Source of the DNA: an uncultured bacterium
Lineage (GTDB): Bacteria > Patescibacteriota > Minisyncoccia > Phycocordibacterales > PALSA-1337
Direction: 5' to 3'
DNA: 64,000 nucleotides
Assembly: GCA_903872035.1 (NCBI GenBank)
Contig: CAIQIZ010000021.1
Span: forward strand, 18,157 to 82,156
Below the pieces are notes generated by a model. The model was not told the DNA's origin and did not search any database. It saw nothing but the letters and a program-made list of their open reading frames with translations. Shown here in pieces: positions 1-64,000 of the stretch. Every line of letters starts with the position of its first letter. Positions within the stretch are counted from its first letter, which is position 1. A program made the translations under genes and the position numbers.

Positions 1-1182
1 GATCAGCAAGTGGATGAGACTCGACAAGCCAGATTTGATCCTATCTCTCATACGCTCCCCCGGGATGAAAAATACCCATATTTTCCTAAAGCATAGAGCC
101 ATCCGCCAGGCACGGGAACGATAGATGCTATTCAGCTCATAGGATTTGGTTTCAAGCTGTGCTTCTGTATATATCAATTTTTTTGAGATCAGGTCAAGGT
201 GTGATCTGGTATCATTCAAGTCAGCCTCAGCCATGGTAAAATTCTTTCTGGAACTTTCAAGCGCTGCTTTCGTTGAATCAAGAATGGCCGACTGATCTTT
301 GACGGAATCAGCAAACTTGGAGAATATCGATATGCTCGAAAATAATTCGTTTTCAAATAGTGGACGATATTTAACGCTTTTCGAATGATGGAATGTCAGG
401 ACGTCATAGTAATACACCGTCTTTTTATCTATGTCGCCGATCAATCTTTTGAGCTCCTTCTGATCGGACAGATCGATGATCTTCACTGGAATCCCATAGT
501 TGTCATAGAACAAAGCGTCATGATAACCGTTCTTGTGGAGATAATCGAAGACGTCCAGAGGTTCAGTATCAGTCACCGAATATAATTCGGGATCAAATTC
601 AAAATATATCACCGGTTTCGTCTCTTTGAGAAAGTTCTTCCCGCTTTTTAGGACGCTGAAGTCGAATCCGTCGGTATCGATCTTGAGTAGATTAGCCTTA
701 TCGAATGAAACGTGCTCATCTATCATTCTGTCCAAGCTTTTTATCCTCACACCGTTATGCGTGTCGGTTTTAAGACCTGGAACAATCCTAGCGGTCCCGT
801 GCTCACGATGAACCTCAAGTTTTTTGTTTTTTCGCGACTCTTCACCGCAATAACTTCCCTCTATGACGATCTTACTATCTGTGACACGGCTCGTATTAGT
901 TCTTAATAGCGGCAAAAAATCCTCATCTCCCTCAACGCACAGAAATGTTCCGGAGATTCTATCGGTGACAAGAAACACCGTGTCGCCAATATTCGCGCCA
1001 ATGTCTATCATTGTTAGATATCCGTCGATCTGGTTGATCTCTTCGGATATCCTCGGCAATGCTCGATCATAGGACGCTGAACCCGTATAATAAGTAGGCA
1101 GCTTATGAGAGGCCCGTATCTGCATGAACCTCTCACCGATCTTTTTCTCCACAATTGGATCTTTTTCGTCTTCTCTGGTCAT
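1..1182 (-). CDS. FkbM-family SAM-dependent methyltransferase with C-terminal coiled-coil (WbdD-like glycan chain terminator candidate). Partial: the 3' end lies beyond the window start
   Basis: Manual translation of the minus strand from ATG at 1182..1180 gives MTREDEKDPIVEKK...MIDIGANIGDTV...KIDTDGFDFSVLKSG..., an FkbM/Methyltransf_21-like N-terminal half. The C-terminal half is coiled-coil. There is no stop before position 1. The ORF track does not list it because it is incomplete. Confidence 0.6.
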   Translation of the reverse strand, partial: MTREDEKDPIVEKKIGERFMQIRASHKLPTYYTGSASYDRALPRISEEINQIDGYLTMIDIGANIGDTVFLVTDRISGTFLCVEGDEDFLPLLRTNTSRVTDSKIVIEGSYCGEESRKNKKLEVHREHGTARIVPGLKTDTHNGVRIKSLDRMIDEHVSFDKANLLKIDTDGFDFSVLKSGKNFLKETKPVIYFEFDPELYSVTDTEPLDVFDYLHKNGYHDALFYDNYGIPVKIIDLSDQKELKRLIGDIDKKTVYYYDVLTFHHSKSVKYRPLFENELFSSISIFSKFADSVKDQSAILDSTKAALESSRKNFTMAEADLNDTRSHLDLISKKLIYTEAQLETKSYELNSIYRSRAWRMALCFRKIWVFFIPGERMRDRIKSGLSSLIHLLI

Positions 1183-1186
1183 ATTG

Positions 1187-2476
1187 TTAGTTCCACTTAT
1201 AGCCTATATTCACCATGCCAAAATTCTTATCTTTGGAGAATACTTGGAAAGACTTCATCCTCGGAACATAATCGTAAGCGTTATGGACGTTATCACCATA
1301 TATAGCGAATCCGACATAATATGAATTCGTTCTCAGGGGGATATTTTTATAATCGACCTGACAATATCCATTCTTCTTGTATTTCTGGGTGTCGACCTCA
1401 TCCATAAAAGTATTGACCCCGAAAGCATAATTCCCATCGTCATTATATATTGCCAAGCCAAAATTCAATTCAGCGACTTCCTTGTGTTGCTTGAAATAGA
1501 CCCTGATCGACATATCATCTCCGCTTACAAAGACATTCTTCGGCTTACCATTCTTGTCGAGAAATTCCACACCCGTTATCACCACCGCCTTGCCGCCATC
1601 CCCGTCCCTTTCGGCATCCTCGGCTTTAGAACCTTTAGCGCCTTTTTGTTCTTTGATCCTAGCCATCTCTTGATCCCTCATAACCCTCCTCTCCTCATCT
1701 GACATATTCTGATAAATGTATCCGTTCGCCACCTCTTCAGCGCTGCCGATCATGACCACCTCGCCGCTACGGAGCAGCATGGCGCGATCACAATACTTCC
1801 GCATCGTGGAGATATCGTGAGTGACCAAGATGACAGTCTTGCCCATGTCTTTGTAGCGAACAAACTCCCGAAGACATTTTGATTGGAAATTGGAATCGCC
1901 GACTGCCAAAACCTCATCCATGAGAAGTATCTCGCGATTGGCATGGATGGCCACGGAAAAAGCCAGCCTGACTTGCATGCCGGAAGAATAATTTTTTATC
2001 TTCTGGTCAATGAATCGCTCTAATTCAGAAAATGCCACGATAGAATCGAATTTTTCATCGATCTCCTTCTCACAGAGGCCAAGGACGGTAGCATTCAGAT
2101 AGATATTGTCACGGCCAGAAAGTTCAGGATTGAAACCTATGCCAAGCTCGAGAAAGGGCGAGACTAGACCGTTGATATTTATCACGCCCTTGTTCGCGGT
2201 ATAAACGCCAGCCAAGATCTTTAACAAGGTCGATTTACCGCTTCCATTTCGGCCTATGATGCCAAAAAATTCTCCCTTTTTTACCTCGAATGAGACATCC
2301 TTCAAAGCGTAGAAAGATTCGTAGGAATTTCTTTTAAAGAAGTTGACGAAGGCGCTCCGTAAAGTGCTTATCTTTTCATGAGGGATCGTGAACTGTTTGA
2401 AAACGTTCTTAACAGAAATAGCGATGGGACGATCCTTTTTGCTCGCGGCTGAATTGTTATCGGTTGTTGATGTCAT
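1187..2476 (-). CDS. wzt: ABC transporter ATP-binding protein Wzt/TagH type (O-antigen/teichoic acid exporter) with a C-terminal Wzt_C-like carbohydrate-binding domain
   Basis: Walker A GRNGSGKST; ABC signature YSSGMQVRLAFSVA; Walker B LLMDEVLAVGD. About 170 extra C-terminal residues form a beta-rich domain typical of Wzt/TagH. Confidence 0.8.
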   Translation of the reverse strand: MTSTTDNNSAASKKDRPIAISVKNVFKQFTIPHEKISTLRSAFVNFFKRNSYESFYALKDVSFEVKKGEFFGIIGRNGSGKSTLLKILAGVYTANKGVININGLVSPFLELGIGFNPELSGRDNIYLNATVLGLCEKEIDEKFDSIVAFSELERFIDQKIKNYSSGMQVRLAFSVAIHANREILLMDEVLAVGDSNFQSKCLREFVRYKDMGKTVILVTHDISTMRKYCDRAMLLRSGEVVMIGSAEEVANGYIYQNMSDEERRVMRDQEMARIKEQKGAKGSKAEDAERDGDGGKAVVITGVEFLDKNGKPKNVFVSGDDMSIRVYFKQHKEVAELNFGLAIYNDDGNYAFGVNTFMDEVDTQKYKKNGYCQVDYKNIPLRTNSYYVGFAIYGDNVHNAYDYVPRMKSFQVFSKDKNFGMVNIGYKWN

Positions 2477-3267
2477 ATGAGTTCGGCAACAGTCTTTTCG
2501 TATTTCCGGAAGACTAGGAACGCGATCACTCCGGCCAAGACGATCCCGGCGACCATAGCCATGAAATGCCAGAATGTGGTGTAGTTGTTATTGATCAATC
2601 CTTGTTTGGAATAATTCACAATAAAAGCAAACGGGTTGAGTAAGATGATCTGCCAATATCTGACGGGTAAGGATGTCAGCGGATATATGACAGGCGATGC
2701 ATACATTATGACCGAAAGAAGCACTTCCCAGATCGTCGACAAGTCGCGAAACCGGACATAGAATGGCGCTGTCAGGAAAGAGAAAGCCACCGCCAAGATA
2801 TAGAGGAGCAGTGCGTATACAATGAACATGGCCACACCGCCCAAGGTAGGTATTCTGCCATAATATACAAAGAACAGAGCCAAAACGATCAGGTTCATGC
2901 CGAAGACGAACAGAGCATTCATTGTCGATCCCAAAACAATAGTCCAACGAGGCACATAGATCTTGGTCACAAGTTGCGCTTTGTTGACGAGCGACATGAG
3001 GCCAGTCATGGTAGCTTCAGAGAAGAATTGAAAAAGGAGCAACGCAGTCAATAGTTCCAATGGATAATATGGCGTACCGGAATTACGGAAATTGAAAATG
3101 GACGAAAAGACAAAGTTTAAAATAGTGAACATAAGGAGCGGCTTCAAGATCACCCAGACATAGCCGAGGACGCTACCATGGTAACGGAGCTTGAAATCGG
3201 TCTTGGCTATGCGCATCACCAATTCCCGGTAATTTTCGTGGCTTTTAGTCATAAAGCGGCTAGGCAT
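2473..3267 (-). CDS. wzm: ABC-2 type polysaccharide/teichoic acid export permease (Wzm/TagG)
   Basis: 264 aa with 6 predicted TM segments. The ATGA start overlaps the wzt stop. ABC-2 permease family features. Confidence 0.75.
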   Translation of the reverse strand: MPSRFMTKSHENYRELVMRIAKTDFKLRYHGSVLGYVWVILKPLLMFTILNFVFSSIFNFRNSGTPYYPLELLTALLLFQFFSEATMTGLMSLVNKAQLVTKIYVPRWTIVLGSTMNALFVFGMNLIVLALFFVYYGRIPTLGGVAMFIVYALLLYILAVAFSFLTAPFYVRFRDLSTIWEVLLSVIMYASPVIYPLTSLPVRYWQIILLNPFAFIVNYSKQGLINNNYTTFWHFMAMVAGIVLAGVIAFLVFRKYEKTVAELI

Positions 3268-3359
3268 TGCTATTCATTTATAGCACCGCCATGGCCTAAA
3301 GTATAGCATTTTGTCGTCCTATATCCCCTTGTTGAGAAGCGTCCTGGTCTAGACTGCTA

Positions 3360-5573
3360 CTATTTTTGCATTAGCTTGATCATTCCGTCCACACCTGTTT
3401 TTAGTTCCGGATGAACGCTCTCGAGTATCAATAACGTCTGAATAGCTTGTTGCACCATCCCTTGAGAATATTCCATCTGCGCCTGAGCAATCACGATATT
3501 CGCATCATCAGAAAAGAACGTCACGCCTTTGAATAGAACAAACAGCTTATTGGAATCATTGCTAGTAGCATAACTCTGGACATTTTTCAAAGTAGTGTTG
3601 AACAATGCGTCATTAGGGAGTATTGCATGAGCTTGAACATCATTACCCGCCAACTGAAGCGCGATAGCGTAGGCTTTTGCCACCTGAACATATTGTGGAG
3701 TAGCATCATATGCCTCTTTCAAGACCTTCACAGCTTGGTCATATTTCTTCATATATATGAGGTCGGCTGCAAACTCAAAATCGAACATCTGTCTAGCAGG
3801 TGATAATTCATGGGCTTTGGAAAGATAGGTTTCTGCGGCACCGATTTGACCAGTTTGATTTAGAGATAACCCGGCAAAATAATAGCTCCGCGCGTCTAGA
3901 GGTGTCGATCTGATTTGATTCGCCATCTCTCGACTGGCTAATTCGGTAAATTCCTGTTTGCGGTCTCTTGTAAAATCCGCATCCCAGTACGAACCGACAA
4001 AACATGAATACAATTGCTCTCGCGCCTCCTGTTCGATCATATACACGTTCGAATCAACAACCTTACGGAACGCTTCTATATTCACATCCTTGCTGCCGCA
4101 GGTGCCAACGGCGATAACTATTTCCCGAGCAACAACGATCTGTTTCGCCGAAAAGAAGTAGATCGTGACCGCCAACAATATCGTCAGTACCGGCAAAGCG
4201 ACATAATTTACAACCTCCCGCTTCATCGGGTTCGCACCGAACCATTTTATCTGGCGACCTTCTCTAAATGCGTTAACATACGCGAGCAACGCAAAGAATG
4301 GGACGTAACTGCCCAGATTGTCAAAAACAAAAAGATTGTTTATAGCATAAGCGACGAGAAGACCGGTTAGAATGCTTTTTTCGCCGATACTTGATAGCGA
4401 TTTCCAGATATAGATAATAAACAATATGTAAAGCATCAAGTATGATAAGAGACCGACAATGCCGGAATCGACCAAAGTATCGAGAAAGACGTTATGTGCG
4501 CGATCAAACCATTGTTCTTGGCCATCCATAGCCGGATTATAATGTTCTTGAAATACATAACTGAAATTTTCTTGTCCCCACCCCAGAATCGGCCTCTCCA
4601 TCGCGCCTTTCAGAGCCATCGGCCAAATGTATAGCCTCGACTGATTTGAGGCGTCACTGATCGAAATCGAGGCGAATCTATTCAAGATTGGACTATTTCG
4701 TATAAATGAAGCATTTCGGTTCAACCAGAAAATACATCCCGCGATCAATAGTAGGCCTATGATTCCCGCCGAGATCCAGCGCAATTTGTTCGACTCGCTC
4801 TTCCTGAATATCGCAAACAAGATCAGAGCTGATAAAAGGCCCCCTACGAGACCCAAGATCGCAGCCCGCGTCTGTGTTTCAAAAATGACAAAGCTGAATA
4901 GGACAACAAGAATGATATACGCCCACCGAAACGACTTATTCGACTCGATGTTCTTGTTGGACAGGATAGCTTTTGACTTGGCGACAATAAATAGATACAG
5001 AGAAATAAAGACATTGAAAATCATATAGACAGCCAGAAATTCGGCATTGCCGAATGACGCATCTAATCGGCCGAAATCTTTATGGAAACTTACCCAGCCT
5101 AATAATTGAAATAGGCCATAGATCGCCACGACACCGGCAACAAGCAAAGAAAAGTTCAACCATCTACGCCACAGAAGTTTTCCATCTTCACTGGCGCCGA
5201 ACACGCTAGTTATGACTATATAGAAAGCCCATAGATGAATAATCGTTATCCAACCGTCCATACGTTCAAGGTTCGACCATAAGCTACGCAAGACTTCGAC
5301 TCCAAGCAAGTCCGCGATAAGCGCGACGATCGCGAATATGCTCACGGCAATAGATAGTGACGACAACTTAGGCCTATATTTCGCATCCAATAAAGCCAGC
5401 GAGACCCAGCCGACAAAAGCTATTTCTACGATTACCCTAAAAAAGAAGGCTTTTCCGGTAATGAAAGGAAAAATGAAAGATTTCGTGACGATCAACGGAA
5501 ATATCGGCACGAGAAATAATGCCGCAATCGTGATATATCTAATTATCTTTTTTGATTCCATATAGCTTAACAT
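3360..5573 (-). CDS. O-antigen ligase (Wzy_C)-like polytopic membrane protein with C-terminal TPR repeats
   Basis: 737 aa. Many TM helices in the N-terminal 430 aa. The C-terminal soluble region has TPR-like repeats (YAIALQLAGN...). This architecture is common for O-antigen ligase family proteins. Confidence 0.6.
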   Translation of the reverse strand: MLSYMESKKIIRYITIAALFLVPIFPLIVTKSFIFPFITGKAFFFRVIVEIAFVGWVSLALLDAKYRPKLSSLSIAVSIFAIVALIADLLGVEVLRSLWSNLERMDGWITIIHLWAFYIVITSVFGASEDGKLLWRRWLNFSLLVAGVVAIYGLFQLLGWVSFHKDFGRLDASFGNAEFLAVYMIFNVFISLYLFIVAKSKAILSNKNIESNKSFRWAYIILVVLFSFVIFETQTRAAILGLVGGLLSALILFAIFRKSESNKLRWISAGIIGLLLIAGCIFWLNRNASFIRNSPILNRFASISISDASNQSRLYIWPMALKGAMERPILGWGQENFSYVFQEHYNPAMDGQEQWFDRAHNVFLDTLVDSGIVGLLSYLMLYILFIIYIWKSLSSIGEKSILTGLLVAYAINNLFVFDNLGSYVPFFALLAYVNAFREGRQIKWFGANPMKREVVNYVALPVLTILLAVTIYFFSAKQIVVAREIVIAVGTCGSKDVNIEAFRKVVDSNVYMIEQEAREQLYSCFVGSYWDADFTRDRKQEFTELASREMANQIRSTPLDARSYYFAGLSLNQTGQIGAAETYLSKAHELSPARQMFDFEFAADLIYMKKYDQAVKVLKEAYDATPQYVQVAKAYAIALQLAGNDVQAHAILPNDALFNTTLKNVQSYATSNDSNKLFVLFKGVTFFSDDANIVIAQAQMEYSQGMVQQAIQTLLILESVHPELKTGVDGMIKLMQK

Positions 5574-5576
5574 TCT

Positions 5577-7109
5577 TTATATGCCCTTATTTAGGAGTGC
5601 CCTAGTCGCCGGACCGACAACGCCGATAACGGTCAAACCGTTCTTTTTCTGAAAAGCTTCCACGGCAGATTTTGTTTGCAAACCAAAATATCCAGTAGGA
5701 GAACTAGAAAAAAATCCGTCCGCTTTTAGCCTCTGCTGTAATGCCAGAACTTCGCGGTCAGATACTCCGTAGTCAGTCATGCCTGGATACAAATATTTTG
5801 TGAAGCTGCCGGCAAATGATTGGCCAGGCGAGACGGCGATCGCGCTTTGTGCCCCGGATACCGTGCTTACAGGAGCATTCTGTGTAGAATCACCGATCCA
5901 TAGATAACTATGTCCTACCCTACCAGAAAGATCGGTGAAAGAAATAGCGACAGCTAAAGGCAAAACGTCACTCGCGGAAGGCTTGTACGAGGTATAATAA
6001 AGTCCGTTACTTCCCTGCGTCACGGCAGTCTGTGATCCGCCGATCTTCACTTGCACATTGTTGACAGAGACGTTCGCGCCAAAATTGAGAGAGATCGTAC
6101 TGTTTCCGCCGAAAAACAACCCGCCGGAGTTATTCGATGATATTGTCAAAGTGGAAAGTTGCGGCGGTTCATTAAACCCGGAAACGACTGGCGTCTGGAG
6201 CACGGTTTGGTTCGGTATAGCGCTTCCTGATGCCAACGAGTTCACGGTGATAGATCCGCACAGATATCCCTGGGCGCATACCGAGACGGTGGCTTGACCG
6301 ATAGTGGTACCCTTCAAAACCAAATTGGTGCCATCTATACTGGCGGTGATCGCATCTTTATTCGTATTTGCTGGGGTACTATATGTTCCAGGGCCATAAA
6401 TGCTGATCGTTTGTGCCGGCTGACCAACGACGACATAAGCTTGCGGCAGACTGAACGAGATTGCCTGTGTCGGAGCAGTGATCGAGACACTTAAAGTAGC
6501 GCACCCGGCTGTTGACGCACAGATCGAAATAGTCGACGAACCAGCATTAAGTCCGGTTACGAGCACCGAATTGTTCGAGGTTTGCACAGCAGTAGAAACC
6601 ACTGACAAATTAGAATTCCCTTGGACGGATAGAGCGTTGCCTGTATTCATAGGAAAGATATTCTTGCTCTGTCCGACGACCAAAGAGATATTTTGATCGG
6701 AAAGCGTCAACGAGCCTGTCTGGCCCGACGAACTGACAGAGGCCGGCCAGGAGACCTTGGAAGAATTGGCGCCATCAACCGAAACATATACAGAGACTCC
6801 GCCAGTCAGGCCGTAAGAATTCGGCGCAACGCCAACCGTAAAGGAACCTGCCGAGTTTGTTTGTCCAATATCTATAGATGTATAAGTCACGCTGTTCGTA
6901 CTGTTCGTATAAGAATTTGGGTAATAGAAAGTCACCGTCGCATTCTGGTCTGCTCCAGACACTGAAATATTCACCGATGAAGCGGTATTTATAAGCTCCA
7001 ACGTCGGAACAGATGCGGCTAACGTCAACTTACATTGCACAAGCAAGAAAATTGCCGCTAGAACGATGCCCGACGTGAGCGCTGGAATAGTTTTTGAGGT
7101 GAACTTCAT
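5577..7109 (-). CDS. Secreted S/T/N/G-rich surface protein with a C-terminal peptidoglycan-binding domain (PG_binding_1)
   Basis: Signal peptide MKFTSKTIPALTSGIVLAAIFLLVQCKLTLAAS. C-terminus LALQQRLKADGFF...GYFGLQTKSAVEAFQKKNGL...GPATRALL matches PG-binding domain repeats. Confidence 0.65.
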   Translation of the reverse strand: MKFTSKTIPALTSGIVLAAIFLLVQCKLTLAASVPTLELINTASSVNISVSGADQNATVTFYYPNSYTNSTNSVTYTSIDIGQTNSAGSFTVGVAPNSYGLTGGVSVYVSVDGANSSKVSWPASVSSSGQTGSLTLSDQNISLVVGQSKNIFPMNTGNALSVQGNSNLSVVSTAVQTSNNSVLVTGLNAGSSTISICASTAGCATLSVSITAPTQAISFSLPQAYVVVGQPAQTISIYGPGTYSTPANTNKDAITASIDGTNLVLKGTTIGQATVSVCAQGYLCGSITVNSLASGSAIPNQTVLQTPVVSGFNEPPQLSTLTISSNNSGGLFFGGNSTISLNFGANVSVNNVQVKIGGSQTAVTQGSNGLYYTSYKPSASDVLPLAVAISFTDLSGRVGHSYLWIGDSTQNAPVSTVSGAQSAIAVSPGQSFAGSFTKYLYPGMTDYGVSDREVLALQQRLKADGFFSSSPTGYFGLQTKSAVEAFQKKNGLTVIGVVGPATRALLNKGI

Positions 7110-7131
7110 GAGTGTATCTTATGATTCATAA

Positions 7132-8178
7132 TTATTGTGACACAGAAACAGTAAAAGATAATGTTACCGGCTGTGAGTTCTGTCCGTCATTGACATATAT
7201 CGTATGCGGACCAGTCGGAACATTGGCTGGAACCGTAAATACCAACACAGTTCCATCAGAAGATATATACTGATTTGTAGCACGCAGACTGGAATTGTTT
7301 GCGTCAAAATAGACAGAAGCCGAAGGGGTAAATCCCGAACCGAGCAACACAACTGAAGTCGCATCATCGGCAAAGGCGGACGCCGGCATTATTCTGCTCA
7401 CACTTAATTGCGAAGCAACGACAGTGAACCATCCGCTCGTTAGATCCGCCGGACTGGAGCCGGCATTCGTGCCCTGCAGCCGGATCCTATACGTTCCAGC
7501 CGAAAGAGTCTGATAAGAATTAGCTGATGGGGTCAGGATCTTTCCAACCTTCCAGAGATATTGATTTCCGTTTGTTCCGGAAGATTGATCCTGCGCTATG
7601 AATCCCACACCCATGCCACCGGGCTGCTCCAGAGTTATATTATAATTCCCCGCCGGAGCCTTGTCCCATCTTATGACCGTGGAGCTACCTATAGACAGTA
7701 CCTGACCGGTAGTAGGAGATGTGACGGAACCGGTCGGAATCGATGGCACAGATGCCGTAACTGGTACTTTTATTGTTGGAGTTGAAGCAGGTGTTGCGCC
7801 TTGAACTGAAGATACGCACGTTTTTTTACTAAGCAAGGCACGTGTCATTGGACCTACATAACCAGTTGAAGAAATGTTGTTTGTAAGCTGAAACGCCTTG
7901 ACCGCAGATACTGTCGCTGGTCCAAAATATCCTGTCGGAGTCGCGGCTAGGAAACTCGAGTCGCGCAAGTAGCTTTGAAGTTGATAAACGGGGCCGCCAG
8001 AAAAGCCGTCGGCTGTACCCACACCTATGTCCGAATTCAGATTTATGCATGTCGCTCCATAGACACGATCCGTAACGCCGATAAATATGCCCACCAAAAA
8101 GATAATAGCGACAACCGTTTTATCGACGATCGGTCTTGAACTATTGGAGAGCCATGTATGCACAAATAACTTATTCAT
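7132..8178 (-). CDS. Secreted surface protein with an N-terminal peptidoglycan-binding domain. The track ORF runs to 8223; the probable start is MNKLFV at 8178
   Basis: N-terminal TM/signal VVAIIFLVGIFIGV, then PG_binding_1 motif TGYFGPATVSAVKAFQ...GPMTRALL, then an S/T-rich beta-rich region. Confidence 0.55.
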   Translation of the reverse strand: MNKLFVHTWLSNSSRPIVDKTVVAIIFLVGIFIGVTDRVYGATCINLNSDIGVGTADGFSGGPVYQLQSYLRDSSFLAATPTGYFGPATVSAVKAFQLTNNISSTGYVGPMTRALLSKKTCVSSVQGATPASTPTIKVPVTASVPSIPTGSVTSPTTGQVLSIGSSTVIRWDKAPAGNYNITLEQPGGMGVGFIAQDQSSGTNGNQYLWKVGKILTPSANSYQTLSAGTYRIRLQGTNAGSSPADLTSGWFTVVASQLSVSRIMPASAFADDATSVVLLGSGFTPSASVYFDANNSSLRATNQYISSDGTVLVFTVPANVPTGPHTIYVNDGQNSQPVTLSFTVSVSQ

Positions 8179-8221
8179 TTCACCACCAATTATACACGTA
8201 ACCGGGCGATTTGGACAACAC

Positions 8222-8248
8222 AAAAACCGCCCTAGAAGGGCGGTTTTT
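8222..8248 (-). terminator. Rho-independent terminator (bidirectional hairpin AAAAACCGCCC-TAGAA-GGGCGGTTTTT) downstream of gene 8315..10183
   Basis: Perfect 11-bp stem flanked by A-run and T-run. On the minus strand it is followed by TTTTTGTGTTG. Confidence 0.7.
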
Positions 8249-8314
8249 GTTCCAACATTGTGACCCGTTGGGAGGAGACTCTAAGCTACACGACTACTAA
8301 CTGACCCAGATGGG

Positions 8315-10183
8315 TTAGAAGTTAGCCGTAGCGTATAGAGTGTTTCCAATCGTAGGAGCCGATAGAGAACCTGCGCCTGTAACCGCGCTACCATTCCAAC
8401 CAGTTTCATACTTCAAAGCAGTGATGCTATAAGTACCCTTTACAGTTCCAGGAAGACCGCTTGCGGACTCTGTAACGGTGAAGGTCTTTGTATTACCCGC
8501 ATCGACATAGAAGTGAGCCGATCCACCACTTGTAGTATCACCTGTAGAATCGTTATCGCGGAAGCTGACATTTGTCCATGTTCCAGTTCCCGTTGTAGCA
8601 GCTGTGACCGCATTGGCATAATTCGCATCTACGAAGATCGGATTATTTCCAGCAGTCAAGCTGTAGACGAAGTAGAATGTCTGAGACGATGAAACGTTCG
8701 CTATTGCTCCAGGAACAGAATCATGAGTAACAGCCAAACCACTCTGTGACACACCTGAATCTGCGAACGTCAAGACGTTGCTATTCGGGGTGATCGTGTT
8801 AACAGCGAGCGTGTTGTAAGAATTGTCGATAACGCTCGGGTTGTTTCCAGAAGCACCTGCTGTTCCAACAGCCACAATGCTTGTCGAGGCCATCAAACCA
8901 TTCAATGAGCCGCCAACTCTTCCTGCTGTATCGGCATTGACATTTGCGTAGACTGACACCGGAGTCCAGACATCGGCAGATAGCGGTATCACCAAGCTTG
9001 TGAAGTGCGCTACGGTTATGGCTGCATTCGAATTATCTATCGAGCTTGCAGAATATGTCTTACCTGCCGCCGAAATAGATATCGTGCCGAAAAGGTTAGC
9101 CACATTGCTGTTAGTGCTGATAGTGACATCCAGGCTCTGCATTGTTGAATTCACATTGGCAGACTTGACATCGTATATAGCCAAGAGAACATTATTGGTA
9201 TTAACCGATGTCGAGATCTGCACGTTTCCTGTTGTCGGTTGAGTGCTGTCAGACTTTACATTGATCTGACCAATGTTCGAACCTTGATAGGTGAACGAAC
9301 GCGCGGCAGATACAGTCTCTGTATCTGTCACACCGGTTCCGTCAACTGCACGGACTGATGCTCCGAGGATACTGATCGGGCACGAACCTGTCGGACAACG
9401 ATCTGAGCTCGGAAGGAATGACATATTGACTGTGATGTACTTACTCTGTGCGGCCTTAACAACGAAGCTAGCAGGAACGGTGATGCGATAATCGCTACCG
9501 GCTGTAAGCTCAACAAAGCTTGAAGCAGTCAAGTTGTTAACTGATCCAACGACAGCGCCTGTTTCATCCTTGAGGGTGATTGTGCCTGCGTAGAGCCAGA
9601 TATAGTTGTTAAAATCAAACGTGAAGCCGGAGACTGCCATATCGGAAGCTCCTGCCTGAAGTTTGTATGATGCAACATCATAAGCACTACCCTTGTAGGC
9701 TGAAACACCTGAAGGGGAAGACCACAGTGAGGCCGAGAGGATACCCGGTACACCAACGGTGGTGATACCAACCGTAGTGCCAGTGACCGGAGTCGTGCCT
9801 GTGAGCGGGGTACAATTGTATCCGACTGGACACTGAACGACTGGGGTTCCACCAGTGACTACTGTGCTACCTGCATTCAACTTTCCGCGTGTCAAAGGAC
9901 CGACGAAGCCGGTCGCAGGAAGACCAACGGATGTCTGATAAGCAACAACGGCAGCCTTGGTCTTAGCACCAAAGAATCCTTGGGCCACGCCAGCTGGCAT
10001 GGTGAGGAAGTTATTGGCGACGAGCCAAGTCTGAAGAGCTACAACGTCCTGACCAGTCGAACCAACGGTCAAGTTGTTCGAGAAGGTGTAACCTTGAGCG
10101 CTTGCGATCATGGTGAAGGCCAAAACGGCGATACCAGATGCAATAAGAACTTTTTTCATATCTATTTTTATAATTAAACGCAT
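8315..10183 (-). CDS. Secreted T/S/G-rich surface protein with an N-terminal peptidoglycan-binding domain
   Basis: Signal peptide MKKVLIASGIAVLAFTMIASAQG (alternative start at 10159). PG-binding motif TGQDVVALQTWLVANNF...GFFGAKTKAAVVAYQ...GPLTRGKL. Long low-complexity beta-rich remainder. Confidence 0.6.
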   Translation of the reverse strand: MRLIIKIDMKKVLIASGIAVLAFTMIASAQGYTFSNNLTVGSTGQDVVALQTWLVANNFLTMPAGVAQGFFGAKTKAAVVAYQTSVGLPATGFVGPLTRGKLNAGSTVVTGGTPVVQCPVGYNCTPLTGTTPVTGTTVGITTVGVPGILSASLWSSPSGVSAYKGSAYDVASYKLQAGASDMAVSGFTFDFNNYIWLYAGTITLKDETGAVVGSVNNLTASSFVELTAGSDYRITVPASFVVKAAQSKYITVNMSFLPSSDRCPTGSCPISILGASVRAVDGTGVTDTETVSAARSFTYQGSNIGQINVKSDSTQPTTGNVQISTSVNTNNVLLAIYDVKSANVNSTMQSLDVTISTNSNVANLFGTISISAAGKTYSASSIDNSNAAITVAHFTSLVIPLSADVWTPVSVYANVNADTAGRVGGSLNGLMASTSIVAVGTAGASGNNPSVIDNSYNTLAVNTITPNSNVLTFADSGVSQSGLAVTHDSVPGAIANVSSSQTFYFVYSLTAGNNPIFVDANYANAVTAATTGTGTWTNVSFRDNDSTGDTTSGGSAHFYVDAGNTKTFTVTESASGLPGTVKGTYSITALKYETGWNGSAVTGAGSLSAPTIGNTLYATANF

Positions 10184-10559
10184 CTCTCCTATTATTAATA
10201 ATCGAAGGAGATTTTAATGCGGTTTGTAAACTAAACTGCTTACTAATTAATAATTGCCACTTCTTCCCGATCCGCGCTATCGACACGCGTCACGAAAAGG
10301 ATTTGTGGGCGAAACATGATGACTGAATCTGAAGATTGAAAATTGAAAAATTAAAAATAATTCAACTTCCAAAAGACAAATCCAATCGGACTTGCAAACA
10401 TACTTTTGTTGTAGTTTTCAAGGTCCATTCCCCATGCATGCCGCTTCGGCATATGCCTTGGGACGAGGGTACAATTTTCCGCACTACTTTGTTTAATAGG
10501 CGGGAATTACACACTCGTTACAAGCCATTATAGCCCACAACACTACGAATCTGCAAAAA

Positions 10560-10730
10560 GAGCCATGTGGATAAGTTTCCAAGCAATTTGGGTAAATATA
10601 GGTTAAATACGGCCGAAAGTCAAGGAAAGGTGCCAAAAACCACATAAGAGCGCCCTTTTGGCGCCGCAGGATTTTCCCTTCGTTGCGCTTCGCGCAAGTC
10701 GGGAAAACTGCTCCGCCAAGCGGGCGCTAT
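10560..10730. other. Structured intergenic element downstream of gene 10737..11543: branched hairpin set closed by AGCGCCC/GGGCGCT. Possible complex terminator or small RNA
   Basis: Nested inverted repeats: GCGCC-CTTTT-GGCGC; TTGCGC-TTCG-GCGCAA; outer AGCGCCC...GGGCGCT. On the minus strand a TTTTTGG run follows the outer stem. A second hairpin ATGCCG-CTT-CGGCAT lies at about 10440-10460. Confidence 0.3.
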
Positions 10731-10736
10731 AATCCG

Positions 10737-11543
10737 TCATTTTAGCGAATACCTGCTCCAACGGCGTTCACCTTCCTTTTTGACTATCCCCTTTTCTACT
10801 AATTCCAGCAATTCACGCTGGATCGTCTTCTGGCTGCAATCCTTGATGACTTTAGAGAAGTCCTTTATGGTCAAATTCGACTGCGTCTTTAGGACATTCA
10901 AAATCGTCTCCCGACGATTAGACTTTTTCTCTTGCAAACCACCTTGTCCTTTAGTGTATCGCTCTTCTCGGCCATTCTCCTGACTCCTAGCTCCTTGCTC
11001 TTGGCTCCTAGTGCTCCTACTGTCTGACTTGAACCCGCTGACAAATAAATCGGGTGTTTTGAAAAAAGACTCAGAAAGGACATAACCAGCCTTTTCGGCG
11101 CTCATAGCCAGACGATCTCGGAGCATAGATACGATGTTATCAATTTCACGGACCAACAGGCGATGATTCATCTCGGATACCAGATTGGAGATCCTGGCCA
11201 CATTCAATAGAGAGAGGGTTTCCAAGGCTGCAGTAAACAGTGACTGTATGACGATATTTTTATCGCCAGGCATAGAGCTTGATGCAGTGAAAGATGAGGA
11301 CAAAAGGTCAATACCACGATCACGCAATTCCCACTTGATAGGCTCATCGTCCTTTAGAAGTCCCGAGACCAAGTAAAGAGCAGCTGTAATCTTTTCTGTC
11401 TTTTTGAATATGTACAATAGGTATTCTTCCGCAGAGAAAAACCCCAATGTTTTCCAGTTCAATGGGTTATTGAAGGATTCTTGATTATTTGATTCTTTGT
11501 TGTCCATTATAGCTATAGGTCTGTCCTTTTGACGCCGAACCAC
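10737..11543 (-). CDS. Hypothetical protein with a C-terminal winged-helix HTH (putative transcriptional regulator). Carries an in-frame low-complexity repeat insert
   Basis: C-terminus TILNVLKTQSNLTIKDFSKVIKDCSQKTIQRELLELVEKGIVKKEG resembles a DeoR/wHTH domain. Internal tandem RSQEQGARSQENG is encoded by a CTCCTAGCTCC-type repeat at about 10965-11020. Confidence 0.5.
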   Translation of the reverse strand: MVRRQKDRPIAIMDNKESNNQESFNNPLNWKTLGFFSAEEYLLYIFKKTEKITAALYLVSGLLKDDEPIKWELRDRGIDLLSSSFTASSSMPGDKNIVIQSLFTAALETLSLLNVARISNLVSEMNHRLLVREIDNIVSMLRDRLAMSAEKAGYVLSESFFKTPDLFVSGFKSDSRSTRSQEQGARSQENGREERYTKGQGGLQEKKSNRRETILNVLKTQSNLTIKDFSKVIKDCSQKTIQRELLELVEKGIVKKEGERRWSRYSLK

Positions 11544-11622
11544 TTGTCCTATACAAAACGCGTGTTTTCCTTGTCCCTTATGTGTCCATTATAGTCGGAG
11601 TATGCTCAATTGCAAGCGGCTA

Positions 11623-11682
11623 CAGAAATCCTTCCGTTTGCCGTTGGCCCACAACGCTCAAACAGAAGGATTTCTTTCGCCA
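11623..11682. repeat. Palindromic repeat element, copy A (intergenic, upstream of ftsK): arms GAAATCCTTCCGTTTG / CAAACAGAAGGATTTC around core CCGTTGGCCCACAACGCT
   Basis: Shares the core GCCG(C/T)TGGCCCACA(A/G)CGCTC with copies at 48591, 50546, 51078 and 21198. Its inverted-repeat arms co-vary with copy B. Confidence 0.7.
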
Positions 11683-11724
11683 CGCTCATTCACTGGCAAC
11701 TGATAACACGATTTCTATTCTCAT

Positions 11725-14088
11725 ATGCTATTATTAGAGATTATGGCAAAGAAGAAAGAAAAGGACTTGGGAAAAAAGATCAGATTTTGGGATGAGATGC
11801 GCGATGAGACGGTACAGGTGATACTCTCCATATTCTCCTTCGTAATCACCATATTGACCTTGTTGGCGGCTTTTTATCATGGCGACAACAGTAACTATGC
11901 CGGTCCGATCGGCAACTTTTTCTATACTTATATGACAAAGCTTTTTGGCATCGGCTATTTCCTTGTTCCGATGGCTTTCGCCATGCTCGGTGTCTCATTC
12001 CTTCAAGGATTAAAGAAAAAGATAGAGATATCCAAGGTGCTCGGCGTCTTTCTCTTCTTCATCACCGGATTAGGCCTATTGAATATCGCCTACTCTGACG
12101 CTGGTGGCATAGTCGGTCGAACGATCGACTACCCGCTCGTGAAACTGCTCGATACCATTGCGAGCGCGATCCTCTTGGCCGCCATCCTCATTGTCGGAGT
12201 GATCATGACATTCAACTTGTATTTCACCTTCGCCGATCTACGAGAATGGAAAGAGGAAAGGAAGCTAAGACTGGAAGCAAAAGGTAAAAAGGAAGATGTC
12301 GGCAAAACAACCTCTGGTATAGACAAGAGCGAAGAGGAGTTCATAGCTCAAGCGGTAGCAAAGGCCAAGAGCGGTGGAGAATTGACGGCCCGAGAAGCCG
12401 AGGCGGCAGCTGCCAAAGCCCGTCTCGACGCAATGGAAAACAAGAAAGCAAAGACTGGAAAGCCTTTGGACACTGACGATCTTTCCGACTTCAAGACATT
12501 GGGGCTTTCGGCTGTCGCCTTGCCGCATCTCTTACCTTTCACTCCCCCACCTCTGACCTTGCTCGAAAAAGATCGTGGCAAGCCGGAGACCGGAGATATC
12601 AAAGCTAACGCTAATATAATCAAACGAACGCTGCAGAACTTCGGGATAACGGTAGAAATGGATGAGATTTCCATAGGCCCATCGGTCACTCGCTATGCCC
12701 TGAAACCGGCTGAAGGAGTGAAGCTCTCTCGGATAGTCACTTTGAACAATGATCTTTCCTTGGCTTTGGCAGCCCACCCTATCCGCATCGAAGCACCGAT
12801 CCCGGGAAAATCTCTGGTCGGCATAGAAGTACCGAACACTGCCAAGACTACCGTCGGATTGGCAACCCTTCTTTCCTCACCTGATTTTCAGGAATCAGAG
12901 AAGCCTCTATACATGTCGCTTGGTAAAGACATCACCGGAATGGCCCACTTCGCCAATCTAAGCAAAGCTCCACACATGCTCATCGCTGGAACTACTGGTT
13001 CTGGAAAATCGGTTACCATTCACGCACTTATAACTTCCCTCTTGTACCGCAACTCTCCCGAGAATATGAAGTTCATCATGATCGACCCAAAACGCGTGGA
13101 GCTGACTTTGTACAACAAGATTCCCCACCTTCTCACTCCAGTCATCACTGATCCAAAGAAGGCTATCCTGGCTCTGAAATGGGCAGCCAAAGAGATGAGC
13201 CGCCGATACGACATTTTGGAAAAGAACGCGGCTCGCGACATCGATTCATACCACAAGACGATCTTGGCGCCGGCATTGGCAGCCTGGAGCAAGGAGGAAG
13301 GAGCAAACAGGAAGAAGGAAGGGGATCCTGGCTCCTCACTCCTAGCTCCTAGCTCCTTGCCCGAGACAATGCCGTTCATTGTGATCGTCATCGATGAGTT
13401 GGCTGATATCATGCAGACCTACCCACGCGAACTGGAAGCAGCTATAGTTCGGTTGGCGCAGATGAGCCGGGCCGTCGGCATCCATCTTGTCATCTCCACC
13501 CAAAGACCGAGTGTCAACGTCATCACCGGTCTCATCAAGGCGAATATCCCTTCTCGCATCGCCCTACAAGTCTCTTCGCAGATCGATTCACGGACTATCC
13601 TCGATCAAATGGGCGCCGAAAAGTTGCTTGGCGCTGGCGATATGCTCTATCTGGGCGGCGAGATGTCCAAGCCGGTCCGCTTGCAATCAGCTTTCATCTC
13701 CGAATCTGAAGTCAAACGCGTCGTCAAATTCCTGACCGACCAATATCGCGACGAGATCATGAATGAGATCAACTTGACCCCGACAGAAGCCGGAGCTTCA
13801 GCTGCTTTCGATGCCATGACCGGAGACGACTCTCTGGAAGAGGAAGATGAGCTCTACGAGGCCGCTCGAGAAGAAGTCACCTCTGCCGGCAAAGCTTCAA
13901 CATCGTATATTCAAAGAAAATTGGGAGTCGGCTATTCGCGGGCCGCCAAGCTCATGGATCTCCTGGAAGAACATGGTGTCATCGGGCCTGCTAATGGATC
14001 TAAGCCTAGAGAGATCATCGGAGTCGGAGCAGGACTTGAGCAGGAAGTTCCAAAAATTGAAACTACTGAAACCACAGAAAGTTCATAA
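11725..14088 (+). CDS. ftsK: DNA translocase FtsK/SpoIIIE
   Basis: N-terminal TM helices; Walker A MLIAGTTGSGKSV; Walker B VIVIDELAD; C-terminal gamma wHTH domain. An in-frame low-complexity insert GDPGSSLLAPSSLP (nt about 13321-13362) is encoded by a CTCCTAGCTCC repeat. Alternative start at 11743. Confidence 0.85.
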   Translation: MLLLEIMAKKKEKDLGKKIRFWDEMRDETVQVILSIFSFVITILTLLAAFYHGDNSNYAGPIGNFFYTYMTKLFGIGYFLVPMAFAMLGVSFLQGLKKKIEISKVLGVFLFFITGLGLLNIAYSDAGGIVGRTIDYPLVKLLDTIASAILLAAILIVGVIMTFNLYFTFADLREWKEERKLRLEAKGKKEDVGKTTSGIDKSEEEFIAQAVAKAKSGGELTAREAEAAAAKARLDAMENKKAKTGKPLDTDDLSDFKTLGLSAVALPHLLPFTPPPLTLLEKDRGKPETGDIKANANIIKRTLQNFGITVEMDEISIGPSVTRYALKPAEGVKLSRIVTLNNDLSLALAAHPIRIEAPIPGKSLVGIEVPNTAKTTVGLATLLSSPDFQESEKPLYMSLGKDITGMAHFANLSKAPHMLIAGTTGSGKSVTIHALITSLLYRNSPENMKFIMIDPKRVELTLYNKIPHLLTPVITDPKKAILALKWAAKEMSRRYDILEKNAARDIDSYHKTILAPALAAWSKEEGANRKKEGDPGSSLLAPSSLPETMPFIVIVIDELADIMQTYPRELEAAIVRLAQMSRAVGIHLVISTQRPSVNVITGLIKANIPSRIALQVSSQIDSRTILDQMGAEKLLGAGDMLYLGGEMSKPVRLQSAFISESEVKRVVKFLTDQYRDEIMNEINLTPTEAGASAAFDAMTGDDSLEEEDELYEAAREEVTSAGKASTSYIQRKLGVGYSRAAKLMDLLEEHGVIGPANGSKPREIIGVGAGLEQEVPKIETTETTESS

Positions 14089-14117
14089 AGTCAGAAAGTT
14101 TTAAAGTTCGTAAAGTC

Positions 14118-14462
14118 ATGAAGATTGAAAGATTCGAAGACATAATAACCTGGCAGAAAGCTAAGGAACTTAGTTTGCTTTGTTATGTACTCTTTAAGAA
14201 CAATAAGGACTTTAAATACAGAGATCAGATACTATCTGCGGTTGTTTCTATTATGAATAATATCGCCGAGGGATTCGAAAGAAAAGGAAATGTGGAATTA
14301 AAACGATTCCTATTTATAGCAAAAGGTTCTTCGGGTGAAGTTAGATCTATGCTATATTTGGCCCTCGAATTGAAATATATTTCCGAGCAAGATTTTAATA
14401 AATGCTATAACCTTGCTTTAGATGTGTCCAAAATGCTTTCTGGCTTTATTAAGACTTTATGA
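14118..14462 (+). CDS. Four-helix-bundle protein of the 23S rRNA intervening-sequence protein / Avd family (PF05635, TIGR02436-like)
   Basis: ITWQKAKEL...NIAEGFERKG..ELKRFLFIAKGSSGEVRSMLYLALEL.YI matches the conserved pattern of the family. Flanked by inverted AAAGTT/CTTTATGAAC-type repeats at 14077-14117 and 14454-14500. Confidence 0.75.
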   Translation: MKIERFEDIITWQKAKELSLLCYVLFKNNKDFKYRDQILSAVVSIMNNIAEGFERKGNVELKRFLFIAKGSSGEVRSMLYLALELKYISEQDFNKCYNLALDVSKMLSGFIKTL

Positions 14463-14481
14463 ACTTTCTAACTTGTCACTT

Positions 14482-14907
14482 TACGAACTTATGACTTTGA
14501 CTCGCACCAACACCCTTCGTCTTATCCGATTCATCGGCATCGGTCTCATCGTGACATTAATAGTGGTTTACGCTATCTGGCGCTCTTTGAATTACGCCCG
14601 TGGACCCGAGATAGATGTCTTCGATCCGTCGAATGGATCTTCCATGAGTTCCTCAACAGTCGCTATCCATGGACGCGCCCTACGTGTAAATAACTTATTT
14701 TTGAATGGAAATGCGGTTTCGGTCGATCAGCAAGGCAATTTCAGCGAGACGGTCATCGTCTTTCCCGGCATGAACGTCCTTACATTGACCGGACAGGATC
14801 AATTCGGAAGGAATACAAGAAAAGAATTGGAAATCGTCGGAATGGTTAATCTACCGATGGCTCATTCATTGATCCCGCCTGTGACATCGACTAGCACGCA
14901 GCAATAG
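14482..14907 (+). CDS. Hypothetical membrane-anchored protein (the track ORF starts at 14422 and overlaps the upstream gene; the likely start is MTLTRTN at 14482)
   Basis: N-terminal TM LIRFIGIGLIVTLIVVYAIW, then a soluble domain. No recognisable family. Confidence 0.45.
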   Translation, partial: YELMTLTRTNTLRLIRFIGIGLIVTLIVVYAIWRSLNYARGPEIDVFDPSNGSSMSSSTVAIHGRALRVNNLFLNGNAVSVDQQGNFSETVIVFPGMNVLTLTGQDQFGRNTRKELEIVGMVNLPMAHSLIPPVTSTSTQQ

Positions 14908-15030
14908 TTCGTAAAGCTAGAAAGTTTGTAAAGTTCATAAAGCCTTTGAAAGCTGACTTTCGGTGCGATACTTTATGAACTTTTAAACTTGTAACTTTCA
15001 AACTTCTGCTGTTGTAACTTTTCATAAAAT
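14906..15030. repeat. Intergenic hairpin repeat of the AAAGTT / CTTTATGAAC family (solo inverted repeat without ORF)
   Basis: GTTTGTAAAGTTCATAAAG ... CTTTATGAACTTTTAAAC inverted repeat. The 10-mer CTTTATGAAC is shared with repeats at 14077-14117, 14454-14500 and 18464-18565. Confidence 0.6.
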
Positions 15031-15140
15031 GGTATTATTGCCATACGCCTGTACATTATTATTTTGCAAATATTCCTTCCATAACTCGAAGCCTGCTCGA
15101 GAACGGAAGGTATTTTGTAATTTCTAACAAGAATTAACCT

Positions 15141-16274
15141 ATGCCAGCAAATAAAATAGCGAGTACGAAATTGAAAACAAAAAATGAGGACGCTTCCCTA
15201 GTTACCGCCGACATTGTGCCGACCAAAGAAGCCGCCGAGACCGCCAATCAAAAAAAGGCAACCGATGCTGCCAAGAAAATCGTCGACCGCCAAGCAGCCG
15301 GCCAAGCCGGGATCAGAGATGCCCTAGATGCGATCCGCACCAAATTCGGCGAAGATTCGATAATGAAGCTGGGTGAAAAACCTAAAGTTAACGTCAACGC
15401 TGTACCGACCGGATCACTCGGCCTCGATTGGGCCTTGGGGATCGGTGGTATGCCTAGAGGACGCATTATAGAGATATTCGGTCCGGAATCGTCCGGCAAG
15501 ACTACCCTGGCGCTACACGTAGTCGCTGAAGCCCAAAAGCTCGGCGGCATTTGTGCTTATATCGATGCTGAACACGCCATGGACCCTGAGTACGCCAAGC
15601 GCTTGGGAGTAAAGATAGACGACCTGCTCATTTCCCAACCAGACACAGGTGAACAAGCTTTGGAGATCGTCGAGAGTTTGATCCGCACCGGCAAGATGGA
15701 CGTGGTCGTCATCGATTCCGTTGCCGCCCTAACACCTAAAGCTGAAATCGAAGGTGATATGGGGGCTCACCATATCGGAACTCAAGCGCGCCTAATGTCC
15801 CAAGCCCTCCGCAAACTTACAGCGATCGTGGCTAAGTCAAAAACCATAGTAATATTCATCAACCAGATCCGCATGCAGATAGGAGTGATGTTCGGCAATC
15901 CAGAAACGACTCCGGGTGGCAAGGCTTTGAAATTCTATGCTTCGGTCCGTTTAGACATCCGCCGTATAGCCCAGATCAAGAAAGGTGAAGAGATCATGGG
16001 TGGACGTTGCCGAGTCAAAGTCGTTAAGAATAAGGTTGCGGCGCCATTCAAGCAGACTGAATTCGATCTCATGTATAACGAAGGTATCTCTCAAGAGGGT
16101 GAGATCATTGCTCTTGGAGAGAAATATGAATTGCTTCAAAAGACTGGCTCTTCCTATTCATTCGGCGAAACTAAACTTGGACGCGGCTATGATGCTACTA
16201 GACAATTCTTGAAAGAGAATCCGAAAGTGCGTGAAGAGATTCTTGGTAAGATACGAGAAAAACTGAACGCGTAA
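15141..16274 (+). CDS. recA: Recombinase RecA (with an N-terminal extension of about 45 aa)
   Basis: [20 protein letters not shown] Walker A; L2/L1 loop regions; C-terminus conserved. The N-terminal extension precedes the canonical AL.AI..FG.DSIM motif. Confidence 0.9.
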
Positions 16275-16294
16275 ATCAAGATATCCAGACACTT

Positions 16295-16340
16295 CCCCAC
16301 CTCGCTTACCTACCAAATAAGTGGTGGGGTTTTGTCTTTT
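16295..16340 (+). terminator. Rho-independent terminator of recA
   Basis: CCCCACC...GGTGGGG stem followed by TTTTGTCTTTT. Confidence 0.75.
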
Positions 16341-16405
16341 ATGTCGCCTATGCTACTGTCTGGTCTGAACACCCAAACTGCACAATAAAAGAAAGTGAAC
16401 TCATT

Positions 16406-16798
16406 ATGAATTGCTCCATTATAGGTTGGTGGAACCAGCCTGATTTCCACACGCTAGCAATAGTCAAGAACCGCGCAGGAGTTGTGTCCATAGACAATTC
16501 ACACGTTTTTTCCGGGATTCTATTTGTCCACAAGGATGGCCACATCGACGAGAGCGTTTCCCTCTTGATCGACAAGAATGGCCTTGCAACGTTGTCGAAC
16601 GCAAGGATTGACCTTATAATCGGAACTATCTCGTTCATCAAAACATACGTGAGACGAAATGACTCTATTTTCTATCAAGCCTCCTACGTGGAGAAAGACC
16701 GCTGCTGGCGCGGCGAATTCAATGGCGAAGCGACCGGCCACGGAACAACAGCTTTCGTCATCCAGGAACTACCGGACTCTTTGTTCGTCGAAGATTGA
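16406..16798 (+). CDS. Hypothetical protein
   Basis: Longest ORF in the recA-efp gap. Antisense ORFs on the minus strand (16348..16641, 16520..16741) are shorter and overlap the recA terminator. No family recognised. Confidence 0.35.
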   Translation: MNCSIIGWWNQPDFHTLAIVKNRAGVVSIDNSHVFSGILFVHKDGHIDESVSLLIDKNGLATLSNARIDLIIGTISFIKTYVRRNDSIFYQASYVEKDRCWRGEFNGEATGHGTTAFVIQELPDSLFVED

Positions 16799-16936
16799 AG
16801 TTAGCACAGCCCGCCTTTGGGCAAATGGGGTGTTGAGTATCGACACCCCTTTTTTATTTACATTTTGCTTTTTCCTCTGAAACCGTATAGAATGGCTCAA
16901 TCACCTTATTATTCACCATTTACCCATCAATACACT

Positions 16937-17503
16937 ATGTCCCTACTCGAATACAACGAAGTAACTGAGAAGAAATTTATCGTCTTGGACGGCCAGCCTT
17001 ATGAAGTGCTCTCATCTCACGTCTTCCGCAAGCAGCAAAGAAAGCCGGTTAACGCTACCAAGCTGAAGAACCTCATGTCCGGCAAGGTCACAGAGTATTC
17101 TTTCCATCAATCAGAAAAGATCGAGGAAGCTGAGATCGAATCCCGTGAAGTAAAATACTTGTATAACAACCGTGGCGAATGGTGGTTCAGCGAAGATAAA
17201 GATCCGACCAAGCGCTTCAAAGTCACCAACGAGAACGTGGGTCCGCAAGGACGCTTTCTCAAAGCCAATACGGTCGTTGAACAACTCCTCTTCAAAGACC
17301 AGCCTATGGGCTTCAAAATGCCTATAAATGCCGAACTGAAAGTCACCGAAGCTCCACCAAATGTCAAAGGTGATACAGCGACTGGTGGCCAGAAGACGGT
17401 CACCTTGGAAACTGGCGCCACCATCAACGTTCCCCTCTTTGTTAACGAAGGCGATGTGATTAAGATCAATACGGACACGGGAGAGTATCGAGAGCGAGTT
17501 TAG
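16937..17503 (+). CDS. efp: Translation elongation factor P
   Basis: KLKNLMSGKVTEYSF...REVKYLYNNRGEWWF...VKGDTATGGQKTVTLETGATINVPLFVNEGDVIKINTDTGEY matches EF-P. The start is taken at MSLLEYNE (16937) rather than the track ORF start at 16817. Confidence 0.85.
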   Translation: MSLLEYNEVTEKKFIVLDGQPYEVLSSHVFRKQQRKPVNATKLKNLMSGKVTEYSFHQSEKIEEAEIESREVKYLYNNRGEWWFSEDKDPTKRFKVTNENVGPQGRFLKANTVVEQLLFKDQPMGFKMPINAELKVTEAPPNVKGDTATGGQKTVTLETGATINVPLFVNEGDVIKINTDTGEYRERV

Positions 17504-17511
17504 GAAATAGA

Positions 17512-17663
17512 AGCTCAGCAAACAAAGTCTTCGAGCCGAGTCGCAATGCGATTTGAGCCATGAACAAATTGCCCGTATGTGCTGAATCCTTGGAAGCACA
17601 TACGGGTGCAATTTGGAATGGCGACCTTGCGAGGAGGTGAGAAGACCTTGTTTGCTGAGCTTA
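17512..17663. other. About 150-nt near-perfect extended palindrome in the efp 3' region (nested stems; inner perfect 12-bp hairpin CCCGTATGTGCT/AGCACATACGGG)
   Basis: Outer arms AGCTCAGCAAACAAAGTCTTC (17512-17532) and GAAGACCTTGTTTGCTGAGCT (17643-17663). Inner stem CAAATTGCCCGTATGTGCT-GAATCCTTGGA-AGCACATACGGGTGCAATTTG (17565-17615). Confidence 0.5.
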
Positions 17664-17694
17664 AGATTTTTGCGCTAGAACTCATCGAGGATTA

Positions 17695-17722
17695 GAAAAA
17701 TCCCCTGCCCGGGGATTTTTCG
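17695..17722. terminator. Bidirectional rho-independent terminator between convergent efp(+) and rpsR(-)
   Basis: GAAAAATCCCC-TGCCC-GGGGATTTTTC: perfect 10-bp stem with A/T runs on both sides. Confidence 0.8.
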
Positions 17723-17754
17723 TGTCTCTGAATGACCACCTCCGCAAGTTTCAC

Positions 17755-17958
17755 TTAGCTAGCTACGAAAGGCAGAAGTCCCATGAACCTTGCACGCTTC
17801 ACAGCAGTGGCGAGTTGGCGCTGATACTTGGCGGCGATGCCAGTGCGCTTGCGACTAAGGATGCGTCCGTGCGGATTCAAGAACTTCCTCAGGATCTCTG
17901 TATCCTTGTAGTCGATGAATTTGATGTTGTGTTGGCTAAAATAGCATTGTTTCTTCAT
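17755..17958 (-). CDS. rpsR: 30S ribosomal protein S18
   Basis: 67 aa; ...ILRKFLNPHGRILSRKRTGIAAKYQRQLATAVKRARFMGLLPF matches S18. Confidence 0.9.
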   Translation of the reverse strand: MKKQCYFSQHNIKFIDYKDTEILRKFLNPHGRILSRKRTGIAAKYQRQLATAVKRARFMGLLPFVAS

Positions 17959-17979
17959 GTTGATGATTTGATTATAGGA

Positions 17980-18462
17980 TTAAAACGGTATGTCGTCAGG
18001 ATTGATCTCTTCCTTCGGATATTCGATGGCTTCGCCAGGCGCGGCTCCCTTTTCATCAGAGATACCTTCTGGCACAGCCCCTTCAGAAACCGCCGCCTTG
18101 GTAGCATTAGATGGGCTTGAACCGGCGCTTCCAGGACCCTTCCAACCAAACTGTATATTGTCAGCAATGATCTCTGTGCGATATCTTTTCTCGCCATTTG
18201 GAGTTTCCCAGGAACGAGTCTGGAGGCGGCCTTCGACGAGAGCTTGCTGCCCCTTCTTCAAATATTGAGCTGACAATTCGCCGAGTTTGGCAAAGGCTAC
18301 AACGTTGTGAAACTCAGTAGTATCCTTGAGGACACCCTCTTTATCCTTATATTTTCGATTGGTGGCAACGCTCAGATTGGCGACCTTCGTTCCGGATGGC
18401 AAGGCCTTCAATTCCGGATCGCGGGTCAGATTACCTATGAGATATACTTTATTTAGGTACAT
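17980..18462 (-). CDS. ssb: Single-stranded DNA-binding protein
   Basis: OB-fold N-terminus MYLNKVYLIGNLTRDPEL...FHNVVAFAKLGE. Gly/Ser-rich linker and acidic tail DDIPF. Confidence 0.9.
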   Translation of the reverse strand: MYLNKVYLIGNLTRDPELKALPSGTKVANLSVATNRKYKDKEGVLKDTTEFHNVVAFAKLGELSAQYLKKGQQALVEGRLQTRSWETPNGEKRYRTEIIADNIQFGWKGPGSAGSSPSNATKAAVSEGAVPEGISDEKGAAPGEAIEYPKEEINPDDIPF

Positions 18463-18463
18463 G

Positions 18464-18565
18464 TTATTTATAAGTTAGAAAGTTTACAAGTTTGAAAGTT
18501 GCAAGTTATTTTATGCCGGACTTTATGAACCTTCTAACTTGATGAACTTTATAAACTGTTAATGT
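18464..18565. repeat. Intergenic AAAGTT / CTTTATGAAC-family hairpin repeat between rpsF and ssb
   Basis: AAGTTAGAAAGTT ... AACCTTCTAACTT inverted repeat plus CTTTATGAAC / GATGAACTTTATAAAC. Confidence 0.55.
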
Positions 18566-18567
18566 GA

Positions 18568-19071
18568 TTACACCTCTTTGACCATTTCATCTATGCTCTT
18601 ATCCATCTCTTCGATGGTTGCAGGAGCAGCATCCTTCTTCTCGATTGGAGCAGCATCAACTCCCTTGATAACTGGCCGTTTCAAGGTCAGGTTGGCGACC
18701 ACTTCAGCGGCGCGCTTGCCGAGATAAGTGTTCTCTCGAACCGTGGTAATGAGGAGCATTCGTAAGACAGTCGGGATGAGCGAGACGGCATTCTTTACAG
18801 CCTCAACCTTGAGAGAAGAGACCTCGAACTTGACCCATCCAAAATATGCCTCCTCATACTTCTCGTACGAACCGGCAACAGTCTTCCGACGCATCGTATA
18901 AGCCAGATGCTCTCGATGCGGCATCTCTTCGGCTATGACTTCAGCTCCGGAATCAACGATTATCTTCTTAACCTTATCAGTTTCAGCTCCGACTTGATCT
19001 TCCGGAACCGACGAAATGATGAGGTACCCTATCTCGTAGACCGCTAGGCGGTCATCATGAATATCATTCAT
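18568..19071 (-). CDS. rpsF: 30S ribosomal protein S6 (with C-terminal extension)
   Basis: N-terminal 95 aa match S6 (YEIGYLI...EHLAYTMRRK...G.Y). rpsF-ssb-rpsR is the classic operon order. Confidence 0.8.
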   Translation of the reverse strand: MNDIHDDRLAVYEIGYLIISSVPEDQVGAETDKVKKIIVDSGAEVIAEEMPHREHLAYTMRRKTVAGSYEKYEEAYFGWVKFEVSSLKVEAVKNAVSLIPTVLRMLLITTVRENTYLGKRAAEVVANLTLKRPVIKGVDAAPIEKKDAAPATIEEMDKSIDEMVKEV

Positions 19072-19399
19072 ATTGTTTTGCAGTCAGCTACCTGTCTATT
19101 TACAGGACCTCTATTCGCATTGAGACCATCTCCGGCAGGTGGGATGGGTCCCAAGTGGCAAAATCAAGGACTTACTGCGATTACGTACTGTTATTAATGT
19201 ATTCACGAGACTACCACACAAATGCCCTGCCCTGCAAGAGCTAGAGGCCCTAAGAGCTTACTAAATCAGTATGAAGAAAGGTTAAAAATTGTCTCAAGAA
19301 ACGATAAAAAATGTCTCAAGAAAGCGTGAAGAGGAACGCGAATGGCCATGTCCCACTTCAAACGGGCCCACCGTTCTGAAGCAGGACATAGCCATTCGC

Positions 19400-20248
19400 T
19401 TATACTAACTTAAAGAATCGCTTCGCATTCGCTAGAACTTGTTTGGCCACGACTTCTTCTGATTGGCACTTGATCATGGCCAAACTTTTCACAGCTTCGA
19501 TGACATAGGCGGGTTCATTGCGCTTGCCACGGTAAAGTTTCGGGGCAACGAACGGGCAATCGGTTTCAGTCATAATGCGATCAAGAGGGACATATCTGAT
19601 GACTTCGTCGTAATTGCGAGCGAAGGTGATCACGCCAGTAAACGAGAATGCGTAGCCAAGATCCAAAAAAGGCCTAGCTTCTTCTATGGTTCCAGCAAAA
19701 AAATGTAGGTCACCTTTGACTTTGGATCTCTCTTTGATGATTTGGTAAGCATCATTGTAAGCCGACCCAGTTGATGCTTTTTCCGGATTGCGCAAGTGAA
19801 GCATCAACGGCTTACTAACTTCATTTGCGACATCTATCATCGTTTCGAATGTTTGGCGCTGCTTCTTGGTAGACTCTTCATTCAAGCGATAATAATCCAG
19901 ACCACATTCACCTATAGCCACGACTTTCGGGTCACGGGCTAGGTCGACATAAGCTTGCTTATCCACAGCTTCTCCCCTTGATGTGAACTCTTTACCACCT
20001 TCCCCCAGTTCCTGTGTATCATGATGGGAAGCTGTTGTGTGAATGGGATGTAGACCGACAGCAGCAAACATATTCTCATGTTTATGAGCCAATTCAATGG
20101 CTATCCGCGAGGTATCGATTTGAGTGCCGACGGTGATCATTGCCACCCCCGCTTCTTGGGCACGTTTGATGACCTCCTCCCTATCGGAATCGTAGGCGGA
20201 AAAATTCACGTGACCATGAATGTCTATGTAAGAATATGGTTTTGACAT
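19400..20248 (-). CDS. tatD: TatD-family metal-dependent DNase/hydrolase
   Basis: IDIHGHVNF...; HxH and conserved Glu/His/Asp positions of the TIM-barrel TatD family. Confidence 0.75.
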   Translation of the reverse strand: MSKPYSYIDIHGHVNFSAYDSDREEVIKRAQEAGVAMITVGTQIDTSRIAIELAHKHENMFAAVGLHPIHTTASHHDTQELGEGGKEFTSRGEAVDKQAYVDLARDPKVVAIGECGLDYYRLNEESTKKQRQTFETMIDVANEVSKPLMLHLRNPEKASTGSAYNDAYQIIKERSKVKGDLHFFAGTIEEARPFLDLGYAFSFTGVITFARNYDEVIRYVPLDRIMTETDCPFVAPKLYRGKRNEPAYVIEAVKSLAMIKCQSEEVVAKQVLANAKRFFKLV

Positions 20249-20260
20249 AAGAACACTGAT

Positions 20261-21838
20261 TTATTTTCTCATAAAGAGCGGTGCTTCAGGCATCTTGTTC
20301 TTTTCCACCAGTCCAACGATCTTTGCAGCAGTCTCAGGAAGGATCGGTAACAGCATCGTTCCGATCATGTGCAAGCGAGCAAGTAATTCCTTGATATCTT
20401 TTTCTGCACCAGCTCTGTCTTCTTTGATCTTCTTAAACGGTTGTCGTTCTTGGACGATCTTGTCAGTGGCTCCAATAAGATCCCAAATGGAATTACTGGC
20501 TTGCTGAATATCGTATTTATCTAGGCCCTCCGAATACTTCTCCAACAAAGTCTTGTACTCAGCAGATTCAGCAAATTCTTTCTCTGCCACCAAATCGTAT
20601 TTGATGCCATTGGTTTCGGCCATCTTCAAAATCCGACTGGTCAAATTACCTAACCCATTAGCCAAGTGTGCATTGAAAGACTCTTTGAATTTATCCGGCG
20701 AATATGCACTATCTTCAAAAGGATGGAGCTCACGCGCAACGTAATAACGCAGAGCATCCGTTCCGTATTCTTTGACGATATCCAATGGGTTTACCGCATT
20801 ACCGAGAGATTTGGACATCTTGACTCCCCCTTCACCTGTAATGAATCCGTCAATGATGATCTGTTTCGATGGTGGGAGCTTCACGGCCATGAGCATGGCT
20901 TGCCACATTGCTGACTGTTGGCGAAGATTGTCCTTTCCGCAATACTGTACAGCACCACCTGACTCGACCCACCATTTGTCGAACTTCTTCATATCAGTCG
21001 GCCAACCAATGGTGGAAATGTAATTGACCAAAGCATCGAACCAGACGTACATGACATGAGCTGGATCGTTCGGAACCGGAATGCCCCAAGGCATCTTTGT
21101 GGCCAATCTCGAGACGCTAAAATCTTCTAGGCCACGCTCAACAAAAGCTCTGATCTCATTTAAACGAGAACTTGGTACGACGAATGGAGTCGTGACAGGA
21201 GAACCGTCTCCGTCTCGCCGCTCTCCCACTCCGCTCGAGCCGGAGACGCTTCCCCGGCCATAGAGATCCATTAAAGGTTTCTGGTAAACACTGAAGCGGA
21301 AAAAATAATTTTCTTCTTCATAGACTTCCAATTCCATCAAAGGATGAAGCGGGCACTTGCCTTCGACAAGCTCCGATTCTGTTTTTTCCAGTTCACAGCC
21401 GACGCAATATTTGATCTTGTAATTCTTTTTGTAGATCAGGCCATTCTTGTCGGCGATCTTCCAGAATTCCTGCGCCGCAGCTATATGATCAGTATCGGTT
21501 GTACGGACGAATTTAAATGTGATCCCTGCTACATTTTCAGCGATACCGAGCAACGGCAACAATTCCTTGAATTTGGCGGCTGCTTCATCGACATATTCTT
21601 GCGGCTCTTTGTGATTTTGTTTGGCTTTTTGGAATATTTTCAATCCGTGTTCATCTGTTCCAGTATTAAAGAATACCTCGTGACCAGCCAAATTCTTGGC
21701 GCGAGCGATGATATCGGCACGGATAAGCTCCATGGCAAAACCGATATGCGGTTCAGCATTTACATAAGGTAAAGTGGTGGTTATGTAAAATGGTGGTTTC
21801 TTTGATCCTGTGGCCGTTTTTGAAGGGTTTTTTGTCAT
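20261..21838 (-). CDS. metG: Methionyl-tRNA synthetase (core form, no C-terminal tRNA-binding domain). Carries an in-frame palindromic-element insertion
   Basis: PYVNAEPHIGFAMELIRADIIAR...GTDEHG and KMSKSLGN class-I motifs. Insert SGSSGVGERRDGDGSPV is encoded at 21198-21255. Confidence 0.85.
   Translation of the reverse strand: MTKNPSKTATGSKKPPFYITTTLPYVNAEPHIGFAMELIRADIIARAKNLAGHEVFFNTGTDEHGLKIFQKAKQNHKEPQEYVDEAAAKFKELLPLLGIAENVAGITFKFVRTTDTDHIAAAQEFWKIADKNGLIYKKNYKIKYCVGCELEKTESELVEGKCPLHPLMELEVYEEENYFFRFSVYQKPLMDLYGRGSVSGSSGVGERRDGDGSPVTTPFVVPSSRLNEIRAFVERGLEDFSVSRLATKMPWGIPVPNDPAHVMYVWFDALVNYISTIGWPTDMKKFDKWWVESGGAVQYCGKDNLRQQSAMWQAMLMAVKLPPSKQIIIDGFITGEGGVKMSKSLGNAVNPLDIVKEYGTDALRYYVARELHPFEDSAYSPDKFKESFNAHLANGLGNLTSRILKMAETNGIKYDLVAEKEFAESAEYKTLLEKYSEGLDKYDIQQASNSIWDLIGATDKIVQERQPFKKIKEDRAGAEKDIKELLARLHMIGTMLLPILPETAAKIVGLVEKNKMPEAPLFMRK
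21198..21255. repeat. Palindromic repeat element, copy E (in-frame inside metG): arms GGAGAACCGTCTCCGTCTCG / CGAGCCGGAGACGCTTCCCC around core CCGCTCTCCCACTCCGCT
   Basis: The core resembles GCCGCTGGCCCACAGCGCTC. The encoded peptide SGSSGVGERRDGDGSP resembles the peptides from copies C and D (NGSGLSVVGQRQTGSVP). Confidence 0.55.
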
Positions 21839-21936
21839 GTAGTGGCTATATTAGCAGAAAATCAAAGGAAAATCCCTTTCCTTAAAAATATTTCGGGATG
21901 CCAGAAAATGAAACTTGATATGATTTTCTAGACTGC

Positions 21937-23034
21937 CTACTCCACACTTTTCCCCGCCATGGCCCTTTCAGCTGTTTCTTGTTTCTTATATTTTTCGATA
22001 TCGTGGATGTATTCCATGAGAGCTGCCGAGAGAGGCACGGCGATCACTGCGCCAAGGATTCCGGCCAACTTGGCGCCGATGACCAATGCCAAGATAACTA
22101 CGATCGGAGATATTCCAACAACTTTCTTGACTACTAGCGGATAAAAGAGTTGGCTTTCAAATTGATAGATGATGAGGTAAAGACAAACCAGAAGAACGCC
22201 TGTGCCGATACCCTTTTCTGAAAAAGCGATGAGTATGGCAGGCACAGAAGAAATGATTGGGCCAAAGACAGGAATGATCTCAAAAAGACCGGCGAAGACC
22301 GCCAGTATGAGAGCGTGCGGAATGCCGACAATTATTAGCGTCAGGTATACAAGAAGTCCGACGACTAGGCCAAGAATGATCTGACCTTGCAACCATAGAC
22401 CGATCTTTCTCTGGGAACGCTTCCAAAGGCCGACTATGTACTCGTGGTGTTTGACCGGTGCGACTATACGAAGGAAATCAGCTACACCCTCCTCTTGCAC
22501 TGCCAGATAGAATGAGAGAACCACGATCAGGATGAGAGAAAAGACGCCACCGAATAGCACGCTAGCCGTCTTGAAAGCGCTGGCTGAAGTGCCAACGATG
22601 ATATTCTGCAATCCATTGACCAGATCGGCCATAGAAACAGTATGAGCCTCCAAGGCATTGGAGACCGTGGTTCCAAAATTGACTCCCAAGCTGGACACTG
22701 GGCTCCAGAGATCTTCCAAGGAAACATTCTGGGGGATATTGTTAAGAAATTGAACAGCATCTTTAGCGACCACCGGAACAAAGAAGATCAGGATACTAGC
22801 TAGGACGGCGGCCATGAGAATATAGACTATGATGACGCCAATGATCCGGTGGATCTTTAATATCTTCAAGCGACGTACAACGGGTTCTACAGCTGAAGCG
22901 ATAATAACTGCGGCTAGCACAACAAGTACGACATCGGAGAGATGATAGATGGCGAACAAAAGCACGCCGATCATTACAAACCGCACCATAGTACCTGTTG
23001 TGACGTTTATGTGGATATCGCGTGATGGGGGCAT
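21937..23034 (-). CDS. AI-2E family transporter (PerM/YhhT, UPF0118) membrane protein
   Basis: 365 aa, 8 TM helices; typical AI-2E family hydrophobicity layout and C-terminal conserved region. Confidence 0.6.
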   Translation of the reverse strand: MPPSRDIHINVTTGTMVRFVMIGVLLFAIYHLSDVVLVVLAAVIIASAVEPVVRRLKILKIHRIIGVIIVYILMAAVLASILIFFVPVVAKDAVQFLNNIPQNVSLEDLWSPVSSLGVNFGTTVSNALEAHTVSMADLVNGLQNIIVGTSASAFKTASVLFGGVFSLILIVVLSFYLAVQEEGVADFLRIVAPVKHHEYIVGLWKRSQRKIGLWLQGQIILGLVVGLLVYLTLIIVGIPHALILAVFAGLFEIIPVFGPIISSVPAILIAFSEKGIGTGVLLVCLYLIIYQFESQLFYPLVVKKVVGISPIVVILALVIGAKLAGILGAVIAVPLSAALMEYIHDIEKYKKQETAERAMAGKSVE

Positions 23035-23056
23035 GGAATGATTATATCATAATGTT

Positions 23057-23569
23057 CTATAACCACTGCTCAAAACTATCCAAATCCTTCTTCTGTTCGA
23101 CCGGATCCTTGGCGCGGTGAGCCGCATTTCTATGGTAGATTCCCCCATCGCTCGTGGCCCGATCGAAATGTTCACCGAAGATATACCTGATACTTTCCTC
23201 GTCGCATTTCTTAGGGTCTGTATCGCCACCTGTCACTGACACTACTTTCTGCAACAAATCAGGACCTCCTTCGAGCAGAACGATCTCTGAAGGGCCGTTA
23301 TTGAAATGCTCCAAGGTCGCCTCCTCTATTCCTTTAGACAACCCCTTGTACATCGAACCGACGACAAAATCATCCGGCAATCTTTTTGTAACTGTCTTAA
23401 CGACATATAGACCAGAATCTTCAAGTCTCTTGACAATCTCGCCCTTCTTGGCAAAGGCATCCGGCTTGATGACAACGATAGCCAAACCGCTCTTTTCATT
23501 CACGGCTATATCTGATGCACTTATCAAAGCTTCCAAACCCTGATCCTCAAATTTTGCAGATTCATTCAT
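23057..23569 (-). CDS. Nucleoside diphosphate kinase-like protein
   Basis: LAIVVIKPDAFAKKGEIVKRLEDSGLYVVK resembles the NDK N-terminus; a His-containing C-terminal motif is present. The match is divergent. Confidence 0.45.
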   Translation of the reverse strand: MNESAKFEDQGLEALISASDIAVNEKSGLAIVVIKPDAFAKKGEIVKRLEDSGLYVVKTVTKRLPDDFVVGSMYKGLSKGIEEATLEHFNNGPSEIVLLEGGPDLLQKVVSVTGGDTDPKKCDEESIRYIFGEHFDRATSDGGIYHRNAAHRAKDPVEQKKDLDSFEQWL

Positions 23570-23605
23570 AGAATAATTTAACTGTAAGTCTTCATCCCCA
23601 ACTCA

Positions 23606-24877
23606 TCATTTGAACTTGAAATAGCTCTTGAAGCCTTCCCCATCCTTGAACTTCCCTACCACCGCCATATTGAGACTCTCATTGACGAATATCTCTCGTG
23701 CCAACTTCTGGACATGAGCGGCAGTAACGGCGTTCACTTTCTTAATGATCTCATCGGGAGATTCGATGGTGTGCTTCATCACTTCCTGTAAACCGCAGAA
23801 TTCGGCTCGCGAATCGGAAGTCTCCAGCTCGAGAAGAGTCGTACCAGAGATATAATCTTTGGCCTTGGTAAGCTCTGCTTCCGGGACAAGCTCTGTCTTC
23901 AAACGATCACATTCTGAAAGAATACCCCTCACCCCTTCTTCGACGCGGGAATTATCGAGGCCAGCAGAAATGGATAGAAAACCATGATCTGTAAATGGAT
24001 TGTCGCTCGTCCTTATGTAATAGCAAATCCCCAATTGATCACGCATTTTGGAAAACAGACGTGAGCTCATGCCTCCGCCAAGAATAGTCGATAGAACATG
24101 CATGACCGGAACCCTCTCATCAAAGATCGAAAATGTCCGTGTACCGATGACAATATGAGTCTGGTCAGTTTCTTTGAACTCCGTCTTGACCTGCGGCGCG
24201 CTCTGAGATTCTTTGACGGCGAGCTTACCGAGCTTGTCGCCAGTCAAAACTTTCTTGAAGGCTTGCTCGACGGCTTTGGTGATGCTCGCTTCATCAAAAG
24301 AGCCTGCAACAACTACAGTAGTCGCCTTTGAGACATAATGCTGCCCGCGGTAAGCTATGAATTGCTGACGATCAAAAGACTTCACGTTGACTTCGGTACC
24401 CGCCACATTCCAGCCGACAGGCTGATCGCCATAAAGAAGCTCCATGAATACATCGTGGACATGTTGCTGTGGGAGATCCTGATACATGCGGATCTCTTCG
24501 ACGATCACTCCCTTTTCCTTGGCGATCTCCGCTTCTTGGAAGAGCGGGTCAACATACATATCCGAGACTATATCGAGGACCGTGTCGAGGTGTCGCGAAG
24601 CAGCTTTGGCGTAATAGCCAGTAAATTCCTGAGTCGTAAAAGCATTGTAATGGGCGCCGATGGAATCGAGTTCACGGGATATATCTATGGCCTTGGGCCT
24701 CTTGGTCGTCCCCTTGAATACCATATGCTCGAGAAAATGCGAGAGGCCATTCAACTCCTTCGTCTCATATTTTGAACCAGCTTCAACTAGTACAAGAACA
24801 GTCACAGCCGGATTGTCGGCCATCGGAATGGTGATAAGACGCAAGCCATTTGAGAGGATGGTTTTCTGGAATTTCAT
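23606..24877 (-). CDS. M16-family zinc peptidase (insulinase-like)
   Basis: HxxEH zinc motif HFLEHMVFKGT plus downstream Glu; two-domain M16 architecture. Confidence 0.8.
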   Translation of the reverse strand: MKFQKTILSNGLRLITIPMADNPAVTVLVLVEAGSKYETKELNGLSHFLEHMVFKGTTKRPKAIDISRELDSIGAHYNAFTTQEFTGYYAKAASRHLDTVLDIVSDMYVDPLFQEAEIAKEKGVIVEEIRMYQDLPQQHVHDVFMELLYGDQPVGWNVAGTEVNVKSFDRQQFIAYRGQHYVSKATTVVVAGSFDEASITKAVEQAFKKVLTGDKLGKLAVKESQSAPQVKTEFKETDQTHIVIGTRTFSIFDERVPVMHVLSTILGGGMSSRLFSKMRDQLGICYYIRTSDNPFTDHGFLSISAGLDNSRVEEGVRGILSECDRLKTELVPEAELTKAKDYISGTTLLELETSDSRAEFCGLQEVMKHTIESPDEIIKKVNAVTAAHVQKLAREIFVNESLNMAVVGKFKDGEGFKSYFKFK

Positions 24878-24904
24878 GTTGCCACTTTATCACAAGGCTG
24901 TGAT

Positions 24905-25252
24905 TCAGGCTATTTGAAGTTTCGACTCGATGCGGCGCAAACGCGGAGCATGATCTTTGAAAACGACTTTCTCGAGAGAATCGAACTTCACTTCCAGGCG
25001 TTCGATATCATCTTTAGTGGCCATATTTTCTTTGATCCCCGAGATTTCTTTTTTTATTTCTTTGAAACCTTTGTCGACTTTGATGACTAAACTATCCATT
25101 CCCTTGAAACCGTTGGCAACTGTAACGGCAAGACCAGAAACGGTAACGGCAAGGTCGTCAGTTTCCTTGAATCCTTTAGCGATCATAATAGCCAGATCAT
25201 CGATAGTGACTTTAGAATCATTTGAATTACAATTTGTTTGTTCTTGAATCAT
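24905..25252 (-). CDS. Hypothetical coiled-coil protein with periodic KGFKE repeats, immediately downstream of the DGR RT
   Basis: Repeated GFKE(T/I/M)D motifs; no family recognised. Confidence 0.35.
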   Translation of the reverse strand: MIQEQTNCNSNDSKVTIDDLAIMIAKGFKETDDLAVTVSGLAVTVANGFKGMDSLVIKVDKGFKEIKKEISGIKENMATKDDIERLEVKFDSLEKVVFKDHAPRLRRIESKLQIA

Positions 25253-25377
25253 AGATTAATTGGTTAGAAAGCTATTAATAGGCGAAAACGGTATAGGCAT
25301 ACCGACAGGCCAGTACATTTTATTCCTCAATAAAAAGATTGCAAGCTTACACATTTGCGTTCTCGTTTTGTAATAAT

Positions 25378-26361
25378 CTATTTTCGTGCCTTCATACCCA
25401 ATGATGAAACAATCTTATGTGTATTTCCATGCTTTAGCATTCCCAGATATGAAGCAACCGTCGCCGGCTTTGGATTGTTTAGGAGGGCCTTAATCATTCG
25501 ACGTTTTGTAGTTGTGCGCAATATTCTATGACTGGGAAAATTGATCCACCCGAGAAAATCGATACCGGATGAGTATGTCGCGATAGAGACTTTATCAGGA
25601 TGCAGATCCAGCAAGAGATTCTGTTTCAGAAACGCGCGGATATGTTTCAAAACTTCCTCGATAACGGCTCGGTCGGTATTCATGACAATGAAGTCATCCG
25701 CGAACCGTATGTAATATTTCTCCTTAACCTCGTGCTTCATATACTGGTCAAATTCATTCATGAAAATATTGACCAGCAGTTGAGAAGTCAGATTCCCAAG
25801 CGGCAATCCCTTGCCGGGGATCACCGAATCGAAGCTCTCGACGATTCTTCTCAATAACCAGAGCGTGTCATCGCCGACGTTATGTCGCTTTACGACCTCA
25901 AACAATCGCGCATGATCAATGGAGGCGAAGAATTTTCTGACATCGCATTTTAGGACCCAGCAGGTTTGACTATCATTTCGGCTAGCTCTCCGATATAGCT
26001 CCAGAAACCTTCTTATAGCTTTATGGGTTCCTTTTTCATTCCGGCATGAATAAGAATCGTGGATGAACAGCCTGTTAAAATATGGATACAATACCCGGTA
26101 AACGGCGTGATGAAGAAGTCTATCTCGAACAGTCGCTTTGTGAATCTTTCTAGGTTTTGGGTCGGAAATGTTGAATTCCTCATAGCCGCCGTGTTCGTAC
26201 GTCCTATCTTTCAGATCCGCGTGCAAATCAAATATATTTTCTGACAAATGCATGGAAAATTCCATAACGTCCTTCCGACCACTTTTGCCACATAAAAATT
26301 CCTGCCATGCGACAAAAAGGTTATCCGGCGATATAATTGTTTGGTATAGATCTATATACAC
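25378..26361 (-). CDS. DGR reverse transcriptase
   Basis: RT motifs: PKPRKIHKATVRDRLLHHAV (motifs 1/2). Motif 4 is GLPLGNLTSQLLVNIFMNEFD, with the DGR-specific [ILV]GxxxSQ in place of QGxxxSP. Motif 5 is YIRFADDFIV. Thumb motif GIDFLGW. Confidence 0.85.
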   Translation of the reverse strand: MYIDLYQTIISPDNLFVAWQEFLCGKSGRKDVMEFSMHLSENIFDLHADLKDRTYEHGGYEEFNISDPKPRKIHKATVRDRLLHHAVYRVLYPYFNRLFIHDSYSCRNEKGTHKAIRRFLELYRRASRNDSQTCWVLKCDVRKFFASIDHARLFEVVKRHNVGDDTLWLLRRIVESFDSVIPGKGLPLGNLTSQLLVNIFMNEFDQYMKHEVKEKYYIRFADDFIVMNTDRAVIEEVLKHIRAFLKQNLLLDLHPDKVSIATYSSGIDFLGWINFPSHRILRTTTKRRMIKALLNNPKPATVASYLGMLKHGNTHKIVSSLGMKARK

Positions 26362-26407
26362 ATTCTCTCATGATGCCCCCCCCCCGCAATCAAAAATACC
26401 GACAGTC

Positions 26408-26764
26408 GTGCATAAGCAAAAAGAAGCATATTCATTATGGGTCAGGCTTCATCACAATTTTCCCCGGACAGAACGGCTCGGTCTTGGCCGGAAAATAGAC
26501 TCGGCCTTTCTCGATCTCTTGGAATGGACATTTGTCGGCGCGTACCTGCCTCCTGAACAAAAGATCCCTGTTTTGAACAAGGCCATGACAAGGCTGGATA
26601 TCGTAAAGTTCTTTACGCAAATATCGTGGGAAAACAAGCTTATACAAAACGAGCAATACATAGCACTATCTCTCATGTTAGAAGAAATCGGTCGACAGCT
26701 CGGCGGCTGGAAGAAAGGCCTGCAAACAAAACTCCCCAACCTTGAGCCGGGGAGAAAGACTTGA
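26408..26764 (+). CDS. avd: Accessory variability determinant (Avd) four-helix-bundle protein, encoded antisense to TR/RT. GTG start proposed; the track ORF starts at ATG 26252 and would overlap the RT start
   Basis: EAYSLWVRLHHNFPRTERLGLGRKIDSAFLDLL...IALSLMLEEIGRQLGGWKKGL matches the Avd pattern (...FP..E...LG.QI.....LL.....EVGRMLGGW). The stop at 26764 abuts the TR. Confidence 0.6.
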   Translation: MHKQKEAYSLWVRLHHNFPRTERLGLGRKIDSAFLDLLEWTFVGAYLPPEQKIPVLNKAMTRLDIVKFFTQISWENKLIQNEQYIALSLMLEEIGRQLGGWKKGLQTKLPNLEPGRKT

Positions 26765-26768
26765 GTTT

Positions 26769-26876
26769 CGGGAGAACACCTGGTTGCCATCATTCCACCT
26801 GTTCGGATTCTCAACCGGATTCGCGTTCACGTTCCAGCCGTCGTCGTACCAGTTCACGTTGACCGCGCGGAGCACA
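26769..26876 (-). repeat. DGR template repeat (TR)
   Basis: 108 bp, 81% identical to VR. All 20 differences are plus-strand T in TR (A on the minus/coding strand). TR translates to Asn-rich AVNVNWYDDGWNVNANPVENPNRWNDGNQVFSRNS. Confidence 0.85.
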
Positions 26877-27188
26877 CCGGAGTTCATCGTACACGAGACC
26901 ATCCGCATCACCGCCCACCAAACCATGATGAGCTGAATCTTGTTCGGGACATCGAAGTCCTCCAGTCCCATGCACCAATTCTATTCTTTTTTGAAGAGAC
27001 CTTCCCCACTCTCGCGCGAGGCCTGACCGTCAACAAGGAGTTATACCCAACGCGACTCTCGAAGAAAATATCCTAAAACCATGACGCGGAAGCCATGTCC
27101 GCCGCGTGCCGCATGATTTCAGCATTAGTATATCACCCAATAGGTAATTCCGTTGAACCAGGTCATATACAAAAATTGACCCCCGCCT

Positions 27189-27206
27189 GCCTCCGCCAGC
27201 TGGCGG
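27189..27206. repeat. Perfect 18-bp GC-rich palindrome CTCCGCCAGCTGGCGGAG, about 87 bp downstream of VR. Candidate DGR homing hairpin. A second copy lies at 28273-28290
   Basis: Self-complementary 18-mer. Identical 17/18 copy inside the glyS 3' end. Confidence 0.5.
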
Positions 27207-27243
27207 AGCAAACAGAGGGTCAAAGTGTCCGAGGAACAAAGGA

Positions 27244-27993
27244 TCAGGCTGTCGCCGGAACCGGAGTTTCCGAGGGTTTGAGAGCGGAATTGCGGGAGAA
27301 CACCTGGACGCCACCATCCCACCCGCACGGATACCCAACCGGACCCGCGAGCACGCCCCAGCCGCCGCCGTACCAGCACACGTCGACCGCGCGGAGCACA
27401 AACCATTGATCTTTGATCTCAAATAGGTACTGCGAATCCTTGACCTCTTCAAAGATCTCCCTTCCTTCAAGGCCAACGTAGCTGAAACGCTTGTCATCGA
27501 GTTTCTTCACCGGTTGGGGGATGTAGCGGATATTCGCATACCCGTTAGTCAGAAGCAGACCAGCGGCGCTTTTGGGACCGTCCTGTTGATTCTCCATGTC
27601 GCGGAACATTTCACCAAGAGAAGAGACGGCTTTGGGCACACCGCCCAGCTCGAGGATAATGTCCTTGTCATACATGTACCTGGGCAAGGTGAAGACGTTG
27701 GGTGCCTTCGTCGGCGGGAGATCTTCAACCGTGTTCCAGAACCAATTCATGAAGTTGTTCCGGACTTCGCAGATCTTCACCTTAGCATTGCGGCTGGTGT
27801 CGACCTTGAAGTGATCCCTGACAACAAACTTGCCTTGATTCCAAGATTGAGAAGCGAGCCAATCGGTCAGAGGTCCTTGAAGGCGACCGGACTTAGCCGC
27901 ATCAATAATGTTTTGAGGGACGAGATCTGTCCGATTCCAGTTGACACAGGTTATGAGAGTCGCACCGGCGGTTGCTATCGTTTGATTATTCAT
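27244..27993 (-). CDS. DGR target (variable) protein with C-terminal C-type-lectin/FGE-like fold carrying the VR
   Basis: The C-terminus LRAVDVCWYGGGWGVLAGPVGYPCGWDGGVQVFSRNS is encoded by the VR. The TR encodes the same frame with Asn (AAC) at the variable positions. Confidence 0.8.
   Translation of the reverse strand: MNNQTIATAGATLITCVNWNRTDLVPQNIIDAAKSGRLQGPLTDWLASQSWNQGKFVVRDHFKVDTSRNAKVKICEVRNNFMNWFWNTVEDLPPTKAPNVFTLPRYMYDKDIILELGGVPKAVSSLGEMFRDMENQQDGPKSAAGLLLTNGYANIRYIPQPVKKLDDKRFSYVGLEGREIFEEVKDSQYLFEIKDQWFVLRAVDVCWYGGGWGVLAGPVGYPCGWDGGVQVFSRNSALKPSETPVPATA
27293..27400 (-). repeat. DGR variable repeat (VR) at the 3' end of the target gene
   Basis: Aligns base-for-base with TR 26769..26876 (offset 524). 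The mismatches are confined to TR-adenine positions. Confidence 0.85.
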
Positions 27994-28191
27994 TTTTGGT
28001 TTGCTAGGTATCGCAATGCTCCTTCAAATCCTTGCACACCTTGATTCATATCAAGCCCGCACAAGAAAAATCAGAAAGAGAAGTGGTTCGCCACAGCATT
28101 CCAGGTCCTATCTCAAGACCCAAAATGCCATGGCGAAATGGATATTTCTCCACAATTTGCTCTGTAAAGGAGCCCTATTTGCCTCCTTTTA

Positions 28192-29529
28192 TTATACCAC
28201 CTTTTGCTTCAAAAAGTCAAGTAGTTCCGCCTCACCAACCCTCTCCTGCTTACCTGTATCTCTGTCGCGCACCGTTACGCCTCCGCCAGCTGGCGGATTT
28301 TTTTCAATAGTATCAAAATCGATGGTCACACAAAATGGCGTACCTATCTCGTCCTGGCGGCGATAGCGCTTGCCGATGTTCCCGTTGTCGTCGAAGGTCG
28401 TGGCTGGGATTTCTTTTTTTATGGCCTTGAATATTTGCTGAGCTCTTTCAACTAGAACTGGCTTGTTGCGAAGCAATGGAAAGACAGCGACTTTATACGG
28501 CGCCACATTCGGAGACAATTTCAAATAAGTACGCTTCTCTCCGCCAAGGTCGTCTTCTTTGTAAGCGTCGGTGAGAACTGCCAGCAGCATACGATCAAGC
28601 CCAAATGAAGGCTCGATGCAGTGTGGGATGAATCTTTCTTTGGATTCTTCGTCGTAATATGACAGATCGACTTTGCTTGATTCGGAATGTTGTTTCAAAT
28701 CAAAGTCGGTACGATAAGCCAGACCAGACAATTCTTTTCGGCCAAATGGAAAATCGAATTCGAAATCGATGGTTCGTTTGGAATAATGAGCGCGATCGCC
28801 GTCCGCTACTTCCAATTCATGGACTTTGGATCCATCCAAACCGACATCGGCCATAAAGTCTTTTGATTCTTGCTGGAAATGTTCGAAAGACTTCTCCCAC
28901 TCCTTTGGGTTCACGAAATACTCTATCTCCATCTGCTCGAACTCTCGTGCACGGAAAAGGAAATCCCTGGGAGCGATCTCATTCCTGAAAGCCTTCCCTA
29001 TCTGAGCCAAACCGAAAGGTAATCGTGGATGCTGCGTGTCGAGGATATTTTTGAAATTAACGAACATGCCCTGAGCGGTCTCCGGACGCAGATAAGAAAT
29101 AGACGATTCGTCTTGAACAGCTCCAACGTGAGTCTGGAACATCATATTGAATTGCTTCTGCTCCCCGACCTTGCCGCCGCAATCCGGACACTTCCCCGCC
29201 TCGGCTAGTTGATCGGCACGAAAGCGATGTTTGCACTTGGAGCATTCAACCAGAGGGTCACTGAAACCGGAAACGTGTCCGGAAGCTTTCCAAACATTTT
29301 GGTTCATAAGGATAGCCGCGTCTACGCCGAACATATCGTGACGGCCATCGACAAAACGCCTCCACCAGAGGTTCTTGATATTATTCTTCAAAGCCACGCC
29401 GAGTGGGCCGTAGTCCCATGTTCCAGCCAATCCACCATATATTTCAGAGCCTTGAAAAATAAACCCGCGGCGTTTGCAGAGCGAGATGATCGCCTCCATA
29501 ACATCGGTTTTGTCGTTTGATTCCGCCAT
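28192..29529 (-). CDS. glyS: Glycyl-tRNA synthetase (alpha2 dimeric type)
   Basis: Class II motifs; C-terminal anticodon-binding domain ...GKRYRRQDEIGTPFCVTIDFDT...VTVRDRDT. Contains an in-frame palindrome-encoded NPPAGGG insert. Confidence 0.85.
   Translation of the reverse strand: MAESNDKTDVMEAIISLCKRRGFIFQGSEIYGGLAGTWDYGPLGVALKNNIKNLWWRRFVDGRHDMFGVDAAILMNQNVWKASGHVSGFSDPLVECSKCKHRFRADQLAEAGKCPDCGGKVGEQKQFNMMFQTHVGAVQDESSISYLRPETAQGMFVNFKNILDTQHPRLPFGLAQIGKAFRNEIAPRDFLFRAREFEQMEIEYFVNPKEWEKSFEHFQQESKDFMADVGLDGSKVHELEVADGDRAHYSKRTIDFEFDFPFGRKELSGLAYRTDFDLKQHSESSKVDLSYYDEESKERFIPHCIEPSFGLDRMLLAVLTDAYKEDDLGGEKRTYLKLSPNVAPYKVAVFPLLRNKPVLVERAQQIFKAIKKEIPATTFDDNGNIGKRYRRQDEIGTPFCVTIDFDTIEKNPPAGGGVTVRDRDTGKQERVGEAELLDFLKQKVV
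28273..28290. repeat. Second copy of the 18-bp palindrome CTCCGCCAGCTGGCGGA(T), in-frame inside glyS (encodes PPAGGG)
   Basis: Matches 17/18 with 27189-27206. The two copies flank the DGR target gene. Confidence 0.5.
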
Positions 29530-29553
29530 ATCGATATCTTATACCAAAGAAGA

Positions 29554-31503
29554 CTATCTTACTACCGACTCATTCCCAACCTGATATCTCGGGTCTGTAC
29601 TGAACCGTGTGGTCAAAACATCCTGCTTGCTCTCCAGCTGGGCCCCAGTGAAATTATCAGTGGCCGTGAGAGTCGACTGGTTGACCAGGGTCGGGATCTG
29701 GCCGATCTGGGTGACGCTCGGAGTTATCGATATTTGGAATGCTACCTCCCTCCTGTGCGACGAATTCAAAGTATAAGTCCCGACATTCCCTAGATTCCAA
29801 GTGATCGTGCCACTATGGGTATCATAGGTGACATTTTCCGAACTAGGACTGACTGTATTCAACCACTTCACATAAGCCGGCAAAGTTGCGGTCACCTGCG
29901 CCTTACTTATGGCGTTCGAAGTATTATCGACATCCCAGATGACTGTATAAGTTGTGGCCCTTTCAGCTCTAGGTGGGACCAGTCCGCTATTCGCGAACGG
30001 GCCGACCGTGCGCACCATTCGGCCAGAAAGCGAAACGTTGGAAGAGATCCTCACGTTCTTAGTCACAGCCGAAGTCAGTATGGACGGTACATTGGCTTCC
30101 TGGGCACGATTTCCCATGACACTGACCGCGAAGTTCAAAGTCGGATTGACGACCGGACTATTGGGAGTACCGAGATCCTTTGGTGTGATGGTAAACGAGA
30201 TGTGACCAGTATCACCAGCCGCAACTGAGGCAAATTCGTTGTTGGTCTGCTCATTCCAGACGATCTGATTGTTGAGCGAATCGAATATTCCCTGCCCAGA
30301 CTGTACGTCGTTCTTGCTATATGCCGTTCCCGACAGTTTGATAGTTATGCTCATATTGGAAAGAGAAACCGGCAGATTGTTAGACCAGTTGACGACCACG
30401 CGTTCATTTGAATTGAATTGTCCAACATGGTCGTTATTGGTAGCGTCGTTATCCACAGTAACGCCCATTGAAATGAATGGCTTCTGAATGGTCATATCCT
30501 GCTCGACGACCATATATTCCGTTCCGACGCTCTTTGGATCGGACGGGCTCGATGCACCGACAGTGAAATGAAAAGCCCGAAGATCGCTATCTTCGCCTGT
30601 AAGTTTGCCATGAACAATGATCACCCGATTCCCACCGGCCGGAATATCGCCGATCTTCCATGTGGCATTATCGGAAAGCGCTGGAAAACTTGAGCTCATA
30701 TATGTATAACCGAACGGATAAGCAGCTTTGAGGAGAACATTCTTCAATACTTGCTGAGAATTTGATTTGAGGTCTACCTTCATATCGAATTCCTGACCAG
30801 AAGTTATCTCTTTGAATGAAGTCACCGTCACGTTGATCGGCGAGGAATTGATGAGGACATCATAAGACTGGACCTTGGTGAAGGTAGACGAAGTGCCCTT
30901 GACTCCATAGGTCAAAGTAGCTTTGATCGTCTTCTGCAAATTTGCTTCGCCGAAAATGATGACACTGACACTCTCATGTATCGTGCTGCCAGCCGGAATA
31001 TCGCCGATCATCTTATCTAGATTGGTGAGCGGCGTACCTGGCTTATCTGGATCAGTGGCACCAGATGGAAAGTCCACAGACATGTCGGCCAACTGCAAAG
31101 CCACATTATTCTTGTTCTGAATGGTCACATCGAATGTGGCCGGGACTCCCCCAGGAATGGAAACTGGTCCGCTTATGACGATATTGATGTTGTTAGCAGA
31201 GATCAGATTGGCGCCATTGAAGAACAGATACGCGCCGATCCCAACTGCAATGACGCAGAATATGGCGGAGATGATGAGGAGTTTGCTGAAGAATGACATA
31301 TGATGCTCTTGGTATTCCGGATTCAAGGTCTTCGGCCGGACATCTTCTTCCTTTGGATGTTCCCAATCCGTCTTGACCTCGGTCACCGGCTCGGTGAATC
31401 GAAGCTTCCTCTTGGTGCGCACTTCAGGCGCCGTCCGAGAGTACAGCGACTTCTTCAATTCTTCAATGTAGCTTTTGTCTTCCTGAGGAGGCACAGACGT
31501 CAT
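29554..31503 (-). CDS. Hypothetical membrane-anchored cell-surface protein (N-terminal cytoplasmic segment, one TM, large beta-rich ectodomain)
   Basis: TM FFSKLLIISAIFCVIAVGIGAYLFF at residues about 70-95; the remainder is S/T/N-rich. Confidence 0.5.
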   Translation of the reverse strand: MTSVPPQEDKSYIEELKKSLYSRTAPEVRTKRKLRFTEPVTEVKTDWEHPKEEDVRPKTLNPEYQEHHMSFFSKLLIISAIFCVIAVGIGAYLFFNGANLISANNINIVISGPVSIPGGVPATFDVTIQNKNNVALQLADMSVDFPSGATDPDKPGTPLTNLDKMIGDIPAGSTIHESVSVIIFGEANLQKTIKATLTYGVKGTSSTFTKVQSYDVLINSSPINVTVTSFKEITSGQEFDMKVDLKSNSQQVLKNVLLKAAYPFGYTYMSSSFPALSDNATWKIGDIPAGGNRVIIVHGKLTGEDSDLRAFHFTVGASSPSDPKSVGTEYMVVEQDMTIQKPFISMGVTVDNDATNNDHVGQFNSNERVVVNWSNNLPVSLSNMSITIKLSGTAYSKNDVQSGQGIFDSLNNQIVWNEQTNNEFASVAAGDTGHISFTITPKDLGTPNSPVVNPTLNFAVSVMGNRAQEANVPSILTSAVTKNVRISSNVSLSGRMVRTVGPFANSGLVPPRAERATTYTVIWDVDNTSNAISKAQVTATLPAYVKWLNTVSPSSENVTYDTHSGTITWNLGNVGTYTLNSSHRREVAFQISITPSVTQIGQIPTLVNQSTLTATDNFTGAQLESKQDVLTTRFSTDPRYQVGNESVVR

Positions 31504-31628
31504 TGTACAACAATATGACCTCCCTGCTAAGCCATTCGAGGTGCTTGAACCACCAATTATTTTGTGTTATAATTATAAAAGCTAAAAATAACCGTCAATG
31601 AACGGTCAATAAAGGAAAGGAGTGCACT

Positions 31629-32195
31629 TTGAATTCTGACATAATGTTCTGGGTATTCATTCTAAGTATACCGACCTTGGCCGTCGCCATCTTCGAGATC
31701 AACCTGGATATGAAGCACAAGGTAGGTCCGTGGGGTAAGACTAAATTCAAAAACCCGTACTGGGAGGAGAAGATCCTCCAGAGATGGCCGATCCCTTTCA
31801 TCAAGTACATCTCGCGGTATCACGCCGTCTTGTTCTTGGAGGTGCTGCCTGTGGTATTCACACTGAGCATCATTTTCTGGAGCTGGGCGCTCAACTATGC
31901 TGTATGGCCGAGCGACTCATCTCGACTCATCAAATCGCTATCTTTCATCACACTATTCATCGCAGTCTGGCTAGGCAATTCCGGATTCGAGGACATGTTT
32001 TACTTCATAATCCAATCTTTGACTGGCTGGCACGAGCCTCATGCCTTGCGCAAAGTGGTGCTAGAGAAAGACTTCGACTGGTTCAAGGATTGGTTACCAC
32101 CGATCTTCGGATTGAACATTCCGGGGCATTGGGTGTTCTGTCCCGCCGCAGCATTGTTGCTGCTTTACATCCGACACCATTGGATAATGCAGTGA
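31629..32195 (+). CDS. Hypothetical polytopic membrane protein
   Basis: 188 aa with 4-5 TM segments; no family recognised. Confidence 0.45.
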   Translation: MNSDIMFWVFILSIPTLAVAIFEINLDMKHKVGPWGKTKFKNPYWEEKILQRWPIPFIKYISRYHAVLFLEVLPVVFTLSIIFWSWALNYAVWPSDSSRLIKSLSFITLFIAVWLGNSGFEDMFYFIIQSLTGWHEPHALRKVVLEKDFDWFKDWLPPIFGLNIPGHWVFCPAAALLLLYIRHHWIMQ

Positions 32196-32345
32196 AGCAA
32201 CAAACTTTTCTCGCTCGCCTTCCAGGCCCATCTGGTCGGCGATTTTATTTTATGAGACACATTTAATGCTGCCAGGTACGACCCGTGATATCATTTTGAT
32301 TAGAAATTCAATCATCTCTTTTGCTTTAAGGTTCGTATTCTCACT

Positions 32346-33089
32346 ATGAAGATCAATATCGCAACCATCAATCTCCAATCGGGCGTAGCCACAACAAAAG
32401 GCATCCTTCATTATGTTCTGACTGGTTGGAAATACTGGTTGCCTCATTCAGATAGACCGATCCGACAAGCTGGAGAAATGTTGAAACAAGAAGAAATAGG
32501 CATCGCGTGTGTAACCGAAATCACAGAGAAGTCATTGCGATCGGGATTTCGATCACAAACAGAAACCTTGGCGACCAGTGCTGATTTAAATAATTGGAAT
32601 TTCTTCTCTTCACAAAAGCTCGGCAAATTCTTTTTTTATGAGGGCAATGCTTTGCTTTCTAAATATCCGATTTCTCATCCGATCTCACATCCCCTGCACA
32701 TCGAACTCAATATGCGCATGGCTTTGGAAGAAGCGACCGTTGAAATTCAAGGCCAAAAGATTTCCATTTTCATCGCCCACCTTGCTCTTACCAAGCGTGC
32801 TCGCCAAATCCAAATCAGTGAAATCATTGAAATACTTGAAGATCGAACTGGCCCTATTATTCTAGCCGGTGACTTCAATGAAAGGCGCCCGGGAGCACTT
32901 GATATACTCCTTCAACAAACTCCTCTCAAACAAATATGCACTCTGAAGACTTATCCTTCGTGGGATTCTAAATACTCGTTAGATTACATACTCCTAAGTA
33001 AAGAGTTTACGGTTCTCGACTGCCATATCCCTAATAGCCCGGCTTTTTCAGATCATTCGCCACTAATAGTCAAAGCGGAGCTCAATTAA
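32346..33089 (+). CDS. Endonuclease/exonuclease/phosphatase (EEP) family protein
   Basis: IILAGDFNE and C-terminal SDHSPLIV motifs of the EEP fold. Confidence 0.7.
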   Translation: MKINIATINLQSGVATTKGILHYVLTGWKYWLPHSDRPIRQAGEMLKQEEIGIACVTEITEKSLRSGFRSQTETLATSADLNNWNFFSSQKLGKFFFYEGNALLSKYPISHPISHPLHIELNMRMALEEATVEIQGQKISIFIAHLALTKRARQIQISEIIEILEDRTGPIILAGDFNERRPGALDILLQQTPLKQICTLKTYPSWDSKYSLDYILLSKEFTVLDCHIPNSPAFSDHSPLIVKAELN

Positions 33090-33099
33090 CAAAATCCAA

Positions 33100-33732
33100 T
33101 TACATCATCGACTCTTTCAATGCCTTATTTATATGTTTGTTGAGGATCGTCCGCTTCTCTTTAAGCAGATCGACCAGATCACTAGTGATCTCAAACGACC
33201 GGATGTGGCCGCTCAGTTCCAAATCATCGCCGATGTAACCCAGCCAATGAAGGATGCGCGCGACCGTCAATGATTCGATAGCGGCCAATTGAGCAGCATT
33301 CAAATCTTCACGCTCACCAACAAAGTCCACGCAAGCTTTTATAACATCGAACACTTCAGGGTGTGCTTCTTCACCTTGAAGTAACCGTCTCAAGAGCTGC
33401 GCCAGCCTTGCGATTAAACTTTGAGAAATGGCCATTTCGCCCCCGCTTCGCGGATGGACTTTCCCCGACTGCGTAGCACGAAGGGGAAACGTCCGGAGCG
33501 AAAAGGGGGCGGCAGATGTGAGCCGCCACATCTCCCTTCCCTTTACGAGCGAAAACATTCCCATTGCGTGTTCTTGGGTATAGTATCGCAGCTTTGATCT
33601 CTCCAGACGGATCCCTTGGGCAGCAGCCATTATCAGACCAAATTCACGTGTGAATATGAAAAGCATCTTCCCTGCTTCTCCATAAGGTCGTGCTTGGATT
33701 ATGAATCCTGGAGTTGTGTGAATGTGATGCAT
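33100..33732 (-). CDS. recO: DNA repair protein RecO-like (short form) with an internal hairpin-rich insert
   Basis: N-terminal OB-fold PGFIIQARPYGEAGKMLFIFTREFGLIMAAAQGIR resembles RecO. Nucleotides 33440-33550 contain nested palindromes (GGACTTTCCCC...GGGGAAACGTCC; AGATGTG...CACATCT). Confidence 0.5.
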   Translation of the reverse strand: MHHIHTTPGFIIQARPYGEAGKMLFIFTREFGLIMAAAQGIRLERSKLRYYTQEHAMGMFSLVKGREMWRLTSAAPFSLRTFPLRATQSGKVHPRSGGEMAISQSLIARLAQLLRRLLQGEEAHPEVFDVIKACVDFVGEREDLNAAQLAAIESLTVARILHWLGYIGDDLELSGHIRSFEITSDLVDLLKEKRTILNKHINKALKESMM

Positions 33733-33804
33733 AGGTTATGCGCAAGGAAACGTTACGGCGAGAGCGCTGTGGTAGAGCGGCGAGCCGGAATGTTTCCTTG
33801 CGCA

Positions 33805-36800
33805 TTACTTCTTAATATCAAACTTCTCACCAAATTCAATAGCTGACAAGCGGGTAGCCGCTTTGATAGCTTGTTCGTTCTTACTGATCAAAGATTTCAT
33901 GTCTTCCGTCGCGACCAATACCGCCATATCGTTGACCGTCAATCCTTTCTCTTTGCGGAGGTCTTGGATCTTACGGAGCAATTCGCGGAGCTCGCCTTCT
34001 TCTTTAAGCTCAGGAGTAAGGACAGTATCCAATTCGACATCGGTTTCCATACCACCGTCGAATACAACTTCTTTTACATTAACTTCATCTGTTATGAGCC
34101 CAAGGAGTTCAGAATTTAAATCCTTAATTTTTGAATCCTTAATTTTTAACTTACCCAATGGTTGACGTACATTTATCTTTGCCGTCATCCTGGCTTCTAA
34201 ACCTTTGGAAGCGATAGACCGGACTAATTCCATGCTAGTCAATAATTTCTCATCGACTTTCCCTGCTTTCGGCCATTCTTCGAGGTGTACGCTTTCTTTT
34301 TCGCCTCCAACGCCTTGGTACAAGAAGTCAGCAAAGAAAGGCGTGAGCGGCGCCATGACTTTCGCCAATGATTGCAACACGAATTGTGTGGTAGCCAAAG
34401 CCGCTTGCTTGTCTTCAGCATTTTCTCCTTTGAATCGGTCGCGGGAACGTCGAAGATACCATTGGGAAAGATCTCCGACGAAATCTCGAATCGCTCGTGC
34501 AGGTTCGAAGAATTTGTAGTTGTCCAATCCGGTGGTCGTGGTTTCTATGAGCTGATTGAGTCTGGCGACGATCCACCGATCTAGAACATGAGATGTATTT
34601 GAAAGCTTGAAAATGTTTCCGGACCGAGCGCTGTGGGCCAGCGGCGAGGCGGAAGTATTTTCAAGCGATTCATCCACATATAGCTTATAGAACGACAGCA
34701 CATTCCCCGCCAAATTAAAGACCTTTTTATTTATCTCATCCACAGTCTTCTGATCAAAATTCTTGGAATCACCAGGCTGATTGACAGAATACATCCAGAA
34801 CCGCAGCGCATCAGCTCCATAGGCGTCCATCATCTCGAAAGGATTGACGACATTGCCGATAGATTTCGACATCTTCTTTCCTTGAGGATCGAGGATATGA
34901 CCGAGGCAGATGACATTCTTATAAGCCTTGCCTCTGCCCATGAGCACCCCGACTGCGTGCAATGTGTAGAACCATCCACGCGTCTGATCTATGGCTTCAG
35001 AAATAAAATCAGCTGGGTATGGGAATTTCTCCTTGCCGATCAAGCCGTGTTCTTTGCCACCAAGAACATGATCCTGGGCAAAAGGCATAGACCCGCTATC
35101 GAACCAGACATCCATGACTTCTTTGACTCGGCTCATTTCTCCACCACATTCGCAGGTCAATTTTACTTCGTCTATATAAGGACGGTGAAGGTCGAGCTCA
35201 AAATCAGGATTGTGAGGAAGGATCGAAAAGTCGAGTTTCCTAGCTTCCGCTTTTTGAACATACTTCAACTTATTCCAATCAGCCGCCTCGCTCTTTTCTA
35301 GTCCAGCGGCGGCACTGATAAGCATCATAGCCGGACATCCGTGAGTAACGATCAAAATCGTACGGCCTTGATATTTATTCTCCATTTCATAGAGGAAATC
35401 TCCGACCCTCTTTCTGACATCTCTCCAACTCTCAACCCCATCATCAGCCTTATTGAATCTGTCTTCGTTTATCGGAAACTTCTTATCGAATTTCGCCATA
35501 TCCTTGCCTTCCCAAGAGCCCATCCCCATTTCACGGACTCGCTCATCGACGATAACCTGCCCAGCTTTGAGACCGAGCGTATCAGCGACAAGATGGGCGG
35601 TCTCTTTGGTCCGCATGATCGGTGAAGTTATCACCAAATCTATCCCTGATTTTTTTAAGGCTTCGGCGGTTTTTGATACGTTTTCTTTACCCAACGCAGT
35701 CAAATGGCTCACCATCTCCAAACCGCTGTTCAAAGTCATTTTTACATTATTCTCCGCCTCGCCATGCCGCATAACATAGTAAGTATTGCGCGGCTTCTTG
35801 GAGACATCAGCCACTGATCCAGCAACTTTCCATTTCTTGCATTTGTCGCAAACCCAGACTGGTAAAGGCGTACCCCAATAGCGCTCGCGGGAAATGGCCC
35901 AATCCTTGACTTCGCGGAGCCATTCACCAAAACGACCTTCCTTTATATGCTCCGGCTCCCAATTGATGCCTTCATTTTCTTTGACCAGCTTGTGCCGCAA
36001 GTCCGACATTTTGATGTACCACGAATCACGGGCAAAATAGATGAGCGGTGTGTGACAGCGCCAACAGAAAGGATAGGTGTGCTCGTATTTTTCTTTACTG
36101 AATAGGATGCCACGGTGCGCCAAGTCTTTGATGATCTCCACGTCGGTCGCCTCATTCTTGACGAATTTGCCGGCCAAAAATCCAGCTTCATTTTTGAAAG
36201 TACCGTCTTCTTTTACCAGATGATATTTCGGCAGGCCTACCTTCGTGCCCAATTCAAAATCGTCCTGACCATACATTACAGCGGTGTGCACTATTCCAGT
36301 CCCATCTTCAGTAGTGACAAAATCAGCAGGATATACTTTGTAAGCATTCGACAGCTTCTCTTTTTCCGGACCGGAAATAGATTCTTTGAGAAATGGATAA
36401 AGGGGTTCGTATGAGAGACCGACCAATTCTTTGCCTTTGAAGGTCTCGATTATTTCCGGCTTCGTGTCTTTAAAAACTGCCTCCAGGCGATTTTTGGCAA
36501 GAATGTATGTCGTGGTCGCGTTTTTTGAATCTCCTTCCTCCTTACTGCTTCCTTCTTCCTCCATTTTTCTAACTTTCACATAATCGATCTTCTCCCCTAC
36601 CGCCAAGCCAACGTTGCCCGGCAATGTCCACGGCGTCGTCGTCCAAGCCAACAAATAGGTCTCGCTTGATCCTTCCTCCTTACTGCTCCCTCCTTCCTGC
36701 TTCAAGACCTTGAATTTCACTGTGACTGAAAGATCCTTGACCGTCTCATATCCTTGCGCCAATTCGTGCGACGACAAAACAGTTTGGTCATGAGGACACC

Positions 36801-37419
36801 AAGGGACGACTCGGAAATCTTTGTAGAGCAGATCCTTTTCGTGGACCGTCCGCATGATATTCCAAAGCGCTTCTATGTAAGCTGGCTTGTAGGTGATGTA
36901 GGCATTCTTCAAATCCACCCAGTAACCCATACGATTGGTAAGAAGTTCCCATTCACGCATGTAAGTCCAAACGCTCTCTTTACACTTCTCGTTGAAAGCA
37001 GCGATGCCGTATTCTTCGATCTCCTTTTTGAACTTGAAGCCGAGCTCCTTTTCGACTTGGATCTCTACTGGCAATCCATGAGTATCCCAACCGCCTTTAC
37101 GGCGGACATGGAATCCTTGCATTGTCTTGTACCTAGGAATGGCGTCTTTGAAAGCACGGGCTTCCAAATGATGGATGCCTGGACGACCGTTGGCGGTTGG
37201 TGGACCCTCATAAAAAACGAATTCACCTTTGGGCGCCTTTCCTTCTTGTGATTTATTCAGAGTCTTATCAAAAATCCCCTTCTCTTTCCAGAAGGCCATG
37301 ATCTTCTCCTCGCGCTCGGCGTGAGAGCTTTTGGGCATCGGCGGATTTTTCACGACGACCGGCGTTTTCTGCTCCGTAGGCATCTTTTGGCTTTTCTTGT
37401 GTTCAGAATCTGCTTGCAT
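33805..37419 (-). CDS. ileS: Isoleucyl-tRNA synthetase with an embedded histidine-phosphatase (PGAM-like) domain and two short EEGSSKEEG inserts
   Basis: P.ANG.PGIHH (HIGH-like), KMSKSIGN, WTTTPWTLPGN editing-domain motif, C-terminal zinc/anticodon region. Residues about 545-735 carry RHGE...SP.MRT.ETA...HG phosphatase motifs. Total length 1204 aa. Confidence 0.85.
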   Translation of the reverse strand: MQADSEHKKSQKMPTEQKTPVVVKNPPMPKSSHAEREEKIMAFWKEKGIFDKTLNKSQEGKAPKGEFVFYEGPPTANGRPGIHHLEARAFKDAIPRYKTMQGFHVRRKGGWDTHGLPVEIQVEKELGFKFKKEIEEYGIAAFNEKCKESVWTYMREWELLTNRMGYWVDLKNAYITYKPAYIEALWNIMRTVHEKDLLYKDFRVVPWCPHDQTVLSSHELAQGYETVKDLSVTVKFKVLKQEGGSSKEEGSSETYLLAWTTTPWTLPGNVGLAVGEKIDYVKVRKMEEEGSSKEEGDSKNATTTYILAKNRLEAVFKDTKPEIIETFKGKELVGLSYEPLYPFLKESISGPEKEKLSNAYKVYPADFVTTEDGTGIVHTAVMYGQDDFELGTKVGLPKYHLVKEDGTFKNEAGFLAGKFVKNEATDVEIIKDLAHRGILFSKEKYEHTYPFCWRCHTPLIYFARDSWYIKMSDLRHKLVKENEGINWEPEHIKEGRFGEWLREVKDWAISRERYWGTPLPVWVCDKCKKWKVAGSVADVSKKPRNTYYVMRHGEAENNVKMTLNSGLEMVSHLTALGKENVSKTAEALKKSGIDLVITSPIMRTKETAHLVADTLGLKAGQVIVDERVREMGMGSWEGKDMAKFDKKFPINEDRFNKADDGVESWRDVRKRVGDFLYEMENKYQGRTILIVTHGCPAMMLISAAAGLEKSEAADWNKLKYVQKAEARKLDFSILPHNPDFELDLHRPYIDEVKLTCECGGEMSRVKEVMDVWFDSGSMPFAQDHVLGGKEHGLIGKEKFPYPADFISEAIDQTRGWFYTLHAVGVLMGRGKAYKNVICLGHILDPQGKKMSKSIGNVVNPFEMMDAYGADALRFWMYSVNQPGDSKNFDQKTVDEINKKVFNLAGNVLSFYKLYVDESLENTSASPLAHSARSGNIFKLSNTSHVLDRWIVARLNQLIETTTTGLDNYKFFEPARAIRDFVGDLSQWYLRRSRDRFKGENAEDKQAALATTQFVLQSLAKVMAPLTPFFADFLYQGVGGEKESVHLEEWPKAGKVDEKLLTSMELVRSIASKGLEARMTAKINVRQPLGKLKIKDSKIKDLNSELLGLITDEVNVKEVVFDGGMETDVELDTVLTPELKEEGELRELLRKIQDLRKEKGLTVNDMAVLVATEDMKSLISKNEQAIKAATRLSAIEFGEKFDIKK
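35217..35787 (-). other. Histidine phosphatase (phosphoglycerate-mutase superfamily) domain inserted within IleRS
   Basis: YYVMRHGEAENN (RHG catalytic His), ITSPIMRTKETA, EMGMGSWEG, ILIVTHG (second His). Lies between the IleRS segments ...VWVCDKCKKWKVAGSV and DLHRPYIDEVKLTCECGG. Confidence 0.7.
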
Positions 37420-37522
37420 GACTTACAGCTTACGGCAAATCGCGCTCCTTTTCAATGTATATTTAGACCATACATCAGCATGTTACAATATTCGTATTAA
37501 TAGAATAACTATCAAAATTCCC

Positions 37523-37687
37523 ATGGCACTAGTAAAAGTTGAACAACACAGCTTCCTTGGAGGCATCTGGATGATCGGATGGCTCTTCACCATCGGCTTC
37601 CTGCAACTAGCTTTCTGGCAAGGAGTTCTGGCAATAGTGGTTTGGCCGTATTATCTCGGCGTGTTCGTGAATGGGTTGGTGAGATAA
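37523..37687 (+). CDS. Small hypothetical membrane protein (54 aa, 2 TM)
   Basis: MALVKVEQHSFLGGIWMIGWLFTIGFLQLAFWQGVLAIVVWPYYLGVFVNGLVR. Followed by a small hairpin and a CTTTTTC run. Confidence 0.35.
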   Translation: MALVKVEQHSFLGGIWMIGWLFTIGFLQLAFWQGVLAIVVWPYYLGVFVNGLVR

Positions 37688-37713
37688 ATCTGCAGAGGTG
37701 ACACCTCCGCAAA

Positions 37714-39618
37714 CTACATCTTTTTCGGAACTCTGATCCCCAACAGCCACAAACCTTCCGTCATAATGTTTTTGAAGCCTCTCGTCAACGCCAAGCGATA
37801 CGGCGACAGCGGATCTTTTTCGTCGATGATCGTCTGCGACGCATAGAAACTATTGAAGGCGCCGGCAAGGTTGATCAAGTAGTTAGCCACGACTTGCGGA
37901 GCATATTCGACTCGTGCACGCTCAACAACATCCGGGAAGCGGGCAAGAAGTTTTTCAAGAAGACCAACTTTATCAGGAAGAGCGGAATGATTTTCCAAGC
38001 CAGCTGAAATGCCTGCTTTCTCCAAAACTGCCGACGCTCTGACTACCGAGTATTGTAGATATGGTCCAGAATCACCTTCGAATGAGATAGACGCGGCTGA
38101 GTCGAATACGATATCACTTCCGATAGAAGAACGCAGGATGCTGTACTTTATAGCGCCGATGGCAATAATCGTCGCAACTTCTTCTGCTTCGACGGAATCA
38201 AATCCCCGAGTAGCGATCCTTTTCATCACCATTTCTTTGATATCTCCAATCAATGAATCCGCCGTAACCACATTCCCTGTTCGTGAAGACATCTTTCCCG
38301 CGGCGAAACGCATCATGCCGTGACCAATATGTTTTGTCTTGGCGCCATTCTTCTCGTCAATAAGCGACAAGACTTTCAACAAAACTTTGAAATATTCATT
38401 CTGTTCGCTGGCAGTGATGATGATCGACTGCACCGTATCGGGGTACTTCTCGAACTTGGTGACGTTTAGAGCGACATCTTTGGCTTCATATGTGGCAATG
38501 CCTTTTGAATTAACAAATACCCGTGTATGCAAACCAGCCTTTTCACCATTGAATACGATTGCTCCTTGGCTCTCCTCAAAAACACCCTTCTTCAAGAATT
38601 TTTGGACGATGGCCAGTCCGACCGGAGCCATGTCGCTCTCATATATGGTGTCATCAAAATCAGTTCCGAGTGTCACATACAATTCATTGAAATGATCCAG
38701 GCTCCATTTGCGACCCTTTTCATAGATCTTGTTGACCTCCGGATCAGACTTTTCGTACAAAACTTTATTGAGAGCGTCTATTTCCACCTGCGCCTTTGAT
38801 TGTTCAGTCTCAATGACTGGCTGATCCTTGCCAATTTCATTGGCATCCTTCTTACCATAGCTTCGCGTCCCTTCGACGTACATCTTCCCTAGAAATGCCG
38901 TTTTCTCTTGAATAGACGCTGAATCTTTTGGGAGTTCAGCCAAATGTTTCTGTATGGCCCAAATAGCCTTAGCGATATGCAATCCTTGATCCGATGGATA
39001 ACATATACGAATGACCTTGGCACCCGATGATTCGATAAGTCGCGAAAGAGATTCGCCGATAGAATTCGACATCAAATGCCCAATATGGAAAACCTTGAAA
39101 GCATTGGGGTCGGTGTATTCGACAAGGATCGGCCCGCTTTTTTCGTGCGACTTTAGTTGACTAAAGTGCTTCGCGGCGGAAGTTCTCCCACCTGCAACAG
39201 CCGAACCCATCACGGTCGAATCCGTCAAAGGTAAATCAGCCGCGACAAATTTCAATACCTCTTTGGCCATAACATCATCCTTAATTGTAAAGTTAATAAA
39301 TCCTGGACCGGCGATCGAGACATCTTTGATCGTGACCGGCATATTTTTCTTGAATCCTTCGACAACCGCATCCGCCAAGGCTTTTGGTGACTGGCCGAGT
39401 TTTTTTGCATAAACCAAAGCTGCATTTGTCGTAAAGTCGCCATGGTCCGGGTTTTCTGGGTAATCGATCTTTACCACTACCCCTCCACTAGCCAAATCAT
39501 CGGCCACTCCTAGGCAGTTCATTATGTCTTGCAGCCGCTTTACTATTTCGTTTTTCATCTCGATATTGTAGCAAAAATGTCGCCAATTTGCCTCTAAAGC
39601 TTTAGTTAGACTTGACAA
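37714..39618 (-). CDS. argS: Arginyl-tRNA synthetase
   Basis: N-terminal Arg_tRNA_synt_N-like domain, HIGH-like FHIGHLMS, class-I catalytic core, C-terminal DALR anticodon-binding domain. Confidence 0.85.
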   Translation of the reverse strand: MSSLTKALEANWRHFCYNIEMKNEIVKRLQDIMNCLGVADDLASGGVVVKIDYPENPDHGDFTTNAALVYAKKLGQSPKALADAVVEGFKKNMPVTIKDVSIAGPGFINFTIKDDVMAKEVLKFVAADLPLTDSTVMGSAVAGGRTSAAKHFSQLKSHEKSGPILVEYTDPNAFKVFHIGHLMSNSIGESLSRLIESSGAKVIRICYPSDQGLHIAKAIWAIQKHLAELPKDSASIQEKTAFLGKMYVEGTRSYGKKDANEIGKDQPVIETEQSKAQVEIDALNKVLYEKSDPEVNKIYEKGRKWSLDHFNELYVTLGTDFDDTIYESDMAPVGLAIVQKFLKKGVFEESQGAIVFNGEKAGLHTRVFVNSKGIATYEAKDVALNVTKFEKYPDTVQSIIITASEQNEYFKVLLKVLSLIDEKNGAKTKHIGHGMMRFAAGKMSSRTGNVVTADSLIGDIKEMVMKRIATRGFDSVEAEEVATIIAIGAIKYSILRSSIGSDIVFDSAASISFEGDSGPYLQYSVVRASAVLEKAGISAGLENHSALPDKVGLLEKLLARFPDVVERARVEYAPQVVANYLINLAGAFNSFYASQTIIDEKDPLSPYRLALTRGFKNIMTEGLWLLGIRVPKKM

Positions 39619-39979
39619 TTCCTAAATTAATCTTACAATACAACAAGAACGCACCTTCAACACGGGCTCAAGAAGACTTGCCCGGAAAACACCGTTCCCA
39701 TCGTACGGGAATGCTTGTAAATTGGGAAGGTTCCTTAAACGGCTTCGGTTCCTCATCTGATATCTTCGCGTTGCGCTGTGCACTCCAGCCACTTAGCCTG
39801 AAAGTCTTCCGAGCAGTAAAGCCCGTCAAAAAACCTAGGCGCGAGGTTTATCCGATCCCTCGCGCCTTCCCCTTTCGATTGCTAGACGTTTTCTTTCATT
39901 TTCGTCGGCAATCAGCGCAGGGTTCTCCTCCTCCGAGAGCCCTGCGCATTTTCGTATATGCATATCTGATACTTAGAAA

Positions 39980-41242
39980 CTATTTTCTCAAGATCTCGTC
40001 CATCTTCTTTGCGATAAGTTTGAAATCTTTTTCTTTGCGTCCACGAGTCGTTTCCGCAGCCGTGCCAAGCCGGATTCCTGAAGGATCAGCCGGGGGTCGC
40101 TTGTCGAATGGAATGGCATTCTTGTTGACGATGATCCCTTGTTTTTCCAAACGCTCGCTAGCCTCTTTACCAGTAATTGCACCGGCGCCCGCTTCAGCTT
40201 TACCGGCGGCATCCTTAACAAGAGGTTCCCTCTTTTTGCCGTCATTCCACGTGTCCACCAATATCAAATGCGAATCGGTTCCGCCGGAAATGAGACGCCA
40301 GCCGCGCTTCTCCAATTCTTCTGCCAAAACTTTGGCATTCTTCACAACTTGGTTGGCATATTTTCTAAAAGCTGGAGTAGATGCTTCTTTCAATGCCACA
40401 GCGACAGCGGCGATCTGATTGGCATGTGGGCCGCCCTGCAAGCCTGGAAATACTGCCTTGTCTATCTTTTTATATAATTCACGCGCATCCTTCTTTACGA
40501 ATATCAAAGCAGCTCGAGGGCCTCGCAAAGTCTTGTGCGTGGTAGTAGTGACAACATCAGCATAATCAAATGGCGAAGGATAGACGCCCCCAGCTACCAA
40601 TCCGGCGATGTGAGACATGTCCACCATCATTAAACCTTCGGAAGCATCAGACACTTCCCGCATCTTCTTCCAATCGATGATCCGTGGATACGCTGTATAA
40701 CCAGAAACGACAATAGTCGGCTTCTCCTTCATAGCTATCTCACGGAGTTGGTCGTAATTGATAGTCTCTGTAACCGGGTCAAGCCCATAAGGTATCTGCT
40801 GCCAAAATTTACCAGTAGCTGAAACTTTCTGACCGTGAGTGAGGTGACCTCCCTGGTCCAGAGACATACCCATGATCTTTCCAGCAACGCTCGTCGTCCC
40901 GTCTTCTTGTTTGACTCCGCCACGCGGAACCAGAGCAGTGAAAACAGCTAAGTTGGCTGGCGAACCGGAAAGCGGCTGGACGTTCACGTGCCATTCGTTT
41001 GGATCAAGTCTGAATAATTTCAAAGCACGGTCGATGCAAAGCTCCTCGATCTTGTCGATGATATCGTTGCCACCATAGTAACGCTTGCCGGCATAGCCTT
41101 CGGCGTATTTGTTGGTCAGTTCCGAACCGAGAGCCTCCAGTACGTCCCGAGAAACATAATTTTCCGAAGCGATGAGATTGATAGCTTTCTTCTGACGCTT
41201 CTTCTCAGCCTCTATGAGTTTTTTGATTTGTGTGTCTTTCAT
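39980..41242 (-). CDS. glyA: Serine hydroxymethyltransferase
   Basis: IASENYVSRDVLEALGSELTNKYAEGY...TTTTHKTLRGPR (PLP-Lys). Start taken at MKDTQIKKLIEAEKKRQ (41242); the track ORF extends to 41356. About 20-aa low-complexity insert AGKAEAGAGA near the C-terminus. Confidence 0.9.
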   Translation of the reverse strand: MKDTQIKKLIEAEKKRQKKAINLIASENYVSRDVLEALGSELTNKYAEGYAGKRYYGGNDIIDKIEELCIDRALKLFRLDPNEWHVNVQPLSGSPANLAVFTALVPRGGVKQEDGTTSVAGKIMGMSLDQGGHLTHGQKVSATGKFWQQIPYGLDPVTETINYDQLREIAMKEKPTIVVSGYTAYPRIIDWKKMREVSDASEGLMMVDMSHIAGLVAGGVYPSPFDYADVVTTTTHKTLRGPRAALIFVKKDARELYKKIDKAVFPGLQGGPHANQIAAVAVALKEASTPAFRKYANQVVKNAKVLAEELEKRGWRLISGGTDSHLILVDTWNDGKKREPLVKDAAGKAEAGAGAITGKEASERLEKQGIIVNKNAIPFDKRPPADPSGIRLGTAAETTRGRKEKDFKLIAKKMDEILRK

Positions 41243-41265
41243 ATAAACAATCGTATCATATCCAT

Positions 41266-41305
41266 AAGTAAATGTCGGCAGACAAAAAGGGGTCACGGAA
41301 ATGCA
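41266..41305 (-). terminator. Intrinsic terminator hairpin (GGGGTCACGG-loop-CCGTGACCCC + TTTTTG) located about 25 nt upstream of the glyA start codon, at the end of a roughly 345-nt leader
   Basis: Perfect 10-bp stem; on the minus strand it is followed by a T5 run. Positioned like a riboswitch/attenuator expression platform. Confidence 0.6.
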
Positions 41306-41651
41306 AACCGTGACCCCCCAACCGAGATACGGGGTGAAAAAACCCGACCTCAACATTTAGAAACAACAAACAACGAAAGAAATTGACCGGCGGCAACACA
41401 ATCAAACAATCTTCATTAAATCGATTATCCGAATGAATACCTATCAATCATGTTGCCAGCCGGAGTGGAGTTAGTTATCCACCATGAAGCCCGGTGAGGG
41501 CTTATTTCGTATTCCAGCCAACGCCAGAATCCGCTGATTGCAACAATACTCCTGTGGTCAAAAAAAGCAATCCCCAGGTTGTCCACAGGATGTTATACGA
41601 GATGAAGCTAGGCGGCGAGCCTCGCAGGATCTCGCGAAGTGAGACCTCGTA

Positions 41652-42074
41652 TCACTTACCAGTGCTTCCAAACCTCCCTTCTCCACGACTGGTCGTTCCG
41701 AGCCCATCGGCTTCTTCCAATTCAGCGATAGCTACCGGAAATATCACAAGCTGAGCGATCTTATCTCCTTTATGGATTTGATAAGGCTCGCTGCCGAGAT
41801 TGATCAGGTTCACATTGTACTCTCCTCTATACCCCGCATCATAGACGCCTCCCATAGTGTGGATGCCGGCATTCTTCGGTAAGCTGCCTTTATCCTTAAC
41901 GATAGCCGCATATCCTTCATGAAATTCCAGAGCAAATCCAAGAAAAAATATCCTTCTTTCGCTAGGCTTCAATAAATAGTCTTCCAGTGAATAGAGGTCA
42001 AGTCCGACGTCGCCAGGATGGGCGTATGAGGGTGTAGTCGCTGCTTGATTTAGTTTCTTTATTTTTATCCGCAT
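41652..42074 (-). CDS. dut: dUTP diphosphatase
   Basis: AGIDLYS-like GDVGLDLYS, GGVYDAGYRGE, RGEGGFGSTG-like C-terminal motif V (SRGEGRFGSTGK). Confidence 0.9.
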   Translation of the reverse strand: MRIKIKKLNQAATTPSYAHPGDVGLDLYSLEDYLLKPSERRIFFLGFALEFHEGYAAIVKDKGSLPKNAGIHTMGGVYDAGYRGEYNVNLINLGSEPYQIHKGDKIAQLVIFPVAIAELEEADGLGTTSRGEGRFGSTGK

Positions 42075-42122
42075 CGTGGTAATATTGCTTATACTAACAT
42101 CTAAGCATTACAAAATACCACT

Positions 42123-43034
42123 ATGAAAACATACGCCGAACGAACGCCCGACTCGCAATACCAGGGCTTGCTCCGAGAGATTTTGGAAACGGGTGTACGT
42201 ACTCCTAGCCAACAGGGCGTGGATGCGCTGACAGTCATCGGCCCGCGTTCCCTCCATTTCAAACTTGATAATGGTTTTCCCTTGATCACTGAACGAAATC
42301 TCAATCCGAAGACTTCAGATACGCTTCCGGTCACGATCTGGCAACAAGCCATCGGAGAAATACTCGGCTTTATGAATGGCGCACGGACACAGAAAGAGCT
42401 GGAGAAATTCGGTTGCTACTGGTGGCGCTGGTGGGTCACCAAGGAAAAATGCGAGAAACGCGGATTGGAAGAAGGCGATCTCGGACCCGGTTCATACGGC
42501 GCGGCTTTCCATGACTTCCCTACAAACGAAGGTGCACCTTACAATCAATTCAAGAACGTCATCGAGCAGATCAAAGAATTTCCGCATCTACGCACGCATT
42601 TCGTCACACCTTGGATACCGCAGTACATGATGCGAGGAAAAGGCAAGCAACAGAAGGTCGTAGTTTGTCCGTGCCACGGTTGGATCCATATCAGGATAAT
42701 CGATAACAAGCTGACTCTCCATATGATCCAGCGCTCCTGCGACGTTCCAGTCGGATTGCCACAAAATCTGATCCAGTACGCCGCTTTGGCCTTGGCGATC
42801 GCACACGTCACAGGAACGGAGGCTTATGAATATGTGCACAGCTTTTCCGATGCGCATATATATGTCGATCAAGTAGACTCAGTCAATACCATGCTTGCCC
42901 GCGAACCGCGACGCTTGCCGACACTGACATTGAATACATCCAAGAAAGATCTGTTCGATTTCCGACGCGAAGATTTCACCCTGACAGATTACGACCCGCA
43001 TCCAGGTATCAAAAAAATCCCAGTCGCCATATAA
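42123..43034 (+). CDS. thyA: Thymidylate synthase (ThyA family)
   Basis: N-terminal ThyA fold; catalytic CPCHG (Pro-Cys-His); QRSCDVPVGLPQNLIQYAAL matches QRS.D..LG.PFNIASY. Confidence 0.8.
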   Translation: MKTYAERTPDSQYQGLLREILETGVRTPSQQGVDALTVIGPRSLHFKLDNGFPLITERNLNPKTSDTLPVTIWQQAIGEILGFMNGARTQKELEKFGCYWWRWWVTKEKCEKRGLEEGDLGPGSYGAAFHDFPTNEGAPYNQFKNVIEQIKEFPHLRTHFVTPWIPQYMMRGKGKQQKVVVCPCHGWIHIRIIDNKLTLHMIQRSCDVPVGLPQNLIQYAALALAIAHVTGTEAYEYVHSFSDAHIYVDQVDSVNTMLAREPRRLPTLTLNTSKKDLFDFRREDFTLTDYDPHPGIKKIPVAI

Positions 43035-43043
43035 GCCAAGGAA

Positions 43044-43520
43044 ATGACCAGATTCATCAACACTGCGACTATTCGCCGAGAAGACCAGAGAAAAGTAATG
43101 GAGGAGATCGAGAAGAACGACCATTGCCCTTTTTGTCCAGAGAATCTTTCTAAATATCACAAGAAGCCGATATTGAAAGAAGGAAAATTCTGGCTGCTCA
43201 CAGAAAATCAGTGGCCCTACGAGAACACCAAGCATCAGCTACTGGCTATCTACAAGACTCATATCGAGCACATCAAAGATATCGACCCCCAAGCAGCGGC
43301 GGAACTCTTTCAAATGTTCAAGGATGAATCTATCAAGAGAGGTGTCGTTGGTGGTGGGATCGCAATGCGTTTCGGCAGCAGCCCTGATGGCAATTATGGT
43401 AGCTCTGTCCTACACCTTCACGCTCACCTGTTCGAGCCTGATCTTAAAGCCTTGAAATCGGACGAGGCTTGGCGCTTCAAATTCGGCCAACCGAAGGACT
43501 ATAAGAAAAAGAATGTGTAG
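43044..43520 (+). CDS. HIT-family nucleotide hydrolase/transferase-like protein (with CxxC)
   Basis: Histidine triad HLHAHL; N-terminal HCPFCPE. Confidence 0.6.
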   Translation: MTRFINTATIRREDQRKVMEEIEKNDHCPFCPENLSKYHKKPILKEGKFWLLTENQWPYENTKHQLLAIYKTHIEHIKDIDPQAAAELFQMFKDESIKRGVVGGGIAMRFGSSPDGNYGSSVLHLHAHLFEPDLKALKSDEAWRFKFGQPKDYKKKNV

Positions 43521-43592
43521 GTTTGACAATGCCTGCATAATGGCTAGTATGGCCTTAGACAGTCAACCTTCAACAAAGAAAGATAATAGCTT

Positions 43593-44180
43593 GTGAATGA
43601 AAAACCTTCCTTAGTGATCCCGGGTATTTCCGACCCGGCAAAATTGGCCTGCATCGCCAGAGCCCGCAAATTCAAACAGTACAGAAAATATGTCGAGGAC
43701 GCGTTGGCGGGCAGATGCACAATTTGCAGCCTCGACCAGAGCAATACCAGATTCGTCGAAGTTCCACGTGTCAACGCGATGAGAGTCTGGTACTGCAATC
43801 CGCCAGAGAAATTCACTAGGCTCCACTTCCTAATGAGCCCAGTGCGGCATATCACCGACACTCGTCAACTCTCTGTCGAGGAACGACGCGCGTTCTGGGA
43901 GGTAATGGAGTACTTGCCGAATAAGTTCAGCTTCAACTTTCGCGGCATCCTGATCCGCGATGGTGACGCGACCCAATCAGCCGGGACCATCGAACACCTC
44001 CACATCCACATCATGGTGCCAGACGGGACTGGTCGTGTTGAATCACCATTCTGTAAGACTCCAGAAGAGGAAGCCGCCGGCGTCGCTCGGGCAATAATTT
44101 TCGAGAAGCTCCGAACCGGGACAATGGTCGCGGAGCTTCCTGGCAACGAGTACGAGCTCGTCAAAGATCGTTTGGAGTAA
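43593..44180 (+). CDS. HIT-family protein (second paralog)
   Basis: Histidine triad HLHIHIM; CTIC motif. Confidence 0.55.
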   Translation: MNEKPSLVIPGISDPAKLACIARARKFKQYRKYVEDALAGRCTICSLDQSNTRFVEVPRVNAMRVWYCNPPEKFTRLHFLMSPVRHITDTRQLSVEERRAFWEVMEYLPNKFSFNFRGILIRDGDATQSAGTIEHLHIHIMVPDGTGRVESPFCKTPEEEAAGVARAIIFEKLRTGTMVAELPGNEYELVKDRLE

Positions 44181-44216
44181 TTCTGGAACGTCGATTTCGA
44201 AGAATAAATCGGGCGG

Positions 44217-45089
44217 CTACGATGTAGCCGCCTTTTTCATTCTCACATGAACGATCTTGACTCCCCTATTTTTCAATATCCTCTCGCCATCTAAGACACC
44301 ATAGCCATCCGAGTAATATACTTTCTTGATACCTGAATAAGCAACAAGCTTGGCACAAGCCGGACAAGGGAAAGTAGTGACATATAGCGATGTGCCTTCG
44401 AGGGATGTTCCCTTTTGAGCAGCTTCAGCGATTAGCCTGGCCTCGCAGTGAAACGAAGTGGAAAGCTCAATATTCACGCCTTTTGAGAAGTCCGAGCGAG
44501 GATCACCCTCTTCATACGGCAAATGTTCGGACGGAACTGCGTGGTTGTGAAGCATACTTAGAATTTTTCCATCTTTGACTATGGCCGCCCCAATTTGGCG
44601 CCAGATATCAGAGCTTTTCTCTGCCTCTTTTTTTAATGATGAGATCATCTCCCGATCCGTTCCGGACGTAGAGATAGTTTGATCGGCTTCAATAGGCCGA
44701 TTCTCAAACGACTTGTGTTTGTCCCAACGAAGAAAGATCGTGTCGAATATGACCTTGGTATCCTTGAAATATCTCTCCTTGATATCGCGCATGACTTCCT
44801 CGTCAGGCATGACAATCGTTGTTTTTGCAGCAGCCAATGACCGAAAATCTTTCTGACCGATGATACGTATAGATCTGAATCGTTTCCAAGACTTCAGAGC
44901 CAATAGCATAAGCTTCAAATCCAAAGCCCGGATATCCTTAGTAAGGGCCTTGTAATCTTTTATGATTTCCGGACCGATAAGAAAAAGCTCCTTGGCTTCT
45001 CTATGCTTATCGAAAAATCGCGCATACCCTTCATGCAACACCGGCACGTATGCGACGATGACCTGTCTTTTGTCGCCGTTTTTTTTCAT
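44217..45089 (-). CDS. dCMP (deoxycytidylate) deaminase fused to an uncharacterised N-terminal domain of about 150 aa
   Basis: C-terminal zinc-binding motifs HCEARLIAEAA and PCPACAKLV of the cytidine/dCMP deaminase family. The N-terminal half has no recognised family. Confidence 0.7.
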   Translation of the reverse strand: MKKNGDKRQVIVAYVPVLHEGYARFFDKHREAKELFLIGPEIIKDYKALTKDIRALDLKLMLLALKSWKRFRSIRIIGQKDFRSLAAAKTTIVMPDEEVMRDIKERYFKDTKVIFDTIFLRWDKHKSFENRPIEADQTISTSGTDREMISSLKKEAEKSSDIWRQIGAAIVKDGKILSMLHNHAVPSEHLPYEEGDPRSDFSKGVNIELSTSFHCEARLIAEAAQKGTSLEGTSLYVTTFPCPACAKLVAYSGIKKVYYSDGYGVLDGERILKNRGVKIVHVRMKKAATS

Positions 45090-45091
45090 AA

Positions 45092-45721
45092 TCAGTTCTT
45101 TTGCCTGAGATCGGGGCGACCAAGTAGAGTGTTGCTTATCATATCCGCCATTTTGGGGATGATGGCCTTTTCGAAGCGTTTGGCCAGCTTGAGCTGGAGA
45201 CGGCGGATCTTGGCACTGGTCGAAGTGGTCGCCATCGGCGCCAATACTCTGATCTCGCCGCAGAATTTCTTCATTTCTTTCATTTTATCTTTGCCGTATT
45301 TTTTGACCGTCTCATCAGTAACAATAAGAACGTCGGGTTGAACGGTCTTGATCAGATGCCATTTGGGCATCTTCTGCTCTTTGAGCGTCACAACATCTAC
45401 CGGACGCAAGTGGGTCACCATTTCCAACCGTTCGGCTTGCGGGACAAGCGGCCTATCCGGACCTTTTCTGGCTCGGACCTTTTTGTCGCTATCGACTCCG
45501 ACTACCAACAGATCCCCGTGCTTCTTGGCCTCCTCAAAGTAGCGGGCGTGGCCGATGTGAACCATATCGTACGTTCCTTGGGTCAAAACGATCTTCAAGC
45601 CTATGCCCTTGCAATGCTCGACGAGCTGTTTTAGACGTCCATAATCCGGAACAAATCTGTCTTTGAAATTGGAGTTGACCCCGAATATTCCTCCGTTGGT
45701 GCTGTATCGTTTTATGGACAT
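45092..45721 (-). CDS. Cytidylyltransferase-like nucleotidyltransferase (RfaE domain II / TagD family)
   Basis: GTYDMVHIGHARYFEEAKKHGDLLVVGVDSD...RKGPDRPLVPQAERLEMV matches the HxGH nucleotidyltransferase family. Confidence 0.6.
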   Translation of the reverse strand: MSIKRYSTNGGIFGVNSNFKDRFVPDYGRLKQLVEHCKGIGLKIVLTQGTYDMVHIGHARYFEEAKKHGDLLVVGVDSDKKVRARKGPDRPLVPQAERLEMVTHLRPVDVVTLKEQKMPKWHLIKTVQPDVLIVTDETVKKYGKDKMKEMKKFCGEIRVLAPMATTSTSAKIRRLQLKLAKRFEKAIIPKMADMISNTLLGRPDLRQKN

Positions 45722-45783
45722 AGAAGTTAGTGTGCCATTAAGTTAACATATCGCCTCTCATGCTACAATATGGACACACCCAC

Positions 45784-46305
45784 ATGAACTGTTTCATCAT
45801 CGCCGCCCTATCTGCCGACGGATATATCGCCAAGAATCCAACGGCACCATCGACCGTCTGGACGAGCAAAGAAGACAAAAAGCGCTTTGTTGAGCTGACC
45901 AAAAAGGCTGGCGTAGTCGTCATGGGTCAAAATACTTGGAACACACTTGGCGGCAAGGCTTTGAAAGATCGCTTGAATATCGTCTATTCCCCCACCCCAT
46001 TGCCAGCGACCGAGCGCTTGGAAGTCACCGAAAAAAGCCCAGCAGACCTATTGAAAGACCTAGAGTCGCGCGGTCACAAAGAAGTTGCCATATGTGGCGG
46101 CTCGCAAATATACACAATGTTCATGAAGTCAGGGCTTGTGACCAAGCTATTTCTGACCATCGAACCGGTCATTTTCGGCAGCGGCATCAGGCTATTCAAA
46201 GAAGATATGGACTTCAAATTGAAGCTCGTGGAATCTATCAAGACTGAGAATGGGACGCTTCTACAAGAGTATGATGTCCTTGCGACAATCTCAGACAACC
46301 AATAA
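45784..46305 (+). CDS. Dihydrofolate reductase-like protein (RibD C-terminal/DHFR family)
   Basis: IIAALSADGYIA...W.SKEDKKRF.ELTKKAGVVVMGQNTW..LGGKAL.DRLNIVYS pattern. Start taken at MNCFII (45784); the track ORF starts at 45760. Confidence 0.6.
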   Translation: MNCFIIAALSADGYIAKNPTAPSTVWTSKEDKKRFVELTKKAGVVVMGQNTWNTLGGKALKDRLNIVYSPTPLPATERLEVTEKSPADLLKDLESRGHKEVAICGGSQIYTMFMKSGLVTKLFLTIEPVIFGSGIRLFKEDMDFKLKLVESIKTENGTLLQEYDVLATISDNQ

Positions 46306-46407
46306 CCTTTAACCTAAAGGGTTTTGGCTATATTCTTGAATGTGCGATGAATTGACATCGTGCTTATTCGAGTTAGACTTGGCACAGAACAGGTAGCTTC
46401 ATAATCT

Positions 46408-47142
46408 ATGAAAGAACATTGCAATAATCACGCTTTGAGGCGCACCCTCCCAGGAAGCGTTCTTGGAACGTCCTTGCCGATCTGGCTAAAAGTACAATCC
46501 GGTCAGAGCTCAATCATTCGCTTCAGCCGCTATACCAACAAATACGACAAGCGCTTGCGTTGGCAGAATGGCTTTCAACACCAAGCCTCGGTATGTTTTC
46601 TCTGCATGCAGATACTCATCGAGTTACGTCCGTACGTGTCGCTGGACGAGCTATTGGTGAGCTGGTGCTTCCACCTACACGACGTTCCAGAAGGACTACT
46701 AGGAAGAGATGTCCTCGCGCCCAACAAAACCGAAAAGGACGACCTCGACGAGTACAGCGCCTTTCGCGAGCATTTCAGTACTTTAGACAAAACTGTCTGG
46801 GTCGCGATGCATCGAGCATATTTGCTTCAGACCGCTCTCAAAGTCCCGAGGATCTTCCCCAAAGACGCGAGAAAGATCGCTAACGATTTGCGACGGCATA
46901 AATATTTCGAGGCATTGGCCTTCCAAGGAATCCAGGTGATGGACTATCTCTATTATGCCGAGGAATGTGCCACACGAAATGTGGTTGAAGTCCTCGAAGA
47001 TGTTGCCTCGAGCGCCTTACCACAGCTCGATCAGATTGCAAAGAAGCTTCCCGGCTTCACCAAAACCGTCTGGACGCCAGAACGTCGCGCGTACTTTGAG
47101 AGGTATATCCAAAGGGTCCCCACCTCCAGAAGGAGACTTTAA
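46408..47142 (+). CDS. Hypothetical protein (possible HD-domain-like)
   Basis: FHLHDVPE and downstream D residues are weakly reminiscent of HD phosphohydrolases. Low confidence. Confidence 0.35.
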   Translation: MKEHCNNHALRRTLPGSVLGTSLPIWLKVQSGQSSIIRFSRYTNKYDKRLRWQNGFQHQASVCFLCMQILIELRPYVSLDELLVSWCFHLHDVPEGLLGRDVLAPNKTEKDDLDEYSAFREHFSTLDKTVWVAMHRAYLLQTALKVPRIFPKDARKIANDLRRHKYFEALAFQGIQVMDYLYYAEECATRNVVEVLEDVASSALPQLDQIAKKLPGFTKTVWTPERRAYFERYIQRVPTSRRRL

Positions 47143-47170
47143 CCTGAGTTAGAATTTCGTCAGCATTCAG

Positions 47171-47199
47171 AGAGCGCGGCAAGGATCGCGCTTTTTTTA
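47171..47199 (+). terminator. Rho-independent terminator of gene 46408..47142
   Basis: AGCGCG-GCAAGGAT-CGCGCT followed by TTTTTTTAT. Confidence 0.7.
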
Positions 47200-47273
47200 T
47201 ACAAAAACAGGGCTTTCGCCCCATTTTTTCTTCATTAACTTTACAGACTTTAAAGACTTTAAAGACTTTCTGA

Positions 47274-47696
47274 CTATTTTACTTCAACTCCCATCTGTCT
47301 GGCCGTACCAGCAATGGTCTTCATAGCTGCTTCAATAGTATTTGCATTCAAATCAGGCATTTTCTTTTCAGCGATCTCTTTGAGCTGAGCTTTGGTGATC
47401 GTGCCGATCTTCGAAGTATTCGGCTTACCAGAACCCTTCTCTTTCTTCAAAGCTTTGAGGATGAGGCTGGAAGCTGGCGGAGTCTTCAAAACGAAGCTAT
47501 AAGTTCTGTCCTCATAAACTGTAATGACTACTGGGATCATGTCCCCAATCATAGCTTTAGTAGCATCGTTGAACTTTTTTGTAAAATCGCCAATGTTCAC
47601 GCCGGCCTGTCCGAGTGTCGGGCCCAACGGAGGCGCTGGGGTTGCTTTCCCTGCTGGAGCGATGACTTTTACCTTTTTGATGATTTTCTTGGCCAT
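47274..47696 (-). CDS. rplK: 50S ribosomal protein L11
   Basis: MAKKI...[27 protein letters not shown]... matches L11. Confidence 0.9.
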
Positions 47697-47729
47697 GGAT
47701 GTTTATTAGAAATGTTGATGCACTGTACC

Positions 47730-48275
47730 TTAAACCTTCTTAACTTGCAAGAAATCTAGCTCGACTGGCGTTTCCCTACCGAACATAGAGACCAACACCT
47801 TGATCTTGCCGCGCTGAGTATCGACTTCGGCCACTTTGCCTTCAAAGTCCTTGAATGGACCGTCGGCCACCTTGACCAGATCGCCAGGAGTGAGATCGAT
47901 AGAGTGTTCAGTCTGACCTTTCTGCATCCGAGCGAATAGAGTCTCGACTTCTTTAGGATCCAATGGGACTGGCGAAACGCCGGCACCGACAAATCCAGTC
48001 ACGCGCGGTGTATTGCGAACAACATACCAGGAATCGTCCGTCACGATCATATCGACCAGGACATATCCGGGATAGATCTTCTCTTCTTCCTCGACACGCT
48101 TGCCGCCTTTGACTTTGATCTTCTTCTCCGTAGGTACGATAACTGCAAAGATCTTGTCTTCCATGCCCAAAGACTCTATGCGCTGCTTCAGATTGCGCGC
48201 CACTGCATTCTCGTAGCCGGCATAGGTATGGATGGCATACCAATTTCGTTCTCCAGTTGTTTGTTGTTTGGTCAT
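47730..48275 (-). CDS. nusG: Transcription termination/antitermination factor NusG
   Basis: NGN domain WYAIHTYAGYENAV...; KOW motif GDLVKVADGPFKDFEGKVAEVD. Confidence 0.9.
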   Translation of the reverse strand: MTKQQTTGERNWYAIHTYAGYENAVARNLKQRIESLGMEDKIFAVIVPTEKKIKVKGGKRVEEEEKIYPGYVLVDMIVTDDSWYVVRNTPRVTGFVGAGVSPVPLDPKEVETLFARMQKGQTEHSIDLTPGDLVKVADGPFKDFEGKVAEVDTQRGKIKVLVSMFGRETPVELDFLQVKKV

Positions 48276-48305
48276 GGGGACAAATTTAAAATTAAAGATT
48301 GAAAT

Positions 48306-48485
48306 TTAGAACAATAGTGTCAGAAGCTTAGAAAAAACGAAATCTGACAGACCAAGCAAAGCGGCGGTGGCCAGAGAAACCAAGATCACCAAAGACGTGA
48401 ACCTGATAGTTTGATCGCGTGTAGGCCAATTGACATGGCTCATCTCACCACGTGTTTCCTTAACATAATTGCTGAATCTATTCAT
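48306..48485 (-). CDS. secE: Preprotein translocase subunit SecE
   Basis: MNRFSNYVKETRGEMSHVNWPTRDQTIRFTSLVILVSLATAALLGL is a classic SecE. The track ORF extends to 48554. Confidence 0.8.
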   Translation of the reverse strand: MNRFSNYVKETRGEMSHVNWPTRDQTIRFTSLVILVSLATAALLGLSDFVFSKLLTLLF

Positions 48486-48590
48486 GGTATTGGTCCTTTT
48501 AGACGCTTTTTGATTAAAAAATCCCGCAGGGGGATAACATGTGTATAGTAGCATGCTGATAACAGTAAATCAAGGCCTGCTTGAAGTCTC

Positions 48591-48649
48591 CAGAAATCTT
48601 TCCGTTTGCCGCTGGCCCACAGCGCTCAAACGAAAAGATTTCTTTCGCC
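48591..48649. repeat. Palindromic repeat element, copy B (intergenic): arms GAAATCTTTCCGTTTG / CAAACGAAAAGATTTC around core CCGCTGGCCCACAGCGCT
   Basis: Near-identical to copy A, with a compensatory arm change (C:G in A, T:A in B). Confidence 0.7.
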
Positions 48650-48664
48650 TTCCAAGCCCGACTG

Positions 48665-49453
48665 CTACCTTATCTCGTAAGTGATATCCACTGTATCTGT
48701 GATCTTCTGTTCACCAGTCGCTATTTCTGGAGCGATCGCTTGGTTTGAAGCGGTGGAGTCCGCTTTCATCACGCCCAAACCATAGACCATAGGAGAAGGT
48801 CTATTGTTATTTTCTGAGAAACTGACGATCCGAACCAAGCTGACACCGAGCTGTTTGGCCAATTCATTGGCTTTGCTTTGTGCTTTGGAAATCGCTTCCG
48901 CTCGAGCTTCGGCATTGACACTGTCCGGATTATCAACAGAGAATGTTAGACCGTTAACATTTTGCACACCGAGTCCTCCAATAGTCGTGAACAGGGTTCC
49001 GGCTTTTGCTAGGTCGCGGATCTTCACTTGGACCGACTCGCTGACATCGTACCCGGTCAAAACAGATTTAGAGGGCGGACAACTATAAGTTGTGCAAACG
49101 CTATTTTGATATTCATAATGAGGATTGATCGAATACGAAGTCGTCTGAATATCTTTATCTGCTACTCCCCCATCCTTTACCGCCTTCATTGCGGCATTAA
49201 CTTTGGTAGTCATGGCTGCTTGAGCGAGAGCAACGGTCTTGGCCGTTTCAGTCACAGAAAATGAGAATGTTGCAATATCCGGAATGGCGACAGCATCTCC
49301 AGTTCCGGAAACGTTGATCGTATTGGTCATACTCGGATTGGCACCGACATATGAAATGGACTTAAGTTCTTTGATAGAAGCTACCGCCAGAAAAACGACC
49401 AGTAAAATAAATGCGGTTGTAACAGCGTTCCAAAACTTGGTTGGTATGTTCAT
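48665..49453 (-). CDS. SIMPL/DUF541 domain periplasmic protein (BP26/Omp28-like)
   Basis: N-terminal signal anchor; DUF541 conserved segments ...SVQVKIRDLAKAG... and ...VSLVRIVSF.E. Confidence 0.65.
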   Translation of the reverse strand: MNIPTKFWNAVTTAFILLVVFLAVASIKELKSISYVGANPSMTNTINVSGTGDAVAIPDIATFSFSVTETAKTVALAQAAMTTKVNAAMKAVKDGGVADKDIQTTSYSINPHYEYQNSVCTTYSCPPSKSVLTGYDVSESVQVKIRDLAKAGTLFTTIGGLGVQNVNGLTFSVDNPDSVNAEARAEAISKAQSKANELAKQLGVSLVRIVSFSENNNRPSPMVYGLGVMKADSTASNQAIAPEIATGEQKITDTVDITYEIR

Positions 49454-49583
49454 GACAATTTATCTAATTAATTATTAATAGTTGTTAATTCTAATGATAA
49501 GGCCCTTGGGTCTCTTTGTAAAATACGAATCATGTCCTAATTTCGGCGCTCTGTCTGGTAATAGCTTCGCGGCCATAAGGCCG

Positions 49584-50453
49584 TCAAACTCTTCCCGTGC
49601 ACAGATCCACTAGATTCTCGAACAATGAATAGACGGTCATCGGCCCAACTCCCCCAGGCACCGGTGTTATGGCGGAGACCTTCTTTGCAACTTTCTTGAA
49701 ATCAACATCTCCGACCAAACGAGCACCTTCTATCTCATCATCCAATTTTTCACCAGTCACCTTATTTATTCCAACATCGACGATCACTTGGCCCTTTTTC
49801 ACATGCTTGGCGGTGATGAGCCCGGGTTTGCCGACTGCTACGATCACTATATCTGCTGATTTGGTCTCCTTGGCCAAGTCCTTGGTCTTGCTGTGACAGA
49901 CCGTGACTGTCGCTTCTTCATTCAAACACATTGTGATAACCGGTTTTCCCACCAACATGGACCGGCCGATGACCGTAACTTTCTTTCCAAATAATTCGAT
50001 CTTGTAGGCCTCCAACAGAGTACGTATCCCCCGTGCCGTCGCAGGCAAGATGGCATCTTCTCGACCTTCGTACCAACGCTTTACACTGAAAGCTGTCAAT
50101 GCATCGACATCTTTCTTTGGATCGATGGCGTTGATGATAGCGTCTCGATCAAGATGAATCGGCAATGGCAACTGCACAATGATGCCGTGAATACCCCCAT
50201 CAGCATTACATTCCTTGATGATATCGAGCAATTCGCCCTGCGAAATCGATTCAGTTGTTTGGATATGCTTCTCCTTTACACCGATCCTTTGAGCAAATCT
50301 CTTTTTAGCTCCTATAAAAGCAGTTGAATCCGGTCTATCGCCGACTTGAATGATAGCCAGCGTCGGCACATACGAAAGCGCCTTGACCCTCTCTACTAGT
50401 CCGGGGATGAGGGAATCACGAGTGGCCTTGCCGTCGAGAATTATAGTCTTCAT
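49584..50453 (-). CDS. folD: Bifunctional methylenetetrahydrofolate dehydrogenase/cyclohydrolase
   Basis: ILDGK...AIIQVGDRPDS..Y...K, GIIVQLPLP, GKKVTVIGRSMLVGKPV, PGGVGPMTV. Confidence 0.9.
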   Translation of the reverse strand: MKTIILDGKATRDSLIPGLVERVKALSYVPTLAIIQVGDRPDSTAFIGAKKRFAQRIGVKEKHIQTTESISQGELLDIIKECNADGGIHGIIVQLPLPIHLDRDAIINAIDPKKDVDALTAFSVKRWYEGREDAILPATARGIRTLLEAYKIELFGKKVTVIGRSMLVGKPVITMCLNEEATVTVCHSKTKDLAKETKSADIVIVAVGKPGLITAKHVKKGQVIVDVGINKVTGEKLDDEIEGARLVGDVDFKKVAKKVSAITPVPGGVGPMTVYSLFENLVDLCTGRV

Positions 50454-50477
50454 AAAAATAGTCTAGCACACCTCATA

Positions 50478-51509
50478 TTACGCCGACCACCTGGCGAATA
50501 TTCCACAAGGCAACAAACGATGTTGTTGATAATTTACATGGGCGTCGTCCGGAACGGATCCGGTTTGCCGCTGGCCCACAACGCTCAAACCTGATCCGTT
50601 CCTCCCTCCTTCTTCAATAGCCAATTCTCCCATCTCAATCCTTCCCCCAAATTTCTCCACAAGCGGTTTCAAAATATTCTCATAAGCGACCGGGGAATAT
50701 CCCGAGGCATAGCCATTTATTATAAAGAATAACGGCTTGTCAGCGAGAATTTTTATACAATCATCGATAAGAGGTAGCAGGCTCTCTTCGATCTTCCATA
50801 ATTCATTGTCAGGACCATGACCGAAAGCAGGCGGGTCCATAATAATACCCGCGTACTTGCGACCACGTTTGACTTCACGCTTTACAAAAGTATGAGCATC
50901 GTCGAGGATCCAGCGAATCGGTTTCTTTTCCAATCCCGACAATTCAGCATTCTCTCGCGCCCATGAAATAGCGACTTTGGAACCATCGACGTGAACGACT
51001 TTGGCTCCAGCTTGAGCACAAGCCAGCGAAGCACCGCCTGTGTAGCCGAACAAATTAAGAATTTCAATTCCATCGACGTCGTCCGGAACGGCTCCGGTTC
51101 GCCGCTGGCCCACAGCGCTCTCACCGGACCCGTTCCTTCCTCCTTCCTCCTTCCTGCCTGCTTCAATGCAACTCCTCAACCATTCCCAATTCACAGCCTG
51201 CTCTGGAAAAAGTCCCACGTGCTTGAACGATGAAGGTCTGATCCAGAATTTCAATCCACCAAATGCGATCTGCCATTTGTCAGAAGTAGTCTTTCTCATA
51301 TTCCAGCTATTCGTAAATGCACCATCAGCTTTCTTCCATTCATCAGCCGACAATCTCTTGTGCCACAAAGCCTGTGGATCAGGTCGCGCCAAAGTGAACT
51401 GGCCGAAACGTTCCAGCTTCTCCCCTTCTCCAGAGTCGAGCAGCTCGTAATCCGGATTGGAATCTGTTATCTGAATATTTGAAATCTTGTTCATTTTTCG
51501 TATGCGCAC
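50478..51509 (-). CDS. Class I SAM-dependent (rRNA) methyltransferase, RlmI/YccW-like (PF10672), carrying two in-frame palindromic-element insertions
   Basis: LNLFGYTGGASLACAQAGAKVVHVDGSKVAISWARENAELSGL...IIMDPPAFGHG matches the RlmI catalytic domain. The inserts encode GGRNGSGESAVGQRRTGAVPDD and GGRNGSGLSVVGQRQTGSVPDD. Confidence 0.6.
   Translation of the reverse strand: MRIRKMNKISNIQITDSNPDYELLDSGEGEKLERFGQFTLARPDPQALWHKRLSADEWKKADGAFTNSWNMRKTTSDKWQIAFGGLKFWIRPSSFKHVGLFPEQAVNWEWLRSCIEAGRKEEGGRNGSGESAVGQRRTGAVPDDVDGIEILNLFGYTGGASLACAQAGAKVVHVDGSKVAISWARENAELSGLEKKPIRWILDDAHTFVKREVKRGRKYAGIIMDPPAFGHGPDNELWKIEESLLPLIDDCIKILADKPLFFIINGYASGYSPVAYENILKPLVEKFGGRIEMGELAIEEGGRNGSGLSVVGQRQTGSVPDDAHVNYQQHRLLPCGIFARWSA
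50546..50602. repeat. Palindromic repeat element, copy C (in-frame in the methyltransferase gene): arms GGAACGGATCCGGTTTG / CAAACCTGATCCGTTCC around core CCGCTGGCCCACAACGCT
   Basis: 57 nt (a multiple of 3); same core as copies A and B with different, self-complementary arms. Confidence 0.7.
51078..51136. repeat. Palindromic repeat element, copy D (in-frame in the methyltransferase gene): arms GGAACGGCTCCGGTTCG / CTCACCGGACCCGTTCC around core CCGCTGGCCCACAGCGCT
   Basis: Shares the flanking GTCGTCCGGAACGG with copy C. Followed by a CCTTCCTCC low-complexity tail similar to the ileS inserts. Confidence 0.65.
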
Positions 51510-51512
51510 TTT

Positions 51513-51998
51513 CTAATTATTAATTTCCAGTTCTAAAGATTTCTCATATCTTTCAAATATGACCGCCGCTGAAATAAATAATAACGTTGAGGTAACGACT
51601 GATCCCATGCAATAGACACAATATGAATGGAGAATGAATACTTGCAAAAAGACGAACCAGAGCGAAGCCAAAAGACCAAGAATAGTCAGGAGCAACGTAA
51701 CTCGGAGCACTTCATGATTCTTGCTTTCCAAAAACGAGAACAACCCTATGGCAATGACCAGATAATAAATAGCGCCGAACAGAGCCACCGGAATGCCGTA
51801 CAAAGTGCTGAACACACTGGTAAGGACTTTCTCACAACCGCCGACTATGGAGCACGGCGGAATGACATTCTGGAAATGTTCGATCGTCAAATATGAAGCG
51901 TCAGCAAAACCGAGCAAGGCTATCACCAAGACGGCTATGATGACTTTATTGGGGACTGCTTGAAGCCGCCGCGTCAATAAGCGCTTTAAATTGATCAT
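51513..51998 (-). CDS. Vitamin K epoxide reductase (VKOR) family membrane protein
   Basis: CxxxxxxC loop cysteines (PPCSIVGGCEKV), conserved GIPVALFG, C-terminal CxxC (CVYC). Confidence 0.65.
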   Translation of the reverse strand: MINLKRLLTRRLQAVPNKVIIAVLVIALLGFADASYLTIEHFQNVIPPCSIVGGCEKVLTSVFSTLYGIPVALFGAIYYLVIAIGLFSFLESKNHEVLRVTLLLTILGLLASLWFVFLQVFILHSYCVYCMGSVVTSTLLFISAAVIFERYEKSLELEINN

Positions 51999-52596
51999 AG
52001 CTCTGGGGGTTAACTATCACTTTGCTATTGATAAAGAATGTAGGAGTTTGATCGATTCCGAGATGGATGCCTTCGTCCTGATCAGCGTTGACGATATCGC
52101 GGAGAGTGCTGGAGGCTAGATCGGCTTTGAATCTATTCACATCCAAACCGATCTTTGTCGCGTATCCGATGAATATCGGCGTCGGATCAGAGAGTTCCGT
52201 CCAATCAGCGTGGTTGCTAAAGAGCTGGTCAAACATAGGCCAGAACTTCCCTTGAACAGATGCTGCTTCGCTGGCCATAGCCGCCGGTACAGCGTTAGGA
52301 TGCTGAGTCAGAGGAAAATGGCGGTAGACCAAGCGCATGGTCGATGAAGACTCATCGTAGAGCCTCTTTACTATCGGATAGAAATTCTCGCAGGCCGGAC
52401 ATTGGAAATCGCTATATTCGACGAGGGTAACTGACGCATTCGCTGAACCAAGCACATGGTCAGCAGCCGCGACAGGAGCCGGTGCCGCCAAATTTAATGG
52501 CCGCGCGCCCTTATTCATAGCCACAATAAGACCCCATATAATGAGTGCCAACACGATAATAAAACATGTCCAAAAGAAAATGCGTTTTGTATTCAT
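51946..52596 (-). CDS. DsbA-like thioredoxin-fold thiol:disulfide oxidoreductase (membrane anchored)
   Basis: N-terminal TM; CPAC active site in YSDFQCPACENF. Adjacent to VKOR, which is the usual pairing. Confidence 0.7.
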   Translation of the reverse strand: MNTKRIFFWTCFIIVLALIIWGLIVAMNKGARPLNLAAPAPVAAADHVLGSANASVTLVEYSDFQCPACENFYPIVKRLYDESSSTMRLVYRHFPLTQHPNAVPAAMASEAASVQGKFWPMFDQLFSNHADWTELSDPTPIFIGYATKIGLDVNRFKADLASSTLRDIVNADQDEGIHLGIDQTPTFFINSKVIVNPQSYDQFKALIDAAASSSPQ

Positions 52597-52617
52597 AGTA
52601 AAGTACAGTATATGAGC

Positions 52618-53364
52618 TTATAACCCCTGCGTCAACGAGACAATCTTGTATCCATGATGTTCAATTTCCGTGAATATTCCGTCAAGGATCGAGCCGGTAA
52701 TAGTGTCGCCTATATGCATCAAATAGATGTTCCCTGGCGCCAGATTGGACATGATATTATCGTGCACCTGTGCGGGCGTCTCTCCTGTTGGTTCCTCCCA
52801 GTCACGCGCATCAATAGTCCAATAGATTGATTCATACCCCGCCCGGAATGCCGCATTGAGAACTCTCTGATCCCTATCTCCATAAGGCGCTCGAAAGTAC
52901 GGATGAGGCGATGTGCTGGCGGTTTCCTCCAGAACCGCTTCGTTTTGTCCGAGCTCTTGCATGATCTGTTCGTCGGATAATAGCGGCAAATGAGGATGGT
53001 CATACGTATGGTTGAATATCTCGTTTCCCAGAGAAGCCATCTTCCTTACCAGTACAGGGTTTGCTTCGATGAATTTTCCAGTCAAGAAGAATGTTCCCTT
53101 CACATGATGCTTCGCAAGCACATCCAAGATCTGGTCGGCAGATTGGACACCATCACCACCATCAAATGTGAAGATAACCTGTTTTTTCGTCGTGTCACCA
53201 CGGACAATTTCCTTGTCTGATACAGGAAAGGCCGGCAGATTCGGTACTGTTATAACCGGCGGCACCGGCGGTCTATAGAACAATAAGGTTGGGCCGAAAA
53301 TGACCAAACATAAAAGAAGTAAGAAAATCCCCATCCTGACTTCAGTGGAATAGGTTGTCTCCAA
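52618..53364 (-). CDS. Polysaccharide deacetylase (CE4, NodB homology domain)
   Basis: TFDGGDG (TFDDG motif), H.YDHPHL (HxxxxH), signal anchor. Confidence 0.75.
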   Translation of the reverse strand: METTYSTEVRMGIFLLLLCLVIFGPTLLFYRPPVPPVITVPNLPAFPVSDKEIVRGDTTKKQVIFTFDGGDGVQSADQILDVLAKHHVKGTFFLTGKFIEANPVLVRKMASLGNEIFNHTYDHPHLPLLSDEQIMQELGQNEAVLEETASTSPHPYFRAPYGDRDQRVLNAAFRAGYESIYWTIDARDWEEPTGETPAQVHDNIMSNLAPGNIYLMHIGDTITGSILDGIFTEIEHHGYKIVSLTQGL

Positions 53365-53478
53365 AGATTGGCCTATTGAATTATAGTGAATGTTATCGAT
53401 GTATATAGTATAGCAAAACAGGAGGTCAAGAGCCTTCGCCCTTATCCCCCCCGCTTTGAGCTGATTATTAATTGATCT

Positions 53479-54327
53479 CTAGAACCCAAAGAGGTGCTTA
53501 AAGAATTGCCCAATTGAGCCAAATACCCCACCGCCTTGTCCGCGGCTTTCACCGTTACCTGGCGTATTTCCAGAACCATTCCCTGTTATTGGATGCGCCG
53601 GCTGATCGATGACCGATGAAGCTACAACAGCCTGACCAGCCACTGTTCCCTGAACGACTACATAATCGCCGACCGTTATACCAGAGATCGTGCTAGCAAC
53701 ATTACCCTTGGCGACCGTTGCATTGGTCGCATCGATCGTATAGGTCACATTGCTCGAGGTAGTTATGGTCAGACTGTTGCCATTCACAGTCGCTACGGTT
53801 CCCGCAACCACCGGCTGACCATTACCCTTGATGATAGGGTTCTGTGTCGGTTGACCATTAGCGCCGGGCATTCTGGTTCCACCAGGTCCGACATATCCCG
53901 GTCCGCGCACCATAACCCCGTCACGGATAGATGTGGCAACCATATTCGTGCCTGTCACCGTACCCCTCACCGAGACCGTATCTCCGACGAGCACAACAGC
54001 GATCGTACTAGTCGCGTTATTCTTTACGACTGTCGCATTTGTCGCATTTACCGTATACGTGGTCGTAGCTTGATTCGCTCCCGGACCACGACCGTTAACG
54101 GTTAAAGTATACCCATTGACCGACACTACTGTGCCGAATATCCCCGGACGCATACCTTGACCACTCGCGCCACGATTACCCATCATTCCTGATCGTCCAT
54201 TAGCCCAACCATTGCCATTATTCCCGCCTGTAGGCGGATTCGTCTGTGCAAATGCCGGTATTGCCACAACTGAGAGCAAACCCAGCATGGCGACCATTCC
54301 TACCAAGTATTTATTTATGTTTTTCAT
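53479..54327 (-). CDS. Secreted protein with three tandem beta-rich repeats (YT(V/I)..TNATV.K.N..S.I)
   Basis: Signal peptide MKNINKYLVGMVAMLGLLSVVAIPAFAQ; three repeats of about 60 aa. Confidence 0.5.
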   Translation of the reverse strand: MKNINKYLVGMVAMLGLLSVVAIPAFAQTNPPTGGNNGNGWANGRSGMMGNRGASGQGMRPGIFGTVVSVNGYTLTVNGRGPGANQATTTYTVNATNATVVKNNATSTIAVVLVGDTVSVRGTVTGTNMVATSIRDGVMVRGPGYVGPGGTRMPGANGQPTQNPIIKGNGQPVVAGTVATVNGNSLTITTSSNVTYTIDATNATVAKGNVASTISGITVGDYVVVQGTVAGQAVVASSVIDQPAHPITGNGSGNTPGNGESRGQGGGVFGSIGQFFKHLFGF

Positions 54328-54567
54328 GATTGTTTAAATTAGTAAACGCGATCAAGCTTAAATATTATTAGACTTATAATGTTGATTCTCGACTAAAGGA
54401 CTACGACATTTATCCTTGCATAGATCGCTGGATATCATACGTCTAACACCAGAATTTGGGTGCGCAAAAAAATCTCCCGCGGCATTAAACACAACAAAAA
54501 AGGCTAGTGAGATCATCACCAGCCCTGTCCCGCAACATATTGCATCTTGTCACGATCCTGGCTTCTT

Positions 54568-54867
54568 TTACGCTTTGTCGCCAGCTCCTTTGGCGAAAAA
54601 CTTAAGAAAACAGACCAGGATAACGAAGGCAGCGACCAAGCCGATCGCTCCGGACCACCCCAGGAAACCGTACAAGGCTACGGCGTGAATCTTCGATGCC
54701 TCGGTGTTGAAGACCAACAGGAAAACCAAAACCGACACTGCCACCGCTATCACACCGACCACGATTCCCACCAGGGACTCTGTCAGAGTGAACGATGCTA
54801 TGACATTCCACTGATGCGTCTTCCAATCCTTGAAGTCGCTTTTCGCCAACGTAGGTTTTGTTGCCAT
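54568..54867 (-). CDS. Small hypothetical membrane protein (2 TM) upstream of glnB
   Basis: 99 aa hydrophobic ORF. The overlapping alternative frame 54602..54928 is basic and Arg/Gly-rich and judged less likely. Confidence 0.4.
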   Translation of the reverse strand: MATKPTLAKSDFKDWKTHQWNVIASFTLTESLVGIVVGVIAVAVSVLVFLLVFNTEASKIHAVALYGFLGWSGAIGLVAAFVILVCFLKFFAKGAGDKA

Positions 54868-55001
54868 AAACTCTCTTTCTGTTCCCCTTTTGCAGAGGAT
54901 TTTGTTTGACTGCGAAAGTGCGACGCACTCTCTCTACTAATATTCAATACCCATTGAGGTCATTAGTCAAAGGGGGTTTTCCACTCCGTCTGGCCAGCGA
55001 A

Positions 55002-55340
55002 TCAGAGAGCGTCTTCCCCGACTTCTTCGGTGCGAACACGAATAGCTTCCTCGATGTTGGAGACAAAGATCTTTCCGTCACCGATCCTGCCAGTCCGAGC
55101 GGATTTGATTATGACCTTGATGACATCTTCCACCATACTGTCAGGAACGACTGTTTCAACCATAATCTTCGAAACCATGTCCGATGTTTCCGTCACTCCT
55201 CGGTAGAATTCCGACTGTCCGACTTGTTGTCCTAGACCCATGACTTCGGTCGTAGTCATACCACCGATACCGATCTCGACGAGCGCCTCTCTCACAGCTT
55301 CAAGCTTAAAAGGCTTGATGATCGCTTCGATCTTTTTCAT
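55002..55340 (-). CDS. glnB: Nitrogen regulatory protein P-II (GlnB/GlnK family)
   Basis: MKKIEAIIKPFKLEAVREAL...GMTTTEV.G.G.Q.G.SE.YRG...VE.VV.D..V...I.....TG.IGDGKIFV matches P-II. Confidence 0.85.
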   Translation of the reverse strand: MKKIEAIIKPFKLEAVREALVEIGIGGMTTTEVMGLGQQVGQSEFYRGVTETSDMVSKIMVETVVPDSMVEDVIKVIIKSARTGRIGDGKIFVSNIEEAIRVRTEEVGEDAL

Positions 55341-55467
55341 TTGTTAAATATCTTTCTTGGTTTTACCGTTGTCCGATTCAAACACTACAATAAACTCCAG
55401 ACGAAGTCGAGATACAAACAAACACGGCCAATCTTGACCGTGTTTGTTTTAAAATCAATCCTAATAA

Positions 55468-56010
55468 CTAGGCGCTATAACCAACAGTCACACCAGCCTT
55501 GCCGCTCGAATTGAGCACGCTACCTCCATAAGTCCTAGTCGCTGGATTGTAGTACGTGCCATTTCCGTAGTAGTAGACCTGTTGTCCGCCTGACAGATTG
55601 TAATATCCCGCGGCGACATAAAAGGCTCCAGTATTGACCTGTATTCCTGTCTGGCTATAGAGGGCCGGCATCAGGACGATGTCTGACTCTTCATTCGGAG
55701 CAAATGCAACATAACCAAGCGAAACTCCAGCCGTACCATATTGATTGGTGATGCTTCCGCCATACATCCGGATAGAAGGATCATAGTAAGTGCCATTTCC
55801 GTAATATTCGATCTGATGTCCTCCTGCGGATGGTCCACCTCCCATGTAATAATAGCCTGCCACCAAGTAACCGCTGCTATTCACTTGGAACCCGTTCTGA
55901 TTGAAAAGTTGCGGCATCGTCGCAATAGTCGATGCGTGTACTAATGCTACCGCCCCTACGCCGCTAGCCACTACAAATGCTAATAGCACTACTGTTATAT
56001 ATTTTTTCAT
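55468..56010 (-). CDS. Secreted protein with two tandem repeats of about 65 aa (YYYGNGTYY(D/N)P..R.YGGS)
   Basis: Signal peptide MKKYITVVLLAFVVASGVGAVALVHAS; internal duplication. Confidence 0.45.
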   Translation of the reverse strand: MKKYITVVLLAFVVASGVGAVALVHASTIATMPQLFNQNGFQVNSSGYLVAGYYYMGGGPSAGGHQIEYYGNGTYYDPSIRMYGGSITNQYGTAGVSLGYVAFAPNEESDIVLMPALYSQTGIQVNTGAFYVAAGYYNLSGGQQVYYYGNGTYYNPATRTYGGSVLNSSGKAGVTVGYSA

Positions 56011-56155
56011 GATTTATTTTAGTATTGAATTAATTTAGATTTATAATTTTATTTCTATTTCTGATGGCGTAAAGATTCGACTAGATATTGTCGGCCATGA
56101 TTTCTGTCTCCGAGTCTAGTGCCGTCTCGACGAGTGAAATATTACAGCGAAGCCA

Positions 56156-56746
56156 TCACGCCTTGCCTTTGAGCGCGCTAATCTCTTTCCCTAATTTCAA
56201 TATATACGTCTCCAATTTTTGTGTACGCTCCGTAAGCCTAATCTCGAAAGTGTTCGTATGCTCCGCCAGCTTCTCGGCCACCGAAACCATTTCGGTGATA
56301 TCTTCTATAGCCAACAGAATGATCGGCGGGAACGCTTCCGAACCTGGCCTATCTTGCACGTGGATCTGGCGAGCATTGAGGAGCATGACCTTCCTTCCGA
56401 TGAATGGGAATTCATGAGTGACTTCGAAACCCTTAAAAAAAGTATTCTTGGGCAAAATATCCTCCAAGAGCTTACGGAGGGCTGGTATATCCCATTGCCC
56501 ATTTCCCAACCTGTATACTATCTTTCCTTCAGTATCTTTTTCCTCGACTTGGAACATTCGATAGAAAGGCTCATTCGCCGCCATAACTCGCAAATCTTTA
56601 TCTAAAATTAGTATCGGTTCATGGACAACATCAACGACAGTCTTGATGTATGTCCAGCTATTCTCCCAAACTTGTTCGATCATGTTTATTTTGGTTGTGT
56701 CCATATAACACAAAGACGATGACCCGGTAATATCATTGCAATGCAA
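56156..56746 (-). CDS. PAS-domain protein
   Basis: ILILDKDLRVMAANEPFYRMFQVEEKDTEGKIVYRLGNGQWDIPALRKLLEDILPKN... has PAS-fold-like features. Likely start MDTTKIN. Confidence 0.5.
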   Translation of the reverse strand: MHCNDITGSSSLCYMDTTKINMIEQVWENSWTYIKTVVDVVHEPILILDKDLRVMAANEPFYRMFQVEEKDTEGKIVYRLGNGQWDIPALRKLLEDILPKNTFFKGFEVTHEFPFIGRKVMLLNARQIHVQDRPGSEAFPPIILLAIEDITEMVSVAEKLAEHTNTFEIRLTERTQKLETYILKLGKEISALKGKA

Positions 56747-56838
56747 CTATATTCCATAACATCTCGTACGATTAATGTAATCGCCGTTAAATTATTACAA
56801 CACAATTATGGCTTTAAATATACGTTATTCGATAGCGA

Positions 56839-57429
56839 ATGTGCCATACTGTAATATTGTCCGCTTGGAACCGTCACCTATTATTTACTATGACCAAACT
56901 CACCAAACTCCAACAAGCCCTAGAATCGACAAGGTTAACCGTGGCTCACCACGAGTTTGCCAAAAAGCTGACCGCTCACGCATTTTTCAAGACGCATGAC
57001 CGTCAGACTGGCGAGGATATGGTCCAGACCACTTTCATGAAGACTTGGAGGTATTTGGTCAAAGGTGGAAAGATAGATGTTATGAAAGCTTTCCTATATC
57101 ACATACTGAACAATCTGATCATCGACGAATACAGGAAACATAAAACAGCCTCCTTGGATTCGTTGGCAGAAAACGGATTCGACCCGGGTGACGACGATTC
57201 TGAACATATGATCCATACGCTCGACGGAAAAGCTATCGTCCTTTTGATACAAAGACTCCCTGAAATGTATCGCAAAATCATGCGCATGCGGTTCATCCAA
57301 GACCTATCGCTCCAAGAGATGTCGCTCATCACCGGACAAACCAGAAACACTATGGCTGTGCAGGTGCATCGCGGCATCGCCAAGCTGAAGATCCTATACG
57401 CCCTGCATCAGCCGATCATCCAATCCTGA
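56839..57429 (+). CDS. RNA polymerase sigma-70 factor, ECF subfamily
   Basis: Region 2 (FMKTWRYL...AFLYHILNNLIIDEYRK) and region 4 (LPEMYRKIMRMRFIQDLSLQEMSLITGQTRNTMAVQVHRGIAKLK). Confidence 0.75.
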   Translation: MCHTVILSAWNRHLLFTMTKLTKLQQALESTRLTVAHHEFAKKLTAHAFFKTHDRQTGEDMVQTTFMKTWRYLVKGGKIDVMKAFLYHILNNLIIDEYRKHKTASLDSLAENGFDPGDDDSEHMIHTLDGKAIVLLIQRLPEMYRKIMRMRFIQDLSLQEMSLITGQTRNTMAVQVHRGIAKLKILYALHQPIIQS

Positions 57430-57644
57430 TCAGATCTTCTCACAATCACAATGCAGAATCCCGTCGGCCGAAGTATAGGTCTCGCAGACCAAGCTTGGCT
57501 GCGCCGGTTTTATTTGTTTGTCTTGTTCTGTTCTCATCAGTCTGGTGACGAGCATCACCTAGGATCATTACAACTTATGGATTGTAATGGCCATCTAAGT
57601 TAAACGGCAATGTTGTATAGCATTATTAAAATAACATAAATCCC

Positions 57645-57794
57645 ATGTTAACATTCATCGCTGTCGTCCTTATAGCTCTCTGGCTCCTTGGAGTGGTAAC
57701 CTCATATACGATCGGAGGTTTTATTCACGTGCTTCTAATTGTGGCAATAATAATGATCCTCGTCCGATTGATCAGAGGACAGCGGGTGCTCTAG
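57645..57794 (+). CDS. Small membrane protein (49 aa), lmo0937-family-like
   Basis: MLTFIAVVLIALWLLGVVTSYTIGGFIHVLLIVAIIMILVRLIRGQRVL. The GG.IH.LL..A motif and length resemble the lmo0937 small-membrane-protein family. Not in the ORF track because it is under 60 aa. Confidence 0.45.
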   Translation: MLTFIAVVLIALWLLGVVTSYTIGGFIHVLLIVAIIMILVRLIRGQRVL

Positions 57795-57810
57795 AAGCGC
57801 TCCCTATTTG

Positions 57811-58257
57811 TTAGCGATAGTATCCTCCGTAACCGTAATTGGGATAATAGTTTGGACTGTAGCTGTAGTAATTATAAGAGTACCCAGGATTGTAATAAGT
57901 CGGTTGTGGATAATATCCTCCGGAATAATATTGGTTGTACCCATTGTAGTTATTGCAGCAATTGTTGTTGTATCCGTTGTTATAGTAATTTCCGTAGTTG
58001 TTCCCGCCACATCCGTAGTTGCAGCCATTGCTGTATCCATAATTTGAATAGCCATAATTCGGCTGATGGTAATAATTCGACTGGTCGTAATAGCCGTTAC
58101 TGTTGTAAGAGCTTCCTTGATTGTGATCGTAACCACCACCGTAGCCTCCATACTGCGCAAAGGCCTTGGAAGGTAGCAATAAAGAAACGCCCATAAACAT
58201 AGCTGCAACGCCAATAAATATTGATTTTTGAAGATTTGTTTGTTTCATAATGTTCAA
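57811..58257 (-). CDS. Secreted Gly/Tyr/Asn-rich low-complexity protein
   Basis: Signal peptide MKQTNLQKSIFIGVAAMFMGVSLLLPSKAFA-Q, then about 110 aa of GY/NY repeats with 6 Cys. The alternative frame 57804..58214 (T/I-rich) lacks a signal peptide. Confidence 0.5.
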   Translation of the reverse strand: MNIMKQTNLQKSIFIGVAAMFMGVSLLLPSKAFAQYGGYGGGYDHNQGSSYNSNGYYDQSNYYHQPNYGYSNYGYSNGCNYGCGGNNYGNYYNNGYNNNCCNNYNGYNQYYSGGYYPQPTYYNPGYSYNYYSYSPNYYPNYGYGGYYR

Positions 58258-58301
58258 TAATACAACAATCGCTCATCGGTGTCAACACTACATGAACAAG
58301 T

Positions 58302-58688
58302 CTACAGCTTAATCGGCGTCGTAAATACTTCCCTTTTTCTGTATTGATACCAAGCAACGACGGCAGCTGACAACAATAGTATGAGCGCTCCGATATCGCT
58401 TGCCACATCTCCTGCGTCACCTATTTCGATGAATATTCCAGCTATCTTTGCCACTAAAGCCGCAGTTACCAAGATCGCCGGAACCATAGAAAAGCCATAA
58501 CAGTTTCCCCCATTGAAATACCAAAGCAAGCCTATGATCGCCAAAATTATTACCAGTAGCTCATCGAGCTTGAATGAGAGCTGGCTTTCAAGCAAAAACT
58601 GTGGGACGAACGATAGAGCCGACAATGTAAGGAGGCTTATGACGATCAAATTTTTTCCTTTGTAGACAACACCGAGTAATGGTTGCAT
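58302..58688 (-). CDS. Hypothetical membrane protein (4 TM)
   Basis: Hydrophobic 128-aa ORF; no family recognised. Confidence 0.4.
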   Translation of the reverse strand: MQPLLGVVYKGKNLIVISLLTLSALSFVPQFLLESQLSFKLDELLVIILAIIGLLWYFNGGNCYGFSMVPAILVTAALVAKIAGIFIEIGDAGDVASDIGALILLLSAAVVAWYQYRKREVFTTPIKL

Positions 58689-58775
58689 TGTAATGATTTT
58701 ATATACTATTAAATAGATGGGCTACCTCGTTGTCATTGTTACGAAAATGACCACGAAGTTGGTGCGTGAGGCAAA

Positions 58776-59174
58776 CTACTCTGTAGTTATACCATCAAAC
58801 TCCTCATTGTCAGCCTCGGCTATTTCTTTGGTCTTGTGGACCATCCCATCACGATGATGTGCTGGTGAATAGATAGTGTACATCTTGAGATCTATCTTGT
58901 CTGAAGTGTTGACGATATTATGTTTAGATCCAGCTGGAATGATCAAAGCCATCCCGTCGCTTATCTCATATTCATTTCCATCTATGAATCCTTTTCCCTG
59001 CCCCTTCTCAAAGCGAAAGAATTGATCGTTATCCGGATGCACTTCCATACCGATCTCTTCCTTGGGCCGCAAGCTCATCAACACCAACTGGCAATGCTTG
59101 GCTGTGTAAAGAACCTTACGGAAATCGTTGTTATCTAAAGTATCTTTCTCTATATTTGAGTGAAATCCTTTCAT
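58776..59174 (-). CDS. Cupin-domain protein
   Basis: G.E.H.H......F...G motif region (EIGMEVHPDNDQFFRFEKGQG) and second motif (G.ALIIPAGSKHNIVN). Confidence 0.6.
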   Translation of the reverse strand: MKGFHSNIEKDTLDNNDFRKVLYTAKHCQLVLMSLRPKEEIGMEVHPDNDQFFRFEKGQGKGFIDGNEYEISDGMALIIPAGSKHNIVNTSDKIDLKMYTIYSPAHHRDGMVHKTKEIAEADNEEFDGITTE

Positions 59175-59194
59175 GGTTTTTGAATAGATTAATA

Positions 59195-59881
59195 TTAAAA
59201 TTTAGAATCTATAAGACGCACAACTTTTCCCTTTTCGTCGACTTCGACCGTATTCGTGGCATCAATACCATTTCCCTTAAAATGTCTCTCTTCTACATGG
59301 GTCTTTCCGCTAGCATCACCAGTCGGCTCTGTAAAACCTGAAGCCTGAAAGCTTCGCTCCATCTCCACAGCACCAGCCTCATGTTGCGCATGCTTCACGA
59401 TTTGTTCAGGAACATCAGCCACTTTGGCTAGTCCTTTGCTGGCTTCTATGACATTGTCGAATTCTCCTAAGATAGTCACGACTCCAGTCGCATCGTCGAT
59501 CTTCACATAACGCTGTGCCAGAAAATTCCGACCCTCTTTGGATTTTTTGACATACTCGACTCCCCAAGTAATTTTGGTCTCCTTGTATAGAACTTCAAAT
59601 AGCTCAGACGCTTCCATAGTTTTTCCAGCCGAAGATTCCGTGACTTCTTCATGCTTGGTATTGGGTGTGTTTTCCAGTAGGCTCGCATCCGCTGCTTCAC
59701 CACTCCCCATCGAGCCGAAATAGCCAACACCAACAACACCAGCCAATGCGGCCGTCTTTTTGACTTTATTGATCAGTCCGCCTAATTTATTTCGGGACTT
59801 TATCTTTGCCTCAGCTTTTACTTCCTGCTCCGACGCATCTTCCAATGGCGGAGTATTCGCAAGTGGGTTTTCTAGGCTCAT
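59195..59881 (-). CDS. Hypothetical protein
   Basis: 228-aa ORF; single predicted TM near residue 45; no family recognised. Confidence 0.35.
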   Translation of the reverse strand: MSLENPLANTPPLEDASEQEVKAEAKIKSRNKLGGLINKVKKTAALAGVVGVGYFGSMGSGEAADASLLENTPNTKHEEVTESSAGKTMEASELFEVLYKETKITWGVEYVKKSKEGRNFLAQRYVKIDDATGVVTILGEFDNVIEASKGLAKVADVPEQIVKHAQHEAGAVEMERSFQASGFTEPTGDASGKTHVEERHFKGNGIDATNTVEVDEKGKVVRLIDSKF

Positions 59882-59951
59882 TTTGGTGTATGTTATCGGT
59901 TAATACCTAAATGATACCACGCGGGTGAGCGTTAAATTTCATTGACTCCCA

Positions 59952-61508
59952 TCACCAATCCGTCTCCTTATAATCCTTGAGAAACTTACCCCAAATATGC
60001 ACGCCGGTATTGGCGCCAGAAATTATTGGGTCGACGATGCGAGCGGCCCCGTCCACGATATCTAGCGGCGGATGGAAACGATGTTCCTCGACTTTGCGGG
60101 CGGCGATGTGGGCTGGATCCTCGTCGGTAACCCAGCCGGTATCTACAGCATTCATATGAATTCCGTCAGCGTGGTAGTCAGCGGCCGCTGTGCGCGTCAT
60201 CATATTGAGCGCGGCTTTGGCCATGTTCGTATGTGGATGTCGGGTGGTTTTGAACTTTCTGTAAAATTGCCCTTCGACTGCAGAGACATTGACGATGTGC
60301 TTATCTTTTTCCGGTGTAAGAAGCATAAGCGGTTTTAAACGAGCATTGAGAACGAATGGTGCAACTGCGTTAACGAGCTGAACTTCGAGAAGTTCAACTG
60401 AAGAGACTTCGGCCATAGTCATTCTCCAGGAATTATGATCACGAAGATCTACTTGCTGTAAGTCTTGATCCAGCTTCCCTTGAGGAAACAAACCTTTTTG
60501 CGCCGCCAGTTCTTCTGGTAAGAGAATTATTTGGGACAAGTCGGCTGAAGACTTTGGCACGGCACCATTAGAGATCTTCACATCTTTCACATCCGCCGAA
60601 ACGGAAGCGTTTGAATTCCCTTCAGGTAATATGTGATAGCCCCTCAATCCCTCGTAAGCGCCCAATAATTTCTGCGCCTCTTTGGGAAGGTTTGTAATCG
60701 GCGCGCGTTCCCCTTCCATCATGTGCTTGTAATAGTCCGGTGGCCGACGAACCGTCTGACATGCGTTGTTCACGATGTAATCCAAACGCGAATGAGTAGA
60801 GATGATATGGTGACAAAAAGCTTCCACACTCGGAGTGTGACGCAGATCGAGACCGTATATCTCCAGGCGATTTCCCCATTCTTTGAAATCAGCTTCGGCA
60901 GAGTATCGCAATGCCGCATCTTTAGGAAATCGTGTGCACACTATTAGGTGCGATCCAGCGCGAAGAAGTTTGATCCCAGCTTGGTAACCGATTTTGACAC
61001 GACCGCCGGTAAGAAGAGCAACTCGTCCGCGAAGATCGGCAGTTTCTGTGCGCTTGCCATAATTGAAATCGGCACAAGTCGGACACAACTGATCATAGAA
61101 ATGATGTATGGTCGAATAATTCTGTTTGCAGATATAACAATTCTGCGGTTCTATGACCTCTCGAAATTCCGGATCACCAACGACTTCTTTCTGCGCAAAA
61201 TTCGCCGGTGGAAAGACATTAGGTGTCATAAAGACTTTCTCTCTTCGAAGCGCCCGAATACCTGTTTGGTTGAGCCTAGATTGCAGACGCTCCGTCTTTT
61301 CCGTCTTCCGTAGGCGCGACTTGGCTTTGACCAGTCTCCGTCGCTCGGCCACGTCGGGACAGAATATCTTCCTGGTGGCCGAAAATAGCTTGGCACGGTC
61401 TTCGTCCGAGAGTTTGGCCAGTGCCAGTCTATCTACTGAGGCTTTTTCCAGTATTTCCGTGGCCGCCACAAGCTTCGCGGCCAATTCTTTGTCAGCTTGG
61501 TCTTTCAT
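59952..61508 (-). CDS. Short-chain dehydrogenase/reductase (SDR) family oxidoreductase with an N-terminal extension of about 150 aa containing Cys pairs
   Basis: Rossmann motif LTGGRVKIGYQAG...; Cys cluster CYICKQ...CPTCADF in the N-terminal extension. Confidence 0.5.
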   Translation of the reverse strand: MKDQADKELAAKLVAATEILEKASVDRLALAKLSDEDRAKLFSATRKIFCPDVAERRRLVKAKSRLRKTEKTERLQSRLNQTGIRALRREKVFMTPNVFPPANFAQKEVVGDPEFREVIEPQNCYICKQNYSTIHHFYDQLCPTCADFNYGKRTETADLRGRVALLTGGRVKIGYQAGIKLLRAGSHLIVCTRFPKDAALRYSAEADFKEWGNRLEIYGLDLRHTPSVEAFCHHIISTHSRLDYIVNNACQTVRRPPDYYKHMMEGERAPITNLPKEAQKLLGAYEGLRGYHILPEGNSNASVSADVKDVKISNGAVPKSSADLSQIILLPEELAAQKGLFPQGKLDQDLQQVDLRDHNSWRMTMAEVSSVELLEVQLVNAVAPFVLNARLKPLMLLTPEKDKHIVNVSAVEGQFYRKFKTTRHPHTNMAKAALNMMTRTAAADYHADGIHMNAVDTGWVTDEDPAHIAARKVEEHRFHPPLDIVDGAARIVDPIISGANTGVHIWGKFLKDYKETDW

Positions 61509-61568
61509 GAAATATTTCGCAGTCTATCAGGTTAGAGGGAGGAAGTCATTGAGAACTGCTTCCTTGAT

Positions 61569-62354
61569 TCAATTCCTCAATAAATATACAGCAAAAAGAT
61601 CGGCAGTATTTATCTCCTTGATCTTATCCAATTTAATCGATTCTTCGTTATTCTTTTTATTCGCCTCAGAATATGTCAGCGGATAGATAACTTCAATATT
61701 GAGACCCAACTCGCTTACGACCTGAATAAATTCCTTTGTTATCAGCGAAGCGTTAACAGACCGTAGAAATCGCATAGCTTCATGATCATCCAAAATTGCA
61801 GACTGCCTCGTATTAATACTCTCGTCTGATGCATTTCTCACAAGGTCAAAAATGTACAATAGCCCTCCGTTTTTTAGTGGCTTCATTAATTCTACTATCG
61901 CCGTTTTGGGATCGGGAAAATGATGGAACGAATCCTTACATACTACGCAATCGAAATTTCCCGGAACATTCAGGTCATGCACATTTTGAACTTCGAAACG
62001 GATTCCATCAGAACCATATCTAGACTTGGCGATTTCAATCAGTTCTTTGCTTCCATCGACAGCAATTATATTCTGCGGTTTAACAAATTTAGAAAGCTCA
62101 TGAACCAATTGACCTGCTCCACAACAGACCTCAAGTATACGTGAATCAACCGTCAAATGAGCACGCTCGACAACATCGAAGGCGACCATCCTAAAAGTTA
62201 AGGTTCTATCATCCTTCCGATTGGCATATTTCACTCCTTCCTCACCGCCTATTACTTCCTCTGGTTCAAGAATTCTCCGTGATAAATCGGTGATAAAACC
62301 TTCTCGAGAAAATGTTTGTCTATTCATAGAAAAATGTAATATCAACCTAAACAA
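61569..62354 (-). CDS. Class I SAM-dependent methyltransferase
   Basis: Motif I ILEVCCGAGQL; motif post-I VDGSKELIEIAKSRY; Methyltransf_11/25-like. Confidence 0.7.
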   Translation of the reverse strand: MFRLILHFSMNRQTFSREGFITDLSRRILEPEEVIGGEEGVKYANRKDDRTLTFRMVAFDVVERAHLTVDSRILEVCCGAGQLVHELSKFVKPQNIIAVDGSKELIEIAKSRYGSDGIRFEVQNVHDLNVPGNFDCVVCKDSFHHFPDPKTAIVELMKPLKNGGLLYIFDLVRNASDESINTRQSAILDDHEAMRFLRSVNASLITKEFIQVVSELGLNIEVIYPLTYSEANKKNNEESIKLDKIKEINTADLFAVYLLRN

Positions 62355-62365
62355 TCTTTCACATT

Positions 62366-64000
62366 CTACACCAACCCAAAATCTAGCATCCTTTTGTCGA
62401 TGTCAGCGGCTTTAACTTTGAATGTAACAGTGTCGCCAAGAGTGAACTTCGTGCCGGATTTCTGGCCGACGATGGAATAGGTCTTCTCGTCAAAGGTATA
62501 ATAATCTTCACCGAGATTGGAAATGTGGATCATGCCTTCGCACATGGTTTCGATCTCGGCCACATATATCCCCCACTTGGTCACGCCGGTAATGGTACCC
62601 TTGAACATCTCCCCGATCCGCTCGCTCATATACTCGACTTGCTTCAGCTTCTTTGAGGCGCGCTCAGCTTCGGCGGCAGAGATTTCGCGGGCAGTGGAAG
62701 TTTCGGCGATGTTCTGGAAGACGACCACGTCGCGATCGCCGAATTTTTCATTATTCAAATGCTTGGCCAAAACTCGATGAACCAAGAGATCTGGGTAGCG
62801 GCGGATGGGCGACGTGAAATGTGTATAGAAACTGAAACCCAAACCAAAGTGGCCGATATTCTTGGTGGAATATACGGCTTTCTGCATGGATCTGATGGCG
62901 GCTGTCCGGATGAGCGATTCGTGTGGCGTATCTTCGATCTGATCGAGAAGATCGTTCAGGCTATGACCTGTCACTACCCCATCATGAGTCTTCAATGTGT
63001 ACCCTAAGGCTTTGACGAATGTGGCCAGGTTCATGATCTTGTCTTTGTCCGGGACATCGTGAATGCGATATATGGCCCCAGTGTCGCGGGTGCCTTTCTT
63101 CTTTATAGAATCAAAGATGAATTTGGCTACTTCGCGATTGGCGAGCAACATGAACTCTTCGACAAGTTTATGAGTATCCAAGTGTAGAGATTTGACGATG
63201 CCGACGGGCTTCCCCGTCTGGTCCAGCCGGAATTTTATCTCATCCTGTTCGAACTCGACGGCGCCTTGGGAGGTTTTTTCTTTCCTTAGGATCTTGGCCA
63301 ATCTATCGAGGTCGACAAAAGCCTCGCGATATTTCATTCCCGCTTCTGCCGAGGCTGTCGTCTGAATATTATTAGAATATTTCACTACCAAAGACGCATT
63401 ACCGTCGATAACAGCTTGAGCTGTCTCATAAGTGAAGCGATGAGTCGAATTCATAACCGTCTTTCCGAACCAACGAGAATGAACCCGGGCATTCTTATCC
63501 ATAGTGAAGATCGTCGAAAATGAGAGCTTGTCTTCATTGGGATTCAGACTGCAAACGTCATTAGAAAGCACCTCCGGAAGCATTGGTATCGTTCGATCAA
63601 CCAGATATATCGAGCAACCGCGTTTGACAGCTTCTTTGTCTAAAGATGTTCCTTCACGAACATAATGGGAGACGTCGGCGATGTGTACGCCTATCTCGAA
63701 TAATCCATCAGGCAGTTTCTTTATGGAAATGGCATCGTCGAAGTCCTTGGCATCGAATGGGTCTATGGTGAATGTTGGCGTACCTCTCACGTCACGACGC
63801 TTGGCGATCTCTTCGGCTGAAATAGATTTGTTCGCTCCTAATTCTTTGGCTTCCTTCTCAACATTCACCGGAAAGCCTACTTCAAATCCACTTTCCAAGA
63901 CGATAGATTCCATCTCCACATTGTTATTCCCCTTTGCGCCGATGATCCTCTCTACTCGTCCTTCCGGCATATCTGCTGGATCGATCCATTCGAGAAGTTT
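62366..64000 (-). CDS. rnr: Ribonuclease R / RNase II family exoribonuclease. Partial: the N-terminus lies beyond the window end
   Basis: RNB domain (RRDVRGTPTFTIDPFDAKDFDDAISI...), C-terminal S1 domain (GTITGVTKWGIYVAEIETMCEGMIHIS). The open reading frame continues upstream of the listed M to the window edge. Confidence 0.8.
   Translation of the reverse strand, partial: KLLEWIDPADMPEGRVERIIGAKGNNNVEMESIVLESGFEVGFPVNVEKEAKELGANKSISAEEIAKRRDVRGTPTFTIDPFDAKDFDDAISIKKLPDGLFEIGVHIADVSHYVREGTSLDKEAVKRGCSIYLVDRTIPMLPEVLSNDVCSLNPNEDKLSFSTIFTMDKNARVHSRWFGKTVMNSTHRFTYETAQAVIDGNASLVVKYSNNIQTTASAEAGMKYREAFVDLDRLAKILRKEKTSQGAVEFEQDEIKFRLDQTGKPVGIVKSLHLDTHKLVEEFMLLANREVAKFIFDSIKKKGTRDTGAIYRIHDVPDKDKIMNLATFVKALGYTLKTHDGVVTGHSLNDLLDQIEDTPHESLIRTAAIRSMQKAVYSTKNIGHFGLGFSFYTHFTSPIRRYPDLLVHRVLAKHLNNEKFGDRDVVVFQNIAETSTAREISAAEAERASKKLKQVEYMSERIGEMFKGTITGVTKWGIYVAEIETMCEGMIHISNLGEDYYTFDEKTYSIVGQKSGTKFTLGDTVTFKVKAADIDKRMLDFGLV

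Follow-up and report, generated by a model that had tools for sequence, protein, structure and literature searches.

The glyA and folD genes are classic targets of ZTP and THF riboswitches, and in Firmicutes and Actinobacteria the leaders of these genes place a structured RNA before a one-carbon gene, with a terminator near the start codon. In E. coli and its relatives the folate gene ygfA is immediately preceded by the 6S RNA gene ssrS, which is separately promoted and co-oriented with it. T-box leaders, which precede aminoacyl-tRNA synthetase and amino-acid genes, are multi-hairpin RNAs of 200–300 nt with a terminator, and trans-acting small RNAs (sRNAs) can be bounded by a strong terminator and driven by a promoter of their own. 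At the DNA level, nrdAB and dnaA of E. coli have promoters that are regulated through DnaA boxes. Patescibacteria have tightly packed genomes of around 1 Mb and are unable to make nucleotides de novo. We know of no regulatory RNAs described for these organisms, and our search of the full-text literature, in which Patescibacteria were paired with riboswitch or structured-RNA terms in a narrow part only, found no described equivalent of the locus reported here.

We analysed a 64-kb stretch of DNA (the window) in which the gap upstream of glyA probably holds a conserved, folded non-coding RNA unit with its own predicted promoter and a strong terminator, and not a riboswitch leader. The SHMT encoded by glyA has its best matches in Patescibacteria MAGs of Taylorbacteria-like Paceibacteria (62–91% identity), and by sequence the host of the window is a member of this group. 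The aminoacyl-tRNA synthetases and nucleotide genes had first hinted at a giant virus or phage; a viral origin was rejected, as a search of viral contigs with SHMT was empty and the protein matches are to Patescibacteria. Pfam recovered every gene of the folate and thymidylate cluster named in the preliminary description: on the minus strand glyA (39980–41242, 420 aa; PF00464, E = 6 × 10−154; ATG at 41242, protein beginning MKDTQ), dut for dUTPase (41652–42074; PF00692), which is the gene upstream of the gap here, dCMP deaminase (44217–45089) and folD (49584–50453), and on the plus strand thyA (42123–43034) and DHFR (about 45784–46305). The neighbours of glyA also include argS and ileS (glyA–argS–ileS). 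The long non-coding stretch adjoining glyA was upheld as well; it runs from 41243 to 41651 and counts to 409 nt, not the roughly 345 nt first given. Its sequence has no second copy within the 64-kb window, and a repeat or mobile element was rejected on this ground. A tRNA and tmRNA scan of the window found none. Four contigs of the same species carry an identical gap, with no strain micro-diversity, and the contig of the window is also present in JGI samples 3300025316, 3300009175 and 3300009502. Comparison extended to related Paceibacteria, from which about 150 distinct loci centred on glyA were taken.

Covariance-model searches set the gap apart from the described RNA families. With cmscan against all 4,227 families of Rfam 15, there were no matches at gathering thresholds in the whole window or in 16 related loci. 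Permissive scans returned only snoRNA- and miRNA-type noise for positions 41150–41750 (E ≤ 10), and nothing relevant for seven related loci (E ≤ 5) or for the longest relative, the gap of L038 (E ≤ 10). The ZTP (RF01750), THF and glycine riboswitches, which the preliminary description had proposed, were rejected because none has a covariance-model match in the window, the gap or the related loci. T-box (RF00230) and 6S (RF00013), which match neither the window nor the gap, were also rejected, as were tmRNA and SRP, for which the Rfam scans were empty. RNase P was a further candidate, as AAAGCCGGC...GCCGGCUU is superficially like the P4 helix; it was rejected, with no match at E ≤ 5 or E ≤ 10 in scans that included the longest relatives.

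The likenesses to known systems are partial. As in ZTP and THF leaders, a structured RNA is predicted before a one-carbon gene with a terminator near the start codon; unlike those leaders, the glyA-gap RNA has no match to RF01750 or RF01831, no conserved aptamer-sized core and no antiterminator, and a separate predicted promoter lies between the terminator and the ATG. With 6S RNA and ssrS it shares the arrangement of a separately promoted non-coding RNA adjoining a co-oriented folate-metabolism gene, but it lacks a match to RF00013, is predicted to be multi-branched and not a rod with a central bubble, varies greatly in length, and belongs to a unit that certain close relatives, L174 among them, lack. 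The size, the several hairpins, the terminator and the proximity to glyA–argS–ileS recall T-box leaders, whereas there is no match to RF00230 and no antiterminator, and inspection by eye turned up no T-box 14-mer, either in the window gap or in the relatives that were read. The predicted promoter and strong terminator, the lack of coding potential, and a conserved single-stranded pyrimidine motif and a G+U-rich tract 5′ of the terminator are features of terminator-bounded trans-acting sRNAs, a likeness drawn from sequence only; the strict linkage to glyA would be unusual for an sRNA, and no RNA chaperone is known to us in these genomes. Finally, a 9-mer close to the DnaA-box consensus lies beside a −35 element in a deoxynucleotide-supply locus, as at nrdAB and dnaA, but here the promoter is predicted to drive a non-coding RNA and not an enzyme gene, and the secondary boxes keep GGATAA only.

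The end of the gap nearest to glyA carries a hairpin (41284–41317, minus strand), recognized as an inverted repeat and by its folding energy, that has the GC-rich stem, short loop and U-run of an intrinsic (Rho-independent) terminator. Its arms, GGGGTCACGG and CCGTGACCCC (41317–41308 and 41298–41289), form 10 of 10 pairs, 7 of them G–C, around a 9-nt loop, and a T-run (41288–41284; TTTTTG on the minus strand) follows directly 3′ of the stem. Folded alone, the hairpin has an energy of about −19.7 kcal/mol, and 40 nt separate its T-run from the ATG at 41242. The preliminary description was right about a perfect 10-bp stem with TTTTTG near the start codon, and wrong about its place: it gave 41305–41266, coordinates that are 12–17 nt off, and a distance of about 25 nt to the ATG. 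A simple terminator scan omits the hairpin solely because its loop limit is 8 nt. A GC-rich hairpin with a T-run lies within about 200 nt of the glyA ATG in 49 of the 150 distinct related loci, a recurrence that takes the hairpin beyond chance. The position of the terminator is conserved in relatives and its stem sequence is partly so; many stems have GGNCCGTCGC-type sequence and often read GGNCCGUCGC...GCGACGGNCC.

At the other end of the gap, no T-run terminator follows dut itself. A small hairpin without a T-run (CTTCGC...GCGAGG; 41620–41639, minus strand), read from the sequence just 3′ of the dut stop, is possibly a 3′ stabilizer of the upstream mRNA or a piece of the promoter-upstream region; L001, the 91% relative, has CCTCACG...CGTGAGG in the equivalent place behind a different gene. 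The window and L161 have dut upstream of the unit, L001, L172 and L173 have NT5C, and L164 and L171 have thyA. As the upstream gene differs among relatives, the unit travels with glyA and not with dut.

Between the terminator and glyA there is a predicted promoter (41250–41278, minus strand; assigned by sequence pattern) with a −35-like CCGACA (41273–41278), a spacing of 17 nt and an extended −10, TGATACGAT (41250–41258), that ends 7 nt 5′ of the ATG. A near-consensus extended −10 occupies this interval in almost every locus. In the last 112 nt before glyA in relatives, 34 of the 96 occurrences of TGNTANNNT (TGnTAnnnT) sit exactly 6–7 nt from the ATG. The element lies at 4–10 nt in 42 of the 150 loci, and a second small cluster near 30 nt indicates that it behaves as a promoter and not as a fixed translation signal. 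The same placement of a −10 near the ATG recurs within the window at no fewer than seven further gene starts, among them those of argS (for which the true start is 39558), metS and folD, and no gene in the window has a Shine–Dalgarno sequence. A −10 that ends about 6–8 nt before the start codon, without a Shine–Dalgarno sequence, is a signature of leaderless transcription, known in Actinobacteria and Deinococcus. Given the −10 at 7 nt from the ATG and its recurrence in relatives and at other genes of the window, the glyA mRNA is probably leaderless. The gap had been described as a glyA ‘leader’, which is at odds with an extended −10 that lies between the terminator and the ATG and peaks so sharply in relatives. 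It had also been allowed that the hairpin could be merely the dut terminator, with glyA driven by a promoter of its own within the gap; sequence evidence points to such a promoter, and comparison of the loci indicates that the hairpin is nonetheless more than merely the dut terminator.

This arrangement bears on the annotation of glyA. The SHMT N terminus MKD(T/I/L)Q is fixed across relatives and the sequence immediately upstream diverges. In L161, L172 and L173, which have called starts further upstream, the real MKD start is preceded by a terminator and TGCTACAAT or TGTTACGAT. The database product of glyA in the window (P0001, 458 aa) begins at an ATG at 41356, 38 codons earlier, and reads through the terminator. 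Because it would have to be translated through this terminator, we judge from the sequence that the database start is over-extended and that the true ATG is at 41242.

A second predicted promoter lies distal to glyA (41543–41571, minus strand), with a −35 of TTGCTT/ATTGCT (41565–41571), a 16–17-nt spacer ending in AGGAG (41549–41553) and a −10 of TATTGT (41543–41548). In the window it is weak (about 7/12 to consensus, 3/6 in the −35) and a sigma-70 scan did not list it; as it is too weak for a consensus scan, the assignment is based on positional homology. The sequence AGGAGTANNNT occurs once in the window, and the only part of the gap that BLAST can align to the 91% relative is a block of 46 nt near the gap start. 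In relatives the distal block consists of one to three TGTGGA(T/C)AA-like boxes, about 4 nt, TTGACA, 17 nt ending in (A)GGAG, and TAnnnT. It is conserved in about 40 of the approximately 150 distinct glyA loci (66–100% SHMT identity) and is always co-oriented with glyA. Beyond these cassettes upstream of glyA in about 40 loci, some relatives have a similar promoter–RNA–terminator layout before argS, between glyA and argS.

Just upstream of the distal −35 in the window is a DnaA-box-like 9-mer, TGTGGACAA (complement TTGTCCACA; 41579–41587, minus strand), that matches TTATCCACA at 8 of 9 positions; there is an imperfect inverted copy at 41550–41561. Of 40 relatives that carry the promoter, 27 have a box with at most one mismatch in the 45 nt that precede the −35, compared with 2.7% of background windows, and the exact TGTGGATAA box is present in 14 of the 40. 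Offsets of −13 and −24/−25 from the −35 are preferred, and the boxes are single or in two to three tandem copies about 11 nt apart. In the secondary boxes, GGGGATAA or GTTGATAA, GGATAA alone is constant and the TGTG half (CACA) varies; the protein at these sites may be one other than DnaA.

The predicted non-coding RNA extends from a putative start near 41536 to the T-run (41284–41536, minus strand; about 250 nt), as judged from its fold and from the architecture that it shares with L001 and L166. Its minimum free energy (MFE) is −98 kcal/mol (z = −5.6), and five separate hairpins give both the MFE and the centroid structure a multi-branched form. For the RNA bodies of 21 relatives, taken without the terminator, the mean z is −2.4 compared with +0.38 for length-matched glyA coding controls (P = 3 × 10−6), so that a conserved RNA with significant structure before the terminator is a point on which the preliminary reading is upheld. 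In the 5′-to-3′ direction, the predicted fold has a 5′ hairpin, P1 (AUUCUGGC/GCUGGAAU; 41511–41530); P2 (AAGCCC/GGGCUU; 41487–41503) and P3 (41464–41483), both present in the MFE and centroid structures and weakly comparable in L001; and P4, a long hairpin of 77 nt (41387–41463) with a base of CCGGC/GCCGG followed by GGCAACA/UGUUGCC. A linker (41318–41386), defined by composition and motif recurrence, then carries the conserved pyrimidine motif AUUUC (41379–41383) and continues as a G+U-rich, C-poor tract up to the terminator.

Some of these elements persist in relatives where the primary sequence does not. A hairpin follows the −10 by 8–14 nt with unrelated stems (GGAAC/GUUCC, AGAGC/GCUCU, ACGGAU/AUCCGU and GGCA/UGCC), so that the 5′ hairpins covary, and the pairing of P4 is kept between the window and L001/L166 despite seven double-sided pair changes; few independent lineages contribute to either comparison. 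The P4 base and its flanks, AAAGCCGGC...GCCGCCGGC(Y)CCAUUUCC (in full, AAAGCCGGC...GCCGCCGGCYCCAUUUCC), recur in at least 12 distinct relatives. The G+U fraction of the 60 nt before the terminator is 0.73 in the window and 0.62–0.75 in many relatives. In some relatives, though not throughout, the conserved 5′ motif can pair with the region after AUUUC, and a closing stem was set aside for this inconsistency. The equivalent RNA can be as short as 67 nt or as long as 550 nt and has little in the way of a conserved core. BLAST and nhmmer searches with the gap reach only the 91% relative, all-against-all clustering yields tiny groups, and the sequences diverge too fast for a wide RNA alignment to be feasible. 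On this sequence evidence the RNA body varies too much to be an aptamer. No reading frame is conserved in the gap, and a small protein was rejected because in tblastx only the promoter block shows similarity, spread over several frames and both strands. Ranking RNA–mRNA duplexes against the gene starts of the window was uninformative, as the G+U-rich tract pairs promiscuously; the single 14-nt complement in the 64-kb window, to 5′ codons of nusG, is of low complexity.

With moderate confidence, we propose that the gap is a separate transcription unit of the small-RNA type, the constitutive terminator of which insulates a leaderless glyA promoter. Comparison of the loci establishes that the promoter, the terminator, the placing of the −10, and the structure and architecture of the RNA are conserved; the transcript ends, DnaA binding and function we infer as follows. 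The distal promoter (41571–41543), with its DnaA-box-like operator (41587–41579), would start an RNA of about 250 nt that comprises the 5′ hairpin, the long GCCGG-based hairpin, the AUUUC motif and the G+U-rich tract, and that would end unconditionally at the terminator (41317–41284). RNA polymerase would re-initiate 25 nt further on, at the extended −10 (41258–41250), and start the glyA transcript on or beside the A of the ATG, giving a leaderless mRNA. Both the small RNA and any transcription reading through from dut would stop at the hairpin, which would also shield the glyA promoter and would not serve as a ligand-controlled expression platform.

The role of this RNA is most likely that of a small regulatory RNA, the synthesis of which the DnaA-box-like sites would couple to replication and to the supply of thymidylate, and which could act in trans through its single-stranded AUUUC and G+U-rich region. 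A regulatory role is favoured because the operator matches the DnaA box, the neighbouring genes belong to the thymidylate cycle, and the unit is clade-specific and dispensable. A housekeeping RNA is a poor fit, given that L174 lacks the unit and that only about 40 of 150 loci have the distal-promoter motif. It could also act locally, through a termination point within the footprint of the glyA promoter. Between the T-run and the TG of the extended −10 of glyA lie 12–15 nt in several relatives and 25 nt in the window, distances so short that termination would fall inside the expected polymerase footprint at this promoter. A more far-reaching proposal, which we consider doubtful, is that these loci represent an undescribed family of non-coding RNA cassettes, controlled by DnaA-box-like sites and flanking glyA in the ultra-small CPR bacteria, which would couple replication to dTMP and one-carbon supply by base pairing of the AUUUC and G+U-rich region or by RNA polymerase traffic, given termination inside the footprint of the abutting glyA promoter.

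The alternative that survives best is a cis-acting attenuator, which we regard as unlikely yet worth serious consideration. The distal promoter would then be the regulated promoter of glyA, the RNA its 5′ leader, and some factor outside the known riboswitch ligand classes would suppress termination. Candidates are an ion, a tRNA, a protein or, within the G-rich tract, an RNA fold resembling a G-quadruplex. Such a mechanism would explain why, in all of the about 40 loci, the unit immediately precedes glyA and points the same way, whichever gene lies further upstream, and why the terminator is 30–100 nt from the ATG in most promoter-bearing loci (110–200 nt in several). The RNA is structured, a read-through mRNA would still be translatable in a genome that makes no use of Shine–Dalgarno sequences, and the layout before argS is similar. 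These points are countered by the terminators themselves, which are very strong in the 31 relatives with a distal promoter (stems of 10–14 bp, GC-rich, mean −22 kcal/mol), and by the near-consensus extended −10 that follows them. For these 31 loci, we computed the best duplex between the 5′ arm of the terminator and the 90 nt upstream. Its mean energy of −9.6 kcal/mol compares with −22 kcal/mol for the hairpin and is weaker than in shuffled sequences (mean z = +0.75), so that complementarity to the arm is avoided in this 90-nt segment; in the window the best duplex has −10.5 kcal/mol (z = −0.47) compared with −19.7 kcal/mol. The expression platform envisaged in the preliminary description thus finds no counterpart in the form of an antiterminator. 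An RNA body that varies from 67 to 550 nt and has no Rfam match also fits an attenuator poorly. Taken with the variability of the body and with a separate predicted promoter for glyA, the lack of an antiterminator disfavours a riboswitch or classical attenuator and favours unconditional termination.

It is very improbable that the gap is an ordinary spacer, with the hairpin serving as the dut terminator and the remainder being non-functional or a decayed gene. In the absence of a T-run terminator behind dut, transcripts of this gene probably do stop at the 41317–41284 hairpin, and sequence divergence between relatives is rapid over most of the gap. Against this, the promoter block, the 5′ hairpin, the GCCGG hairpin with AUUUC and the terminator stem are kept behind dut, NT5C and thyA alike, the folding z-scores are far under those of coding controls, and tblastx finds no protein remnant.

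We consider it highly improbable that the locus acts purely as DNA, as an origin or as a datA/DARS-like site of DnaA titration or reactivation without an RNA gene. The frequency and tandem spacing of the boxes in promoter-bearing relatives would suit such a site, as would the additional GGATAA-type sites in the window gap (41475–41483). However, only one to three boxes are present and they are locked to the −35/−10 pair at fixed spacing, and over the whole window the matches are marginally above chance (23 compared with 14.3 expected; 23 was reached in 3 of 100 shuffles). The dnaA gene is absent among the approximately 30 largest ORFs checked by Pfam. A replication origin was rejected because the cumulative GC skew falls monotonically through the window, with no turn at 41–42 kb, and gene orientation is unflipped.

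A known one-carbon riboswitch (ZTP/pfl, THF-I/II or glycine) with the terminator as its expression platform has a negligible chance of being correct: the terminator near the start codon and the presence of glyA and folD invite this reading, but cmscan found no matches in the window and 16 related loci and permissive scans gave only noise, the weak pfl resemblance pointed out earlier (GGTCTCACTTCGCG...CGCCGCCTAGC, about 41646–41606) lies upstream of the predicted RNA promoter and has no covariance-model backing, and the gap upstream of folD is just 24 nt and has its own leaderless-type promoter.

The combination of a clade-specific non-coding RNA unit and a leaderless glyA promoter appears, on the sequences compared, to be new. 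In genomes this small and packed, a non-coding RNA unit of 250–550 nt that is kept across a clade implies function. The locus also matters for annotation: starts that are free of Shine–Dalgarno sequences and often leaderless, with strong terminators a few bases upstream, mislead gene callers, and a terminator before the ATG in such genomes misleads readers who expect a riboswitch. For organisms unable to make nucleotides de novo, a DnaA-box-like operator beside the genes of the thymidylate cycle offers a testable hypothesis that would link the control of replication to the supply of dTMP.

The distal promoter predicted for the gap RNA, the putative non-coding RNA of the dut–glyA gap, is surrounded in its −35 region by a 12-nt inverted repeat with 92% complementarity (TCCTGTGGTCAA at 41550–41561 and TTGTCCACAGGA at 41579–41590). 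The repeat looks operator-like and is particular to the window genome, being absent from L001, a related glyA locus from Paceibacteria. Within the gap RNA, the G+U tract GUUGUUUGUUGUUU (41375–41362, minus strand) is a 14-nt perfect complement to codons 3–7 of nusG (AAACAACAAACAAC, 48269–48256, minus strand), although the match is low-complexity sequence with a BLAST E value of 0.08 in the window.

In some relatives, a predicted promoter of the form TTGACA-N17-(GGAG)TAGnAT overlaps the glyA stop codon and is directed into the glyA–argS gap. This motif was found in the related loci L006 (at about 3660–3720), L019 (at about 5170–5230), L011 and L138, and in L006 and L019 the box TATCCACA/TTATCCACA lies within the glyA coding sequence, 5′ of the promoter. 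On the basis of these motifs, glyA would be flanked on both sides by one promoter type with a DnaA-like box in some relatives.

In the window, the glyA–argS gap (39559–39979, minus strand; 421 nt) is, like the dut–glyA gap, long and non-coding, with a 13-bp hairpin directly 3′ of the glyA stop codon (39947–39915, minus strand) and a terminator-like hairpin followed by T6 (about 39866–39828, minus strand). At its far end, TGCTACAAT stands 6 nt before an ATG at 39558 (minus strand); argS starts there and not at 39618, where the longest ORF opens with a TTG. Further intergenic gaps of 290–550 nt occur in this otherwise compact genome (10184–10736, 19072–19399, 37420–37713, 48276–48664 and 57430–57803), the first containing a single exact copy of TGTGGATAA (10566–10574, plus strand). 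Two neighbouring ORFs between thyA and the dCMP deaminase gene (43044–43520 and 43593–44180, plus strand) have weak HIT/DcpS-like matches, and the deaminase itself (290 amino acids) has a long N-terminal extension ahead of its deaminase domain. The isoleucyl-tRNA synthetase (1,204 amino acids; 33805–37419, minus strand) carries a histidine-phosphatase domain (PF00300, residues 548–715) within its catalytic domain, an architecture that is identical in the 1,303-residue enzyme of L161, an 82% relative.

Across the whole window, no gene start has a Shine–Dalgarno sequence, and many have TGnTAnnnT 6–9 nt 5′ of the ATG (for example, 21838, 23034, 24877, 29529, 39558 and 50453 on the minus strand and 11743 on the plus strand), even where the preceding gene ends only 22–27 nt away. 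This combination suggests that leaderless mRNAs and gene-internal promoters are widespread in the genome. Public glyA calls reach upstream of the conserved MKD start, in the window across the terminator and predicted promoter (41243–41356, minus strand), giving a product of 458 rather than 420 amino acids. The same over-extension is found in L161, L172 and L173, and is a systematic start-calling error in the Shine–Dalgarno-less genomes of the window and its relatives.
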